The notes under the pieces were generated by a model. The model saw only the letters and a program-made list of their open reading frames with translations, was not told the origin of the DNA and searched no databases. A program made the translations under genes and the position numbers. Of a stretch of DNA of 64,000 nt, positions 1 to 64,000 are shown in pieces; positions within the stretch are counted from its first letter, which is position 1, and each line of letters begins with the position of its first letter. This DNA comes from an uncultured delta proteobacterium (GTDB lineage Bacteria; Desulfobacterota; Binatia; UBA9968). The DNA lies in NCBI GenBank assembly GCA_963737905.1, contig CAVTUQ010000026.1, positions 224,001-288,000 of the forward strand, given 5' to 3'.

Positions 1-1
1 A

Positions 2-949
2 CTTCCGGGGATCGTTTTCGACATCTTAAACGTTGAAGGGACCCAGCCTGGACACAACCCAGTCGTCACCTTCAGCGTGAAAAGCAAAAGGGGTGAACCG
101 ATCAACGCCGCGCAAATGAATAATCTTCGATTGGTCGTCGCCTGGCCGACGACCGATTACAAAGTCGATGTAGAAGAAGACGCTCGCAAAGCGGAATCCC
201 TGGGAAGCGGCGTTTATGCCCACAAATTCAAATACACGATCCCTACCGACGCCACCGGCTCCGGTGCCATGGGCATACAGGGATACAAGCTCACGGAACT
301 GAAGAAGCCCAATGGCAGTGTCATCAAGGATGTCAGAGACGTGGGCTACAACGTGGTCAAGTACTTTCCCATTACCGACAAAGAAGCCATCCCCCGAAGG
401 AAAGCGGTCAAGATCGAGAACTGCAACGTCTGCCACGCCATGCTGGCCACCCACGGCGAGGCGCGGCGCAATGCGGAGTTCTGCGTCATGTGCCACAACC
501 CCTCGCATACCGACGAAGAGAAACGAAAAGCGGCCAACGGTCCTATGCCGCCCGAGAACGTCCATTACAAACGGCTGATCCATCGGATTCACACCGGCAT
601 CAACGCCGGGGAGCCGTTCATTGTCTATGGCGGCCCCCCGGCTAGGCCCGGTCCCGTCGATCTATCCGACATTCGCTTTCCCGGCGACCGCAGAAATTGC
701 GTTAAGTGTCACGTGCCGGGGGCCAACGAGCCGCCGCTACCGGCGGGGCTGCTGCCGACTTTGATCCCTCAGGCGGATGGAACGGTCAAAGCCATTCAAC
801 CGATCACCAGCGCCTGTATCGCTTGCCACACCAAAGAAACGGCGAAAGCCCATGTGGAAACGCTCACGGCTTCGAATGGACAAGAGAGTTGCGTGGTTTG
901 TCATGGAGTCGGGCGGGAGTTTTCGGTGGAAAAAGTACACAGGAGGTAA
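2..949 (+). CDS. OmcA/MtrC-family multiheme c-type cytochrome, C-terminal half (5' end outside window)
   Basis: Frame is open from position 2 (LPGIVFDILNVEGTQPGHNPVVTFSV...). Five CxxCH motifs (CNVCH, CVMCH, CVKCH, CIACH, CVVCH) follow a beta-rich domain; 'LIHRIH' and 'FPGDRRNCVKCH' are typical of the family. Confidence 0.85.
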   Translation, partial: LPGIVFDILNVEGTQPGHNPVVTFSVKSKRGEPINAAQMNNLRLVVAWPTTDYKVDVEEDARKAESLGSGVYAHKFKYTIPTDATGSGAMGIQGYKLTELKKPNGSVIKDVRDVGYNVVKYFPITDKEAIPRRKAVKIENCNVCHAMLATHGEARRNAEFCVMCHNPSHTDEEKRKAANGPMPPENVHYKRLIHRIHTGINAGEPFIVYGGPPARPGPVDLSDIRFPGDRRNCVKCHVPGANEPPLPAGLLPTLIPQADGTVKAIQPITSACIACHTKETAKAHVETLTASNGQESCVVCHGVGREFSVEKVHRR

Positions 950-955
950 AGTCAC

Positions 956-1378
956 TTGATCGGGAAGAACCTACCCATGCTCGTTTTATGTGTTGTCCTG
1001 CTGCCGCGCTTCAGTGCTGCCGAAGATCAAGGCGAGGGCAAGAGACTCTACCAGAGCTACTGCACCGGCTGTCACGGAGCTTCCGGCAAGGGAGACGGGC
1101 CGGCGGGCAAGACGCTGCCGGTGAAGCCGGCGGACCATACGAACGGAAAGAAGATGAGCCAATATTCTGACGAGCATCTTTTTACCGTCATCGCCAAGGG
1201 GGGAGCGAGCGTCGGGAAGTCTTCCCAGATGCCCGCATGGGGCGCGGTCCTGAAGGAAGCGCAGATTCAGGAAGTGGTCGGCTATATCCGTACGTTGGCT
1301 TCGGCGCATAAAGGACACCGCGAGGTTGTCCGGCGGTGCAAAGTAGCACGAGCATTCATTCAACTGGATGAAAATTAG
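956..1378 (+). CDS. Periplasmic monoheme cytochrome c (c6-like)
   Basis: AGGAGG before the TTG start, signal peptide, CTGCH, distal Met in 'QMPAW'. The C-terminal tail may be extended by a 1-nt indel near 1309. Confidence 0.85.
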   Translation: MIGKNLPMLVLCVVLLPRFSAAEDQGEGKRLYQSYCTGCHGASGKGDGPAGKTLPVKPADHTNGKKMSQYSDEHLFTVIAKGGASVGKSSQMPAWGAVLKEAQIQEVVGYIRTLASAHKGHREVVRRCKVARAFIQLDEN

Positions 1379-1398
1379 CCTTTTTGGGGGGTAAGACC

Positions 1399-1770
1399 GT
1401 GATTCTTGATCAGTTCCTCTATTGCCGTATTTGCTACGAGGTCCATCACATCACTCCTTTCGACAGGGCCCCTATTTACGATCTAGATCTCGACGGGATG
1501 ACTGTGCAGGAAATTTTCACTGATGATCAGCGTCAATTTGTCGATCGGCATTTTGGCCATGAGATCGAAGAGCTAACAAGTGTGACAGAAACACATTTTC
1601 CCATCGGCCGGCTCGTCGACCCGATGAAGGTGGGATACGTTGAAGTATCGAATGGACAAGAGTCTTTTATTCTGCGTATTTCTCGAAGAAATATCGCCGA
1701 GCCCGTGAGTTACAAAATCGTTTCCAGGCAAAGATATTCTGGGAGTCGAGAGGGTGAATCGCTAAGTTGA
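1399..1770 (+). CDS. Hypothetical protein with a CxxC/His putative metal site
   Basis: ORF with 'YCRICYEVHH' and 'RHFGHEI'. Start uncertain (1384 or 1399). Confidence 0.55.
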   Translation: MILDQFLYCRICYEVHHITPFDRAPIYDLDLDGMTVQEIFTDDQRQFVDRHFGHEIEELTSVTETHFPIGRLVDPMKVGYVEVSNGQESFILRISRRNIAEPVSYKIVSRQRYSGSREGESLS

Positions 1771-1920
1771 TTCTCTACAAACGAAGGGTGAATGGTTTTG
1801 GACGCTCCCTGTATCCAACAGTATCCTCCCGTAGTGCGTTCCGCTTATGAATCCACGCTCGAAAGGAAGCATTCTGATCAAAAACCCGCGTTAAGCTCCC
1901 CAATGGAATTGCCTCGCCGT

Positions 1921-1936
1921 TGGCACGGCGTATGCG
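1921..1936 (+). promoter_or_regulatory. Sigma-54 (-24/-12) promoter
   Basis: TGGCACGGCGTATGCG: GG-N10-GC with a TGGCAC -24 box, about 50 nt upstream of the ATG at 1988. Confidence 0.6.
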
Positions 1937-1987
1937 AATAAATGGAAGCGAGGGGAAGCGACCCATAGAGATTAGGACGAGCCCGCA

Positions 1988-2515
1988 ATGGAAAAGCTAT
2001 TGGTAACTATGACCGGTCATGATTCCATAGAAAGGCTGATGCCTTGTCTTGAAACATTGGTTAAACCGGGAATGACGGTGATTTTTCTTTTCGAATATCC
2101 GGTCGATTCACGGTTTTATTTTCGAGATCACCGAATTACCGTGGAATCTGCAAGACACGCAACGGAGTTGGGTAGAGAGATCGCGCGTCGATACGATTGG
2201 GAGGAGCAGAAGGAGCGTGCCCGGCAGATCATTGCGCCAGCTGTCGCTGCCTTACAAAAGGAGGGGATCGAGGTCGAAATCCATCTGCATTCGGGCAGAT
2301 TGGCAAAACTCATAAACCGCTACAGCCTGGATAAGGATATCCATTGGATCGTGACCCAATTTCCGCGCCCCGGTCTGATGGGCTATTTGTCAGGGAAGAC
2401 TATGGTGCCGTTGGGCTGGTCCAGTCACTTGCTCTCCGTGCGGTACGACCGAAGCTTTTCCGAGAAGCAATGGCAGCAAGGACACACTATAGAAAGGACC
2501 GGCACGCTTGGCTGA
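1988..2515 (+). CDS. Divergent universal-stress-protein-like protein
   Basis: 'KLLVTM..DS', 'GIEVEIHLHSGRLAKLI' fit the USP alpha/beta pattern. Confidence 0.5.
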   Translation: MEKLLVTMTGHDSIERLMPCLETLVKPGMTVIFLFEYPVDSRFYFRDHRITVESARHATELGREIARRYDWEEQKERARQIIAPAVAALQKEGIEVEIHLHSGRLAKLINRYSLDKDIHWIVTQFPRPGLMGYLSGKTMVPLGWSSHLLSVRYDRSFSEKQWQQGHTIERTGTLG

Positions 2516-2591
2516 ATAGTGGTTGGTGTTTTACCGGCTATGGTGTCCCCGTCAAAGAATTCCAGTGGTGTTAGTGAAAGAAGGAAAAACA

Positions 2592-2828
2592 ATGATAGCT
2601 GAAAATCTTTTACAGGGTTCGCCCCTTCCCGGCCGAGGGACTGGAACCCCTCGTGAGCTTTCCGAGATCGCTCATGACCTCAAAAATTGCATGAGCATAC
2701 TGCTTTATTGGGTTGAAACGGTCGAGGTTGATGGGAGTTCTGCCGTTCCCAATGAGGATAGCCTAGATGACCTAAAGAAACTCGCTTATAAGATGAATGG
2801 TCTCATTGAACGCTTGGCGTCGTTGTAA
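2592..2828 (+). CDS. Small stand-alone HisKA-like (dimerisation/phosphoacceptor) protein
   Basis: AAGGA RBS before ATG 2592; H-box-like 'LSEIAHDLKNCMSIL'; no ATPase domain. Confidence 0.5.
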   Translation: MIAENLLQGSPLPGRGTGTPRELSEIAHDLKNCMSILLYWVETVEVDGSSAVPNEDSLDDLKKLAYKMNGLIERLASL

Positions 2829-2837
2829 GAATCTGAC

Positions 2838-3848
2838 TTATGCTTTGACCGATGCTGCAAGCTCTCCGTAGTTTTGTGGCGAGAGTTTTCTCTTGCCGGT
2901 CTCGATCTCGTGAATCATGTCCAAGACCTTGCGGCAGAGCGGCGTCGGAATCTTGAGCTTCTCCCCCTCTCGAACCACGTGGGCGAGCGTGTAATCCACC
3001 TCGGTCTTGATATCCTTTTGAAGCTGACGTAGCGGCCCTTTGCGGTCATCGAGATTCCATGCCTTGGCCATTCTATTCACAGCCGCAAGGCGTTTCTCCA
3101 AGGGATTGCCGGGGTGAAGGTCGAGCGGATTGTATTCGGTCAGTGGGATGAATCGGGCTCCAGCCGTTTTGCCGACCGCGACCACTTCGGCAAAGAAGTC
3201 GACGAGCACACGACGGTCCGCATCACTTGCACAGCTTGTCGCCAATGCCGCATCCGCGAGCGAGCCGAAATATCCCAGGCAGGTATATGTAAGCTTGCTC
3301 CAAAGTACGCCGAGAATGTTGTCGGAAATCTCGCTGGGAATCACCGCGTCGAGCAGCGCGTTGAGTTTTTCCAGCCGCGGTGTTTTCTTGCCGTGGAGAT
3401 GACCGATGTAGAGGTGACCGCGGGTAGCTGTCCGTACGTGGCCCGGAGCCGGCCTGAAAGAACCCATTCGAATCGCAACGCCCAGGGTCCGGTCGGGTCC
3501 AACCTGTTCTTCGAGCAGGGGAGGGTTGATTCCATTTTGGAGGGACACGAGCAGGCCGTCTTCGGCGAGATGGGGCATGACAGTCGCCAGCGCATCCGGC
3601 GTGTAGTTCGATCGCACGGCGATGAGGCCGATGTCGAACTTGTCCTGTATCTCGTTGGGGTAAACGATGTTGACTTTTACGTTGAAGGGACCGTCCGGCA
3701 CGTCTACCTGTAGTCCCTTCTCGCGGATGGCGGCGACATGCTCCTTATCGACGTCCACGAACGTCATATCGTTGCCGGCGCGCGCGAGGCGGCCGCCGAT
3801 GATTCCTCCGATGGGTCCAGTGCCGATGACGATCATCCGCGTCCCCAT
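2838..3848 (-). CDS. Ketopantoate reductase (PanE/ApbA) family protein
   Basis: GxGxxG (IGTGPIGG), 'SLQNG', 'LWSKL', 'KTEVD'. Confidence 0.85.
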   Translation of the reverse strand: MGTRMIVIGTGPIGGIIGGRLARAGNDMTFVDVDKEHVAAIREKGLQVDVPDGPFNVKVNIVYPNEIQDKFDIGLIAVRSNYTPDALATVMPHLAEDGLLVSLQNGINPPLLEEQVGPDRTLGVAIRMGSFRPAPGHVRTATRGHLYIGHLHGKKTPRLEKLNALLDAVIPSEISDNILGVLWSKLTYTCLGYFGSLADAALATSCASDADRRVLVDFFAEVVAVGKTAGARFIPLTEYNPLDLHPGNPLEKRLAAVNRMAKAWNLDDRKGPLRQLQKDIKTEVDYTLAHVVREGEKLKIPTPLCRKVLDMIHEIETGKRKLSPQNYGELAASVKA

Positions 3849-3883
3849 ATGAACCTCCTAGGTGATCTTACCAAGACGAGTCA

Positions 3884-3912
3884 AAGATATTGGAAGCGTC
3901 CAAGCCCGTCAA
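3884..3912 (-). promoter_or_regulatory. Sigma-70-type promoter
   Basis: Minus strand TTGACG-N17-TATCTT upstream of the PanE-like gene. Confidence 0.5.
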
Positions 3913-4053
3913 CCGAAGTACGGGGAGCGTCAAGAGTACTCAGAGCTCAATGAGGACTAGAAGGGTGCAACCACGCGAGGAAATCAATCAGGCAGTTTCA
4001 GATTAGAGCCGGTGGTGTCACCAGCTAGCCCCGATCCAGTGGTCCAGTACTGT

Positions 4054-4503
4054 TCAAGCGCGTTTGCCCTTTTTCTCGTTGGCCAACTTTTTGACCATAC
4101 GCTTTCGCTGCTTCAAACACGGAGACTTCTCGGAAGTCTCGAGCGTCTGGCAGGCCATGCAGGCGGGGCAAATCCATCCGCCGCATTGGCAGCGTCCCCC
4201 TGCTTTGTCCAATACGCCCGGCTTGGTGCGAAAAGCATAGTGACACCGGAAGCAAACTAGCTCCGTCATCGCATCGAGGATTTCCAAATCTTCGGCGGGA
4301 GCAATGTGTCGCATCGATTCCCCACTGACCGCCACGCGGTATTGGAAGGCTTCTTTGGCTGGCGGGATGGCTACCAAACTTCCTCCCCTCGTGAAACACG
4401 TTTTGATCTCCGTTTTGCCTTCGATCGTCCCTTGATAGCCCATTACTTTATGCCGCACCAAAGTTCCGTCTTGCAGGCTGATTTTATTCATTATTTCTGC
4501 CAT
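4054..4503 (-). CDS. Hypothetical protein: SH3/KOW-like N-terminus plus Cys-rich (Zn-binding) C-terminus
   Basis: GAGGAGG RBS before ATG 4503; CFRC...CQCGGWICPACMAC...C. Confidence 0.65.
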   Translation of the reverse strand: MAEIMNKISLQDGTLVRHKVMGYQGTIEGKTEIKTCFTRGGSLVAIPPAKEAFQYRVAVSGESMRHIAPAEDLEILDAMTELVCFRCHYAFRTKPGVLDKAGGRCQCGGWICPACMACQTLETSEKSPCLKQRKRMVKKLANEKKGKRA

Positions 4504-4719
4504 ATGGACCTCCTCATAAATGACCAAGCCTCTGGCTCGTTTAAAGCTCAGAGGCTTGGATCAGAAGATGGAAAAGCTCTAAAAGAGAAGTAATTCTAAC
4601 ATTCTTGGGCGTGATTAGCCAATCGCCCATTAGTTAGGGAAAAACCACCACCGAAAAGATTGCGAGATGGGAGTTACAGCGAAAAGAGACGTTTCTGTCC
4701 TGTAACCCGCGTGGCGAAC

Positions 4720-5007
4720 TCAAGGGACGTAGATATGGACGGAATTTTCTTCTATACGATGACCGCGCGTGATCAGTTTTACGATGCTGCAGACATTGCG
4801 GCTGACGTCGTCGATTCCGGCCGCGGGAAATCCGTCTTTGACATACCTTCCGATGAGCTTTTCCTCCCCCAGGCTGATGATCTGAAGATAATCCACATTA
4901 TCCGCTTTGAAATAGTGCTCGGTCCCTGGGGCCGGGCTGTCCAGTTCATTTTGCAGCGCCTTTGAAATTTTTATACCCACAAACAATCGCTTGCCCATCT
5001 CAATCAT
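4720..5007 (-). CDS. Hypothetical protein
   Basis: AAGGAG RBS; compact 95-aa ORF with normal composition. Confidence 0.6.
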   Translation of the reverse strand: MIEMGKRLFVGIKISKALQNELDSPAPGTEHYFKADNVDYLQIISLGEEKLIGRYVKDGFPAAGIDDVSRNVCSIVKLITRGHRIEENSVHIYVP

Positions 5008-5406
5008 TCGTCACTTCTCCTTGATTCTTGTTAATCATCTTTTCTAATTGACGTGAAAACAAACGTTTCTAGCGCGATGTGAGACAGGCAATCTTGGGAA
5101 AAACCACCTTACTTAAGCTTTTTCCGCAGCCCAAGTTAGGGGGTTGGGTATCGTGGGCTGGCTGAAGAAATTCAGCTGATCTTGCGCTGAAATGCTACTC
5201 GCTTGAGTCAGCGACATAGTAGGGTGATTAACTTCTTTTGTCAAATTCAACGCTAATACTCTCGTGCCATAGGCTATCAGTAACGATCAGAAACGGTATT
5301 TTCGGACGAGAATGCGATGGCGAAGAGGCAGCTTCTCAGCGTGGCAGAGTTTCAGACGACCGAGCAAACGGAAAAAAAGGGGGCAGCAACCAGAATAATC
5401 GGGAGG

Positions 5407-5670
5407 CTAGAGATTACCAGGTTGTGTTGCGCTAAACCAGCTATCGATGCGTTGATACGCGAATCGACGCATATGGTCTTCAGCCTCCAATCCGGTTGTG
5501 AAGCTACGCCGGCTGGAGAACTCGGAATAAGGTCCATCTTCAAAGTCTATGTGGCCTTTCCATGACCATGAGCGTGTCGCGGCGTCTCGATTAATGATCC
5601 CGCCGAACCACTGTTTACGGTAGGATTCCTTTATCGTGTACCTTGTTTTTTCTTCACTGCGAGTTTTCAT
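5407..5670 (-). CDS. Hypothetical protein
   Basis: ORF with a beta-hairpin/helix-like pattern (WSWKGHIDF...EAEDHMRRFAYQRID). Start uncertain. Confidence 0.45.
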   Translation of the reverse strand: MKTRSEEKTRYTIKESYRKQWFGGIINRDAATRSWSWKGHIDFEDGPYSEFSSRRSFTTGLEAEDHMRRFAYQRIDSWFSATQPGNL

Positions 5671-5961
5671 AATCGATACTCTAGTCTTTCCGGGGTTCCG
5701 AAGCAAATTCCATTTTTCAAGAACCTTATGGGGAACAGGCGTTGCCGGGAGGGCCGCTTGCTACCGCGCCTCCGTTCCTATACTGTCAGTTTTAGGTCAT
5801 GCCTTTGTCTTAATGGCGCGCAAGAGGTAGAAGACCGGGCCACCAATTTACTGGTGGCATGAATTTCGGCTCCGCTAAAGCCGGATGGTTTCCCGGTCTT
5901 GACCCCCCTCCCTCTTCCAATATCCACGGGCTCTCAAACGCCTGTAATGAAGGAGGGAGTT

Positions 5962-6501
5962 ATGAATCTTCTATTGATCATCGCTATCCCGCTGGGGTTG
6001 GTCATCCTGGGTATGATACTGAACAGCTTCGATCTTGGTTTCGATCAACCGTCCAGTTCACCGGAACAGGATCCGGTGAAACGACTCACAGCCGAAAAGG
6101 AATCCTATCGACAGTTTTTCGACCGGCAACGAAAACGCGCGGTGACCCGGCAGAAACGGATCGGGCAGTATGGCTGGTTGCTCATGGCCGCTTTCATCGG
6201 CGCCTTTGTCTGGCTATACATGGATACCGTGAGTAAAACCAGCCTTTCGAGTCGTATTGCCGGGCTTCAAACCTTGGGAACAGAAGAAGGCAAACAGATG
6301 GTGCTCTCGGTGACTCTGAGCGATGGGAACAATGTCAAGTACCTCGTCAAATTGCCTCAAGCCGATAAATTGGAGTCCGCCACGAAAGAAAGCGTTACAA
6401 AAGAAAAGGTCTCATCCTGGGAGCTTGAGAAATTAGGCACGGCTTTGAGTATCGGCGATAATTCATTACCGCTTGGCGTCGCGCTGAAGATTTCCCAGTA
6501 A
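5962..6501 (+). CDS. Hypothetical membrane protein (2 TM)
   Basis: AGGAGG RBS before ATG 5962; two hydrophobic segments. Confidence 0.65.
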   Translation: MNLLLIIAIPLGLVILGMILNSFDLGFDQPSSSPEQDPVKRLTAEKESYRQFFDRQRKRAVTRQKRIGQYGWLLMAAFIGAFVWLYMDTVSKTSLSSRIAGLQTLGTEEGKQMVLSVTLSDGNNVKYLVKLPQADKLESATKESVTKEKVSSWELEKLGTALSIGDNSLPLGVALKISQ

Positions 6502-6640
6502 TCGACTGGTTTTTCGGACGGCGGTTGTCGGTCCGCGAGGAGACTACCGAAAAAAACCGTGTCGAGCCGCGAATTTCGAAGTCTTTCCCGGTCTCGATGC
6601 TACTAAAACCTGAGATGTCTCGCGGACATGCGAGCATTTA

Positions 6641-6832
6641 TCAGTGGCGAGAAACAGGAGCCTGTTCCTGCGATCCAAGGCGGATCTCTCCCGTGATCGG
6701 GTCTGCGCCCTCAAGGGGGGGGCCGCCTTTTATCTTGTTCGCCTTACGCTCCTGCCGGCGGGCAGCCTTGTCTCGCTGCTTCTGCTGACGCGCCAATTCT
6801 TTCTGCCGCTTCTGGTATGTCTGGTTTCCCAT
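6641..6832 (-). CDS. Small basic coiled-coil protein
   Basis: MGNQTYQKRQKELARQQKQRDKAARRQERK, a K/R/Q-rich small-protein pattern. Confidence 0.6.
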   Translation of the reverse strand: MGNQTYQKRQKELARQQKQRDKAARRQERKANKIKGGPPLEGADPITGEIRLGSQEQAPVSRH

Positions 6833-7039
6833 AGGAATTCAGTCTAACACACACCAAGGGTAACAGGAATCCCGTCGAAATATCGAGCCGCCTCGGTATC
6901 GAGATCGACTCTTCGAACTTTCTTTAGTGCGTCTGAATCCTATCTTTTCCGTGTACTGTGCCTGAAGAAAAATTGTCCCCGCGCCGGCAAAAAATGCAGC
7001 CCGGTGCCGCGCTCACGCGGTTTCACGCGACATCAGTGA

Positions 7040-7069
7040 TTGACAGGGTGCTACTTTATCAAATATCTT
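7040..7069 (+). promoter_or_regulatory. Sigma-70-type promoter for the nitroreductase-hydantoinase cluster
   Basis: TTGACA-N18-TATCTT. Confidence 0.45.
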
Positions 7070-7159
7070 TCGGGGGTTAGACGTTGCGGCTTTCAGCGCC
7101 GATTTAGCAGGGGATTTCCAAAGCGGGCATCCAGGGGACTTTCGGTAATAATTCAAGGA

Positions 7160-7188
7160 CTGGATTCCCGCCTGCGCGGGTATGACAA
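7160..7188. repeat. REP-like palindrome (GGATTCCCG...GGG(A/T)ATGAC type)
   Basis: CTGGATTCCCGCCTGCGCGGGTATGAC; a related copy CTGGATTCCCGTTGCCACAGGAATGAC lies at about 30081-30107. Confidence 0.6.
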
Positions 7189-7269
7189 AAAAGCCGGGTG
7201 ATGATTTAGCGCTCCGGGAAGGGGAGAGCATCAATCGCCAAAGCCAAAATCGATTTTGGAGGAGTAGAA

Positions 7270-8052
7270 ATGACTGGCAACAACGAAACCTATGACATGC
7301 TGCTCAGGCTCGTAAAGACCCGCATGAGCGTGCGGAAGTTCCGCTCCGATCCGATTCCGGAAGATACCATCAACAAGATCCTCGAAGTCTCACGCTGGGC
7401 TATGTCCGGCGCGAACTCGCAACCGTGGGAATTCATCGTGGTGACGGATCCCGGTATCAAAAAACAACTGCGCGATGCTTATTCTGAATACAATACCGAC
7501 TTTATTTTTTGGATGGAGCAACAGCGTGAGTACAACCTGCGGCATCCTTCTTATCAGGTGAAGAACGATCCGCACGAATCTTTGAAATTCAACAAAGCGA
7601 AAGCCAATTGGCACCAGGCGCCGGCCGTAATCGTGGTGCTGGGCGACGGCCGCCGTCAATGGGGCACGGTGCAAGGGGCGCATACTTTCGGCCGCGACCA
7701 ATCGCACCTCACCGACGGGTTGGCCAATGCCTCCTTTTTGATCCACCTCGCCATCGCTTCTCTGGGCCTCACTTCCGAGTGGGTGTCTATCCACATTCAG
7801 GAGCCCTACAAGCGCATCCTCGGTATCCCCGACCTGCTGATGGTCTATCTGATCATTCCCATCGGCCATCCGGACGTTCCCGCGCGCGAAGGTGTGCGCC
7901 GGCCCTTGGAGGAGATGGTTCATCGCGAGCGCTACGATATGAGCAAGTACATGAGCAACGAAGATGTCATCCGCTATCTCTACTCTCTCCGCGAGGCGAC
8001 GGTGCCGATCCATTCTTCCTCCCGCGGTGTCACGGCCGAAGAAAGGAAATAG
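7270..8052 (+). CDS. Nitroreductase family protein (copy 1)
   Basis: 'RMSVRKF', 'AMSGANSQPWEFIVV', 'LAIASLGL', 'IPIGHP'. Confidence 0.9.
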   Translation: MTGNNETYDMLLRLVKTRMSVRKFRSDPIPEDTINKILEVSRWAMSGANSQPWEFIVVTDPGIKKQLRDAYSEYNTDFIFWMEQQREYNLRHPSYQVKNDPHESLKFNKAKANWHQAPAVIVVLGDGRRQWGTVQGAHTFGRDQSHLTDGLANASFLIHLAIASLGLTSEWVSIHIQEPYKRILGIPDLLMVYLIIPIGHPDVPAREGVRRPLEEMVHRERYDMSKYMSNEDVIRYLYSLREATVPIHSSSRGVTAEERK

Positions 8053-9693
8053 ATGGATCGAGCCGTCAATCCGATTACCGTCGAAGTGGTGCGCAATGGC
8101 CTGGCGCATATCGCCAACGAAATGGCCACCGTGCTGCGCAAGACTTCCTACAACATGATGATCTATGAAGTGCGCGACTACTGCGTCGGTATCGTCGATC
8201 CCGAAGGCAGCATTCTTTCCCAGAATTTCGGCGCGCTGCCGATTTTTTTGGCGGACTTGGGGCCGGCGATCGTCGACGGCGTGCGGATGCACGGCAGGAA
8301 CGGTTTTCATCCAGGCGACGTTCTGATCATGAATCATCCCTACGTTTGCGGGCAGCATCTCAATAATGTCGTCGTCTATACACCGTTTTTTCATGAGGGG
8401 GATCTGGTGGCTTTCCTCGCGGTGCGGGCGCATTGGATCGATATCGGCGGCACCCGGGTGGGTTTCGGATACAGCGGGACGCGGGAGGTTTACGAGGAGG
8501 GGCTGCAGTTTCGCTCTCTCAAACTCTACCGCGGCGAACAACCGAATCAGGATCTTTTTCAGTTGATCTCCGATAATGTGCGTTTTGCCGATTCTTGTAT
8601 GGGCGACTTGCGCGCGCAGATCGCGGCCTGCCGTGTTGGCGATCGCGGCCTCGCTCAGCTTGTCAATCGTTACGGTCGCGACATTTTCTCGCAGTGTGTA
8701 AGATCGATCTGGGATCAATCCGAGGCTTTGGCGCGGGAGCAAGTTACGCGCATCAAGTCCGGCACCTACGTCGCCGAGGCGCTTTTCGACAGCGACGGTG
8801 TAGATCTCACCCGGCCGGTGCCGCTGAAGGTGAAAATCGAGGTTGCCGGCAGCGAGATGACCATCGATTTTTCCGAGATCAGCGATCAGGTGCCTGGGTC
8901 GATTAATTCCGGTGAATCCGGCGCCGTGGCTGCGGCGCGTGTTGCCTTCAAATCATTGGTTAGTCCGGTTTCATCTATCGACGAAGGCTGCTTTCGGCCT
9001 TTAAAGGTGGTCATTCCCGCGGGGAAGATTCTCAGCGCGACGCCCCCTGCGCCCGTGGGTAATTGGAGCCGCACCTTGCCGACAGTGATCGACTTGATCT
9101 TGAGAGCCTTGGCCCCCGCTATGCCGCATAGGATCGCCGCCGGCCACAAGGGTGATATGGGGGGGTATGCTTTCTTTGGCACTGACCCGCGCACGAGAAG
9201 ACGATTTCTTTGCCAGACCATCATGGGCGGGGGCTGGGGAGGACGGCCGCATGAGGACGGTGAAAACGCGACGGTGTCGATCTGTCAGGGCGACGTGCAA
9301 AATGCGCCCATCGAGCTTCAAGAGCTTTACTATCCGGTGCTGATCGAGCAGCACCGGTTGCGCGAGGGGAGCGGCGGTGCGGGAAAATTTCGCGGCGGCC
9401 TGGGTATCGAAATCACCGTGCGAACTCTGTGTGATGCCTTCGTGAATATCAACGTCGAGCGCAACCTCACGCCGCCCTGGGGGCTGTTCGGCGGCCATTG
9501 TGGCGACGCGGCTAAAGCGTTGGTCAAGCAGGACGGGAATGACGCCGGTTCATGGCTGACCAAGCGCCCCAACTATCCTCTCAAGAAAAACGGCAGCGTC
9601 ACCTACTTCACGGCGGGCGGCGGCGGCTATGGCCGGGTGGAGGAACGCCCGCCTGAACTGATCGAACGCGACCGCCGGCTTGGTTATGTCTAG
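8053..9693 (+). CDS. Hydantoinase B / oxoprolinase family protein (copy 1)
   Basis: 'NHPYVCGQHLNN', 'RAHWIDIGG', 'SGGAGKFRGGLG', 'TAGGGGYG'. Confidence 0.92.
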   Translation: MDRAVNPITVEVVRNGLAHIANEMATVLRKTSYNMMIYEVRDYCVGIVDPEGSILSQNFGALPIFLADLGPAIVDGVRMHGRNGFHPGDVLIMNHPYVCGQHLNNVVVYTPFFHEGDLVAFLAVRAHWIDIGGTRVGFGYSGTREVYEEGLQFRSLKLYRGEQPNQDLFQLISDNVRFADSCMGDLRAQIAACRVGDRGLAQLVNRYGRDIFSQCVRSIWDQSEALAREQVTRIKSGTYVAEALFDSDGVDLTRPVPLKVKIEVAGSEMTIDFSEISDQVPGSINSGESGAVAAARVAFKSLVSPVSSIDEGCFRPLKVVIPAGKILSATPPAPVGNWSRTLPTVIDLILRALAPAMPHRIAAGHKGDMGGYAFFGTDPRTRRRFLCQTIMGGGWGGRPHEDGENATVSICQGDVQNAPIELQELYYPVLIEQHRLREGSGGAGKFRGGLGIEITVRTLCDAFVNINVERNLTPPWGLFGGHCGDAAKALVKQDGNDAGSWLTKRPNYPLKKNGSVTYFTAGGGGYGRVEERPPELIERDRRLGYV

Positions 9694-9798
9694 TCCAGTG
9701 TGTAAGGATGCCATTAAAAAACGGTTTCGTGACCCCCGGGGCGGACAGGGAGGAGAGTTTAGAATACGAGCGGAATATAAGCGGTTTCAAAACGACTT

Positions 9799-9833
9799 TC
9801 GTTCACCCTTCGACAATGCTCAGGGCGAACGGG
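9799..9833. repeat. REP-like palindrome
   Basis: CGTTCACCCTTCGACAATGCTCAGGGCGAACGG imperfect hairpin; a related inverted fragment lies near 33272-33294. Confidence 0.5.
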
Positions 9834-9865
9834 AGAGAATTAAAAGTAATCTTGCTGAATCTCAA

Positions 9866-9929
9866 CGTTCAAAACGTTCAAATCGTTCAAGTAGTTCAAG
9901 ACGTTGAACGGCTTGAACGTTTTGAACGG
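9866..9929. repeat. GTTCAA 9-bp tandem/inverted repeat cluster
   Basis: CGTTCAAAA CGTTCAAAT CGTTCAAGT AGTTCAAGA followed by inverted TTGAACG x3. Confidence 0.8.
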
Positions 9930-9969
9930 AGCCGCTCGCACTGCGAGGCGGCGTCCTAAGGAGGAGAAC

Positions 9970-11079
9970 ATGAACATTCAACAAGAATTCGAAAATCGCA
10001 TAGTGAATGTCCGGCAAGCGATGCGCGAAAAGGGACTGCAAACCCTTCTCGTTTTTGACTCTGGACGCCACAATTTCTTGCGCATGAATTATATTGCCTA
10101 TCTCACGGATTTTATAAGCGTTGGACCGGAAACGATGTTGATGCTGCCGCTGGAAGATGAACCGAAGCTTTTTCTCTCTCCGGTTTGGGACATGGAGCGG
10201 GCGAAGGAAGAGTCCTGGGTCAAGAATGTTCAGCCCTGGGATCATCTTCGGAATCGATTAAATAATCACATTGGCAAAGTGGGATTGATTGGTCGAGAGG
10301 CGATGAACATCGATTGTCACGATGAACTAGTAAGAGCACTGAATCAAACGCCTGTTAACGCTAAGGATATACTGGAAAACATGGCGCGGCGGAAAAGCGA
10401 ATTCGAACTGGAACGGCTCCGTAGGGCCGCGACAATCGCCGACGCCGGCGTGCAAGCGCTGCATGAAGATGCCCGCATTGGTCTGAAGGAGTTCGAGCTG
10501 GCGGCGATCGTTGAGTACAAGATGCGCTCGCTAGGGGCCGAGGATAATTTCGGCATGGTGGTAGCAAACAATCATAATCAGGCATTGCATCCGCCAACGG
10601 ATAGAGTTGTCCAATCCGGAGATATCGTCATCGGCGAGATTACCCCATGTATCGGCGGATTATTCGTGCAGATTTGCCGTACGATGGTTCTGGGAAAGCC
10701 TGCTCCGGCGGTCGATGAGAAGTACGCCATACTCAAAAAGGCGATGGGGCTTGGATTGGACGCGGCGAAAACCGGCGCGCCAGCGAGAGACGTCGCGATC
10801 GCCATCAACGAGACTTTCGTGGAAGCGGGCTACGAGAAATATTGCCGGCCACCGTTCATGCGGGTACGCGGCCACGGTCTCGGCTGCGGTTCGTCTGCAC
10901 CGGGCAACCTGGAAGATGAGAATAAGACGAAACTAGAACAGGGCATGACCTTCATCATTCATCCAAATCAGTATATTCCCGAAACCGGATATATGACCTT
11001 GGGCGATACCGTCGAAATGACACAATCAAAAGCCGAGGCTCTGACGCGCTCTTCCTGGGATCTCTACGTGAAAGAATAA
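9970..11079 (+). CDS. M24 / creatinase-like hydrolase
   Basis: GAGGAG RBS; creatinase N-domain plus pita-bread domain ('RKSEFELERLRRAA', 'RGHGLG'). Confidence 0.85.
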   Translation: MNIQQEFENRIVNVRQAMREKGLQTLLVFDSGRHNFLRMNYIAYLTDFISVGPETMLMLPLEDEPKLFLSPVWDMERAKEESWVKNVQPWDHLRNRLNNHIGKVGLIGREAMNIDCHDELVRALNQTPVNAKDILENMARRKSEFELERLRRAATIADAGVQALHEDARIGLKEFELAAIVEYKMRSLGAEDNFGMVVANNHNQALHPPTDRVVQSGDIVIGEITPCIGGLFVQICRTMVLGKPAPAVDEKYAILKKAMGLGLDAAKTGAPARDVAIAINETFVEAGYEKYCRPPFMRVRGHGLGCGSSAPGNLEDENKTKLEQGMTFIIHPNQYIPETGYMTLGDTVEMTQSKAEALTRSSWDLYVKE

Positions 11080-11082
11080 CAT

Positions 11083-11113
11083 CCGTTCAAGTCGTTCAAA
11101 ACGTTCAAATCGT
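11083..11113. repeat. GTTCAA 9-bp tandem repeat
   Basis: CGTTCAAGT CGTTCAAAA CGTTCAAAT. Confidence 0.75.
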
Positions 11114-11122
11114 GAGGATAAA

Positions 11123-12283
11123 ATGATCTTTGGCCGCCACTCCGTACTGAAAAGAGGATGCTCCACCTGGGACAAACAACAAATGCCCCAGGAGGAGTAC
11201 CAGAGTCGTCTGGAAAGGGTTCGACAAGAGATGGCCCAACAGGGATTGGATGCATTGGTGGTCTACGGAGACAACTATGCCTATGCCGATCTCTGTTACC
11301 TTACGAATTACTTTCCCAAGGTCCGCGGCGGCATCGGCATTATCCCGCGTCGCGACCCAATATCGTTACTGTTGAATATTGGGAGTCGCGATGTTCCCTT
11401 CGCCAAGAGTCTCACCTGGGTTGACGATGTGCGCGCCTCGGGCCAACTGGGCCGCGACGGCGCTGAAGTGCTGAAAGAAAAAGGGTTTGCTCAATCGAGA
11501 GTTGGGTTGATGGACTCCGGTAAAGGGTTCCCGCTGCCTCAACTGGAAGAGCTGAAAGAGAGCCTGCCACAGGCCCAGTGGCAGCCCAGCCACTCGATGT
11601 TGCAACAGATGCGGCTGCAGAAAAGCGCGAGGGAACTGGTGGCTCTGCGTGAAGCGGGCCGGGTGCTCAACGAAATTTCTGACGGTGTGAGAGAGCTTAT
11701 CAAACCGGGGAGAAAAGAGTACGAAATCGTCGCCGACATCGACCGACTCGCCCGCGACAGAGGAGTGGAAGACATCCGTATCCTCGCCGGTGAGAAGCGA
11801 TTGCAAGCGCCGAGCTTCAAGATGACGGCGAGCGTGGGGAATCATTGGGCGGTTTACCTGGCGATACAGCATGAGCGTTATTGGGTGGAGGTCGGCCGCA
11901 CGTACATTTTGTCCGGCGACTCGAAACTCCAAAGCCCCTATCAGAAAGCCCAGGAGATTGTGGCGCAGATGGCTGCGCAGCTGAAGCCCGATAACTCGGT
12001 CAAGTCCATCGACGAAACGGCCCGGAAGCTGCTTGGAGAATTCTATGCGACCGCTGTTAACTACGGGCTCGGCAACGGCATTGGTCTCAACCAGTGGGAA
12101 GCGCCCTTCCTGAGTGAAGATGAGGCGCGCCAAGTCGGATCACCGTCGGCAGGTGCGACCCAGCTAAACGAAAACATGACTTTGGCGCTTCGGGTCGCGT
12201 TCGAGACCGGAGGAAAGCTCATTCTTTTCGGCGAGAGCTATCTAGTGACACCGGACGGGCCAAAATCTCTGTTGGAAAAATAG
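11123..12283 (+). CDS. M24 / creatinase-like protein, probably non-catalytic
   Basis: 'EEYQSRLERVRQEM', 'LQKSARELVALREA'; GNGIG replaces GHGIG. Confidence 0.8.
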   Translation: MIFGRHSVLKRGCSTWDKQQMPQEEYQSRLERVRQEMAQQGLDALVVYGDNYAYADLCYLTNYFPKVRGGIGIIPRRDPISLLLNIGSRDVPFAKSLTWVDDVRASGQLGRDGAEVLKEKGFAQSRVGLMDSGKGFPLPQLEELKESLPQAQWQPSHSMLQQMRLQKSARELVALREAGRVLNEISDGVRELIKPGRKEYEIVADIDRLARDRGVEDIRILAGEKRLQAPSFKMTASVGNHWAVYLAIQHERYWVEVGRTYILSGDSKLQSPYQKAQEIVAQMAAQLKPDNSVKSIDETARKLLGEFYATAVNYGLGNGIGLNQWEAPFLSEDEARQVGSPSAGATQLNENMTLALRVAFETGGKLILFGESYLVTPDGPKSLLEK

Positions 12284-12323
12284 CGCCCCTCGTGAAACCC
12301 AATCAATCCGAACTTGAAGATCC

Positions 12324-14367
12324 ATGAGAATCGCTGTTGATATCGGTGGAACGTTCACCGACCTGGTCGCCATCGACGATCAAGGACAAATCTATCGAAG
12401 TAAATCTCTGACCACGCCCGACGATCTTGCGCGCGGAATTCAAGATTGTCTAAACGCGGCAAAGATCCAAGTCTCGAAGGCAAACTTCTTCGTCCATGGC
12501 TCCACCGTTACCATCAATGCCGTGCTCGAGCGTAAAGGCGCGCGCACCGGCCTGATTACGACCAAAGGATTTCGCGATGTCTATGAGATCGGCCGGGGCA
12601 ACCGGCCGGAGGGCTACAATTTATTTTTCAAGCGCCCAGTGCCATTAGTTTCTAGGGACTTACGGATGGAAGTTGAGGAACGGCTTTATGCCACTGGAGA
12701 AGTCCTCAAACCTCTCGATGACATCGTCCGCTTCAGAAACTATCGAAACGCTCAGAGCAGCGCGGGTCGAAAGCGTCGCCGTATGTTTGCTTCACTCCTA
12801 CTCCAACCCGGCGCATGAAAAGCGGTTGGGGCAACTGCTGCGCCGGCAGTTTCCCGAGGCCTATGTGTCTCTGTCTCATGAAATTCTCCGCGAGTTCAGG
12901 GAATACGAGCGGACTTCGACAACGGTTCTTAATTCCTATGTGGGTCCCATCGTCAGTCGATATCTGGTTTCTTTGGAGAAGCTGCTCGGCGACACCGGTT
13001 TTCGGGGGACATTCCGAGTTATGCAGTCCAACGGCGGCGTGATGTCGGCGGAGATGGCGAAGAAAATGCCGGTGACGATGATGGAGTCGGGGCCGGTGGC
13101 GGGTGTTATTGCCGCAGCCCATATCGGTGAGTCGCTCAACTGTCATCACATCATTTCCTTCGATATGGGTGGGACCACAGCCAAGGCGAGTCTCATCAAA
13201 GACTTTCATCCTGAAGTCACAAGTAGCTATTATGTCGGCGGATACGTTTCGGGTCATCCGATGATGCTGCCGGTGGTGGATATCGTCGAAGTCGGTAACG
13301 GCGGGGGTAGCATCGCGTGGATCGATCCCGCGGGCGGGTTGAAGGTTGGGCCCCAGAGTGCGGGGGCGGCCCCCGGCCCGGCCTGCTACGGCCAAGGAGG
13401 CCGCGAGCCTACCGTGACGGACGCCAATCTGATCGTCGGACGGATCGACCCGGAATATTTTCTCGGCAGCGGGATTCGCTTGCAGCGTGACAAGGCGGCG
13501 CAAGCGATCACGGAGAAGATCGTCAATCCGCTCGGCTTGTCTCTGGAGGAAGCGGCGCTGGGGATTCTGACCATTGCCAATTTCAATATGTCCCTGGCGG
13601 TGCGGGCCGTGTCGGTGGAGAAGGGCTATGATCCTCGTGACTGTGTGCTGGTGCCCAGTGGCGGAGGCGGGGCGCTCCACGCAATGGCTATCGCCAGGGA
13701 ACTTTCCGTCCCGCGGGTGATCATCCCGCCCATGCCGGCCTATTTCTCGGCGTTCGGTATGCTGGTCGCAGATCTCAAGCACGATTACGTGCAAACTTTT
13801 GTGCGGGAGTTGACTGAGACGACCGGAGTGGAATTGGCCGATGGCTTTGCCGCGCTCGAAAAATCGGCCGTCGAGACTTTGACTGAAGAAGGGGCAGGGG
13901 AGCCGCAGATTATTTTGCGGCGCTTCTTAGACATGCGTTATCGCGGGCAGGAATACACTTTGCCGGTGCCGTTGACGGAAAATTTGCGGGCCATCGCTGA
14001 CTTTTCTCAGATTCGTGGGAGGTTCGATCAGCTTCATCAAGAGCACTACGGTCACTCGGCTCCCCATGAGCCGGTCATGATGGTCAACCTCCGGCTTTCA
14101 GCGCTCGGGAGATTCGAAAATCGGTTGCCCCTTTCTTCGCCGCATCAGGACGGTGACCAAGGTGAACGCGGCAAACGGCCCGTAATCTTCGACAACAATC
14201 GGCAAGCCGTCGATTGTCCGATCTATCTACGTAGCGGGTTCAAGGCCGGTGATCGGCTCGACGGCCCCGCGGTGTTCGAGGAACTGGGCGCGACGATTTT
14301 GCTTTATCCCGGCGACAGAATGCAAGTCAACGAATTCGGCCATCTCATAATCGACCTGGCTAATTAG
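12324..14367 (+). CDS. Hydantoinase A / oxoprolinase family protein (frameshift near 12720)
   Basis: 'VDIGGTFTD' in the first ORF and 'ESGPVAG', 'FDMGGTTAKA', 'SAGAAPGPACYG' in the second; the two ORFs join with one indel near 12720. Confidence 0.88.
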
Positions 14368-14416
14368 CGCAGATAGGCGATTCTGTTTTGGTTATTTTGT
14401 TCGACGAATAAAATAG

Positions 14417-14443
14417 AGATTCTTCGCTGCCGCTCAGAATGAC
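14417..14443. repeat. REP-like palindrome
   Basis: AGATTCTTCGCTGCCGCTCAGAATGAC, between convergent genes. Confidence 0.45.
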
Positions 14444-14462
14444 TCAGGGTATCAACTTAATT

Positions 14463-15416
14463 CTATTTTACGCCCAGCTCGTTGTTCACCTCGCGCTGCA
14501 GCGCGAAATCAAAAACGGCAGCGCTTTTTGCTGCGGTCTTTAACTTTAGAAACTGCGCGTCGGCTCTTAGGTTTTCTTCAACTTCTTTGTCGGTGGGAAT
14601 GCTATTCCGTGTAAAGGCAGGGCGGCTGAAGCGGTAGGTTTCAAGCGCGATTTGTTGACTGACGTTGAGGACCTTCGCAAGGATCTCCGCCGAGCCCTTC
14701 TCGTTGGTTTGAAAATATCGGTTGGCTTTTGTCAGGGCGCGAAGCGTGCGCTTGATGAGAACTGGTTTTTCCTGCATTGCTTTCTCCGACACGATCAGGC
14801 CCGATATGAAATTGACGTATTCATCGCTCATGGAAGCGAGCAGATTAAGTTTATAACGATCGCGAGCGACGAAAACGGTGGGCGGAGAGAGAACGGTAAT
14901 GTGCACGGGTCCTGAGACCTGTGCCTGCAGCTGGGCCGGCACGTCGCCGGAAACCATGCTGGTAATCTCCGTTGTCGGGTCGATGCCTCCCTTTCGTAGC
15001 ATGTGAAACCCGGCAAGTTGCTGGCTGCCGCCGATGGTGGTCACCGCCATGGTTTTGCCTTTGAGCTCGCTGAAGGTTTTTAATTCCGGCCGCGTGACCA
15101 ACCAAAAAAGCGGCAATTTTTGATTCACCGCCAGCACCTTCAGCGGAAGCCCTTGGATGATGCCGCGGATGGCTGTGCCCATGATGTGGATGGCCTCGAC
15201 GTCGCCCGCTACGGCGGCGGCGATGGCGGTGGTTCCGCGGGTCAAAATGAGCTGCGGCTCCAAGTTTTCCTCTTTGAAGAAACCGCGATCGTTGGCGATG
15301 AAGGCCATAATGGCTGAGATCGAACGGCTCGCGTACGTGATGCGGACGCGGTCGTCCGCCTGAGCCGAATGTGCAAGGCCGCAGGATAGCAGCAGCACAA
15401 AGAAGATTTTCTTCAT
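14463..15416 (-). CDS. ABC transporter substrate-binding protein, NitT/TauT/SsuA-like
   Basis: Signal peptide; 'GFFKEENLE', 'ELKGKTMAVT..GG'. Confidence 0.88.
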   Translation of the reverse strand: MKKIFFVLLLSCGLAHSAQADDRVRITYASRSISAIMAFIANDRGFFKEENLEPQLILTRGTTAIAAAVAGDVEAIHIMGTAIRGIIQGLPLKVLAVNQKLPLFWLVTRPELKTFSELKGKTMAVTTIGGSQQLAGFHMLRKGGIDPTTEITSMVSGDVPAQLQAQVSGPVHITVLSPPTVFVARDRYKLNLLASMSDEYVNFISGLIVSEKAMQEKPVLIKRTLRALTKANRYFQTNEKGSAEILAKVLNVSQQIALETYRFSRPAFTRNSIPTDKEVEENLRADAQFLKLKTAAKSAAVFDFALQREVNNELGVK

Positions 15417-15557
15417 TTGAAGCTCCTGTCTTATGGCGATCTAGAGGGAACGCCCATCCGTTTAACAAGGGCTACCTTGAATTGCAATGGAGTCGTACGC
15501 TATAAAAGCCAAGCCGCCAAAAACAAAGAAATTTCTGTTTGATAACGGAGGGCAGTC

Positions 15558-16340
15558 ATGGGCGTGGAGACAACGACGGGCTACGAACTTCTCTATGATA
15601 TTATTCGGCGCAGATCGAGTATTCGCAAGCTAAAGCCGGATCCGATTCCAGAGGAATACATCAACAAGGTCCTGGAGGCGGGCCGGTGGGCGATGTCCGG
15701 AGCCAATTCGCAACCCTGGGAATATATCGTGGTCAAGGATCCCAAAGTGAAGAAGGATCTTTTTCGTTGCTACGCGGAGGTCAATACGGATTTTATTTAT
15801 TGGATGGAGCAGCAGCGTGTCTTCGAGCTCAGGCATCCCGCCTATCAGATGACGGCAGACAAAGCCGTTGAGCAGCAACGGCGCGGCACCGGTTGGTCTG
15901 AAGCGCCGGCGCTCATCGTGGTTGTCGGTGATGGCCGGCGCCAATGGGGCACGGTGCAAGGCGCTCATACCTTTGGCCGGGATCAGTCGCATCTCACGGA
16001 TGGCTTGGCCAATACCTGCACCTTGATGCATTTGGCTGCGGCCTCCCTCGGACTCGCTACCCAATGGGTGAGCATTCACGTCCAAGAACCTTTCAAGAAA
16101 GTTCTGGGCGTGCCGGACCTCATGATGTTGTATCTCATCATCCCCGTCGGCTATCCCGCGGTGGAGCCGTCCGAAGGCGTGCGGCGTCCGCTGGACGAGA
16201 TCGTTCACCACGATCACTACGACGAGTCGAAGTTCATGAGCAATGAGCGGGTCATTCAGTTTCTCTATGAGCTGCGCGGCAAGACTTTGCAGACTTACCG
16301 CCAGTCCTATGTAGGTAAAGACCCGCTCAAGAACGATTAG
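15558..16340 (+). CDS. Nitroreductase family protein (copy 2)
   Basis: Close paralog of 7270-8052 (identical 'GDGRRQWGTVQGAHTFGRDQSHLTDGLAN'). Confidence 0.9.
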   Translation: MGVETTTGYELLYDIIRRRSSIRKLKPDPIPEEYINKVLEAGRWAMSGANSQPWEYIVVKDPKVKKDLFRCYAEVNTDFIYWMEQQRVFELRHPAYQMTADKAVEQQRRGTGWSEAPALIVVVGDGRRQWGTVQGAHTFGRDQSHLTDGLANTCTLMHLAAASLGLATQWVSIHVQEPFKKVLGVPDLMMLYLIIPVGYPAVEPSEGVRRPLDEIVHHDHYDESKFMSNERVIQFLYELRGKTLQTYRQSYVGKDPLKND

Positions 16341-16371
16341 GTGCGCCGTAGTTTGCGGAAAGGAGATCGCT

Positions 16372-18105
16372 TTGGCCCTGGATCCGATCACCGTGGAAAT
16401 CATTCGCTGCGCTCTGAAAGCAGCGGCCAACGAGATGTCGGCGGTGCTGAAAAAGACCGCCTATAACATGATGATCTACGAAGTGCAGGATTACTGCGTC
16501 AGCATCGTCGATCACCAGGGCAGGACGATGTCGCAGAATGAAGGCGCCTTGCCGATTTTTCTCGCCGATCTCGGCGTCGCGGTACAAGACGGCGTAGAAA
16601 TCTATGGACTGGAGAACGTTCATCGCGGCGATGTTTTTCTAGTCAATCACCCGGAGATCTGCGGCCAGCATCTCAATAACATGGTGGTCTACACGCCGTT
16701 CTTCTGGGAGTCCAAACTGGTTTGCTTCCTGGCGGTGCGCGCGCACTGGATCGACGTCGGCGGCGCCAGCACCGGCTTCGGATCGAGCATGACCCGGGAC
16801 GTATACGAGGAGGGGCTGCAAATTCGTTCCGTGAAGATTTACGCGGAAGGCAAACCGAATACCGAGATCTTGCGCTTGATCGAAGACAACATCCGATTCC
16901 CGGAATCTTCTTTAGGTGATCTTCGCGCGCAGATCGCCTGCTGCCGCACGGGAGAAGAGCGGCTCGAACAGATCTGCCGCAAGTATGGTGGGGCCGGGTT
17001 CCAAGAAGCGGTGGAAGTCATCTGGAATCAGACCGATAAGCTCGTGCGCGAAGCCGTGCGGGCGATTCCCGACGGAGTTTATGAGGCCTCGTCGTTTCTC
17101 GATGACGACGGCAAAGATTTTACCAAGACGCTTCCCATTAAGGTTCGGGTGATTGTTCGTGACGACGAGTTCACCATCGACTTCTCCGAGGTATGCGATC
17201 AGGTGCCGGGGTTTATCAATTGCGGCGCTTCGGGAGGCATGGCCGCGGCGCGCGTGGCCTTCAAGGCGCTCACCTCTCCCCGTCGGGAAGTGAACGAGGG
17301 TTCTTTTCGCGCCCTCAAGGTGATTCTTCCGCCGGGAAAATTGCTCAGCGCAAAGCGGCCCGCGCCCATCGGCGGCTGGAGTCTATCATTGCCGACCGTG
17401 CTCGATACGATCTTGCTGGCGCTGGCGCCTGTGCTCCCGGAGCGTATCCCCGCGGCTCACAAGGGCGACATGGGCGGTTACGCGATCTTCGGGACGCACC
17501 CGAAAACCGGACGACGTTATGTCTGTCAGAATATCATCGGCGGTGGTTGGGGCGGCCGCCCGTTCGAAGACGGGGCGTCTGCCGCAGTTTCCATGTGTCA
17601 GGGCGATGTGAAGAATACCCCGATTGAGTTGCAGGAACTCTATTATCCCTTGCTCTATGAACGCCATACCTTGCGAACTGACAGCGGCGGCGCGGGAAAA
17701 TTCCGCGGCGGCGTTGGCCTCGAAGTCAAAGTGAAACCACTACACGACCTTTTCATCAGCCGCAACACGGATCGGATTCAATGCCCGCCCTGGGGATTGT
17801 TGGGCGGCGCAGAGGGCGCAACCAACGCAACCTTGATCGAGCGCGATAACAAGGAAAAGATACTTCCAGGCAAATTCAGCCATCTTCTGGTGCGGCCCGG
17901 AGAGACGGTGACGTTGCTAACAGCCGGCGGAGGCGGACATGGCGATGCGGCAAGGCGCGACACTACCGCAGTGAACCGAGATGTTGCGTTGGGCTATGTA
18001 TCCAAGGAGCGGGCTAAACAAGATTACCCGCCGGCTTTTGACCGCACAACCATACCAGTTGAGCGTGATTCGCAAGTTCAACCTGCCACCTCGTCCAAAA
18101 CCTGA
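16372..18105 (+). CDS. Hydantoinase B / oxoprolinase family protein (copy 2)
   Basis: Paralog of 8053-9693; AAGGAG before the TTG start. Confidence 0.92.
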   Translation: MALDPITVEIIRCALKAAANEMSAVLKKTAYNMMIYEVQDYCVSIVDHQGRTMSQNEGALPIFLADLGVAVQDGVEIYGLENVHRGDVFLVNHPEICGQHLNNMVVYTPFFWESKLVCFLAVRAHWIDVGGASTGFGSSMTRDVYEEGLQIRSVKIYAEGKPNTEILRLIEDNIRFPESSLGDLRAQIACCRTGEERLEQICRKYGGAGFQEAVEVIWNQTDKLVREAVRAIPDGVYEASSFLDDDGKDFTKTLPIKVRVIVRDDEFTIDFSEVCDQVPGFINCGASGGMAAARVAFKALTSPRREVNEGSFRALKVILPPGKLLSAKRPAPIGGWSLSLPTVLDTILLALAPVLPERIPAAHKGDMGGYAIFGTHPKTGRRYVCQNIIGGGWGGRPFEDGASAAVSMCQGDVKNTPIELQELYYPLLYERHTLRTDSGGAGKFRGGVGLEVKVKPLHDLFISRNTDRIQCPPWGLLGGAEGATNATLIERDNKEKILPGKFSHLLVRPGETVTLLTAGGGGHGDAARRDTTAVNRDVALGYVSKERAKQDYPPAFDRTTIPVERDSQVQPATSSKT

Positions 18106-18272
18106 TTCGTCATTTCGATGTTTCGAGAATTCCAACGGAGGTTCGTAACTTCATCCGGCACCTGCCTCCTGTACTCAAATGTAAAGTTCGCGCCCCTCCG
18201 GTGGACATTCTCGATGAACCAAACTTGCGGAAAAGCACTCAAAGAGATACTGGAGTTTGCGCGTGGGAAGAA
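18102..18272 (+). pseudogene. Degenerate RelE/ParE-family toxin fragment
   Basis: Manual translation across frameshifts: RIPTEVRNFIRHLPPVLKCKVRA..DILDEP / TCGKALKE / YWSLRVGR, then truncated. Confidence 0.55.
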
Positions 18273-18330
18273 CTCAAAGGCTGTGTAAGCGCGCTTGTTA
18301 CCGTCGGAACAACTGCCCCTTCCGTGTCAT

Positions 18331-20016
18331 CTATGCAACGATCACGTCGATGATCGCTGGCTTGCCGCGACCGTTGGCTTCGAGGCCGCGCTTCAGCGCG
18401 TCCTGGAGTTTTTCCGGATCCGTTACCTGCTCGCCGTAGCCGCCAACGGATTCGGCGACCTTCACGAAGTCCGGCGCGTTGATGTGGGTGCCGTGGTAAA
18501 CGTCGGTCTCCGCCGCGATTCCGTCCGGATACATCCTGAGGTGCATGCCCTGCATTGCGGCGTATTTCTTGTTGTTAAAGATGACGGCCATGATCGGCAG
18601 GTTGTAATCGCGTGCAGCGCCGAGGCTCCCGAGCGCCGGGTTGTATAGGAACGCACCATCGCCGATCAAGGTCACGACCGGTCGTTGCGGCTTCGCCAGC
18701 TTGATCCCCAGCGAAAGGCCCAGCCCCTGTCCGAGACCGCCCTGGCGGGTGAACAGGCTCTGTGGCTTGTTCCATTCGAGGTGCTGGCGCAGTAGGGCGG
18801 TGTGGGTGGTGACCTCGTCGATATAGATCGGGTCGTCCGGCATCACCGCGTTCAGCGAGGCGCACAGCCAGGCCGGATCGATCGGCGTCTTCCTGCGCGC
18901 TTCGGCTTGCTGCGCGTCCCGTTTCTCGATCATCGCAGCGTGCGCCGCGGCGAGCTCCTTGCGTCTTGCCTCGACGGTGGCCTTGTCCGGCCTGGCCGCG
19001 TCGGCCAGATCGCGCAGTGTCTGCGCCACATTGCCTTCCAGGTACATGTCCGCCTGATGGCTCTGGTAGGCCATGGCCATGTTGTGCGGCGCCTCGTCCA
19101 CCATCGCGACGGCCGCCTTGGGCGGGCGGTTGCTCGGGGGATACCAGGGGGCGCGCGCGCGCACGACGATCGCGAGGTCCATGTCACGCCAGAACGGCTT
19201 GATGTCGGTTCCCTGATGGAGCGGGTGACTCTTGGGGAAGTTCGCGAACAGAGCGCCGGGCTTCTCGACCACCGGCAGGGCGAACTTATCGCAGAGCGCC
19301 ACCAGCGCTTCGTAGGTCTCGACCTCCTGGCCGGCGCCTTCGGTGAGCACGACCGGGTGCTTCGCTTTGGCAATCTGGGCAGCGAGTTTTTCGATATCCT
19401 CGGGAGCGGTGAGAATGCGCGGCGCGGGCGGAACGGCCCGCGGATTGGCCGGCGGTGTCCAGGCGTCCATCAGCGTTTCCGTCGAAACGGACAGATAGGT
19501 TGGGCCGGTCGGTTGCCGCTGCGCGAGCTCGCCGGCGCGGACGACGCTCTCATAGAGCGTGTGGACGCTGCCCGCCACCGAGGCATATTTGACAATGGAA
19601 TCGACCAGGTGGGTCGTGCCGCCCGCGATGCTCAGGTTGTTGATCCATTGGGCGCCGGGATCGAACTCCGGCTGCTCGCCGTAGGTCATCGACTCTCCGG
19701 AGATCACCACCATGGGCACGCCGGCGACAAAGGCGCCGTGGATGCCCATGGCGCCCTGCAGCAGGCCCGCGCCTGCATGCAGCAACACACCCTGCATCCG
19801 GCCGGTGGCCAGCGTGTAGCCCGCGGCCATGTCTACGGCGAGCGTTTCGTGCCACACATCCAGGAGCTTGGGGCCCTCCTTATGCCGATGGATCTGGTCG
19901 GCCATGGCTTCCCACACGGGCGCCCATTCGGTGCCCGGCGAGGACAAGATGTAATCGACTCCGAGCTTGCGGAATCCTTCGACTATGGCTTCGCCGCCGT
20001 CGAACTGGTTTTTCAT
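18331..20016 (-). CDS. Thiamine pyrophosphate-dependent enzyme (ALS / benzoylformate decarboxylase-like)
   Basis: 'SPGTE', 'HE' catalytic Glu motif, GDG...FNN TPP-binding motif. Confidence 0.9.
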   Translation of the reverse strand: MKNQFDGGEAIVEGFRKLGVDYILSSPGTEWAPVWEAMADQIHRHKEGPKLLDVWHETLAVDMAAGYTLATGRMQGVLLHAGAGLLQGAMGIHGAFVAGVPMVVISGESMTYGEQPEFDPGAQWINNLSIAGGTTHLVDSIVKYASVAGSVHTLYESVVRAGELAQRQPTGPTYLSVSTETLMDAWTPPANPRAVPPAPRILTAPEDIEKLAAQIAKAKHPVVLTEGAGQEVETYEALVALCDKFALPVVEKPGALFANFPKSHPLHQGTDIKPFWRDMDLAIVVRARAPWYPPSNRPPKAAVAMVDEAPHNMAMAYQSHQADMYLEGNVAQTLRDLADAARPDKATVEARRKELAAAHAAMIEKRDAQQAEARRKTPIDPAWLCASLNAVMPDDPIYIDEVTTHTALLRQHLEWNKPQSLFTRQGGLGQGLGLSLGIKLAKPQRPVVTLIGDGAFLYNPALGSLGAARDYNLPIMAVIFNNKKYAAMQGMHLRMYPDGIAAETDVYHGTHINAPDFVKVAESVGGYGEQVTDPEKLQDALKRGLEANGRGKPAIIDVIVA

Positions 20017-20089
20017 GGTTGGTCTCCCCGAATCGTTATTTTTTAGCGCGTATCATGTCACGGCTGAACCCGCAAGGCCGCTGCGCGGC

Positions 20090-20116
20090 GGTTCAAAGTT
20101 CAAGCCGTTCAATCGC
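20090..20116. repeat. GTTCAA repeat cluster
   Basis: GGTTCAAAGTTCAAGCCGTTCAATCG. Confidence 0.6.
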
Positions 20117-20318
20117 TCAGAGTGACTGCACCGTTGTCATAACGAGAGACGGAAAACAATCCGGAAGCGTCTGATTTCTACGTCTGGCCTCTCTGGCTAG
20201 CGATATTTGTCGTCAAAAAGTTGGAATCCTTGGCGCGAGCGGCGGCGCTTTCGTGGTTTCGACTTCCGGGTTTAGGGTGCGACAATCTCTCCAGTCTTCA
20301 AAACATCTCCGACTCGCC

Positions 20319-21369
20319 CTAGGTGCCCAGTATTTTCTTCACGCGCTCGATAACCTCCGGCGGAGAATCGAAAATTTCCTTTACCAGTGATTCCAGCTCT
20401 TCGCCGGACGTCGGTTCTACGTCCATCCGAGCCTTTTTTGCTTCGGCAAGGGCTTCAGGATCATTCAAAGCCTTGGCATAAGCCTCCCTAAGGAGCTTGA
20501 CCCTTTCAGGGGGAGTGCCGGGCGTCACTAGCATGGGCCGGCCGAAATCCCCCGCGGCCAGCACAATCTGGGCGACACGGCGGCTATTCGCCGGGACCTT
20601 ATACTGATCGAAGATTTCCTGAGTCGTAGGCACATCGGCTGCGCGTGAATCTCTCTTACGCGAGGTCTGGATGATATGGCGGTCAAAACCCTTCTTGTGC
20701 CACGTATCGAAGGGTTCGCGGCCAAAGTGGGCGGAGGTGCTATGCGAGCGGCAAACCACCTCTCCCTTTTCTACCGCTATGTCGATTTCGGAGCCTCCGG
20801 GATAGCCCAGGACAGTGTTGATCTTGGCCCCTACGGTCTCCTCCAAAACCTTGGCCAGAATATAGTCGGCGCTTGCCGTACCCGTCGCGCCGCACTTGGG
20901 TGGCTCCTTCGCCTTGATGATATCTGCGACGGACTTATAGGGAGTATCGGCTCGCATGTACATGATGGTTGATTCAACTGCGGGCGAGCCGATCCAGTGG
21001 AACTTGCGCAGATCAAACTGTACCTCTTTGCGCCCGACAAGTTGGTCTACGTAGACACTGTTCAAGGGCATCGCAACCGTTAGACCGTCAGGCTTGCCCA
21101 CATTAAAAACATGGTTGGTTGCGATCACCGATCCCGCGCCCGGCATGTTCTGAGCGATGATCTCCGGCTGTCCGGGAATGTATTTGCCCATGTATCGGGC
21201 GAAGAGACGGGCCCAGCGGTCATAAAATCCACCAGCCGTGGAGCCCACCATGATGCGAATGGTTTTTCCCTTGTAGAAAGGGTCAGCTTGTGGTCCGGCC
21301 CACGGAGGCGAGCTGTGGAGCGAAAAGAAAAATCGCGAGACAGATCAGGGAAAGTGCTTGTTTTTGCAT
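20319..21369 (-). CDS. Tripartite tricarboxylate transporter substrate-binding protein (TctC/Bug-like); frameshift near 21300
   Basis: 'DPFYKGKTIRIMVGSTAGGFYD', 'NMPGAGS', 'GYPGGSE'. The signal-peptide ATG at 21369 (GGAGG RBS) is one base out of frame. Confidence 0.85.
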
Positions 21370-21547
21370 GACAACCTCCTCTTAACGGCCTGACCAACTA
21401 CAGGATTAAACTTTTTACAAAAGTGAAGACCCCTTCTCCTCCGCCGACATCATCGTTCGAGCGGTGACTATATCGTTGGAAGCTGACTTGTCAAGTTTAG
21501 GTGCAGGACCCGTCGTGGGTAATTGCTTGCCGATGGATTGCGCGGAG

Positions 21548-24085
21548 CTATTCTAACGACGCACGCTTGCGAGCCTCGATCATTTTTTCGACTTGTTTGA
21601 GTGCCGATGCTAAGTCGATCGCCTTGCGAAAAATGGGCGCCATGGGGTCTTTCATCTTCCGAAATCGCTCGGGGACAGTCTTGATTGTGAAACGCGACGG
21701 ATGCAGACGCCCATTCACCTCGTTCCAGAGCAGCGGACAGGAGACCGTTGCGCCGGGCAGCGGCCGGACGGCAAAGGGCGCCGCAATGGTTACCCCATAG
21801 CCGTTCTGGCCGAAATCGATGTAAACCTTGCCGCCCCGCGCGGCAATGGGCCGGGCGACCGTCGAGATATCCGGGACAGACTCCGTTCCCAGCATCGCCA
21901 GCAGCCGGGCGAAACTTTTCGCCTGCTCATGGGTGTAGCGCGCGCCAAGAGGGACGAGGATATGGAGGCCTGATGCTCCGGAGGTCTTGATGAAGCTTTC
22001 GAGCCGAAGTCCCGTCAATATCTCGTGGAGCGCGCGCGCCACCTCGACGACGTGTGCAAAGGGCGCGCCTTTGGGGTCGAGGTCGAGAACCAGCCAGTCC
22101 GGACGCTCGAGAGAGTCGATTCGCGAGCTCCACAGGTGAAGCGGGATCGTGCCCATGTTGATGACATAGAGAAGGGTCTCTACGTCGTTCACGATAATGT
22201 AACCGATGTCGCGATCCGTATCTTTGGAATAGATCTTCTCTCTGCGTATCCAGCTCGGAATAAATTCTGGGGCATCCTTCTGAAAGAACGATTTCCCGGC
22301 GATGCCGTCGGGATACCGCGTCAACACCAGCGGGCGATTTTTCAAGTAAGGAAGCAAGAAAGAAGCGATGCTGCGATGGTATTCGATCAAATCACCCTTA
22401 GTGTAGCCCTCGTCGGGCCAAAAGATTTTTTTCAGATTCGTAAACTTCACCTGTTTTGCCGGACCGTTTTCGAGGGGAGCGGGAACCGGGAGCTCCGGAA
22501 GACTTCGCGGCAGAGGCTCGTCCTTTCGGCATTCGTCGGGTTTCTTATCCGTTCTCAATCCCAGAAAGGCTGGGTGGCGAATCCCGCCGTCATGGGTCCA
22601 GTCCGAGAAGCGCACCTCGCAAACGAGCTCGGGCTCGACCCAGTGGTGGCCGCGGCCGGTTGGGCTTTTTTCCTGGAAAGGCGATTTCGCCAGGGCAAGC
22701 GGCTGCAGCTTCTCCCAGATCGACTTCAGGGTCTTGGTATCGAATCCGGTGCCAACCTTGGAGACGTAAACCAATTTATTGTTTTGGTAGAGACCCAAAT
22801 GAAGCGCGCCGAAATAACTTCGTCCCCCCTGGGGATTCGTGTAGCCGCCGATCACGAATTCCTGGCGCCGTTGGCATTTAATCTTGATCCAATCACGGGA
22901 GCGTCCGCCGACGTAGCGGCTATGAGCTTTTTTGGCGACCACTCCTTCCAGCCCGTGTTCCGAGGCCGCGTCGAAGAAGTCTTCGCCCGCTTCCTCAATG
23001 TGATCGCTGAAGCGCGCCCGACCCAAGCGCGGCAACAAGCGCTTAAGGCATTCTTTCCGTTGGAGTAGAGGGATCGAACGCAAGTCATGACCGTCAAGGC
23101 CTAGACAATCGAAGAAAACACCTTCTACTGGAGCCGCGTTCATGGCGAGCTGGATATCGCGCGTGCCGGTCAGATGCATGCGCGCCTGCAGTCTTTGAAA
23201 GCTCGGCTGTCCCCGCTCGTCGAGGGCTACAATCTCGCCATCGATGACGAAATGATCGATGGGCAGTTTTTTCAGGGCGTCCGTCAGTTCCGGGTAGCGG
23301 TTGGTGATCTGCGTTCCATTGCGGCCGTAAAGTTCGACTCTTTCGCCGTTGCGCTCCGCCAAAACCCTAACACCGTCGTATTTGATTTCGAAAATCCATT
23401 CAGGCCCGGAAAAGGGCCGTTCCTGCAGAGTTGCAAGCATGAGCTGTTGACCTCGCGCAGAGAAGTTTTGTTTAGGCGCTTTGATCTTTCGCAGAAGCTC
23501 CCGCAGCTCGGTAACTTTCGCGGGAAGGTCGGCTATCTCTTCCAAGGTAAGCCCGGATATGACCGATTGCGGATAGCGCTCGATCAGCTCCTCGGTCCCG
23601 GCAAAGGAGTCGGCTTTCTTCAGAAGCAGCCAATCTTTCTCTTTCTTCGACATGCGCGCCAAGGTCCACAATCCCCGCATCTTGTGACCGAAAAATTCCA
23701 GTTCGAGCTTACCCCGTTCGAGCTGTTCCACCGGGTCGCCGGCTTTGACCAAACGGTATGGTCCGCGATCCCAGACGATAACCGAGCCGGCGCCATAGTT
23801 ATCGGGCGGGATGATTCCTTCAAAATCGGCGTATTCGACGGGATGGTCCTCAACGTGGACGGCCAGCCGCTTTTCATGAGCTCGCACCGACGGTCCTTTC
23901 GGCACTGCCCAACTTTTCAGCACACCGTCCATCTCCAGTCGTAAATCGTAATGAAGGCGGCGGGCGCCATGTTTCTGAATGACGAAACGGAGCCCCGAGT
24001 CGGTGCGACTGACGCCGAAAGGCTCGGGTGTGCGCTCGGGATCGCGCTTTTTCCGGTACAGATCGAGCTTGGAGGGCGACTTCAC
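21548..24085 (-). CDS. ligD: DNA ligase D (phosphoesterase-ligase-polymerase)
   Basis: 'FVIQKH.ARRLHYDLRLE', 'EIKYDG.R', 'EGVVAK', 'RYPDGI', 'VLDLDP', 'KTSG.SGLH'. Confidence 0.96.
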   Translation of the reverse strand: MKSPSKLDLYRKKRDPERTPEPFGVSRTDSGLRFVIQKHGARRLHYDLRLEMDGVLKSWAVPKGPSVRAHEKRLAVHVEDHPVEYADFEGIIPPDNYGAGSVIVWDRGPYRLVKAGDPVEQLERGKLELEFFGHKMRGLWTLARMSKKEKDWLLLKKADSFAGTEELIERYPQSVISGLTLEEIADLPAKVTELRELLRKIKAPKQNFSARGQQLMLATLQERPFSGPEWIFEIKYDGVRVLAERNGERVELYGRNGTQITNRYPELTDALKKLPIDHFVIDGEIVALDERGQPSFQRLQARMHLTGTRDIQLAMNAAPVEGVFFDCLGLDGHDLRSIPLLQRKECLKRLLPRLGRARFSDHIEEAGEDFFDAASEHGLEGVVAKKAHSRYVGGRSRDWIKIKCQRRQEFVIGGYTNPQGGRSYFGALHLGLYQNNKLVYVSKVGTGFDTKTLKSIWEKLQPLALAKSPFQEKSPTGRGHHWVEPELVCEVRFSDWTHDGGIRHPAFLGLRTDKKPDECRKDEPLPRSLPELPVPAPLENGPAKQVKFTNLKKIFWPDEGYTKGDLIEYHRSIASFLLPYLKNRPLVLTRYPDGIAGKSFFQKDAPEFIPSWIRREKIYSKDTDRDIGYIIVNDVETLLYVINMGTIPLHLWSSRIDSLERPDWLVLDLDPKGAPFAHVVEVARALHEILTGLRLESFIKTSGASGLHILVPLGARYTHEQAKSFARLLAMLGTESVPDISTVARPIAARGGKVYIDFGQNGYGVTIAAPFAVRPLPGATVSCPLLWNEVNGRLHPSRFTIKTVPERFRKMKDPMAPIFRKAIDLASALKQVEKMIEARKRASLE

Positions 24086-24157
24086 CGTTTGAAGAATAAC
24101 TCAGTGGCTGGTATGGTTCAAATTTGATAGAATTTGAGGATCAAGGAGGTCTCCCCC

Positions 24158-25014
24158 ATGCCCCCGCGTTCTCTCGGTTCCGGCACGATTTCTTTTGGTC
24201 TTGTCTCTATCCCCGTAAAGCTTTACCCGGCCGCTTCCTCCCAGGCGATCAGTTTCAATTTGCTCCATGCCAAGTGCGGCAATCGGATCCGGCAACAGCG
24301 CTTCTGTCCTGTCTGCAACGAGGTCGTGGAGCGCGAAGGCTTGGTCAAAGGATACGAGTTCGCTAAAGATCAGTACGTCAAAGTTTCGGACGAGGAGCTC
24401 GAAGCGCTCGAAGGCGAGGCATCGAAGGCGATCGAAATTTCCGAGTTTGTACCGCTTGCGAAGGTCGATCCGGTTTATTTCGAAAAGAGCTACTATCTTG
24501 GCCCCGACAAGGGGGGGAGAAAGCCTATCGCTTGTTGTCGGACGCGATGACCCAAGCCGGCAAAGTCGCGCTGGCAAAATTTGTCCTGCGCGGAAGAGAA
24601 AATCTGGTTCTCGTCCGCTCGGCACAGAACGGGCTGATGCTTCACACCATGTATTTCGCCGACGAGGTGCGTAATTTCGATGAAATTTCCAAAGGAGAAT
24701 CGGCCAAGATTAGCGAGGCTGAGACCAACCTGGCGATCCGTCTGATCGACGAGCTGTCGAATGAACAGTTCAATCCTGGGCAATATGAAGATGAATACCG
24801 CCAGCGCGTATTGGATCTCGTCAACACCAAGGCCGAGGGCAAAGAAATTACCGTGGCCGAGCCCCAAGTCCATCGTGCTCAGGTGATCGATCTTATGGAG
24901 GCGCTCAAGGAAAGCCTGGGAAAGAAAGTTGCCAAGGAGAAAAAGCCCGCGGTCCGCGCCAAATCGGCCGAGCCTGAGAAAGGCAAGAAAAGGGCCCAGT
25001 CCGCCAAGAAATGA
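24158..25014 (+). CDS. ku: Ku protein (NHEJ), split by a 1-nt deletion in a G-run at 24511-24517
   Basis: 'GTISFGLVSIPVKLYPA', 'VKGYEF', 'YFEKSYYLGP'. Adding one G restores DKGGEKAYRLLSDAM and continues to 'VIDLMEALKESL'. Confidence 0.93.
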
Positions 25015-25832
25015 AACTTTTCACCACCGGCGAGGTGGCGAAAATCTTGAATCTCCCGGGTAGTCGCATTCGATCTTTTGTGCGCGCCGGCTTTCTTGCG
25101 CCGGCACGCGATCCCAAAAAGACCTTCCAGTTTACTTTTCAAGATCTGCTCTTTTTGAAAACGGCGAAAGGGCTCCTCGATTCTCGCGTGCCGTCAAAGA
25201 GAATTATTCGCATGCTTTCTTCGTTGAAGCGGCAGCTGCCGGACGATCGGCATCTGTCCGGGCTCAAGATTTATGCCGACGGTCGCCGCGTTATCGTCTG
25301 GGACGGTAAAGCCCGCTGGCAGCCTGACTCCGGGCAGTTCCTGTTCAATTTTGATGCCCGCAGCGTTGTGGAAAAAATCAAATTGCCGCGCCCTGCGCCG
25401 AAGCCGGTGAAAGACAAACTGACCGCGGATCATTGGTTCAATCTGGGAGTCGAGCTGGAAGCAACGTCAACGAAGGAAGCGGAGCGAGCTTACCACATGG
25501 CGCTGGAGGTCGACCCAAAAATGGCCGCTGCGCATCTCAATCTGGGCAAACTCTACCACGATGCGGGTGAACTGGAGAAAGCCGAAGCGCACTATCGAGC
25601 TGCCGGAGAGATTGATCCGGAAGAGCCGGCGCCCCACTTCAACCTAGGGGTCTTACTGGAAGATCTCAAACGGCCGCAGGAAGCTTTGCGGTCCTATCGC
25701 GAAGCGGTCAAGCTGGATCCGGCTTTTGCCGACGCGCATTACAATCTTGCACTGTTATTCGAGTCTATGGGTAAAAAAGCCGAAGCGGTTGCACACTTTC
25801 GTACGGCGCGTAAGATTTATCTGAGCAAATAA
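25011..25832 (+). CDS. MerR-type HTH + TPR-repeat protein
   Basis: ATGA overlap with the ku stop; 'FTTGEVAKILNL...FTFQDL', central 'QPDSGQFLFNF', TPR repeats with 'AHLNLG', 'PHFNLG', 'AHYNLA'. Confidence 0.85.
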   Translation: MKLFTTGEVAKILNLPGSRIRSFVRAGFLAPARDPKKTFQFTFQDLLFLKTAKGLLDSRVPSKRIIRMLSSLKRQLPDDRHLSGLKIYADGRRVIVWDGKARWQPDSGQFLFNFDARSVVEKIKLPRPAPKPVKDKLTADHWFNLGVELEATSTKEAERAYHMALEVDPKMAAAHLNLGKLYHDAGELEKAEAHYRAAGEIDPEEPAPHFNLGVLLEDLKRPQEALRSYREAVKLDPAFADAHYNLALLFESMGKKAEAVAHFRTARKIYLSK

Positions 25833-25927
25833 GCCCCGCCGTACATCAAGGAGTTATGGAAAAATTACAACGTGCGCCCCTTTGTTTTTGATGAACGCGT
25901 TCAGTCACTGCGGAGGAGGTTTGGCAG

Positions 25928-26854
25928 GTGAATGAGGGATTGCGGGAAGCCGTATTGTCGTTGCAAAGGCGGTCTCAAGAGCACGAAAAGATCGAGCAAG
26001 AGCTTCGGGCTAGAGAGGCCCATTTTCAAAGACGTTGCGAAGATTTGGAGCGCTGCCTCAGTGAAAGGATAAGCCAGCTGGAGGAAGAAATCCGGCGGAG
26101 GCAAGCCGCCGAGGACATGCTGCGCAGCGCAAGGAAAGATGCCGAGAAAAAAGCGCAGAATAGCAAAACCCCTTCCACATGGGGAACCACGACAGCACTT
26201 TTTGCGCATGAGGTTGCGAACTCTCTCAATGGTATTTTCGCCTGTCTCCAGCTTGTCGATATGAAAGCTCCGGACCAGGGCGGTGCGGATCCTGAGCTCA
26301 AATCTTTAGTGGCATCAGCGACACAAGAAGTTAAACGGCTAGGCGCTTTGTTGAAAGAATTTCGCTCTTTCTCGCAGCCCCAAGCCTATGATTTCGAACC
26401 GACTGATTTGCGTAAAGTGATCGATGACGTTATGGCCGAAGACAAGCTGCTCTATGACTTGGCCGGAGTCCGGTTGAAGTTTGAATTCCCAAATACGTCA
26501 TTGCCTGTTACGATTGATCAAAAGAAAATAAAGCAGGCGATCCTAAGGATTTGTAAAAACGCGGTTGATGCCATGCCGTCAGGAGGTGTCCTTACATTCC
26601 GCGGCTATGAGTCTGAAGGTAGGATTTTTCTCCAGATCGGCGACACGGGGGCCGGCGTTCCCAAAGGATTGGAGGTCTTTGAGCCCTTTCAAACCACGAA
26701 ACCCCTCAGCAGTGGATTGGGACTTCCCATCGTAAGCCAAATTATCTCCGCGCATAATGGAACCATTGATTACGCGAGTGATCCCGGTAAAGGGACCACG
26801 TTCAAAATAGGGCTCCCGGCAGCGCGTGAGAATGGGGAAGGGGAGTTGCGATAG
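25928..26854 (+). CDS. Cytoplasmic sensor histidine kinase (coiled-coil + HisKA + HATPase)
   Basis: 'FAHEVANSL', 'KNAVDAM', 'DTGAGV', 'FEPFQTTK..SGLGL'; GGAGGAGG RBS. Confidence 0.88.
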   Translation: MNEGLREAVLSLQRRSQEHEKIEQELRAREAHFQRRCEDLERCLSERISQLEEEIRRRQAAEDMLRSARKDAEKKAQNSKTPSTWGTTTALFAHEVANSLNGIFACLQLVDMKAPDQGGADPELKSLVASATQEVKRLGALLKEFRSFSQPQAYDFEPTDLRKVIDDVMAEDKLLYDLAGVRLKFEFPNTSLPVTIDQKKIKQAILRICKNAVDAMPSGGVLTFRGYESEGRIFLQIGDTGAGVPKGLEVFEPFQTTKPLSSGLGLPIVSQIISAHNGTIDYASDPGKGTTFKIGLPAARENGEGELR

Positions 26855-26904
26855 CTAGACAGAGGTGGTACAAGCAAACACAAATCAAACCCAGAGGTGA
26901 TTCA

Positions 26905-27465
26905 ATGAGATTATTATCTTACGGCCCTTGACCTTACGCTCACAGGACAAGGCTTGTCCTGGCGGAAAAAAAGATTCCCTATGAGCTTATCGAATGCGAT
27001 CTCAAGAACAAATCCAAGGAACTTCTCGAACGAAACCCGTACGGCAAGGTTCCCGTGCTGGTGGATGGCGACGCCGTCATCTACGAGTCGGCGGTCATCA
27101 ACGAATATCTGGAAGAGAAATATCCTGAAATCCCGCTCATGCCTAAGGACCCGCTCCGGCGCTCGCGGGCGAGGATATGGATCGATTACTGCAACACGCG
27201 GCTGCAGTACGCCGGCGGTAAAATAGCCCATGATTATGAAGTCGAAAAGTCGGCCGAGGAGCTAAAAAAATATCTAGCGGCTTTGAATAGCGAGATGGAA
27301 GGCCGGCAGTACCTTGTGGGGGACTATTCTCTGGCGGATATCACCTATATTCCGTTCTTCGTCAGAAAAGAGCGCTATAAGGCGACCATCGACAACAGTC
27401 TGCCGCACCTGAAGGCGTGGATGGATCGTCTCCTCGACCGGCCTCTGGTTCGCGCGACCCCGTAA
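26905..27465 (+). CDS. Glutathione S-transferase (omega/SspA-like), predicted selenoprotein (Sec9, UPYA)
   Basis: GAGGTG RBS, ATG 26905, MRLLSYGP-TGA(26929-31)-PYAHRTRLVLAEKKIPYE...NPYGKVPVL...IYESAVINEYL, in frame with ORF 27055-27465. Confidence 0.88.
26932..26964 (+). promoter_or_regulatory. Bacterial SECIS-like hairpin
   Basis: CAGGACAA-GGC-TTGTCCTG perfect stem, extended by CGC/GCG; the G-containing loop starts 20 nt after the TGA. Confidence 0.75.
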
Positions 27466-27482
27466 GCAGATCAGAAAATCTT

Positions 27483-28547
27483 TCAGCGTAATTTCTTGCG
27501 CGCTTCTGGCAAAAAACCGCTGTCTTCTAAGCTGCGCACAGGAGCTGGGTCGAGCACCTGACTCAGCTCCACGTGCGCGACCTTAGGGTTGATCCTCGCA
27601 ATGACTTTCTGAACGATCTTCCACGCCGCGGGGTCGGGCATCATGTCGAGAGTGGCCATGATGTTGAGAACCTTGTAGGAAGCCTCGGCATCTTCGGGCC
27701 GAGGAAAACGGAACGCCTTGCGCAGGATTTCAACGATCTCGGGCTTGGCGCTTGGGTCGTGAATCAAGACCACCGCGTCCGCCAATCCTTTGAGCAAGCG
27801 CGATACCTGATCGGGCGCGCTGGCTGCTGATTCCCGTAAATAACAGAGGGTTGTCCCCTGGTAAGGAAAGTTAAGCTTACCGATATCGGCGAGCACGTTG
27901 GCGCCTGCTCGCTTTGCCGCTTCGCTAAAGCTATAGGGGATGACGGTGGCGTCGACCCCACCGGAGCTGAGTGCCTGGGTGACCGTCGCGGTGTCGCCGA
28001 GGATGCGCATTTTAAGATCATATTTTTCCGGGTCGATGCCAAGCTGATCCAAAGAAATCATCGTCTGCAGCCAAAAGCCGCCGCCGATGCTTTGAACGCC
28101 GAAGGTCTTACCGCGCAGGTCTTCTATGGTCCGGATTTCTTTACGCGCGATCAGTTCGCGCGGAATTTTATGCACCGCCGACGCGACGCATTGAATCTTC
28201 ATGCCACCCACGGCGGCGCTGAGGGCATTGCCAGGCGAACCGTAGTTGTATTGGACTTGGCCGGAGGAGAGGGTCGCCATACTTAGAGACCCGGTGCGTA
28301 ACTGGACCAGGCGAACGTCGAGTCCGTATTTTCTGAAGGTGCCTTTCTCAATTCCTACCCACATCGGACCGACGGTTTCATTTTGACCGGCATAGGCGAC
28401 CAGGATCGGCGCAGCGGTTTGCGCCGAGGCGCTGGATAGCGACGCCAAGGTAGCGAAGATGATGGTGAGAAGGAAGACGCGGCCGAAGCTGAACGTTCCG
28501 CCACTAGAGCGATGCCGGGAAGGTAAATGATTCATGGGCTCCTCCAT
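27483..28547 (-). CDS. ABC substrate-binding protein, NitT/TauT-like
   Basis: Signal peptide; 'FRKYGLDV', 'DLRGKTFGVQSIGGG'. Confidence 0.85.
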   Translation of the reverse strand: MEEPMNHLPSRHRSSGGTFSFGRVFLLTIIFATLASLSSASAQTAAPILVAYAGQNETVGPMWVGIEKGTFRKYGLDVRLVQLRTGSLSMATLSSGQVQYNYGSPGNALSAAVGGMKIQCVASAVHKIPRELIARKEIRTIEDLRGKTFGVQSIGGGFWLQTMISLDQLGIDPEKYDLKMRILGDTATVTQALSSGGVDATVIPYSFSEAAKRAGANVLADIGKLNFPYQGTTLCYLRESAASAPDQVSRLLKGLADAVVLIHDPSAKPEIVEILRKAFRFPRPEDAEASYKVLNIMATLDMMPDPAAWKIVQKVIARINPKVAHVELSQVLDPAPVRSLEDSGFLPEARKKLR

Positions 28548-28573
28548 GATGATATCAAGATCAACTACATAGA

Positions 28574-29155
28574 TTAGGGCTGTGGCCTGGTCGTCGAGCC
28601 GAGACCGGAAAAATTGCTATCGCCAGGTCCGCCGGTTGGCCCACTGGGAGGTGTGATGAGCGTCACGATTCGCGTGTCAGCGATCTTCTGCTGATCGGGC
28701 GAGAGAGTTGCATAAAGCGTGCTCGCAGCGGTGCGGATATCCTCGAGTTCCTTCACGCGGATCCGAGCGCCATCGGTGATCAAGTCGATATGTTGCAAAC
28801 CGCCGATTGCCGTCCCTTCGGATACCGGGATACCTGTCCGGGCACGCTCGCGAGAAAGATCACTGGCGTAGACGCGCACCTTATCGGCAAACGATTGCCA
28901 CGCCTCTTTCTGCTGGGGTGTTAGACGAAGATCCATTTCCATAACCGCCAGGCCGTGCTCGGTTTGTTCGTAGGAATCGGGGGTGAGACGAGGAACACTG
29001 TTTCCTCGGTTTTGTGTATTTCCTCGCCCGCCTCGTGGTGTGCCGCCAAAGATGCCGCCTATGCCGCGCCCGCCGAATTGTGCAAAGCTATTCGATTCTC
29101 CGACCGCGATTACTAAACCGACGGTGATAACCAGAACCCAAGCGTTCTTAACCAT
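28574..29155 (-). CDS. Spy/CpxP (LTXXQ motif) family periplasmic protein
   Basis: Signal peptide, Gly-rich linker, 'LRLTPQQKEAW', 'LYATLSPDQQKIAD'. Confidence 0.75.
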   Translation of the reverse strand: MVKNAWVLVITVGLVIAVGESNSFAQFGGRGIGGIFGGTPRGGRGNTQNRGNSVPRLTPDSYEQTEHGLAVMEMDLRLTPQQKEAWQSFADKVRVYASDLSRERARTGIPVSEGTAIGGLQHIDLITDGARIRVKELEDIRTAASTLYATLSPDQQKIADTRIVTLITPPSGPTGGPGDSNFSGLGSTTRPQP

Positions 29156-29325
29156 AATAATTATCCTTATTGAGATGCCCGAGGTCGACGCTAACTTTTC
29201 TGATGGATTCGCACAAACTAGCGGCGGACGCTGGAACCGACCAAGGGAGACAACTGAAGACCTTTAAGTAAGACACAAAAATTCTTCTAATTATTTTGGG
29301 AGGCTAGGCGGAAAACAACCCGTTG

Positions 29326-30057
29326 TCAATAAGCAACCGCCGGCCAGGACGAGAGCAGCTTGCCGTAGCCCTTGATTGAAAACTTCGCGCCTAGCTTCGA
29401 CAGGATGTTCCAGAGCATTGCAGTGTTGCTGGAGATCACGGGGATGCCGAGAGTGTCTTCGAGCCTTTGGATGATCGGTAGGGGATCGAGGGTGGCGCCT
29501 TGGAAGTAGATGGCTTGGGTTGTCGGATTCTGCCGGTAGCTTGATTCGACTCTGCGAAAAAGCTCGTCGGAACTGATTTCGACGCCGGCTCCTGGTTTGC
29601 GCGTCTTGTCATAGGGTGGACCCGGGAATACGGTGAAGCCGAGGTCAGTCAGATGCTTCTCGATGTGGGCGTTCATATCCGCGGTGAACGGGGTGACCAG
29701 CATCACCCTCATCGCTGACAGTGCTCTCAGCGCCGCTGTAACCGATGACACTGCGCTGGTGACTGGTATGTGCACCGTCTCGGCGACTTTGGCTTCCAGG
29801 CCACGATTGAACAGGGTCACGAAGCCGCCGGTAACGATGAGTCCCTGGACTTTGTTTCGACCGACGAAGTCGGCGGCGCGAGCAGCGATCTCGTCCGTCT
29901 TGCCTTCGAGGTCCTGATAGGAGTCTTGCAGCAGGCCGAGACCTTCGTTGGTGACGGTGACTTCAGGAGGCAGCATCTGCTCCAGGCTTTTGAAGTGCGG
30001 GCGATCGGCAGTGGCCGGCGATAGGATCCCAATGTGAATGTTTTGTGGTGTAGCCAT
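29326..30057 (-). CDS. Asp/Glu racemase / maleate isomerase / arylmalonate decarboxylase-fold protein (copy 1)
   Basis: 'LVTPF', 'IIQRLEDTLGIPVISSNTAMLW', 'GYGKLL'. Confidence 0.8.
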   Translation of the reverse strand: MATPQNIHIGILSPATADRPHFKSLEQMLPPEVTVTNEGLGLLQDSYQDLEGKTDEIAARAADFVGRNKVQGLIVTGGFVTLFNRGLEAKVAETVHIPVTSAVSSVTAALRALSAMRVMLVTPFTADMNAHIEKHLTDLGFTVFPGPPYDKTRKPGAGVEISSDELFRRVESSYRQNPTTQAIYFQGATLDPLPIIQRLEDTLGIPVISSNTAMLWNILSKLGAKFSIKGYGKLLSSWPAVAY

Positions 30058-30178
30058 GGCTCCCCCCGCCTAAAGCAATTCTGGATTCCCGTTGCCACAG
30101 GAATGACAATGTAGAAACCCGTGTGCCCAGTCATTCTCGCAGCCGCTGCATTTCATACGACGGCCAGCGGGACCTTTA

Positions 30179-31504
30179 TCACATTTCCCGTTGTAACATT
30201 TGGGCTTCCATATTGTCGCCCTTCGAAGTCACCCGCCACATTTTTCCACCGCTGTCGTCGGCCACGAGCAATGAGCCGTCCGGCAATTCCGTCACGCCCA
30301 CCGGTCGGCCGTAGGCTTCGAATTTGCCTTCGTCAGCGATGAATCCTGTGAGGATATCTTCCATAGGGCCGGCCGGCTTTCCGTTTTCAAAGGGGACGAA
30401 CGCGACTTTGAACCCCACCATCTTCGAGCGGTTCCACGAACCGTGCATGCCGATAAAGGCGCCACCCTGGTAGCGCCGGGGAAAAGCTTTGCCGCGATAG
30501 AAAGCGAGCCCCAAGGCGGCGACGTGGGAGCCCACCGCATAGTCGGGTTTGATCGCTTTGGCTACGAGATCGGGCCGCTGGCCTTTTTTGCGCGGATCTT
30601 CATTCTGGCCAAAGTAAGAGAAAGGCCAGCCATAGAAGGCGCCTTCTTTGACGCTGGTCAAATAATCGGGGACCAGATTGTCGCCCAAGAGATCGCGCTC
30701 GTTGACGACCGTCCATAAAACATTCGTTTGCGGTTCCCAATCCATTCCAACTGGATTGCGCAGTCCCATGGCGAAGATCCGCATGCCGCTGCCGTCGGGA
30801 TTGATTTCCAGAATCCCGGCGCGGCGTTGATCCTTTTCCCAACCATTTTCCTCATCGACATTGGATGCCGAGCCCACCGCGATATAGATTTTCCGGCCGG
30901 TGCGATCGGCGATAAGGTTGCGCGTGTAGTGCCCGCCGGCGGGGAGGGCGAGAATTTTCTCTCCCTTGCCCTCGATTTTCGTTTGGCCCGTGCGGTAGGG
31001 GTAGCGTACGACTCCATCGGTGTTCGCCACGTAGAACCAGTTGCCCACGAGCACCATGCCGTGGGGCATATTGAGGCCGGTCAAGAAAACTTCACGTACA
31101 TCGGGTTTGCCGTCCTTGTTGGTATCTCTGAACAAAGTGATTCGATTCGCCGACTTCTCCGGTCGATCGGCCCGGCCGGGCCACTCGCGAGTGGCCTCAA
31201 CCACTAAGATGTCTCCGTTGGGCAAGACGTACGCCTGACGTGGATTGTCGAGATTTTCAGCGAAGAGGCTCACCTCGAAGCCGGGCGCGGCCGTCGGCAT
31301 TTTGCCTTTGGGCCAGCCGATTACCTTGGAGGTATTGCGCGCCGACGGTGTGGCGAAAGGAACGGGCAGTTGAAGTGTGTCAGAGGGACCCGTGCCCGTC
31401 GCGTATTGGCGGTTGGCAACACCGGTTTGGGTCGTGACTGCGCAGGACAAGAGGAATACCGCGGCGATTACCTGACTCATCTGAAATAGATGACGAAGTA
31501 ACAT
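30179..31504 (-). CDS. Sorbosone dehydrogenase family (PQQ-dependent beta-propeller) protein
   Basis: 'GLRNPVG', 'VNERDLLGDNLVPDY', 'YGWP', 'HGSWNR', 'GRPVGV'. Confidence 0.9.
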   Translation of the reverse strand: MLLRHLFQMSQVIAAVFLLSCAVTTQTGVANRQYATGTGPSDTLQLPVPFATPSARNTSKVIGWPKGKMPTAAPGFEVSLFAENLDNPRQAYVLPNGDILVVEATREWPGRADRPEKSANRITLFRDTNKDGKPDVREVFLTGLNMPHGMVLVGNWFYVANTDGVVRYPYRTGQTKIEGKGEKILALPAGGHYTRNLIADRTGRKIYIAVGSASNVDEENGWEKDQRRAGILEINPDGSGMRIFAMGLRNPVGMDWEPQTNVLWTVVNERDLLGDNLVPDYLTSVKEGAFYGWPFSYFGQNEDPRKKGQRPDLVAKAIKPDYAVGSHVAALGLAFYRGKAFPRRYQGGAFIGMHGSWNRSKMVGFKVAFVPFENGKPAGPMEDILTGFIADEGKFEAYGRPVGVTELPDGSLLVADDSGGKMWRVTSKGDNMEAQMLQREM

Positions 31505-31625
31505 AGTGTCGCCCTCCTTTTATCGATTCTATTCGATCACGCTGGTTGGGATAACGGGCACTATATAATAACCATCAACTATCAGAAAGCCAGTTGTATA
31601 GGCCCCCGGTCCGTTCTAAGATCGC

Positions 31626-31759
31626 CACGCTGCTGAAAAAGACGTTTCGAATGATTGAGGATCGAAGATGGAGGATAGAAGATGGCGATCATCGATCCTC
31701 TATTCTCAATCCTCCATTGTTGCGGATGAAACCGCCTCTGAGTCTTTTTGAGCGGCCTG
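31626..31759. mobile_element. MITE-like element with 18-bp imperfect terminal inverted repeats and an internal heptamer hairpin
   Basis: CACGCTGCTGAAAAAGAC vs reverse complement CAGGCCGCTCAAAAAGAC (15/18 identical); inside, GAGGATC/GAAGATG/GAGGATA repeats and their complements. Confidence 0.5.
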
Positions 31760-31796
31760 CAATTCGAATTTTCAGACACTTTTGGAGGAGGTGGGA

Positions 31797-33218
31797 ATGC
31801 TCTATCGCGACTTGCGTGGTTGGCTTGATGGGGTCGAATCATTCGGCGAACTCAGGATGGTGGAGGGCGCCGACTGGAATCAAGAGATCGGTGCTGTTGC
31901 TGAAGTCGCGGCACGCTCGGAGCCGCCACCGGCAGTGCTGTTCGACAAAATCAAAGATTATCCCGCTGGCCGGCGTGTCTTGACCGGCATTCACAATCCC
32001 ACCCTCAAGCGCCAGTGCCTCACCAATCACCTGCCGCTTGATTACACACGCGATCAATTCATCGACGCATGGAAAAAACGGCTCAACCATCCAGTTTTTC
32101 TGCCGCCGCGCGTCGTCCCGTCGGGCCCGGTGATGGAAAACGTTTTCGAAGGAAAAGAGATCGATCTGCTGTCACTGCCGGTTCCTTTCTGGCACGAAGG
32201 CGATGGCGGCAGATATATCGGCACTCTCGATGTCACAATCAGCCGCGATCCGGAGGAAGGCTGGGTGAACTTGGGCTGCTATCGTGTGATGGTGCACGAC
32301 CGCGACACGTTGGCGCTTTACATCTCGCCGGGACATCATGGCAACATTCACCGGCAGAAATACTTCGATCAGGGAAAGCCGTTTCCGGTCGCGATCAGCT
32401 TCGGTCCCGATCCGTTGCTTTGGTACTTCGGCCAGATGGATGTGCCACCAGGGGAGTCAGAATACGACTATGCCGGTGGGGTTCGCGGCGAGCCTTACGA
32501 AGTCATCATAGGAGAACATACAAAACTGCCGCTACCCGCGTATTCCGAAATCGCGGTGGAAGGCGAGGTCCTACCCGGAACGAAAATTCCGGAAGGACCT
32601 TTCGGCGAGTTTACCGGCTATTACGCCGGTGGTCTCCGTTCCGAGCCGATCCTGAAGGTAAAGCGCCTCATGTATCGCAACAATCCGATTATCACCGGCG
32701 CACCGCCCTATCGCCCGGCCCCCGGAGCGGAAAACAATCTGATTCGTGCGGCCTACATATGGGATTACCTGGACAAGGCGGGTGTCCCGGATGTGAAAGG
32801 AGTCGCGTATTATCAAACCCGCTTGTTGGTCGTTGTGGCAATCAAGCAGCGCTATCCCGGTCATGCGAAACAGGCCGTGGCGATCGCGTCGCAGTGCCGC
32901 GCGGCTGCGCTTTTGACCCGTTACGTGGTCGTCGTCGACGACGACATCGACATCTGGGACAGTAACGAGCTGCTCTGGGCGCTTTGCACGAGAACCGATC
33001 CGGTGAAGGATATCGATATTTTGCGCCGTTGCTGGAGCAATCCCATCGACCCGATCATCCCGCCGAGCGAGCGTGGGTTTCAATCTCGCGGGCTGATCGA
33101 CGCATGCCGCCCCTATGAATGGATGAACGAATTTCCCGCGGTGTCCGGGGCGAGCGCGGAGCTGAAGGAGAAAGTTATCAAGAAGTTCGGTGCGAGCCTG
33201 GCGGGGAAAAGAACCTAG
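31797..33218 (+). CDS. UbiD family (prFMN-dependent) decarboxylase
   Basis: 'DGGRYIGT', 'NLGCYRVM', 'EGPFGEFTGYY', 'VVVDDDID'; GGAGG RBS before ATG 31797. Confidence 0.93.
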   Translation: MLYRDLRGWLDGVESFGELRMVEGADWNQEIGAVAEVAARSEPPPAVLFDKIKDYPAGRRVLTGIHNPTLKRQCLTNHLPLDYTRDQFIDAWKKRLNHPVFLPPRVVPSGPVMENVFEGKEIDLLSLPVPFWHEGDGGRYIGTLDVTISRDPEEGWVNLGCYRVMVHDRDTLALYISPGHHGNIHRQKYFDQGKPFPVAISFGPDPLLWYFGQMDVPPGESEYDYAGGVRGEPYEVIIGEHTKLPLPAYSEIAVEGEVLPGTKIPEGPFGEFTGYYAGGLRSEPILKVKRLMYRNNPIITGAPPYRPAPGAENNLIRAAYIWDYLDKAGVPDVKGVAYYQTRLLVVVAIKQRYPGHAKQAVAIASQCRAAALLTRYVVVVDDDIDIWDSNELLWALCTRTDPVKDIDILRRCWSNPIDPIIPPSERGFQSRGLIDACRPYEWMNEFPAVSGASAELKEKVIKKFGASLAGKRT

Positions 33219-33439
33219 CAGCGCGGAACCGTAACCAAAACTCGGAATATCTCGCGCAATGGCGCAAAGTATGTCCTGAGCGCAGTCGCAGGGGCCGCAA
33301 AGAAATTAGACTTCCGGACTTGGCGTTCTTGGCGCCTTGGCGCGAGCAAATCCCTGTTTTGGATAGTCACTGGCCACCGGAAAATTTTGACATATAACAG
33401 TGCAGAGAGAGAACAAAGGAGCAGAGGAGTGAAAGAAAA

Positions 33440-34390
33440 ATGAAATCATGGCGACTAGTGGCGGTTGCGCTGGCGATGCTGATTATCGGTCTTCGCGCGT
33501 TCGTAAGCGCGCAGGAACTGAAGAAGCCACTGGAAAGAGTCCGGCTCACGGTGCCGGCCAAATCATTGACCTTTGTCCCTTACTATTTCGGCAAGTCACA
33601 GAGGCTTTATGAGAAAGAAGGGATCGATCTGGAGCTCATCGTCATGCGGCCGCCGATCGGCGTCACTGCCTTACAGGCAGGAGAGGTCGATTATTCTGCT
33701 GCCGGCGGTCTCTCGGTTCGCGCGGCGATGAAAGGGCTCCCTCTCAGAACGATCATGTTCATTCAGACCCGGCTAAGCTTCAGCCTTATCGGCCAGCCGG
33801 GAATGGTACCTGCACGAATAAAAAACGTCGCCGTCAGCGGCATCGGATCTTTGGCGCACTACGCCGCCATCACCGTAATGAAAAGATTGGGTAATGAAAA
33901 AGTCGCCTATATTTCGACCAATACCACGGGCAACAGTTACACCGCCTTATTGGGCAAAGCCGCGGATGCTGTGATACTCACTCCGCCGTACACGTCCATG
34001 GCGACCCTGGCGGGCTATCCCGATCTGGGAAACACCTTCGACGTGCGTGACCTGCAGGGCGGTTTGGTTGCGAGGACGACTTACATTCAAGATCACCGCG
34101 ATCAAGTAAAATCCATGATTCGGGCGACGCTTCGCAGTATGGATATCATCATGAAGAACGAAGCCGAGGTTATTTCCTACCTCCAAAAAGATTTTGGGCT
34201 GGAACCGAAAATCGCCGCCGACACTTATAAGATCCTCAAGCAAGTCGTAAATTCGGACGGCGACATCGAGGAGCCCGTCTTTAAATCTATCATCGATAAG
34301 ATCAGGCAAGAATCGGGGGTCGCCGCCGAAGTGCCTGCCGACCGGCTGGTCGATTTATCGATTTTGCGCGAGGTGCGGAGGGAAAAGTGA
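33440..34390 (+). CDS. ABC substrate-binding protein, NitT/TauT-like
   Basis: Signal peptide; 'YEKEGIDLELI', 'ALQAGEVDY'. Confidence 0.85.
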   Translation: MKSWRLVAVALAMLIIGLRAFVSAQELKKPLERVRLTVPAKSLTFVPYYFGKSQRLYEKEGIDLELIVMRPPIGVTALQAGEVDYSAAGGLSVRAAMKGLPLRTIMFIQTRLSFSLIGQPGMVPARIKNVAVSGIGSLAHYAAITVMKRLGNEKVAYISTNTTGNSYTALLGKAADAVILTPPYTSMATLAGYPDLGNTFDVRDLQGGLVARTTYIQDHRDQVKSMIRATLRSMDIIMKNEAEVISYLQKDFGLEPKIAADTYKILKQVVNSDGDIEEPVFKSIIDKIRQESGVAAEVPADRLVDLSILREVRREK

Positions 34391-34476
34391 ATATGCCCGG
34401 TGATGTCTTGCGGAGCACGCAGGAGGGCTAGTAGAATCCGGCAAGATCCAAATTTTATAGACGGGGAGGTTGCTCT

Positions 34477-34941
34477 ATGAAATCTCTATTGTGGCTGCTT
34501 GCGTTATTGCTGAGTCTCGGGCTGCTTCCGACGTGGACGCTGGCTGACTTGCCTGCACCCAAGTCGACCCCTGAGAATGCGAATATGGCTGCGGGCCGCA
34601 AGGCGATCGACGCGAAGGATTATAAGGCGGCTGTGGGCCATTTGACCAAAGCTGTCCAGGAAGATCCAAACAACGCCGACGCGCATACTATGCTCGGTTA
34701 CAGTTACCGTAAGCTCGGAACCTTTGACAAATCCATGGATCATTACCAGAGGGCGCTAAAGATAGATGCCAACAATCGAAGCGCGCATGAGTACCTGGGA
34801 GAGCTCTATCTTGATATGAATCAACCCGCCAATGCGGAAAAACAACTGACGGTTTTGAAAAAAGCGTGCCCGTTCTTCGGCAAGTGCGAAGAATACGACG
34901 ATTTGAAAGAAGCTATCGAAAAGTACAAGGCGAAGAAGTGA
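34477..34941 (+). CDS. Secreted TPR protein
   Basis: Signal peptide; 'DPNNADAHTMLGYSYRKLG', 'AHEYLGELYL', C-terminal CxxxxxCEEY. Confidence 0.85.
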   Translation: MKSLLWLLALLLSLGLLPTWTLADLPAPKSTPENANMAAGRKAIDAKDYKAAVGHLTKAVQEDPNNADAHTMLGYSYRKLGTFDKSMDHYQRALKIDANNRSAHEYLGELYLDMNQPANAEKQLTVLKKACPFFGKCEEYDDLKEAIEKYKAKK

Positions 34942-35026
34942 GCCTTTGAGAGAGAGTCGGTTTCAGGTTTCGGGTTTCAGTCTCGGAGTCTTCGAGACGC
35001 CAAGCGAATAGCAGAGGAGATTTTCC

Positions 35027-35756
35027 ATGGCAGAGGCGATAAAAGCCCGGATCGGGTTTGTAAGCGGCGGCAGCAGCGCGATGCCACACTACAATAGCTT
35101 TCTGCCGTTGATTCCAGAGGAGGTGAAGTTAGAGCACGAGGGATTGGAGCTTTATCGAGAGTCGCTCTACCAGATTGCGGACAAGAAGGATCATATCGTT
35201 CGCCGAGTCCAAGAGTGTGTGACGAACAAGCATTGGGATGGAGTCATTCTTACTGCGGCGCCGACCGAAGTCCTCAACCCGGGCTTGTACGACGCTCTGA
35301 AGGAGACGGTATCCGTCCCTTTTACAACGGCATTCCACGCATGCGTCGTCGCCCTGAGCATCTATGCGGCGAAGCGGGTTCTTTTGCTAACGCCCTTCGA
35401 TGAAAAACTGAATGAATTGATCTGCCGGCATCTCGTGGGCAAGGGGGTTACGGCCGTGGCCCCGCACCCGTTCAAGGAACTCGGCGTGCCTAAACGCATG
35501 ACACCTGACGAAGTGTTTGCGTTAACGAAGCAATGTCTGAATCCGGTGGACCCCGTCGACGCCATCTATTTTCAGGGCGCTGTTCTCGACCCGATCAAGG
35601 TCTTGGAGAAGATTGAAACAGAGCTCGGGTTGACGGTCATTGCCAGCAACCCCGCGATGCTGTGGTATGTACTGTCAAAACTAGGGCTCTGCCTATCCGA
35701 TGAGCGGCTATGGGAGGCTGCTGCGAGAGTGGCCGAAGCTGCAGGGCGGGTTTTAA
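35027..35756 (+). CDS. Asp/Glu racemase / arylmalonate decarboxylase-fold protein (copy 2); frameshift near 35691
   Basis: 'AIYFQGAVLDP', 'VIASNPAMLW'. The alternative frame after 35691 gives YPMSGYGRLLREWPKLQGGF*, matching the paralog's GYGKLLSSWP. Confidence 0.78.
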
Positions 35757-35769
35757 ACCCGCCCCTACA
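35741..35769. repeat. GTAG-type REP-like palindrome
   Basis: GGGCGGGTTT-T-AAACCCGCCC followed by CTAC. Confidence 0.55.
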
Positions 35770-35816
35770 GGATTCCCGTTTTTTACAGAAATGACCTCTT
35801 GGTGCCGATAGTTTCA

Positions 35817-36638
35817 TCACCCCAAAGTCCGCGCCAGCCATTCAATTACACTCTTTGCAACTTGTTCTTCCGCCCCAACGTAAAAATGATCGCAGTTCGG
35901 AATGATGGCGATCTCGCAGGGACTGGAGCAATTCTCTTTAAACTTCTCGGCCGGGTAGTTCTCCATCGGCTCTTGATCTCCGCGGATAAACAGAACTGGG
36001 CAGCGGATGCGCTTGGCGCTTTCTACGAGGTCCGGTGCGTTAGTCAGTCGATCTAAGAATGTCCGTGCCGAGATCACCCACCACCAAGTTGGAATGAGCA
36101 TCAGCTGCCGCGGTTTGCCGGCTGCAACTAAAGCTTGCGCTTCCTTGGTCTGTTCGTCGGTTTTCTCGTTAATGGTGAAACTCCGCGCCGATCGCGGATT
36201 TGTCAGACGGTTGCCGCCGGCGTGAGCAGATAGCAGGATCAAGGCCGGCGTCTCCGGGTGGCGCGCAACGTGCTCGCTCGCCAAGACACCACCGTTGCTA
36301 TGGCCGATGACAATGGGATTTTTGAATCCCTGGTCGGCTAAAAATTGTCCGGCTAGCTCATTGTCTTCGATACCTTCCGCCACCGTTTGGTAGGCGCCGC
36401 CGACGGGCTCGCGGCTATTATAGGTACTCACGGAATCGTGGCCGCGCCGATTGAAAGGCAGAAAAGCGTAGCCGAGAGAGGTAACATAGGGCGCAAGAAA
36501 ACGCGCCGCGCAAACGTAGAAGTTCATTTGGTTGCCGTGGAAGTACATGGCCGCGCCTTTGATGGGACCCTCCGGTCTGTAGTAGGCCCCATCTAGGGGA
36601 TGGGTTGGCGTCGGAATGCTGATGAGTTCCGTGCGCAT
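35817..36638 (-). CDS. Alpha/beta hydrolase
   Basis: GHSNG nucleophile elbow; 'CDHFY' catalytic His. Confidence 0.85.
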   Translation of the reverse strand: MRTELISIPTPTHPLDGAYYRPEGPIKGAAMYFHGNQMNFYVCAARFLAPYVTSLGYAFLPFNRRGHDSVSTYNSREPVGGAYQTVAEGIEDNELAGQFLADQGFKNPIVIGHSNGGVLASEHVARHPETPALILLSAHAGGNRLTNPRSARSFTINEKTDEQTKEAQALVAAGKPRQLMLIPTWWWVISARTFLDRLTNAPDLVESAKRIRCPVLFIRGDQEPMENYPAEKFKENCSSPCEIAIIPNCDHFYVGAEEQVAKSVIEWLARTLG

Positions 36639-36746
36639 GTAAGGCTCCTTCTCGTGGTTTCTGGCCCAAGGTTAGCTCTAACTTAACGTTGAATACAAAG
36701 AGCCTGGAGCGTGGCTGTCCAGCCGTGCTCGCAAATCCAAATCAAA

Positions 36747-36775
36747 TTGACATAGATTATCTTATCCAATACGCT
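36747..36775 (+). promoter_or_regulatory. Sigma-70-type promoter
   Basis: TTGACA-N17-TACGCT upstream of 36876. Confidence 0.5.
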
Positions 36776-36875
36776 CTGCCCCGAAGCGGTCAGTTGGCGC
36801 AAGGTTTCTTGTTAGGACTCGCTGTTCAATTTATTGGGAGGGGCGTCCGTGCCAGCTTGGAGGGATTAGATCGGG

Positions 36876-37280
36876 ATGCGGGTCGTCGGAATTGTCGTCG
36901 GCATATTGATTATCGTCGCCGGCTACTTCTGGGTGGTGCTCAAGTGGAACTACTCCACCGGTGAGCGTGCCGGCTGGGTGCAGAAGTTCTCGAAGAAGGG
37001 CTGGTTCTGTAAAACCTGGGAAGGCGAGATGGCGATGGTCTCGATGCCGGGCGCAGTGCCGGAGAAGTTTTACTTCACCGTTTGGGACGACGGGGTGGCC
37101 GGTGAGCTAAACAAGGTCATGGGGAAGCGTGTCTCTCTTCACTATGAAGAAAAGGTCGGCTTGCCCACCTCGTGTTTCGGCGAGACGCGCCACTATGTGA
37201 CCCGTGTGACCGGGGTGGAAGAGATTCCGCTCGCTCCCGGTATCGTCGTGCCGACACCGGCACCGTCAGCCGCGCCGTAA
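36876..37280 (+). CDS. Conserved membrane-anchored hypothetical protein
   Basis: N-terminal TM; 'YSTGERAGWVQKFSKKGWFCKTWEG', 'LHYEE...CFGET'. Confidence 0.75.
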   Translation: MRVVGIVVGILIIVAGYFWVVLKWNYSTGERAGWVQKFSKKGWFCKTWEGEMAMVSMPGAVPEKFYFTVWDDGVAGELNKVMGKRVSLHYEEKVGLPTSCFGETRHYVTRVTGVEEIPLAPGIVVPTPAPSAAP

Positions 37281-37481
37281 TCGCCGTAATCTTTTTTAGA
37301 TCCGACAAGGAGTGATTTTTCAATTCTCCCAGCTTGCGCGGTCGATGACAGGGCCGAGATTTGTGTAACCGGACTGCGACTGATTGCCAACGAAGGACAT
37401 CTAATCGGTGATAAGTTGCAATAGTATGTCCGCGGTCTAAATGTAAGGTAGTTTAGTCGCTTCGTAATCTGCGGAAATCAT

Positions 37482-38693
37482 ATGCTAGAAAGCGGAATAT
37501 CTAAGCCCGAAGAAGTGAGCAAGCAGATTGCCAGAGAAGAGATTCTTGCCCGGTTGAGTGATCCGTCTCTTTTGCTAGTGAACGTGATGCCGAAAGAAGC
37601 ATTTGAGGAGGGTCACATACCGCGTTCGCTTAATTTGCCGCTGGCGGAGATCGAGACAAAGGCACGCCAGGTTTTTCCGGAGATCGGCCGGGAACTACTA
37701 ATCTATTGCGGTGGTCCAACCTGACCCCTGGGCCAGCAGGCGGTCGGCCTGCTTTTAGGTATAGGCTATAAAAATATCCGGCACTATGTCGGGGGCATGG
37801 CCGATTGGGTGGAGAAGGGCGGGCCGGTAGAAAAGATGGATTTGCCCGTGACGAGCCTCTCGCCCAGGCAATTCAGAAGAGGGGAGACTTCGAAAACTTG
37901 GTCCTGGTCGCGATGGCTCGACATGCTCGCCAATTGGCCGTTGGACCGTTTGGTTTTTTTCTGGCTGGGGATGATCCTTGCTTTTGGCTTCATTTATTGG
38001 GGCGCCGGCATAGGTATGGGGTGGGGACTGCAAGCCGGCAACACCTCCGTCAAGCCTGATTTCGGCGGTCTCGTCACTTCCATCTATTTCAGTTTTGTGA
38101 CGGCGTTGTCCATCGGCTACGGCGATGTGATTCCGGTAGGACCTTTGAGAATTCTTGCTATCGTCGAAGGGGCTACGGGTCTCTTGATCTTCGGCTGTCT
38201 GGTTTCAAAGCTCGTGTCTCGACGGCAAGAAGAGCTGACGGAGGAAATTCATCGCACGACATTCGAGGATCGATTGGATCGGGTGCGTACCAACCTGCAT
38301 CTGGTGTTTTCAGATCTGGGCGCTGTGCTACAACTGCAGATGGAGCAAGGCGCGTTGCCCGGGCAAGTTCTGCGGCGGCTTGAAAGTACAGTGCGGGTTT
38401 TTCGTGGGGAAATGCAGACGATTCATGATTTGCTGTACCGCGCTCAGGTCCTGCCTGACGAGGAAGCGCTAGAGTCGCTGCTGGCGAACCTGGCGATCTG
38501 TCTTCAGAGCGTTATCGACCTGCAAACTGCGCAACTAAACGGACAGCAGCGATCCCAGCCGCTTGACGCCGGGTTGCACGCCATCAGCAATCTCGCCAAC
38601 GAAATCTGCGGTGAATGCGTGCCACGCACCTATGCGCCCGCCATGAAACAGTGGATGGATCAAATTCAAGAACTCGCTCGCAAGATCGCGTGA
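37482..38693 (+). CDS. Rhodanese(Sec)-potassium channel fusion, predicted selenoprotein (403 aa, Sec81)
   Basis: ORFs 37482-37724 and 37797-38693 are in the same frame, separated only by TGA 37722-24. Read-through completes the rhodanese domain (GHIP...YCGGPT-U-PLG...GYKNIRHYVGGMADW...PVE), then TM1, pore helix, SIGYGD filter, TM2 and a helical C-domain with CGEC. Confidence 0.85.
37725..37760 (+). promoter_or_regulatory. Bacterial SECIS-like hairpin
   Basis: AGCAGGC-GGTCG-GCCTGCT perfect 7-bp stem (37735-37753) with lower stem CCTG/TAGG; the G-led loop starts 18 nt after the TGA. Confidence 0.78.
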
Positions 38694-38714
38694 TTCAGCC
38701 AAGCTCGAAAGCCC

Positions 38715-39728
38715 TCAATTGCAGCGGCCTTCCTTTACCAGCTCTTCCACCAGGGTCGCATCGACCAGCTCTTGCGCTTTCATCCCGCGCGCGGCGGGCA
38801 GGGTTGATGCAACCATCTCGATTCCGAGCTCGACTCCCTCAATCTTAGGGTAGGGCCGCGCCGGTATCACCTCGGTGGTATAGAGGCGGTAAAGATATTC
38901 CAAAGCCGCTGGATCGCGTCCCCGTTCCGATTTCGTCATGATCTCCAGCGCCTTCAGCCGGTTCTGTTTCGCGCCAACAATGCCTTCGCAGATACCGCTC
39001 ATAAAACTTTTCGCCTCTGGCCTGCGCGTTTTGAGGAAAGCCACGGTCATGGCGTAATCGGCGCCACCTCCGGCGTAGATATTGAGTCGTTTATGGTCGG
39101 CGAGGATGCGAAAATTTTTGATCTGCCCGGTTTTCTCCAGGTCGTACATGGCTTCTGCGGTAACCAAAGTGCCGGACAGTTGACCCGAAGTCAGAGCGGT
39201 GGCGCGATCGGCGCTCCGAGCATCGTGGGAATGGACCAAAGTCACGTCCCGGTCGGGATCAAGTCCGAGTTTTCTCAAGGCCAGCCGCGTCAATCGATCG
39301 GGCGTGCTGCCCGGTTCACCGGTGCCCACTTTCTTACCCCTAAGATCCTCCGTTCGCGTGATCGCGGAGTCGACGAGCAGGACCGAGTAGTTATAGCCCG
39401 AGTTTGCGACGAGGGTCAGAGCCGGTCCGCCGGTGGCGTTGTTCTGGATGACGTGATTGGAACTCACAACGAAGATATCTCCGCCGCCGTTTTTCATCGC
39501 CGCGAGGAGCTTCTCGTTTGAGCCCGGATTCGTCCACGAAAGCTTCAGGCCGTTTCTTTCAAAAATGCCGGTGTCGCGAGCGAGATATAAGGGCAGTTTG
39601 CTGATGTTCCAGGGAGGATAATAGATGACCTTAACCGTGTCGGTTTGTGCGAAGGACGACGGGCAGCCCATCAGCAAGGGGATAAGCGTGACAATAAACC
39701 GGAGTCGGTTGGGTTTGCGGCTGCCCAT
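38715..39728 (-). CDS. ABC substrate-binding protein, NitT/TauT-like
   Basis: 'GIFERNGL', 'DLRGKKVG..PGS', 'LGLDPDRDV'. Confidence 0.85.
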   Translation of the reverse strand: MGSRKPNRLRFIVTLIPLLMGCPSSFAQTDTVKVIYYPPWNISKLPLYLARDTGIFERNGLKLSWTNPGSNEKLLAAMKNGGGDIFVVSSNHVIQNNATGGPALTLVANSGYNYSVLLVDSAITRTEDLRGKKVGTGEPGSTPDRLTRLALRKLGLDPDRDVTLVHSHDARSADRATALTSGQLSGTLVTAEAMYDLEKTGQIKNFRILADHKRLNIYAGGGADYAMTVAFLKTRRPEAKSFMSGICEGIVGAKQNRLKALEIMTKSERGRDPAALEYLYRLYTTEVIPARPYPKIEGVELGIEMVASTLPAARGMKAQELVDATLVEELVKEGRCN

Positions 39729-39741
39729 GGGGACGATCTCC

Positions 39742-41454
39742 TCATTTCTTGAAAGAGACAATCAGATAAGCGGGGGCCGACTTCGAAGCGAAGTCGCCCT
39801 GGCCCACGACTATGACGGTGTACGTTCCCGCTTCCTTGATGGCCTGTTGCGGGACCGTCGCCTCGATTTCCCCGGCGCTGACGAAGCGAGTTTCCAGCTC
39901 TTTGCCGTTGAGGGTAACCTTGTGAAAGCGATCGAAGCCTCGGCGAGCGGAGACCTTGACCTTGAGGATCGCGGTGGAGCCTTGAGTAATAGCGTGCGGC
40001 GAAATCTCGATGTCTCGCGGCGTCGCCCGCCACGGACGAATGTTTGGAATCGGGTTCTTGTAATCCGCATGAAAGTCGCTATCGGCGACCTCGCCGTTCA
40101 GGACGACCAGTTTCACGTTCTGAACCGCCCACATGTCTTTTAGGGGATCCCCCTCCACGGCGATCAAGTCGGCGACCTTTCCCGGTTCCACGGTGCCGAA
40201 GTCCTTGTCCTTGCGGAATGCCTTGGCGACGTTGATCGTCGCTGCTTGAATGGCCTGCATAGGCGTCAAGCCGGCTTCGACGAACATAACCATTTCTTGA
40301 TGGACCCCGAGGGCGGGCAGTCCGTTATTCGGGTCCGATCCGGCCCTGATGATACCGCCGGCTCGTACGAACCGCGCGATGAAATCGGCAATCTTGCTGT
40401 AGCCCTCGCGAGTCCGTTTAAGGCGATCGGCTGGAAACTTTGCGTAGCGATCGTACTGTCTCAGGGTTTGTTCGCGCATCACCGCCGGCAAGTATGCCGC
40501 GCTGGGATTATCTAGAATCGACAATTCTCTTTCCTTGAACCGCTCGGCGCTCGGCGAGAGCGGACGAAACCAGGTGGCGATGGTCGGACTCCAAGAGACC
40601 TTTTTTTCCGCCATCGCTTTGATGATCTTGTCGAAGTTCTCCGGTTCGTAATAAAAGGCGACGTCCGCCGTATTGATCTTGCCGGTCATGCGGAGCTCGT
40701 GAACTTCCCAACGCTTTTTGACATCCGCGATGGAAGTCATTCCGGGCGCCCAGTGATGCTCAACGCCGGCGAACCCCGCTTCCGCTGCAAGAAAAACATC
40801 GAGACAGTGACAGGTTACAGGAAGACCAAGCCGGTTGGCTTCCTCCGCGCCCGCTTTGATCGCCTCGGGGGAGACGTATTCGTTGAACTTGATGATCTCA
40901 ATGCCCGCTTCCTTCTTTTTTCGGACGATCGCGCGCGCATCTTCAGGACTCTTGATCAGGTAACCGCTCTCAGTGCGCAACGCCCAAGGCGGCGGCGGTC
41001 CGACCAGGCGCGCTCCCGTCGACCAGATGCGCGGGCCGCGGATCTTACCGAGATTGGTTCCATCGCGCTGGGCCATGGTCCACTCGTCATCGTTTTGCGT
41101 GATGTCCGGACAGGTGGTGATGCCGAGATGCAAGTAGAGCTCACCGACAAAATCGAGCAGATGGCAGTGGCCGTCAATGAGGCCCGGAAGAATTGTCTTT
41201 CCTTTCACGTCAATGATACGGCTTCCCTTTGGAACTGCGACCGCGCCACGCTTCCCGACCGCCTTGAACCGATTGCCTTCGATGACGATAACCGCGTCCT
41301 CCAGCGGAGGCCGGCCGGTTGCGTCGATGAGTGTTCCACCCTGAATGACCAGCGGTGTCGCGTTCTGCGCTTCGCTCCGCGCCGGGAGCAGCCAGACGAG
41401 TATGGAGATGAGGAGCACTGTGTCCAGCCATCTTAAACGATCGCGAATTTCCAT
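39742..41454 (-). CDS. Secreted amidohydrolase with C-terminal Ig-like (IPT/TIG) domain
   Basis: Signal peptide; 'PGLIDGHCH', 'GSD', 'GTVEPGKVADL'; C-terminal 'VTLNGKELETRFVSAGEIEATVP'. Confidence 0.85.
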   Translation of the reverse strand: MEIRDRLRWLDTVLLISILVWLLPARSEAQNATPLVIQGGTLIDATGRPPLEDAVIVIEGNRFKAVGKRGAVAVPKGSRIIDVKGKTILPGLIDGHCHLLDFVGELYLHLGITTCPDITQNDDEWTMAQRDGTNLGKIRGPRIWSTGARLVGPPPPWALRTESGYLIKSPEDARAIVRKKKEAGIEIIKFNEYVSPEAIKAGAEEANRLGLPVTCHCLDVFLAAEAGFAGVEHHWAPGMTSIADVKKRWEVHELRMTGKINTADVAFYYEPENFDKIIKAMAEKKVSWSPTIATWFRPLSPSAERFKERELSILDNPSAAYLPAVMREQTLRQYDRYAKFPADRLKRTREGYSKIADFIARFVRAGGIIRAGSDPNNGLPALGVHQEMVMFVEAGLTPMQAIQAATINVAKAFRKDKDFGTVEPGKVADLIAVEGDPLKDMWAVQNVKLVVLNGEVADSDFHADYKNPIPNIRPWRATPRDIEISPHAITQGSTAILKVKVSARRGFDRFHKVTLNGKELETRFVSAGEIEATVPQQAIKEAGTYTVIVVGQGDFASKSAPAYLIVSFKK

Positions 41455-41499
41455 GGGCGATTCTCCTGAATGGGTTTGTTGTTCGTCTGGCCAGGGACC

Positions 41500-42474
41500 T
41501 TACTTGTAAACGGAATCGATGAAGCCGCTGCGCTCGAGCTGGTCCACCAAGGAGGTGTCCACAAAACTCTCTGGCTTCGGCGTTGGAGTTTTGTCTTTGA
41601 GCTGGTTCTCGATCATAAACTGAATAGCTTTCATGGAAGGGCGCGGAACCTTTTGCAAGGTCGGCGCATAATCCTGCCAGGTTCCTTCCAATAGCTCATC
41701 TTCGGTGATCTTGCCGTATTTCCCCAAGACACGCTTGCTGTATTCCTTGTCGGTTCGATAGCGATGCATGCCGCGGATGAATCCACGCATGAAGCGCATG
41801 ACGGTATCGCGCTGCTGGGCGATAAAAGATCTCGTGGTGATCACGGTGCCGTTCACGTCCTCGAAGCCGAGGTCGGCAAACTTCACCAGCTCTCGCATTC
41901 CCAGTTGGGCCGCCTTGGGGTAAAGCGGGTAACTGAGAGCTGCGACTTGTACAGCCCCGTTCTGCAATGCCGCGAAAGCTTCAGGCTGGGCGCCAAAAGT
42001 GAGAATCGCGACATCTTTAGTCGGCTCCAAACCGAAATGCTTCAAAGCTATCCGCACGACCTGGTCGGAGGTGGAACCGAAGGTGGTAATGCCTGCTCTC
42101 TTCCCCTTCAAGTCCGACGGCTGTTTAATTTCGGGCCGAGCCATCAATCGAAAGGGCGAAACTCTCCCGGTGGCGGCGATGATAACGACGTCGCTGCCGG
42201 CGCCTGTGGCCGCTATGGCAGCCGATGCTCCTGCTTGAATGATCGGCGCGCTGCCTCCGAGCATCGCAGCCACCATTCGGGTGCTCCCACCCACACGGAT
42301 CAGTTCGACATCCAGTCCTTCCGAAGCAAAATAGCCGGCTTCCTTGGCGACCCAAGCAACGGCCCAAGTGCCGGCAAAGCTCGGGTACAAAACACGCATG
42401 GAGATCGCAGCGCCAAAGCCTTGGGATGGAAATGCACTGATAATAAGCGCCAACAATGTTATGAGTCGCAGCAT
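41500..42474 (-). CDS. ABC substrate-binding protein, NitT/TauT-like
   Basis: 'GYFASEGLDVELI', 'DLKGKRAGITTFGSTSD'. Confidence 0.88.
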   Translation of the reverse strand: MLRLITLLALIISAFPSQGFGAAISMRVLYPSFAGTWAVAWVAKEAGYFASEGLDVELIRVGGSTRMVAAMLGGSAPIIQAGASAAIAATGAGSDVVIIAATGRVSPFRLMARPEIKQPSDLKGKRAGITTFGSTSDQVVRIALKHFGLEPTKDVAILTFGAQPEAFAALQNGAVQVAALSYPLYPKAAQLGMRELVKFADLGFEDVNGTVITTRSFIAQQRDTVMRFMRGFIRGMHRYRTDKEYSKRVLGKYGKITEDELLEGTWQDYAPTLQKVPRPSMKAIQFMIENQLKDKTPTPKPESFVDTSLVDQLERSGFIDSVYK

Positions 42475-42635
42475 ATGTCACCCTCGCAATTGTATGTCTC
42501 ACGCGCGCGCTTCGGCCGGAAGCCCCCAAGCCGATGCATGGGTAAACTATCCGAGGAATTCATCTATCGTCAACCCAAAACGTGGACAGGGCGTAGCTTT
42601 GAGATATCGCACACCGAGGACAGGGGAGGATGGGG

Positions 42636-43037
42636 CTACTTGAGACGGAACTTATCGACGAGTTTCTTATTGTAGTTCCGTACCGAAGGGAGGGACATAG
42701 AACGACGCTTGAGCATATCCAGCCGGATCACTTTCGACTGGATCCTCTTTGCAAGGGCCCGTCGCTCATCATCGTCCTCGACATGCTTGAGCAAATCTTC
42801 GAGGGTGTGGATGTCCTTTAACAGTTCCGCTTCGGGAGGCAGGACGTGGGCGTTCTTGAGAATATGGTAGCCGATGCGTAGATCTTCAGGCACCCAGCTC
42901 AAGTCCTCGAGATGCAGCGGCTTTCCCTTGCCCGGAAGGTTATCGAACGCGCCCGTTCTCTGGGCCTCAAGAATACGTTGTTCGGCAATTCTTTGAAAGA
43001 TGGGAACCGCGCCTGTTGGTTGTGGTGACCTTTTCAT
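42636..43037 (-). CDS. DUF1992 domain protein
   Basis: 'IAEQRILEAQRTGAFDNLPGKGKPL...LKNAHVLPPE'. Confidence 0.85.
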   Translation of the reverse strand: MKRSPQPTGAVPIFQRIAEQRILEAQRTGAFDNLPGKGKPLHLEDLSWVPEDLRIGYHILKNAHVLPPEAELLKDIHTLEDLLKHVEDDDERRALAKRIQSKVIRLDMLKRRSMSLPSVRNYNKKLVDKFRLK

Positions 43038-43053
43038 CTCGCTGCTCGCTATG

Positions 43054-43092
43054 GGTTCAAGCCGTTCAACCGTTCCAATCGTTCAAGCCGTT
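43054..43092. repeat. GTTCAA repeat cluster
   Basis: GGTTCAAGCCGTTCAACCGTTCCAATCGTTCAAGCCG. Confidence 0.7.
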
Positions 43093-43169
43093 TGAAGTTT
43101 GGCTTCCAAGTTATCCCTTATCTTTCACTTCTTCCGGAGGTCTCACGTGACGAAACATAAGAAAAAAGG

Positions 43170-43382
43170 CTACGTCGTTGACCAATTGTAACCCGCCGCC
43201 GATAAGGTAAGCAATGCGCTGCTGATGTAGGCAACGGAAAAGATGATTCCCACGTTACGTCGAGTAACCGAAACCGGTCGAGATAAGATGGCGAAAACAA
43301 CATTCAGGTAGGAAAACGCGAAGGCCCTCACGCCGCGTGAAGCCATCAGAACGACTACGTCCCGTTGCAAGCCGGCAAACAT
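43170..43382 (-). pseudogene. Truncated, degenerate MFS transporter N-terminus
   Basis: 'LMASRGVRAFAFSYLNVVFAI' and 'VGIIFSVAYISSALLT' resemble MFS TM1-2; the frame then collapses. Confidence 0.55.
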
Positions 43383-43390
43383 AACGGTCG

Positions 43391-44353
43391 TTAGCTTTTG
43401 TTCGTGGCGCGGTATCTTTCCCGCTCGAGATCGAGTTCGGTCTTGGTGCCGATGGCATGCAGCGCGTCGTTGGCCGCTTCGAGGGACGAGGTTTCGAGCA
43501 CGGCTTGTGCGGGTCGCGAGAGGGTATCAAACAATTTCCTCGTAGAGAGGAAAAATGTGAGGGCGGTGAGCGGCGTCAGCTTGACGGTTCTTTGGTCGCT
43601 GCGGATTTTACTTTCTCCCCAAGCGCCATAGAAGCATTGGACCGGAATGGCGCTGGCCTCGGTGGAAACGGTTTTGACGACTTCTGCCAATTCAGCCGCG
43701 ACTCGCGGCGTCAGCGAAGTGGTACCGAGCCACGCGCCGGCTTCCGCTAACTTGCTCAGCGCCCGTTCGATTTCATCCACCGTCAATTCGCCATCGCTGC
43801 CATAGCCGAAGACAGCCCAGAGAGTGCGGTGCCCGCGTTTTTCCAACTCGGCGTATGCCGCGAGCATGATGGCATCTGCCAGGGGGCTCCGCAGTCCGGG
43901 CTCGCCGCCTTGAGCCAATGAGTCCCCGCCGACGTCGAGCCCCACGAGAAGGTCGGTCTTGAATTCTTTGATAGCGACTTCCAGTCCATCCACCACGCCA
44001 TTCACGCCACCGTTGATATCGACCAGCAGAACTTCTTTGCCATGGACCGCCGCCATCTTCGACTCGGCAAAAAAGACTCCTGTCTTGGTTTGACTTTTTG
44101 GGTTTGCCATCCAGACACGGGGATGGAGCGCGCGGACGTTCTCGACTTCGCCGAGCGTCCGGGGGCCGGGAACCGGGTCATAGACCGAACGTTCCCACGA
44201 AAGACCCCCGAGGATGAATTCCAAGCCGCAGAACTCCAAGAACCGAGCCGCCCCGAGCGCGCCGACGACATCGCCGCCGCCGCCCACTCCGATCACCAAT
44301 GCGCGTGACGAGGCGCGAATGAGATTCTCTAGGGACTGTGAATCCGAACTCAT
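43391..44353 (-). CDS. DUF1152 family protein
   Basis: 'GVGGGGDVVG', 'LDVGGDSLA', 'LRSPLAD', 'GYGSDGEL'; ATGA overlap with the upstream VOC gene. Confidence 0.8.
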   Translation of the reverse strand: MSSDSQSLENLIRASSRALVIGVGGGGDVVGALGAARFLEFCGLEFILGGLSWERSVYDPVPGPRTLGEVENVRALHPRVWMANPKSQTKTGVFFAESKMAAVHGKEVLLVDINGGVNGVVDGLEVAIKEFKTDLLVGLDVGGDSLAQGGEPGLRSPLADAIMLAAYAELEKRGHRTLWAVFGYGSDGELTVDEIERALSKLAEAGAWLGTTSLTPRVAAELAEVVKTVSTEASAIPVQCFYGAWGESKIRSDQRTVKLTPLTALTFFLSTRKLFDTLSRPAQAVLETSSLEAANDALHAIGTKTELDLERERYRATNKS

Positions 44354-44904
44354 CGAGGGATGTGGGTGTCCTGTCCCGGCACAGGGTTGGCTATCGCTTC
44401 TTCCAACGATCTTACACCGTGCCACTCATCGGACGGGCGCACGCGGCCGTCGCTGCCCACCTGATCGACGCCCCAGTAGATCTCTACGCTATGATTATCC
44501 GGATCGCGGAATTCAACGGCGATCTGACAGCCGGCGCGGCGGCGGCCGTCGAAATCGATCTTTACCTTGTGAGCGCGCAGGCGATCTCGCGCGCGGACAA
44601 CTTCGGCCAGGGTGGGTACCTCGAAGGCGAAATGATGTAGCTCCCTGTTCGCGGCTTGTTCCTTGGCGGCGCCCACCAATGCCAGGCAGTGATGATCAGT
44701 GTCGCAGCGCAAAAAAACCATACCCCCCGGCATCATCTCCTCGGGATAGACATCGGACACTTTGAAACCCAGAACCCGGGTGTAAAAGGCGGTGGATCTT
44801 TCCAGGTCGCTTACCTGCAAGACGATATGGCCTAGTTTCCTGATATGAAACTCCATTCCCTTGGGAGGCGCCATACTTTTTAGTTTGTCTACATTGACAG
44901 CCAA
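44350..44904 (-). CDS. VOC / glyoxalase (extradiol dioxygenase-like) family protein
   Basis: AAGGAGG RBS before TTG 44904; 'LGHIVLQV', 'DHHCLAL', 'LHHFAFEV', 'FRDPDNHSVE'. Confidence 0.85.
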   Translation of the reverse strand: MAVNVDKLKSMAPPKGMEFHIRKLGHIVLQVSDLERSTAFYTRVLGFKVSDVYPEEMMPGGMVFLRCDTDHHCLALVGAAKEQAANRELHHFAFEVPTLAEVVRARDRLRAHKVKIDFDGRRRAGCQIAVEFRDPDNHSVEIYWGVDQVGSDGRVRPSDEWHGVRSLEEAIANPVPGQDTHIPR

Positions 44905-44950
44905 GATTACTCCTCCTTTCGAGCGAAGCAGGCCGGACGGTGTAGAGTAT

Positions 44951-45739
44951 TTATTTCGGCATGAGACCGTTGGCACGTAAGAACTCGATAACAAAATCAT
45001 CGAAACCGGCCGGATCTTCGATGCAGCAGGCGTGCCCGGTCTTGGGCAGAATCTTGTGGACTGCGCCGGGGATCAATGATGCCGTTTTCTTGCCGGCGGC
45101 AAGCGAGTTGTCGTACTCGCCGTTGATAACCAATGTTGGAACCCTCATGCCTCCGAGGCGAGAAGTCATGTCGGTTCCGCCACGGGCGCGAAAAATCTGC
45201 CCGATGGATTCTCCGCTGAGCCATGGATCTCTTTCGACAAAAGTGTTGAGAAGATATTTGCCCAGTTTTGTTTCAGGAAAATCGGGAGCAACGAGTTCTT
45301 TCAAGTGCTGGATATGATAGGTCTCGATGCCGATTTTGGTGTAGCCATGAATACGCCCCTCAATACTTCCGGCACCGGCGCTATTGCCGCCTACAAGGAC
45401 CAAAGCTTTGAACATCTCCGGATGATCCAACCCTAGCAAAAGCGCCATTCCTGAGCCGACGCTCACGCCGCCGATAATCGCTTCTTTCACTTCTTCGTCC
45501 CGGCAAACTCCCAGGACGTCGTCGGCCATCTCATTGAGGCTGAATGGTGTCGTTGGCTTGTCGGAGCGGCCATAGCCGCGAATGTCGATGGCAATGACTT
45601 TGAAGTAGGTCGAGAAGTGAGCGATCTGGTACATCCAGAGGTTGTGGTCGAAGGGGTTGGCGTGGATCATGATAAACGGCAAGCCTTCGCCGGAAATTTC
45701 ATAGTAGATTCTGATGCCGTTGGCGGTGCTGTAGGGCAT
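44951..45739 (-). CDS. Alpha/beta hydrolase (PcaD/MhpC-like)
   Basis: 'DIRGYGRSD', 'GVSVG', 'GEYD', 'GHACCIE'. Confidence 0.88.
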   Translation of the reverse strand: MPYSTANGIRIYYEISGEGLPFIMIHANPFDHNLWMYQIAHFSTYFKVIAIDIRGYGRSDKPTTPFSLNEMADDVLGVCRDEEVKEAIIGGVSVGSGMALLLGLDHPEMFKALVLVGGNSAGAGSIEGRIHGYTKIGIETYHIQHLKELVAPDFPETKLGKYLLNTFVERDPWLSGESIGQIFRARGGTDMTSRLGGMRVPTLVINGEYDNSLAAGKKTASLIPGAVHKILPKTGHACCIEDPAGFDDFVIEFLRANGLMPK

Positions 45740-45754
45740 GGCTAACTCGGTAAA

Positions 45755-45876
45755 GGTTCAAGACGTTCAACCGCTTCACTCCGTTCAAACCGTTCCAATC
45801 GTCTCGGGCAGACGCTGGCCTTTTGATTTCTTCCAACGGTTTGAACGACTTGAACGGTTTGAACCGTTTGAACGAG
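45755..45876. repeat. GTTCAA repeat cluster with inverted arm
   Basis: Direct GTTCAA units at 45755-45802 and TTGAAC units at 45838-45875. Confidence 0.75.
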
Positions 45877-45884
45877 TTCAGTAT

Positions 45885-46592
45885 TTAGCTCGCCGTGCGT
45901 GGCCGCTCTTGCCGGAGTTGTTCCTTCACTTCTTCCAGCTTCATCACGTCGGAATATTTGTGATGCAGGTCGAACAGATTCACCTTGTGAGAAAGGGGGC
46001 TCCGGTCGAAGACGCACTCTTCGACGATCGATACGTGATAACCCAATGAGTAAGCATCAACGCAACTGGCGCGCACGCAGCCGCTGGTGCTTTCGCCGCA
46101 GACGATGAGGCTGTCGATGCCCAATTGGGTAAGATGAGCCACCAGCGGCGTACCGAAAAATCCACTCGCACGTTCTTTGAAGATGACCACGTCGCCCGGT
46201 TCGGGTTTGAACTCTTCCTTGATCTCGAACGCTTGGGGATCAATCTTCACCCGCTGGCGGTTAGTTGCATAGATCGTGTCCGGTTTCGCTTCTTTGCGAG
46301 TTTCGGTGGTGGTGTAGAAAACCGGAATCTTGAGCGAGCGCGCCAGGGCGAAGAGTTCCTCTGTCGGCTTGATGGCGTTGTGGGCATAAATGCCGCAAGA
46401 ACTTTTATGCGTCTTGACCAGTTCGTGCGGTTCCTTCGGTCCACCTTCGTAAGCGAGATTGTAGAGGTCGATGGCCAGGAGCGCGGGCCGCTGGCCGACG
46501 TAGGTCTCGCGATGATAGGGTGTGTAGGTCTCGAGAATTTCCGGTGTCACGATATCCTTCCAGCAGTGGTCTTCAAAGTTTTCGATGGTCAC
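45885..46592 (-). CDS. Isochorismatase / maleamate amidohydrolase-like cysteine hydrolase
   Basis: 'ALLAIDL', 'KERASGFFGT', 'GESTSGCVRASCVDA'; GGAGG RBS before GTG 46592. Confidence 0.9.
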   Translation of the reverse strand: MTIENFEDHCWKDIVTPEILETYTPYHRETYVGQRPALLAIDLYNLAYEGGPKEPHELVKTHKSSCGIYAHNAIKPTEELFALARSLKIPVFYTTTETRKEAKPDTIYATNRQRVKIDPQAFEIKEEFKPEPGDVVIFKERASGFFGTPLVAHLTQLGIDSLIVCGESTSGCVRASCVDAYSLGYHVSIVEECVFDRSPLSHKVNLFDLHHKYSDVMKLEEVKEQLRQERPRTAS

Positions 46593-46694
46593 GATGAACC
46601 TCCTAGTGTTGTTCGTGGGTGAAAAAGCTGCTGTCACCCGCGGGAAGGATCCATCTAACTTTAGCCTCCTAGAGTTGTCAAGGCAGCTGTTTGT

Positions 46695-48041
46695 TTGCAT
46701 AGCCTTCCAATATCCGTTACTTTTCAAAGTTCAATCTCACTCCACCACGGACCAGCCTTGGCTTCTGACAGCACGACAATAAACGGAGAAACTTCCGCGG
46801 TTTCGCATAAGAGAGTCGCTTTTGCGGCTTTGCAACATCGTGACTTCCGTAGGTTTTTTGTCACCACCATGCTGGCCATGATGGCGGACAACATCGAACA
46901 TGTTATCAGCTACTGGTTGTTGTTTCAGAAATTTCACTCGCCGGTGTTGGCGGGCTTCGCCGACATCAGTCACTGGGCGCCATTTTTGTTGCTTTCGGTC
47001 TATTTTGGCGGGGTCGCGGACCGTTACGATTGCCGGAGACTCATTCAGTTAGCGCAGATCATGTACATGGCCGTGTCAGTGGCGTGGGCGGTTCTATTCT
47101 ATACTCAAACCATTCAGATATGGCATGCGTCGGTTCTGCTCGTTCTTCACGGGATTGCCGGAGTTTTGTGGACTCCCGCCGAACAGCTCATCATCCATGA
47201 CATTGTGGGAGCGGAGCATATTCAAAGCGCGGTGCGACTCAACGCGACCAGCCGCCAGCTCGGCATACTTTTCGGTCCGGCAGTGGGCGCAGGTTTGATG
47301 TTGCTGCTGGGACCCTCCATGGCTCTTTTAGCGAACGCGCTCATTTATTTGCCGATGACGCTGTGGTTGCTCGTGGTCCCATACACGGGACACCTCCGCG
47401 AGGGGGCGCCGCCAAAGCGAGCCATCGGCTGGAAGGATGCCATCAGTGTGGTCCGTGAGGTTTGGCACCATCGCCCGATCATTACGATGGTGATTTTGGG
47501 AGGCAGCGCGTCGTTGTTCGTCGGCAACGCGTTTCATACGCAGATGCCGGAGTTCGCTCATGACCTCGGCGCAGGCAAGGCGGATTTCACCTACAGCGCC
47601 TTGCTGGTAGCCAGTGCGGCCGGAGCTGTTTTTGGCGGCTTCTTGCTCGAAGGGAAGGGCTGGCTTAAAGCGAACGTCCGGACCGCGATCACCTGCGCCA
47701 TGATGTGGTGCGCGTTGATCACGGCGTTTGCGTTCTCCAGGAACTATTTTTTCTCGCTGGCGCTCTTATTTTGCGCCGGGATCTTGAGTCTCTCCTTTTA
47801 TTCGACCGCGCAAGCGATCGTACAGCTGCTTGCGCCGGCCCATCTGCGCGGTCGGCTTATCGGACTTTTCAGTATGTCCGCCTTCGGGTTGCGAGCTTTT
47901 AGCGGAGTGACTGTTGGGGTCGTCGGCGGATGGATTGGGATTCACTGGTCCCTGGCCATCAGCGCGATGGCATTGATGACGGTGACCTTTGCGTTATTCG
48001 CGTTTGCCGCTCCCGCGCGCGGTGGCGGTGAGTTTAGTTGA
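46695..48041 (+). CDS. MFS transporter (paralog 1; true start probably near 46758)
   Basis: About 12 hydrophobic segments; 'GGVADRYDCRR', 'LRGRLIGLF'. Confidence 0.88.
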   Translation: MHSLPISVTFQSSISLHHGPALASDSTTINGETSAVSHKRVAFAALQHRDFRRFFVTTMLAMMADNIEHVISYWLLFQKFHSPVLAGFADISHWAPFLLLSVYFGGVADRYDCRRLIQLAQIMYMAVSVAWAVLFYTQTIQIWHASVLLVLHGIAGVLWTPAEQLIIHDIVGAEHIQSAVRLNATSRQLGILFGPAVGAGLMLLLGPSMALLANALIYLPMTLWLLVVPYTGHLREGAPPKRAIGWKDAISVVREVWHHRPIITMVILGGSASLFVGNAFHTQMPEFAHDLGAGKADFTYSALLVASAAGAVFGGFLLEGKGWLKANVRTAITCAMMWCALITAFAFSRNYFFSLALLFCAGILSLSFYSTAQAIVQLLAPAHLRGRLIGLFSMSAFGLRAFSGVTVGVVGGWIGIHWSLAISAMALMTVTFALFAFAAPARGGGEFS

Positions 48042-48143
48042 AACACTGCGCCACGCTCGCCGCCAAAAGGTGCGTGGTCCTGATCTTCATTTGCACCCCT
48101 ATAGTTTATCCGTTACTCTACCGAGTTAATCTCAACGAAGGTA

Positions 48144-49439
48144 GTGACAACCATGGCATCAACCGCCAACGAAGTAAGTCAAGACAATGCAATCGGCTCC
48201 GGAAAAAAAATCGCCTTCGCCGCGCTCCATCACCGGGATTTCCGTATTTATTTCGTCGCGACGATGCTTGCGATGATGGCCGATAACATCGAACACGTCA
48301 TCAGCTATTGGCTCTTATATCAGAAATTTCATTCACCTGTGCTTGCCGGGTTTGCCGTGCTTGTGCACTGGACGCCGTTTTTGGTTTTTTCGGTTTATTT
48401 CGGCGCTATGGCTGACCGCTATGATTGCCGGAAAGTCATTCAAATTGCGCAGATCATGTATATGGGAGTATCGGCAGCATGGGCGTTCTTATTTTTTACG
48501 GACACCATCGAAATCTGGCACGCCTGCGTGCTGTTGACTATTCACGGCATGGCCGGCGTGCTTTGGGCACCGGGCAGCCAATTACTGATTCATGACATCG
48601 TTGGCTCGGAGCAATTGCAAAGCGCGATACGGCTTAATTCCACGAGCCGGCAAATGGGAGTCCTGTTCGGTCCGGCCGTGGGCGGCGCCCTGATGCTGCT
48701 TTTGAGCCCGCCGATGGGGCTGGTGGTGAATACCCTTATCTATTTGCCACTGACCCTGTGGTTGCTGACGGTGCCTTATACCGGCCATAGTCGCGAACGC
48801 GCGGCGCCGGCAAGACGAGCCATCGGTTGGCGCGACGCTATCGATGTCATCCGCGAAGTTTCTGGAAACCGGCCGATCATTACCATGGTTGTATTGGCCG
48901 GCTGCGTGTCATTTTTTGTCGGCAGCGCGTTCCAAGCAACCATGCCCGAGTTTGCGCACGATCTGGGTTCGGAGAAAGCTGACTTGGCCTACAGCGCGCT
49001 TCTCGGTGCCAATGCCGCAGGGGCGGTGATCGGCGGGTTCATGCTCGAGGGACGCGGCTGGTTTCCGCCGCGGGTCAGTACCGCGATGATCAGCGCGATC
49101 CTGTGGTGTCTCGCGATCACTGGATTTGCGCTCTCCACTAGCTATTATTTGTCGCTGCTGCTTCTCTTCACGGCTGGAGTGTTGAACCTGACCTTTTCCT
49201 CCATGGGGCAGACAATCGTGCAACTCCTATCGCCGCGCGAGCTTCGTGGCCGTCTCATTGGCTTGTTCGCCATGGCCAGCATGGGGCTGAAAGCGTTTAG
49301 CGGCGTCACGGTGGGTGTAGTGGGGGGATTGATCGGCGTGCACTGGTCGCTGGCCCTGAGCGCAATGGTGCTGCTGGCTATCACAGTCGCATTGTTCGCC
49401 TTCACGATTCCCGGACATCGACAAGGGGAATTCGGCTAA
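48144..49439 (+). CDS. MFS transporter (paralog 2)
   Basis: 'AFAALHHRDFR', 'DNIEHVISYW', 'ADRYDCRK'. Confidence 0.9.
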   Translation: MTTMASTANEVSQDNAIGSGKKIAFAALHHRDFRIYFVATMLAMMADNIEHVISYWLLYQKFHSPVLAGFAVLVHWTPFLVFSVYFGAMADRYDCRKVIQIAQIMYMGVSAAWAFLFFTDTIEIWHACVLLTIHGMAGVLWAPGSQLLIHDIVGSEQLQSAIRLNSTSRQMGVLFGPAVGGALMLLLSPPMGLVVNTLIYLPLTLWLLTVPYTGHSRERAAPARRAIGWRDAIDVIREVSGNRPIITMVVLAGCVSFFVGSAFQATMPEFAHDLGSEKADLAYSALLGANAAGAVIGGFMLEGRGWFPPRVSTAMISAILWCLAITGFALSTSYYLSLLLLFTAGVLNLTFSSMGQTIVQLLSPRELRGRLIGLFAMASMGLKAFSGVTVGVVGGLIGVHWSLALSAMVLLAITVALFAFTIPGHRQGEFG

Positions 49440-49457
49440 CAGGCCGAGCGTTGAAGC

Positions 49458-49485
49458 CGTTCAAATAGTTCAAGCCGTTCAAATT
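49458..49485. repeat. GTTCAA repeat cluster
   Basis: CGTTCAAATAGTTCAAGCCGTTCAAAT. Confidence 0.7.
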
Positions 49486-49548
49486 GTTCTACACGAGCCT
49501 CGCCCTGACGCCCGGCGATTTGTGCCTTTATCACAATTCCAAGAAAAG

Positions 49549-50843
49549 ATGACTACGGATCATCAGCTAGCAGATCACCAACCCAGTCCACGAGACAGAT
49601 TGCCTTTGCGGCGTTGCACCATCGCGACTACCGGCGATATTTTTTCGTGATCATGCTGACGCAAATGGGAGACAACATCGAACATGTGATCAGTTACTGG
49701 TTACTGTTCCAAAAGTTTCACTCGCCGGTCCTGGGGGGCTTTGCGGTCATCAGCCATTGGACGCCCTTTTTATTCTTTGCGGTTTACTTTGGGGCGCTCG
49801 CCGACCGTAACGACTGCCGTCGGGTGCTTCAAGCCGCCCAACTGATGTACGCCGGGGTCTCGCTAACATGGGGAATTCTTTTTCTTACCGATACCATTCA
49901 AGTGTGGCACGCCTGCGTTCTATTGGTGATACATGGCATGGCCGGAGTCGTGGGAGGACCTGGGAGCCAACTCATTATTCACGACATCGTTGGGCGTGAG
50001 CACCTGCAAAGTGCGGTGAGGCTCAATTCCACCGGACGTAACATTGCGGTGCTTTTCGGACCGGCGGTGGGCGGAGCAACGATGCTGCTTTTCGGGCCGC
50101 CGGTCGGACTTTTCATTAATGCTCTGATGTTCCTGCCAATGTTCATCTTTATGTTCATCTTGCCCTACACCGGCCACGGCCGGGATGACGCCGGGAGTAG
50201 TAGAGCGCCGCGGTTTAGTTTAAGGAGTGCGATTCAGTTGATGCGAGAAACCGCGGCGAATCCGACGATTCTTTCCATGATTCTCCTAGGTGGGGCGACA
50301 TCGTTACTCGTCGGCAACGCTTTCCAGGCTCAAATGCCGGAATTTGCCCACGACTTCGGTCACGAAAAACAAAATTTGGCTTACAGCGTGTTGCTGGGTG
50401 CCAATGCCGCAGGCGCCGTGATCGGTGGCCTTCTGTTGGAAGGTACCGGGCTCCTGAGGCCCAATGCACGCAATGCGGCGATCTGCTCGATCCTTTGGTG
50501 CATGGCCATCGGCGGGTTCGCCGTTGCCACGAGTTATCCGCTGGCGGTAGCGTTGCTTTTTTGCGCGGGTTTTCTCAATTTGACCTTTCTCTCCATGGCG
50601 CAAACTCTCGTGCAGCTCGGGGCGCCAGCTCAACTCCGTGGACGATTGATCGGTCTATTCAATACGTCGAACAACGGTCTTAGAGCTTTTAGTGGAGTAA
50701 CGGTCGGTGTGATCGGAGGACTGATCGGAATTCACTCGTCGCTTGCCATCAGCGCCATGATATTGTTGGCCGTAACCCTCGTGTTGTTTGCGTTGGTTAT
50801 TCCCGGACGAGGAAGCGAGGAATATAGCCACCCACTCGGATAG
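49549..50843 (+). CDS. MFS transporter (paralog 3; start ATG 49549 appears out of frame by one base)
   Basis: 'IAFAALHHRD' homology begins at 49599 with no in-frame ATG; the rest is a clear paralog. Confidence 0.82.
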
Positions 50844-50846
50844 CTT

Positions 50847-51827
50847 TTAGCGAGCCGTCCCACTTCTCCTGGGCTCGGAGAAATCGCCTGACGATGGGTG
50901 GTCTTTTTCCTTGAGAGCGCGATAGCTATCGAGCAGCCGTTTTTTCTCTGATTCACTTATACCGATTTGCGGGCGGCGGACGGTGGCAGTATCGATCAAG
51001 CCTTCGTGCTCTAGAATGATTTTGATCCGTGCCACGGCTTCGACGATGGGTTCGCTGAAAATCAGCTCTTTTAAGGATTCTAGCTCTTTTTGAATAGCCG
51101 CCGCGTTTTCAAAATCGCCGGCGCGCCCGGCGCTATCCATCGCTGCCCACTTCTCCGTCGCTACATTCGACACACCGATCAGCGCGCCCGAAGCGCCGAG
51201 CCGATAACTCTCGGCGACGAAGCGATCGTTGCCGGTGAGGACTTCCATGCTCGCGTTTTGGCGCTCCAATTGCTGCATGGTGTCTTCGAACAGTTTTATG
51301 TCGAAGGAGGCTTCTTTGAAGGCGACGACTTTTTCCAACTTGGCGATGCGGCAGATGGTTTCGACGTCATACCAGTAGCTCTTGACTGGGATCTGAAAGA
51401 GCACCAGCGGCAAATTTGTGTCGCGCGTAAGATCTTCGAAAAAACGGAATTTGAGCTCTCCTTCCACTTTACCCCAGGCAAAAAGCAAGGGCGGGAAAAT
51501 CATGACCGCATCCACCGGCAGTGTTTCCAGGTCGCGCACCAGATCGATGGCCTCGTCGGTGGATTGCGGCGTCATGGTTGCGATGTGAACCCGGCCGGCT
51601 TTGTGCGCTATTTTGCCGACGCTCTCATAGACGCGGCGTTTCTCCTGCACGGTGAGGACCGGCCCCTCGCCGATCCGCGCGCAGGATACCAGCCCGGCAA
51701 CGCCATTCAGGGACGCGAAGTGGGTGGTCAAGCGATCGAGGCTTTCCATATCCAAAGCACCTGACTCGTCGAACGGGGTTACGTAAGGGATGAATAAACC
51801 GCGAAAGCGTTCTTGAAGGTTTTGCAT
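50847..51827 (-). CDS. Dihydrodipicolinate synthase (DapA-like class I aldolase) family protein
   Basis: 'VTPFD', 'ARIGEG', Schiff-base Lys in 'AFKEASFD', 'LTGND'. Confidence 0.88.
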   Translation of the reverse strand: MQNLQERFRGLFIPYVTPFDESGALDMESLDRLTTHFASLNGVAGLVSCARIGEGPVLTVQEKRRVYESVGKIAHKAGRVHIATMTPQSTDEAIDLVRDLETLPVDAVMIFPPLLFAWGKVEGELKFRFFEDLTRDTNLPLVLFQIPVKSYWYDVETICRIAKLEKVVAFKEASFDIKLFEDTMQQLERQNASMEVLTGNDRFVAESYRLGASGALIGVSNVATEKWAAMDSAGRAGDFENAAAIQKELESLKELIFSEPIVEAVARIKIILEHEGLIDTATVRRPQIGISESEKKRLLDSYRALKEKDHPSSGDFSEPRRSGTAR

Positions 51828-51946
51828 TGACTTCTCCGTTAGGCGAACATTCAGCCTGGGAAAATCACTTGAATTTTCTGGCTACATTAGTAGAACAGAA
51901 GGACGGTTGGGTCAAGCTGAGATCAGGATAAAGGGGAACCTTCGTC

Positions 51947-53509
51947 ATGCCTGAAAAGATTTCGTGTCGCGATCTGGCAGATTTGATGGCTTCAGAAACT
52001 TTGTACGCCGTATTCGATGTCCGCGAGCGGGGCGAGTTTAATGTGGGTCAGATTGCCAACGCGATCTCTTTGCCGCGGAGCCAGATCGAATTTCGCATAG
52101 CCGAACTGGTGCCTAACCGGCGGATTCCCATTGTCGTTTACGATGAAGGCGAAGGGCGGGCAACCCTAGGCGCGCAGAGTCTCGCTGAATTCGGTTATGA
52201 GAATGTCTCGATCCTGGAGGGCGGACTGCCGGGATGGCGAAAGGAGTTGCTCCTAACAGTCACCGGCGTCAATGTTCCCAGCAAAGCCTTTGGCGAAAAG
52301 GTTCATCATGAAAGAACCATTCCCGAAATCTCCCCTGAAGAACTTGGAAACCTGAAGGACCGGGGCGCCGATCTGATGATCTTTGACGTAAGAACCCCCG
52401 AGGAATACGGCCGTTTCTGTATCCCCGGGGGTCTCAATGTTCCCGGCGGAGATTTGATCTTGTGGGCGGAGGCTTTGAGGCAAAAGCCCGAGACGACTGT
52501 CGTGGTTAACTGCGCCGGGAGGACCCGCAGTATTATCGGCACGGCAGGGTTACTGCGGTTGGGCTTAAATAACGTCCGCGCGCTAAGAAACGGCACCATG
52601 GGTTGGCTATTGGCAGGATTGGAACTGGAGACACCGCCGAGCAGGATAACGCCTCCGCCGCCTGACGAAAGCCGCACGCAAGGCCGAGAGATCGCGCTGC
52701 GGATTGCCGAGGAGGAGAGGATTTCCTGGATTTCAGCCCGCGCCCTAGTCGACTCATTGGCGAAAAATGAGATTACCTATCTTATCGATGTGCGATCCGA
52801 AAGTGAATATGAGGACGGCCACATGCCAGGTTCGCTTAATGTCCCTGGCGGGCAGGCCGTGCAACGCACGGACGACTTCGTGGCTGTGAAAAATGGACGG
52901 ATCGTCTTTGTCAGCAATCAGTCGGCGCGGGCGGTCATGGCCGCTTATTGGTACGGCCAAATGGGCTTTCGGGATGTGAAAGTTTTACAAGGCGGTCTTG
53001 AAGCTTGGCGCAAGAACGGTGGCGGAGTGGAATCTGGCGTATCGCAAAAGGAACCTCTTGGATTTGAGGCGGCGAAGAAACTTGCGCGCGCGCTCGGACC
53101 TGGCGAGGCGAACTCGTTGTTGCAAAGTTCATCGGTCAGCGTTCTGCACGTCGGCAGCAGCGCCGATTTTGCAGCGGCCCATCTGACCGGCAGCAAGTGG
53201 ATTTCTCGCGGTTGGTTGGAGCTCAAACTCCCAGCCTTGTTAACCGATAAAGCCCAGTCCATTGTGCTTTCGTGCCGTGATGGGCGAAGCTCAACGCTCG
53301 CGGCGCGAACGCTTGCAGAAATGGGTTACACGGAAGTTTTTGTTTTGGATGGTGGTGTTGAAAGGTGGGCACGCGCCGGCTATTCGACCGAGAGAGGCCT
53401 CGAATCCTGTCTGGTGGATCCTAACGATGTGGTATTATCCCCTTCGATCAAAGGAGACAAGGAAGCGATGCGGCGTTACCTGGAATGGGAAATCAAGCTC
53501 ACGCCATGA
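51947..53509 (+). CDS. Four-domain rhodanese-related sulfurtransferase
   Basis: Repeated DVR..GG...W units; 'VNVPSKAFGE'; catalytic 'NCAGRTRS'; 'AMRRYLEWE'. Confidence 0.9.
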   Translation: MPEKISCRDLADLMASETLYAVFDVRERGEFNVGQIANAISLPRSQIEFRIAELVPNRRIPIVVYDEGEGRATLGAQSLAEFGYENVSILEGGLPGWRKELLLTVTGVNVPSKAFGEKVHHERTIPEISPEELGNLKDRGADLMIFDVRTPEEYGRFCIPGGLNVPGGDLILWAEALRQKPETTVVVNCAGRTRSIIGTAGLLRLGLNNVRALRNGTMGWLLAGLELETPPSRITPPPPDESRTQGREIALRIAEEERISWISARALVDSLAKNEITYLIDVRSESEYEDGHMPGSLNVPGGQAVQRTDDFVAVKNGRIVFVSNQSARAVMAAYWYGQMGFRDVKVLQGGLEAWRKNGGGVESGVSQKEPLGFEAAKKLARALGPGEANSLLQSSSVSVLHVGSSADFAAAHLTGSKWISRGWLELKLPALLTDKAQSIVLSCRDGRSSTLAARTLAEMGYTEVFVLDGGVERWARAGYSTERGLESCLVDPNDVVLSPSIKGDKEAMRRYLEWEIKLTP

Positions 53510-53520
53510 GCAAGCGAGCT

Positions 53521-53611
53521 TGTTCAAGGTTCAAAGTTCAATGTCTTCTGATCGTTTTGGGAGGAGTAGGCTTTGCCCTAACTTTGAACTTTGAACGTTG
53601 AACTTTGAACC
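53521..53611. repeat. 7-bp GTTCAAA/TTTGAAC inverted tandem repeat
   Basis: GTTCAAGGTTCAAAGTTCAA ... ACTTTGAACTTTGAACGTTGAACTTTGAACC, between convergent genes. Confidence 0.75.
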
Positions 53612-53621
53612 CGTCGGCAGA

Positions 53622-54188
53622 CTAGCAATTCTGGTATTTCGGGCTTGCGAAAGTTTTCACACCATCGTTGGCGACATCGAAACGCTGCCGCGGCATCTCT
53701 GCCAGATCTTTACCGTAGACATGGATTTCCACGGTGTTCCGATCCGAGACATTGTTCATCTCATGAATGTCGTCGTCCGGCGGGACCAGACAGGAAACCA
53801 TCCCGGCGGTATTTCTCAGCACGTTTTTAACCTCCAGCTTAGCGTAGCCCGCCTTGGAGCCATCGTCCAAGCGGTGAAAGCGGGTCTCCTGAATTTCGTT
53901 CTCGACCACTCCGACCAAACCCCATGTCTCGTGATTGTGCGCCTTGGCGGCATCGCCGGGTCCCCAGACGACGGCCGTAACGTTGAATCGGGGCGAGCGG
54001 TGGAGCATGTAGCGCCCGTACTCCATGGCGGGCCGCTTCTTAAACTTCGACTCAATGCAGTCTGGACGCTCCACGAGCTTGGCCAGCAAAGGGCTCGCGG
54101 CGGCGACGATAGTTGCCGGCGAATTTTCTCCGCGGGTAATATCATCCATATCGTGGATGAAACTTTGTAACGAATATTCCTGCGCCAT
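53622..54188 (-). CDS. Cysteine/thiol dioxygenase family (cupin)
   Basis: 'VWGPG...HNH', 'DIHEM', 'IHVYG'. Confidence 0.85.
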   Translation of the reverse strand: MAQEYSLQSFIHDMDDITRGENSPATIVAAASPLLAKLVERPDCIESKFKKRPAMEYGRYMLHRSPRFNVTAVVWGPGDAAKAHNHETWGLVGVVENEIQETRFHRLDDGSKAGYAKLEVKNVLRNTAGMVSCLVPPDDDIHEMNNVSDRNTVEIHVYGKDLAEMPRQRFDVANDGVKTFASPKYQNC

Positions 54189-54191
54189 AGA

Positions 54192-54644
54192 CTATTTTCC
54201 GTGGACACTGAGAACCGGACAGTGAGCCGTTGAAACGACTTTGTTGGCAACGCTTCCCATGAGAAGCTTGGAAAGGCCGGTCCGTCCGTGGGTTCCGATA
54301 ACTATCAGGTTCGCTCTTCGGCCCTTGGCAGCTTTGACGATCTGCTCGTGAGCGGTACCACGGAGCAAAAGACTTTTGGCGTTGACCTTCAATTGTCGTA
54401 GTTTTTCCATGAGCTTTTTCATGGAGGTTTCAGCCTCTTGCTTGGTCGTCTCTTCCAACTTCATGTAGAGCTCAGCGCCGCCAATCTCCTCCCCCGCAAC
54501 GTACGATGGCACGACATCGATGACGTGCAAGACCAACAGTTCCGCATGATTCTGCTTAGCCAAAGCGACGGCTTCGTCGAGGGCACGAGCCGACGCTTTG
54601 GAGTAATCCGTAGCGTAGAGAATCTTGCTAAAATGTTGCGCCAT
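54192..54644 (-). CDS. Universal stress protein
   Basis: 'ILYATDYS', 'LIVIGTHGRTG...LMGSVA..VV..AHCPVL'. Confidence 0.93.
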   Translation of the reverse strand: MAQHFSKILYATDYSKASARALDEAVALAKQNHAELLVLHVIDVVPSYVAGEEIGGAELYMKLEETTKQEAETSMKKLMEKLRQLKVNAKSLLLRGTAHEQIVKAAKGRRANLIVIGTHGRTGLSKLLMGSVANKVVSTAHCPVLSVHGK

Positions 54645-54667
54645 TGGTTTCCTCTAGCAGGACGCGA

Positions 54668-55762
54668 TTACGCCGAGGCTTGAGCAGCCGCGGCGGCCGT
54701 AGCAATGCCCTCCGGGATCCTAGCCAAATCGAGATTGTAGAGTCTACAGACGTTTGTCGCCAAAACCTTGGTCTGGGTTTCCAGCGGCAGGTGCCCGATA
54801 TCTCGCTGGATGATCTTGAGGGAGTTCGGCCAGGTGGAGTTCGGATGCGGGAAATCGTTGGACCACATGATGTTGTCCTGGCCCCACCATTCTAGATTAT
54901 GACCGCAAACCGAATCGTTGAAGAAGCAGGAGTAGACTTGGTTATGGACAAACTCGCTTGGGTTCTTGGTGATCGGTGGCGGATTCTGTTTGCGGAAGCG
55001 ATTGTAGTAGTAGTCCCACTGTTGAACGATCCAGGGCAGCCAGCCGCATTCGTTCTCGACCGTCACGATCTTGAGCTTCGGATATCTCTCCAGGACGCCA
55101 TAAAAAACCAGCTCGAAGAGGCCATTGGCGATGTCCATGAGCTTAAGGTTGACGCTACCGCGGTAACGCTCAACGCCCTTTCTCTCCTTATCCTTGTTGT
55201 AGCTGTGGCCGGTCAAAATGTGCAAGCTCACAGGGGTATCCAGGTCCTGCGCCGCCGACCAGAATTTATCATAGTGGCTGGAATGAAACGGAAGATCCGG
55301 ATGAGGCGCCTGCCAGATAATGGCGCCTTTGAGGCCGGCTTTGTGGCAACGTTCCAGCTCTTTGATGCCAACATCGATATTATAGACGGGAATCGCCGGA
55401 ATACCGATCAACCGGTTGGTATCGACGCTGCAGTAATCGATTAGCCAATCGTTATAGACCCGGAAACACGCCTCCTGCATGCCGGCATCGTCGAGAGCAA
55501 ACAGATCCAGCATCAGAGTCGGATACAATACCTCGGCGCTGAGACCATCTTTTTCCATTTCCTTGATTCGCGCGTGGGGATCCCACCCGCCGGCGTGATG
55601 TTGGAATCCTTCGCCCACTTTGTGGGGTGGAAAGAGCGGAGCGTCGGCGCGGTATTTTTCCGGAACGCCTTTCTTCCAAAGATCCACGGGTTCCATTACG
55701 TGGGAATCCGATGAAATGATGACACCTTCGATCCCTTGAGCATGACCATTACCTGCCGCCAT
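54668..55762 (-). CDS. Amidohydrolase-2 family protein (metal-dependent hydrolase/decarboxylase)
   Basis: AAGGAGG RBS before ATG 55762; 'SSDSHV', 'SLHIL', 'VENECGW', 'WSNDFPH'. Confidence 0.9.
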   Translation of the reverse strand: MAAGNGHAQGIEGVIISSDSHVMEPVDLWKKGVPEKYRADAPLFPPHKVGEGFQHHAGGWDPHARIKEMEKDGLSAEVLYPTLMLDLFALDDAGMQEACFRVYNDWLIDYCSVDTNRLIGIPAIPVYNIDVGIKELERCHKAGLKGAIIWQAPHPDLPFHSSHYDKFWSAAQDLDTPVSLHILTGHSYNKDKERKGVERYRGSVNLKLMDIANGLFELVFYGVLERYPKLKIVTVENECGWLPWIVQQWDYYYNRFRKQNPPPITKNPSEFVHNQVYSCFFNDSVCGHNLEWWGQDNIMWSNDFPHPNSTWPNSLKIIQRDIGHLPLETQTKVLATNVCRLYNLDLARIPEGIATAAAAAQASA

Positions 55763-55895
55763 TTTTTTCCCCTCCTTGTGTATGATCGTTTTTGTTTCGT
55801 TGACCTCTTGACCGCAGCTTATGCGATAGAAGGGTGACCTGTCAATTACGCGATGTCTGTACGTCATTCGGTTCGTTTCGCTCCCCGCATTAACG

Positions 55896-55932
55896 GCTTG
55901 AACGACTAGAACGGTTTGAACGGCTGGAACCG
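55896..55932. repeat. TTGAAC 9-bp tandem repeat
   Basis: GCTTGAACG ACTAGAACG GTTTGAACG GCTGGAACC. Confidence 0.7.
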
Positions 55933-56573
55933 TTATTTCCTCCAGAGCGATGCCAACCACGGTTGCTGCGCGCGGGGAACACCTGGCGGCCGGTAGTAGT
56001 GAGTGATTTCGGTAAAGCCTGCTTCAGTCACCAACTCGCGCCATCGTTCTAAATTGTAATAGACACCATAGCGCTCGCCATTCCAGCCTTCCTCGTTATC
56101 GCCCCGGGGATTTGAGCTGAAGAGCACACCGTTTGTTTTTAATGTAATCCAAAGGTGTTTTAGAACTCGCGGCAACTCCTGGCTCGGGACGTGAAAGAGG
56201 GCTGCGTTGGCGAAGATGCCGTCGAAGTATTCTGACGGAAGCTCAAGGCTGAGAAAGTCCTGATGCCACACCTCGCAACCGCTGTATTGGCGCGCAAATT
56301 CTACGAAGCGCTCTGCTCCTTCGAGGCCGATTGCCTTGTGGCCGAGGTCGCTAAAAACTTTCAGATCGCGCCCGGGCCCGCACCCAAAATCGAGGACTCA
56401 CAATGGCCCTTCACCTGAAGATGCTCCAGAAGAGCGTCACGATTCTGGGTCACATCATGATCGCGCGTGCCTTTCCAGAAACTATCCGCATGCTGATTGT
56501 AGTGGCCGAGAGTGATCGATGAAGTCTGCGCGAGTTGTTCCGCGCTGAGGATGGGTGCCTGACGTATTCGCAT
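55933..56573 (-). pseudogene. Class I SAM-dependent methyltransferase, disrupted near 56400
   Basis: 'FWKGTRDHDVTQN' in one frame; 'VLDFGCGPGRDL...FDGIFANAALFHVP' in another, preceded by an in-frame TGA. Confidence 0.75.
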
Positions 56574-56730
56574 ACCGTGGAAGCAGACGGTTGTAAAGTG
56601 CCTTGTACCTGTCGAATAATGGCAAGCCATCGTCTCGGATTCAATACAACGACTGTGGATTGGGTTAAGTTAGACGCCGCTGTACCGCCAATGATAGTAT
56701 GTCGAACAACTCACTTTTGGAGGTTAAGTC

Positions 56731-57117
56731 ATGAAGATCGACAGCATCGACCACGTAGTTTTCACGGTCAAAGACATTAACGCAACCTGTGAGTTCTATT
56801 CGAAGGTGCTTGGAATGGAAATCGTTACCTTTGGGCAGGGCAGGAAAGCTCTGGCCTTCGGCTCACAGAAGATCAATCTGCAACAATTTGGGCGCGAGAG
56901 CACTCTGATAGCGGAAAAGCCTACACCCGGTTCGGCCGACGTTTGCTTTGTTACTTCCGTTCCCATCTCCGATGTGATCGCGCAGCTGAATTCATGCGGC
57001 GTGCGCCTTATCGGGGGCCCGGTGAAAAGAGACGGGGCAAGGGGATCGATGATGTCGGTGTATTTCCGTGACCCCGACCTGAATCTGGTCGAAGTCTCCA
57101 ACTACGAGAGCTCTTAG
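56731..57117 (+). CDS. VOC family protein
   Basis: 'IDHVVFTV', 'FGSQKINL', 'PTPGSADVCF', 'YFRDPDLNLVEVSNY'. Confidence 0.9.
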   Translation: MKIDSIDHVVFTVKDINATCEFYSKVLGMEIVTFGQGRKALAFGSQKINLQQFGRESTLIAEKPTPGSADVCFVTSVPISDVIAQLNSCGVRLIGGPVKRDGARGSMMSVYFRDPDLNLVEVSNYESS

Positions 57118-57130
57118 GAATCGATGTGAG

Positions 57131-57174
57131 GGTGTAGCAAATTTGATTCAGGGATGAATCAAATTTGCTACACC
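57131..57174. repeat. Perfect 20-bp inverted repeat (4-nt spacer)
   Basis: GGTGTAGCAAATTTGATTCA-GGGA-TGAATCAAATTTGCTACACC. Confidence 0.9.
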
Positions 57175-57266
57175 TCTGCTTTCATCGGCCTGCGCGGCTC
57201 GATTCCCATCGTAAAAATCTTCCATAATTACAATATTTTTTCTTATTCATGCTGCTCCAGCAAAAG

Positions 57267-57282
57267 TGGTATATCGCTTGCT
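57267..57282 (+). promoter_or_regulatory. Sigma-54 (-24/-12) promoter
   Basis: TGGTATATCGCTTGCT (GG-N10-GC, TTGCT -12 box), with an AT-rich tract upstream. Confidence 0.55.
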
Positions 57283-57379
57283 GAGGAGTTGTTGCGAGTT
57301 CTTACTAAGCCCTAAACCGGTCGTAACACGTAACCACTCAAAACTCCTGCTCGAATAGTGGGAACGGGTGGGGCTAGGA

Positions 57380-57414
57380 TTTGAACTTCTTGAACGGTTT
57401 GAACTACCTGAACT
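57380..57414. repeat. TTGAAC 9-bp tandem repeat
   Basis: TTTGAACTT CTTGAACGG TTTGAACTA CCTGAACT. Confidence 0.7.
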
Positions 57415-57485
57415 ATAGGGTCTGGAGTCGAGTTGCTTGACTCAGGTTTAGATCGGCGATCTCAGATTTGCGAAGGGAGAGCCTG

Positions 57486-58481
57486 ATGCAAACTCAAAAA
57501 TCGAAAATAGTTAATCTCGCCATCGCACTATTCGCGATGGTTCGACCTTGGCCCCATCTCGCCGAGGCGCAGCAACAGAAAAAGATTCCGCGGGTTGGGT
57601 TCTTGATCGCGAGCACTGCTTCTGCTCAAGAGCCTCGACTTGAAGCATTCAAGAGTGGGTTACGCGATCTCGGCTATGTTGAGGGACGGAACATCGCTAT
57701 TGACGTCCGATCTGGCGATGGCAAACCTGAGCGACTCCCTATCGCCGCGGCTGAGCTCGTTAGCCTGCAGGTCGAAGTCATCGTCTCGGGAGGACCGACA
57801 TCTACTCGCGCAGCGAAACAAGCGACGAACAAGATACCTATTGTCATGACACTGGAGGGGGATCCAGTCGGCGATGGCCTCGTGGCCAGCCTAGCGCGAC
57901 CGGGAGGAAACATTACCGGGTTATCCACCCTAGGCCCGGAATTGAGCGGAAAACGACTGGAGCTTCTCAAGGAAATTATTCCGAAGGTCTCCCGCGTGGC
58001 TGTGTTCCATTCGGCTGACACGCGCAATGTTCCCCAGTCGAACGAAATCGACGTCGCGGCGGTTGCGTTAGGTATACAGCTACAGAAACTGGAACTGCGA
58101 AGTCCCAAAGATATTGAGACCGCGTTCCAGGCGATGACGAAGGGACGTGCCGGCGCGGCTCTCGCGCAGTCGGCCGCCGTACTCCTCTCTCAGCGGACCC
58201 GAGTGGCAGAGCTCGCGATTCAAAACCGGCTTGCGGTGATGTTTCCCAGAAAAGAATTCGTAGAAGCGGGTGGCCTTGTCGTCTACGCGGCGAGTACCGC
58301 CGATCTGTCCCGCCGCGCAGCAACCTTCGTCGATAAAATCCTTAAAGGTGCCAAACCCGCAGACCTTCCAGTGGAACAGCCGACGAAGTTCGAGTTCGTG
58401 ATCAATCTCAAAACGGCGAAGCAGATCGGATTAACAATTCCGCCCAACGTCTTGGCGAGAGCGGACAAAGTCATTCGATGA
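57486..58481 (+). CDS. ABC substrate-binding protein, COG2984 type
   Basis: 'LRDLGYVEGRNI', 'SLARPGGNITG', 'LPVEQPTKFEFVINLKTA'. Confidence 0.92.
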   Translation: MQTQKSKIVNLAIALFAMVRPWPHLAEAQQQKKIPRVGFLIASTASAQEPRLEAFKSGLRDLGYVEGRNIAIDVRSGDGKPERLPIAAAELVSLQVEVIVSGGPTSTRAAKQATNKIPIVMTLEGDPVGDGLVASLARPGGNITGLSTLGPELSGKRLELLKEIIPKVSRVAVFHSADTRNVPQSNEIDVAAVALGIQLQKLELRSPKDIETAFQAMTKGRAGAALAQSAAVLLSQRTRVAELAIQNRLAVMFPRKEFVEAGGLVVYAASTADLSRRAATFVDKILKGAKPADLPVEQPTKFEFVINLKTAKQIGLTIPPNVLARADKVIR

Positions 58482-58522
58482 GACAAAACAAAGGCAAAAA
58501 TATAGTGGAGGAGGGGAAAGGC

Positions 58523-59500
58523 ATGAATAAAAAGATCATCAACGGGGTGTTCTTAGCTTTTTGGCTCGCGATGGTGTCTCTCGCGCAGGCCCAGCAAGCG
58601 GGGAAAATGCCCCGGGTCGGCTATGTTTCGACCGTGGGCAGTCCCGATGCCAACTTTGAGGAATTGCGCCATGGGCTGCGCGATCTCGGCTATGTCGAGG
58701 GAAAGAACATCGCGTTTGAGTATCGTGCTGCTCAAGGCAAAGCCGAGCTGATCCCCGCCTTCATCGCCGAGCTGGTGCAGATGAAAGTCGATCTGCTTTT
58801 CTGTTCAAACCTGCCTGCGATACACGCTGCGAAGGAAGCAACCAAGACGATTCCCATCGTCATGATCTCCAACGTCGACCCCGTCGAGCTGGGACTCGTC
58901 GAAAGCTTTGCACGGCCCGGCGGAAATATCACAGGGATGACTTTGCAGTCGCTGGAGCTGAGCGGAAAAAGATTGGAACTACTTAAGGAGACGTTTCCCA
59001 AGCTTAATCGTGTAGCGTTAGTTTGGAACATGGGCGATCAGAGCATGAATCTGATTACCAAACAGGTGCAAGCCGCCGCGCCGCCGCTCGGCGTGACGAT
59101 CCAACCGTCCGGGGTGCGCGACCCGAGTGATCTCGACAGCGCCTTCGCTAAGCTCACGCAGACGCCCCCGGACGCGCTGTTTTCCGTCGCGGATCGGCTG
59201 ATCACCTCGCAGAGAAAAAAGATTCTGGAGTTTGCGGTCAAGAACAAGATTCCCACTATGTTCGATGCGCAAGCAGCCGTCGAAGCCGGCGCCCTCATGT
59301 CATACGGCCCCAGCCGAGCCGAAGTTACGCGCCGGGCCGCAGTTTTCGTCGACAAGATTCTCAAAGGCACCAAGCCCGCCGACCTCCCGGTTGAGCAGCC
59401 GACGAAATTCGAGCTCATCATCAATCTGAAGACCGCCAAGCAGATCGGCCTGACGGTTCCACCTAATGTGCTGGCGCGGGCAGATCGGGTGATTCGATGA
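58523..59500 (+). CDS. ABC substrate-binding protein, COG2984 type
   Basis: Same signature motifs; RBS-supported ATG 58523. Confidence 0.92.
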   Translation: MNKKIINGVFLAFWLAMVSLAQAQQAGKMPRVGYVSTVGSPDANFEELRHGLRDLGYVEGKNIAFEYRAAQGKAELIPAFIAELVQMKVDLLFCSNLPAIHAAKEATKTIPIVMISNVDPVELGLVESFARPGGNITGMTLQSLELSGKRLELLKETFPKLNRVALVWNMGDQSMNLITKQVQAAAPPLGVTIQPSGVRDPSDLDSAFAKLTQTPPDALFSVADRLITSQRKKILEFAVKNKIPTMFDAQAAVEAGALMSYGPSRAEVTRRAAVFVDKILKGTKPADLPVEQPTKFELIINLKTAKQIGLTVPPNVLARADRVIR

Positions 59501-59582
59501 GGGGTGAAAAGTGAGGGGTAAGGCGTCAGGGGTTAGGTCGGCCGAAGGGACGAGGAATTCTTGATGGGTAATAAGAAAACTC

Positions 59583-59987
59583 TTAGCGTTCCCTGGCGAG
59601 ATCAATGATACCTCTGCGAAAACGGATGGTGAGCTTGAAGAATCTAAAAAAGTTAAGTCCGAGGAGTCCGTCGACGCCGCTTTCTGGAGGCAGGTCATGG
59701 CACAGAACGTCGAGATTGGCGACCTTTTGGCCAATCGCAGTGGCGGAACGCACGGTGGTGCGGGGCGCATACTCGATGCCGCTACCGGTGACGATCCGCT
59801 GGCGAGCGAGCGCAGGGTTGGCTGGGTCGTATCCGAGCCGCCCGATTACGTCGGTAGCTAAGATGGTCATGCTCGCCCCTGTGTCGAGCACAACCGGGAT
59901 AACCAGCGACGAACGGCCGTCGGCGGCTTCGAGAAGAAGATCAATGACAATGGATGAGACGGCCGGATCAAAAACCACCCGGGGCAT
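59583..59987 (-). CDS. Retropepsin-like (clan AA) aspartic protease
   Basis: 'VLDTGAS' and 'DGLLGLNF'. Confidence 0.85.
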   Translation of the reverse strand: MPRVVFDPAVSSIVIDLLLEAADGRSSLVIPVVLDTGASMTILATDVIGRLGYDPANPALARQRIVTGSGIEYAPRTTVRSATAIGQKVANLDVLCHDLPPESGVDGLLGLNFFRFFKLTIRFRRGIIDLARER

Positions 59988-60217
59988 TAGAAAATGACCC
60001 CGGTATCGGGAGGAAGAGTGCCGGTAAAATGGATGCAGAGATTGCCAGTATGTTTTTTAAGGGCGCGATGTATTTCGTCGCGATCTTTGCTGTGTGCAAT
60101 CACCCGCCCCTTGCGAAGAGTGGTTGATGCGTCCAATTCGTAATCTTCGAGGAGAAGCCATTGATTAGGATACTTGGTTTTAATCTTTTCTTTTGTCAAT
60201 AAAGGTCTTTTGGCCAT
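59987..60217 (-). CDS. Small protein translationally coupled to the aspartic protease (DUF5678-like)
   Basis: 'KYPNQWLL...GRVIAHSKDRDEI...IHFTG'; TAATG stop/start overlap. Confidence 0.7.
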   Translation of the reverse strand: MAKRPLLTKEKIKTKYPNQWLLLEDYELDASTTLRKGRVIAHSKDRDEIHRALKKHTGNLCIHFTGTLPPDTGVIF

Positions 60218-60319
60218 GAAAAGAGTCTCCTACAACCGGCCCGCTAATCTAAGTCGTGTGTAGTTTCGCGATCAACCTTTTCCGGATCGGATTATAGCGC
60301 CTCCATTGAGGGAAAGTCT

Positions 60320-61342
60320 ATGAACAGACAAACGGTGGTCCTAACTATATGCGCTCTGCTCTTTGCGCTATGCGTTCCTGCTGATGCGCAGCAAACAAAA
60401 GTCCCGCGGATAGGGTATCTTTCGCGAGGAGACAAACCCACAGCGACAACGCCAGACCTCAAGGCCGAGGCATTTCGGCAAGGATTACGCGATCTCGGTT
60501 ACATTGACGGGCAGAACATACATCTTGAGTTTCGCTATGCGGAGGGAAAAGGTGAACGTTTCCCAGACTTTTTGTCTGAACTCATGCAACTCAAGGTAGA
60601 TGTCCTTGTCTCTGGTACAATACAGGCGATCCGCGTAGCCAAAGAGGCGACCAAGACGATTCCCATTGTCATCGTGACCCAAGGAGATCCCGTCGAGTCT
60701 GGGCTTGTTGAGAGCCTGGCGCGCCCCGGGGGAAATATCACTGGGCTCACCAGATTTACCCGAGAACTAAACGGAAAGCGGCTGGAATTGCTGAAGGAAG
60801 CGGTTCCAGGGATGTCACGCGTCGGAGTGCTTGGGGATGCGAGTGCTGCGACAACTGCCAGAACGTTTAAAGAGTACGATATTGTGGCGCGAGCACTAAA
60901 GATACAGTTTCAATCACTAGAAGTGGGGGATCCGAAGCACGATTTGGACCGAGCATTTCAAGTTGCAGCCAAAGCGCGCGCGAATGGCCTCTTAACAGTT
61001 TCTAGTCCGATGCTAGATCGTTCTAGAAAACAGATTGCGGACCTTGCGATAAAGAATCGACTGCCTTCAATGAACGAAGAGAGCCATTGGGTCGAGGCCG
61101 GTGGTCTCTTATCATATGCAGCCAACGATGCCGAGAATTTCCGGCGTGCTGCAGTTTACGTGGACAAAATACTCAAAGGTGCAAAGCCCGGAGAGTTACC
61201 AGTCGAGCAGCCGATGAAGTTTGAGTTCCTGATTAATCTGAAGACCGCTAAGGCGCTTGGCCTGACCATTCCACCCAACGTTCTCGTGCGTGCTAATAAG
61301 GTTATTAAGCCGAATTGTGATTGTCGTTCGGGACGAGCTTAA
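60320..61342 (+). CDS. ABC substrate-binding protein, COG2984 type
   Basis: Same signature motifs. Confidence 0.9.
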   Translation: MNRQTVVLTICALLFALCVPADAQQTKVPRIGYLSRGDKPTATTPDLKAEAFRQGLRDLGYIDGQNIHLEFRYAEGKGERFPDFLSELMQLKVDVLVSGTIQAIRVAKEATKTIPIVIVTQGDPVESGLVESLARPGGNITGLTRFTRELNGKRLELLKEAVPGMSRVGVLGDASAATTARTFKEYDIVARALKIQFQSLEVGDPKHDLDRAFQVAAKARANGLLTVSSPMLDRSRKQIADLAIKNRLPSMNEESHWVEAGGLLSYAANDAENFRRAAVYVDKILKGAKPGELPVEQPMKFEFLINLKTAKALGLTIPPNVLVRANKVIKPNCDCRSGRA

Positions 61343-61369
61343 TCATAGCTTAAAAACCAGGAGGGATTT

Positions 61370-62149
61370 ATGCGCAGGATCATATGGACGGTTGTTTTCT
61401 CAGTCGCGGTCTTTATGCCGCGCTTTTTATTGGCGCAGTCGTCGATCAGCGAGGAGCTCGCACCGACTGGGAAATTGCGCGTCGCGATGAACGCTTCGAC
61501 TCCGGCGTTGCTGACACGCACTACCGACGGAAAGGTCATTGGCGGCGTCGCTTTCGAAGTTGGGACGTTCATTGCGCAGAAGCTTGGCGTTCCCGTTGAA
61601 CTGGTCCCGTATGCTGATTCGAGAGCACACGCGCAGAGCTTCGATAAGAGCGAATGGGATATCAGCTTCGGACCTCAAAATCCGGCGCTGGCGGATAAGG
61701 CCGTCTTTGTCGTCCCTGTGGTGTTGAGTGAGTTTTGGTTCGTTGCCGCACCGGGACGCGAGTTTGCGAACGCCTCCCAAGTCGACCGGCCCGGAGTCAA
61801 AATCGGCGTCGGTGCAGGCAGCACAGCCGACCGGTTCCTCAGAACCAATGTTAAGTCAGCCGAGCTCGTTCATGTGGTGGGCGGCGGAGTCGAGGCACTG
61901 CGCAGCGGCAAAGCGGACGTGTGGGCGGCGAGTGCCAGCAATGTTCAACAAGTAGCCCGCAACCTGCCTAAGGCAACGATCGTTCCTGGTGCGTTCATGA
62001 GCGATCGCTCTATGCTCGCTGTTCCCAAAGGTCGGTCGGCAGCGGCTCAGGCGAAGATCGCCGAAATCGCCACGGAGGCTAAGCAAGCCGGCGTGGTGCA
62101 AAAGGCGATTGAGAAACTAAACCTTACCGGCGTACGTCCTGCGCCGTGA
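61370..62149 (+). CDS. Amino-acid-type (PBP2 / SBP_bac_3) substrate-binding protein
   Basis: 'ELAPTGKLRVA', 'VDRPGVKIGV..GS'. Confidence 0.85.
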   Translation: MRRIIWTVVFSVAVFMPRFLLAQSSISEELAPTGKLRVAMNASTPALLTRTTDGKVIGGVAFEVGTFIAQKLGVPVELVPYADSRAHAQSFDKSEWDISFGPQNPALADKAVFVVPVVLSEFWFVAAPGREFANASQVDRPGVKIGVGAGSTADRFLRTNVKSAELVHVVGGGVEALRSGKADVWAASASNVQQVARNLPKATIVPGAFMSDRSMLAVPKGRSAAAQAKIAEIATEAKQAGVVQKAIEKLNLTGVRPAP

Positions 62150-62243
62150 TGCTTCCGGGTAACTACCAGCGGCCGAGCCTCTCCATGATCCATGATGATG
62201 CACAATGGTGACGACGTGATGAACGGAAGCTAGGGTAGAGGCC

Positions 62244-63209
62244 ATGAATGCGAAAATCATTCTATCGTTACTGGTGATTGTGCTTCTGTGGCCTATGGCT
62301 TCAGCCAAAGCGCAGCAGCCGGGAAAAATCGCTCGGATTGGTTATTTAAGCTCCGCCTCTAGTCCTTCACCGGCATTTATGCAAGGACTGCGCGATCTCG
62401 GGTATCTCGAAGGCAAGAACATTGAGGTTGTGTTTCGCACACCTGGAGGTAAGTCCGAACGGTATTCCGATCTCGCCGCTGAGTTGGTCCGTCTCAACGT
62501 TGATATCATTGTGGTGGGGGGGAACACGGCTATCCGTGCTGCCAACAAAAACACCAGCACAATCCCCATTGTCATGCTATCTGTCGGCGACCCGGTAAGT
62601 TTAGGCCTGGTCGCCAGCCTCGCGCGGCCGGGTGGCAACATCACGGGGTTGTCTCAAATGTCCCCGGACTTGACTGGAAAACGAGTGGAGTTGCTGAAGG
62701 AAACGTTGCCCAAGGTCAAACGAGTCGCCTTTATATGGGATCCGGACAACCCGGGAATGCGGCTGAGATTCAAAGAGGCCCAAGTTGCGGCGAAAGCCGC
62801 AGGCATTGCATTGCAATCCCTTGAGGTGCGGAGATCCGACGAACTGGCGACGGCTTTCGCTGCCGCAACTAAAGAACATGCCGAGGCACTCGTGGTGCCA
62901 GCTCCTATGGCCAGATACGAAAAACAAATCGCCGATTTTGCTGCGACAAATCGCTTGCCGTGGACCTGTGACACAATGGAGTCAGTAGTACGGGCTGGTT
63001 GTCTCATGGCGTATGGGCCGAGTTATCCCGACTTACACCGGCGCGCCGCTGCCTACGTTGACAAGATTCTGAAGGGCACGAAGCCCGCTGACTTGCCCGT
63101 GGAACAGCCGACGAAATTTGAATTCGTGATTAATCTTAAGACCGCGAAGCAGATCGGACTGACGATTCCCCCAAATGTGCTGGCGAGGGCAGATAGGGTA
63201 ATTCGATGA
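62244..63209 (+). CDS. ABC substrate-binding protein, COG2984 type
   Basis: Same signature motifs. Confidence 0.92.
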   Translation: MNAKIILSLLVIVLLWPMASAKAQQPGKIARIGYLSSASSPSPAFMQGLRDLGYLEGKNIEVVFRTPGGKSERYSDLAAELVRLNVDIIVVGGNTAIRAANKNTSTIPIVMLSVGDPVSLGLVASLARPGGNITGLSQMSPDLTGKRVELLKETLPKVKRVAFIWDPDNPGMRLRFKEAQVAAKAAGIALQSLEVRRSDELATAFAAATKEHAEALVVPAPMARYEKQIADFAATNRLPWTCDTMESVVRAGCLMAYGPSYPDLHRRAAAYVDKILKGTKPADLPVEQPTKFEFVINLKTAKQIGLTIPPNVLARADRVIR

Positions 63210-63320
63210 CAGAAATCAGCGGTCAGAGGTCAGTGGTCAGAAATCGGAGGGCGGATAGAGTCATAAAATAGCAGGGAGCAGGGAGCATAGAGGACTCAAA
63301 AAAAATTCAGAGACAAACCC

Positions 63321-63609
63321 ATGAACAAAATCATTTGCATTGCGCTTAGGGGGATGCTCTTCGCGCTTTGCTCGGCTGTTCAGGCGCAGCAGCCGGGCAA
63401 AGTCCCACGGATCGGATTTTTGTAGCGAAGGCTTCCCCCAACTCCGACCAATCCCGATTCTCTCGCCGAAGCATTCCGGCAAGGGTTACGAGACCTCGGT
63501 TACATTGAGGGGTAAACACATTTTGGTTGATTATCGCTATGCTGAAGAAAGTGAAGACCGCCTCAGAGCATTCGTGGCCGAACCCGTGCAAGTCATGCGC
63601 ATCTGTTAG
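63321..63609 (+). pseudogene. Decayed COG2984-type binding protein
   Basis: MNKIICIAL...QQPGKVPRIGFL*(TAG)...FRQGLRDLGYIEG, then a frameshift and truncation. Confidence 0.8.
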
Positions 63610-63701
63610 ATACACGGCTCGGCGCTAGTCTGTTTCACGCTCCGGGAAAACTGAAGCGTTTGAGCAGAAGTGTTCTTTGGAATGTGTTATAAAGTCACTG
63701 T

Positions 63702-63917
63702 ATGAACCAACCGGCCAAACGCAAGAATATCACTAGCCGCATTATCCGGCCTGGAGACCCCGTTCCCGATGAGCAGTATTGGGACAACGCTACGCCCGAA
63801 GAGCGGATGAACGCGGTATGGGAATTGACCCTGCTCTGCTTAGCTTGGCAACCGAACCAATCCGATGAACCAAGACTTCAGAGATCTATTAGCAGAATTC
63901 AACGTCCGACAAGTTGA
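63702..63917 (+). CDS. Small hypothetical protein, putative antitoxin partner
   Basis: 'YWDNATPEERMNAVWEL...EPRLQRSI'; overlaps the downstream nucleotidyltransferase. Confidence 0.6.
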   Translation: MNQPAKRKNITSRIIRPGDPVPDEQYWDNATPEERMNAVWELTLLCLAWQPNQSDEPRLQRSISRIQRPTS

Positions 63918-64000
63918 ATTTCTCTTGGTCGGTGCCCATGCCTTGGCCGCGCACGGCCATGTCCGCGCGACCCAAGACCTCGATGTTTGGGTGCGCCCAT
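63865..64000 (+). CDS. Nucleotidyltransferase (Pol-beta superfamily), 3' end outside window
   Basis: MNQDFRDLLAEFNVRQVEFLLVGAHALAAHGHVRATQDLDVWVRP: G-A/G...R.T.D.D motif. Confidence 0.75.
   Translation, partial: MNQDFRDLLAEFNVRQVEFLLVGAHALAAHGHVRATQDLDVWVRP

Follow-up and report, generated by a model that had tools for sequence, protein, structure and literature searches.

A single TGA codon separates an open reading frame (ORF) for a seemingly truncated rhodanese from an ORF for a K+ channel in the same reading frame of an uncultured delta proteobacterium. Does this codon end a gene, or is it read as selenocysteine (Sec) within one longer gene, as a sequence-only reading had proposed, and what would the resulting protein do? 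From the comparisons described here, this is very probably one gene, annotated as two, in soil bacteria, with the TGA read as selenocysteine. The parts of the predicted protein are of known kinds; their combination appears to be new.

Sequences and comparisons

The window is the whole stretch of DNA that was analysed (64,000 nucleotides), and coordinates refer to it. Its source assembly (G000) is 87.5% complete. The comparison of loci drew on 103 in total, 23 of them from genomes and 80 from metagenomes (the best of 119). The locus scans used patterns of the window protein and thus favour the clade with TGA; orthologs with Cys surfaced only when 1.84 billion representatives were searched with a profile. 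For the analysis of the hairpin, 47 sequences dereplicated at 92% protein identity were aligned out of 73 full-length ones. The genomes G006 and G070 are the same (loci L032/L131, unpublished) and contribute one of the 47 alignment rows and one row each to the TGA, selA and selC tallies. Four other genomes (G012, G506, G531, G634) occur only in the background selA counts, and the conclusions are independent of these and of G006.

One reading frame across the TGA

In the frame starting with the ATG at 37482, the sole internal stop is the TGA at 37722-37724 (codon 81), and the frame closes with a TGA at 38691-38693. Translation of 37482-38693 gives 80 residues, the TGA, then 322 residues, so that the read-through product (P0001) has 403 amino acids and, as had been claimed, both ORFs share one frame. 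Gene callers split this sequence into an 80-aa ORF and an ORF of ~298-321 aa. The stop lies within the active loop (YCGGPT-TGA-PLGQQAVGLL), and the Pfam Rhodanese match on P0001 (residues 19-111; 46.8 bits, cut-off 22.2) runs across it, in agreement with the proposal that the missing C-terminus of the rhodanese is encoded past the TGA. An Ion_trans_2 match covers residues 196-246 and is the only one in the source assembly. The positions given earlier for the filter SIGYGD and the tail motif CGEC are correct. The features of the locus are as follows:

37482..38693, +: read-through coding sequence, rhodanese(Sec) - 2TM K+ pore - helical CxxC tail, 403 aa
37536..37814, +: rhodanese domain of the CxxxxC/U-loop type, N-terminal, predicted cytoplasmic, residues 19-111 (Pfam, fold match)
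37707..37709, +: Cys76, canonical rhodanese active-site position (Cys in 47/47; aligned with the first Sec of TsoB)
37722..37724, +: in-frame TGA, predicted Sec81 (93/93 TGA, Cys orthologs, second Sec of TsoB)
37735..37753, +: hairpin of the bacterial SECIS type with a 7-bp stem; its loop, GGUCG, occupies 37742-37746 and has an invariant G
37941..38015, +: TM1, residues 154-178 (structure model)
38061..38126, +: pore helix and filter TALSIGYGD, with SIGYGD at 38109-38126 (Pfam, alignment, model)
38145..38342, +: TM2, extending as a single long helix (residues 222-287) into the cytoplasmic bundle (model)
38226..38690, +: five-helix cytoplasmic tail, without Pfam family or specific fold match
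38607..38618, +: tail CxxC (CGEC, C376/C379), located in the loop that follows helix 4 (invariant in 47/47 and 76/76)

A search for a sigma-70-type promoter at the gene gave none, and terminator matches were at chance level. Upstream of the channel gene, a 134-aa ORF (36876-37280, +) without Pfam match is syntenic in only ~16 close loci.

Conservation of TGA at codon 81

All 93 loci that cover codon 81 carry TGA there, and the other 10 of the 103 do not cover the codon; neither TAA nor TAG was found at this position among the 93. The terminal stop of the same gene varies (TGA 33, TAA 9 and TAG 5 of 47). TGA-bearing homologs reach down to ~44% identity and belong to several phyla, the named carriers (44-91% identity) coming from Candidatus Binatia (Binatota), related 'delta proteobacteria', Methylomirabilota, Gemmatimonadota and Acidobacteriota, among others. 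In whole-genome searches, 6 of 60 relatives carried the gene, as did 13 of 401 genomes of Acidobacteriota. These searches gave 20 further loci, of which 18 have TGA (13 new to the set) and two do not cover the site. The distribution is patchy, since the gene matched in none of the 400 further genomes searched from the window's phylum and in only 2 of 168 from Gemmatimonadota. One Acidobacteriota genome (G576) holds two TGA-bearing copies (L148, L153). Three loci (L036, L080, L178) are frameshifted copies, by assembly error or decay, in which the TGA is kept; for L080 the automatic pick was off-frame, and the homologous TGA visible just downstream was counted among the 93.

A base-call error at 37722 is excluded in practice by the 93 concordant loci. 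Also, contigs of independent runs cover the site, with no difference at 37722-37724 among the 40 of 201 differences listed. The gene is systematically mis-annotated as two fragments in databases: all 148 word-search matches (225-328 aa) lack the N-terminal loop, and of 110 short homologs, 108 terminate exactly before codon 81.

Natural variants with Cys, Ser or Gly

The profile search gave continuous proteins with the same architecture, which bears out the proposed rhodanese - pore - CxxC fusion and shows that its parts are not always two separate genes. Twelve full-length orthologs have a whole rhodanese and a pore; 10 of them carry Cys at residue 81, one (P0154) carries Ser and one (P0156) Gly. 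P0239 and P0254 likewise have Cys at this position. The expectation of TGA or Cys at codon 81 thus held for every covering locus and for 10 of the 12 orthologs. The Ser81 lineage is real, since P0154 heads a cluster of 19 members; its tail is altered after the CxxC, and the cluster represents a natural loss-of-Sec control. A further 36 representatives start within the C-terminal half of the rhodanese, the pattern expected if an upstream stop had split them.

Position 81 is also marked by TsoB, a rhodanese/DsbD-like fusion with a UxxxxU loop. Its two TGA codons align on C76 and U81, and position 81 is therefore an already predicted Sec site in this rhodanese subtype. In the window's phylum, 17 of 251 genomes have TsoB loci over the cut-off, each listed with two TGA. 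The CxxxxU loop of the sequence-only reading was recovered, with the predicted Sec at its second position; the canonical catalytic position is Cys76.

A SECIS-type hairpin under synonymous-site selection

Downstream of the TGA, a hairpin with a 7-bp stem, a 5-nt loop (GGUCG) and a spacing of 17 nt has a mean energy of -11.2 kcal/mol. It had been placed 18 nt after the TGA; the hairpin itself was confirmed, but its stem starts 11 nt past the TGA and only the loop lies at +18. The bSECIS model, as given in the accessible part of its source, has a loop of 3-9 nt, a stem of 4-16 bp, a G in the first two loop positions, a spacing of 16-37 nt and a minimum free energy of at most -7.5 (PMC13188914), and the geometry of the hairpin lies within these ranges.

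Across the 47 aligned sequences, the stem is paired in 93% of cells compared to 25-45% for slid controls, and the loop G at +19 is invariant. One stem pair occurs as G-C (30), G-U (9) or A-U (7) and never as A-C, with CAA always paired with TTR (7/7). The A-U state does not go back to one inherited event, since five changes on the tree are needed relative to the G-U rows, at least three of them forced. The in-stem Leu codon ends in G in 45 of 46 sequences, compared to a gene background of ~55%; for the Leu that comes next, the figure is 17 of 47. Against 200 synonymous recodings, the sequences had 6.51 instead of 4.94±0.15 pairs (null maximum 5.30) and -11.2 instead of -5.65±0.42 kcal/mol, and no recoding reached the observed value in either measure (0/200 each). 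The stem probability was 0.77 compared to 0.20 in 30 null sets, exceeding 0.5 in 38 of the 47 sequences. As the sequences are related, these null-set figures are not exact probabilities.

The significance of the hairpin comes from comparison across homologs and not from the single sequence, for which dinucleotide shuffles gave non-significant z values (-0.2 to -1.7). Given the 60-nt alignment, RNAalifold settled on a different, weak helix and did not return the hairpin as consensus. By the comparison with recoded sequences, the predicted hairpin is under synonymous-site selection.

Selenocysteine machinery

The genes selA, selB and selD are adjacent on contig C29 of the source assembly, all over curated cut-offs, and selD itself has an in-frame TGA. 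Of the machinery expected by the sequence-only reading, these three genes are present; selC (tRNA-Sec) was not found by Rfam, ARAGORN, pattern search or blastn in this incomplete assembly. Among the carrier genomes searched, 21 of 26 have selC (G015 and G064 being one assembly), and six fetched carrier tRNA-Sec genes were called SeC(tca) by ARAGORN. selA was present in 21 of the 23 genomes from which the genome loci came, in every one of the 13 carriers among Acidobacteriota compared to 301 of 401 Acidobacteriota overall, and in 56 of 61 relatives; its co-occurrence is weak evidence because selA is common in these phyla anyway.

Besides the channel gene and selD, the source assembly holds further TGA-bearing candidate genes. 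Two rhodanese-like ORFs with in-frame TGA in an active loop of the UxC type (C5:100719-101039, L162) and the CxU type (C40:2294-2608, L161) likely encode selenoproteins. Two formate-dehydrogenase-related loci below cut-off have one internal TGA each (C29:35266-36057, L157; C36:54396-55211, L159).

From these comparative data, insertion of Sec81 by read-through of the TGA is regarded as highly likely. That the TGA is instead a true stop is highly improbable; it would leave an 80-aa rhodanese fragment beside a channel with its own start, or the remains of a fusion in decay. Such a reading could draw on selC not being found in the source assembly and on in-frame ATGs at codons +13 (24/47) and +25 (41/47) as possible channel starts, but no Shine-Dalgarno-like motif precedes these internal ATGs, a weak point as the first ATG has no clear one either. 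Also against it stand the absence of TAA and TAG from 93 loci despite the varying terminal stop, the break that a stop would make in a folded domain within its active loop, the continuous Cys orthologs and the selected hairpin. Decoding of UGA as Cys or Trp by a mechanism other than Sec insertion, for which the missing selC is the only point, is likewise highly improbable: TGA also serves as terminal stop of the same gene, carriers have tRNA-SeC(TCA), the hairpin has SECIS geometry, and the site coincides with a Sec of TsoB.

Rhodanese, pore and tail

The full-length structure model has a pLDDT of 80 and a pTM of 0.44, and the arrangement of the domains was therefore not read from it. Pfam, alignment and fold agree on a rhodanese with an active-site Cys; the best fold matches were BH2092 (3nhv; Z 17.4, rmsd 2.6, 121 aligned) and 3gk5 (Z 16.8, rmsd 1.6, 100 aligned). 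Sulfurtransferase rhodaneses usually have D-x-R after strand 1. In the alignment this is replaced by N/D-V-M/L, and sulfurtransferase activity is therefore not to be assumed. A disordered linker (residues 120-140; pLDDT <50, conservation 0.31) is followed in the model by a short helix (142-150), TM1 (154-178), the pore helix (194-209), the filter and TM2.

The TM1 - pore helix - TM2 architecture of PF07885 was found by both Pfam and model, and both termini are predicted to be cytoplasmic by the established topology of 2-TM channels. The filter reads TxxSIG[YF]GD, with GYGD/GFGD and the pore-helix Thr invariant in 47/47. The second Thr of the signature TxxTxGYG is Ser in 47/47 and Thr in some homologs; Ser is found at the same filter position in the K+-selective EAG/hERG channels.

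In the model, TM2 and its extension form a single helix that ends at residue 287, and four more helices come after it. The most conserved stretch of the protein lies here (residues 241-280; 0.92-0.94 per column), and H257, R264, R267, H273 and R299 are invariant or near-invariant. The tail alone folds confidently (pTM 0.83). It has no Pfam family and no Foldseek match at E<=0.001; a fold search gave generic helical bundles only, the best of them (Z 11.8, rmsd 3.0, 138 aligned) below what is meaningful for bundles. The protein showed no sign of an RCK, CNBD or Kir domain. The tail looks like an unnamed cytoplasmic domain of K+ channels.

Only two pairs of Cys/Sec are invariant in the 47-row alignment, C76/U81 and C376/C379, the latter also in 76/76 of a wider set. 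The CxxC is kept in homologs without visible rhodanese (P0197, P0202, P0206, P0212, P0215, P0268 and locus L151, which has no rhodanese in the upstream frame), so that both modules are not strictly coupled; it is lost in four distant rhodanese-less homologs (P0278, P0287, P0292, P0299). A complex prediction with four tail copies and one rhodanese of the Cys ortholog P0151 scored 0.02, which is uninformative either way.

Two groups of relatives were observed beside these. A distant channel family (P0268, P0272, P0275, P0278, P0287, P0292, P0299) has the same helical tail and no rhodanese. Another lineage (P0163, P0168, P0198, P0239) has a Cys rhodanese, and the filters of P0163, P0168 and P0198 are degenerate. 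P0168 and P0163 carry an AhpC/TSA-type region C-terminally, past the tail; P0163 ends exactly one residue short of the Cys in the peroxiredoxin-like motif of P0168, which suggests a Sec TGA at its end.

Gene neighbourhood

Neither a shared operon nor a redox or sulfur gene neighbourhood was found across phyla, synteny occurring only within lineages; many neighbourhood clusters were shadow frames. Metal-resistance genes did not recur beside the channel gene. At one Gemmatimonadota locus (L035:2801-3952), the channel gene starts a few bases after another ORF, which by a motif resembles a cysteine desulfurase; this arrangement did not appear among the other loci listed.

Proposed function and alternatives

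In the proposed mechanism, SelB and tRNA-Sec would insert Sec at position 81 using the hairpin just downstream, and each subunit of a tetrameric 2-TM K+-type channel would carry an N-terminal rhodanese. Cys76 and Sec81 would form a redox pair passing from selenol/thiol to selenenylsulfide or persulfide upon reaction with oxidants or reactive sulfur species (sulfane sulfur), and could exchange with the CxxC of the tail. The redox state of the tail bundle would move the inner gate, as the helix of TM2 runs straight on into the bundle. Thereby, K+ flux (membrane potential, cytoplasmic pH) would be tied to thiol/sulfur redox stress, by analogy with Kef. Synthesis of the channel would depend on Se supply, as there is no conserved internal ribosome site. 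The link to redox chemistry draws on the two invariant pairs as the only invariant cysteines, on the AhpC/TSA domain fused in the related P0168 and on the loss of the CxxC in the four distant homologs that lack a rhodanese.

As a whole, a tetrameric 2-TM K+-type channel with a Sec81 rhodanese and redox gating is the best explanation and reasonably probable. Given Sec, gating through the C76-U81 pair and the tail CxxC is slightly favoured. The widest formulation, a K+ channel with a redox relay that turns reactive-sulfur/peroxide status into K+ flux, with Se-conditional synthesis, in several phyla of uncultured soil bacteria, is evenly balanced.

Two other explanations accept the Sec channel. 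The CxxxxU loop and/or the CxxC might bind Zn, Cu, Hg or As(III), making the channel metal-gated or the site structural; this is unlikely. The conserved His and Arg residues of the tail and the persistence of the CxxC without rhodanese would fit, as would the predicted Sec transporter proteins, which in the accessible part of a recent inventory are mostly linked to heavy-metal or metalloid resistance (PMC13188914). Against metal binding, no metal-resistance genes recur beside the channel gene, and the AhpC/TSA domain of P0168 suggests peroxide/thiol chemistry. Quite unlikely is a Sec rhodanese that acts as a tethered enzyme (sulfur/selenium transferase or reductase) without a role in gating, or a pore that is not K+-selective. 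Channel-tail homologs without rhodanese and the flexible, poorly conserved linker are compatible with tethering, but the fusion is kept over ~40% identity and several phyla; likewise, the Ser replacing the usual filter Thr and the degenerate filters of P0163, P0168 and P0198 are opposed by GYGD/GFGD and the pore-helix Thr being invariant in 47/47.

Comparison with known systems

A 2026 inventory comprises 119 prokaryotic selenoprotein families; in its accessible part there is no ion channel, none of its five rhodanese forms is CxxxxU, and 'channel' and 'potassium' are absent from the main text (PMC13188914). Both words are likewise absent from the accessible text on deep-Sep (PMC12013277). In the literature listings and opening lines of abstracts searched, neither a selenoprotein channel nor a rhodanese-K+ channel fusion was found. 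No model of NCBIfam release 20 exceeds its cut-off for the channel protein.

The closest known system for the rhodanese part is the predicted selenoprotein TsoB (NF045694, rhodanese/DsbD fusion-like, 'rhodanese form 5'), which has the same six-residue loop fused to a second, DsbD-like module. TsoB is said to stem from Haft and Tolstoy 2025. With Sec at both loop positions and a membrane module, it is a precedent for membrane-fused Sec rhodaneses, which the sequence-only reading had described as reported to be soluble proteins. Identity over the rhodanese is ~23-28% and the score is 28.3 bits at a cut-off of 805; TsoB has two Sec and no K+ pore, whereas the channel protein has a CxxxxU loop with one predicted Sec, a pore and a CxxC bundle. 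By score, number of Sec and DsbD-like partner, the channel protein is not a member of TsoB. Other Sec rhodaneses (forms 1-4; NF041203, CxU) share the fold with Sec near the active site, but their motifs differ (UxxS, UxxG, CxU), and none is listed with a channel fusion in the accessible sources; the score against NF041203 is 16.5 bits (cut-off 115).

The core of TM1, pore helix, GYGD and TM2 is shared with prokaryotic 2-TM K+ channels (PF07885), and the best PDB sequence matches were Lmo2059, the SthK pore and KirBac3.1. In contrast to these channels, an N-terminal rhodanese and the unmatched tail take the place of RCK, CNBD or Kir domains. Predicted Sec transporters (YeeE/YedE, P-type ATPase, SaoP, SO_0444) likewise combine membrane transport with Sec in the accessible descriptions, but are not ion channels and have unrelated folds. 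Kef (KefB/KefC) offers a functional parallel: according to the accessible parts of the sources, its release of K+ during electrophile stress is governed by thiol chemistry. Kef works as a K+/H+ antiporter, its KTN domains detect adducts of glutathione, and it has neither homology to the channel protein nor Sec. For prokaryotic K+ channels, the physiological gating signals are mostly unknown. If confirmed, the protein described here would bring ion channels into the selenoproteome and give prokaryotic K+ channels an apparently undescribed sensor architecture, and its natural Sec, Cys, Ser and rhodanese-less versions would form a ready series on what selenium adds to a sensor.
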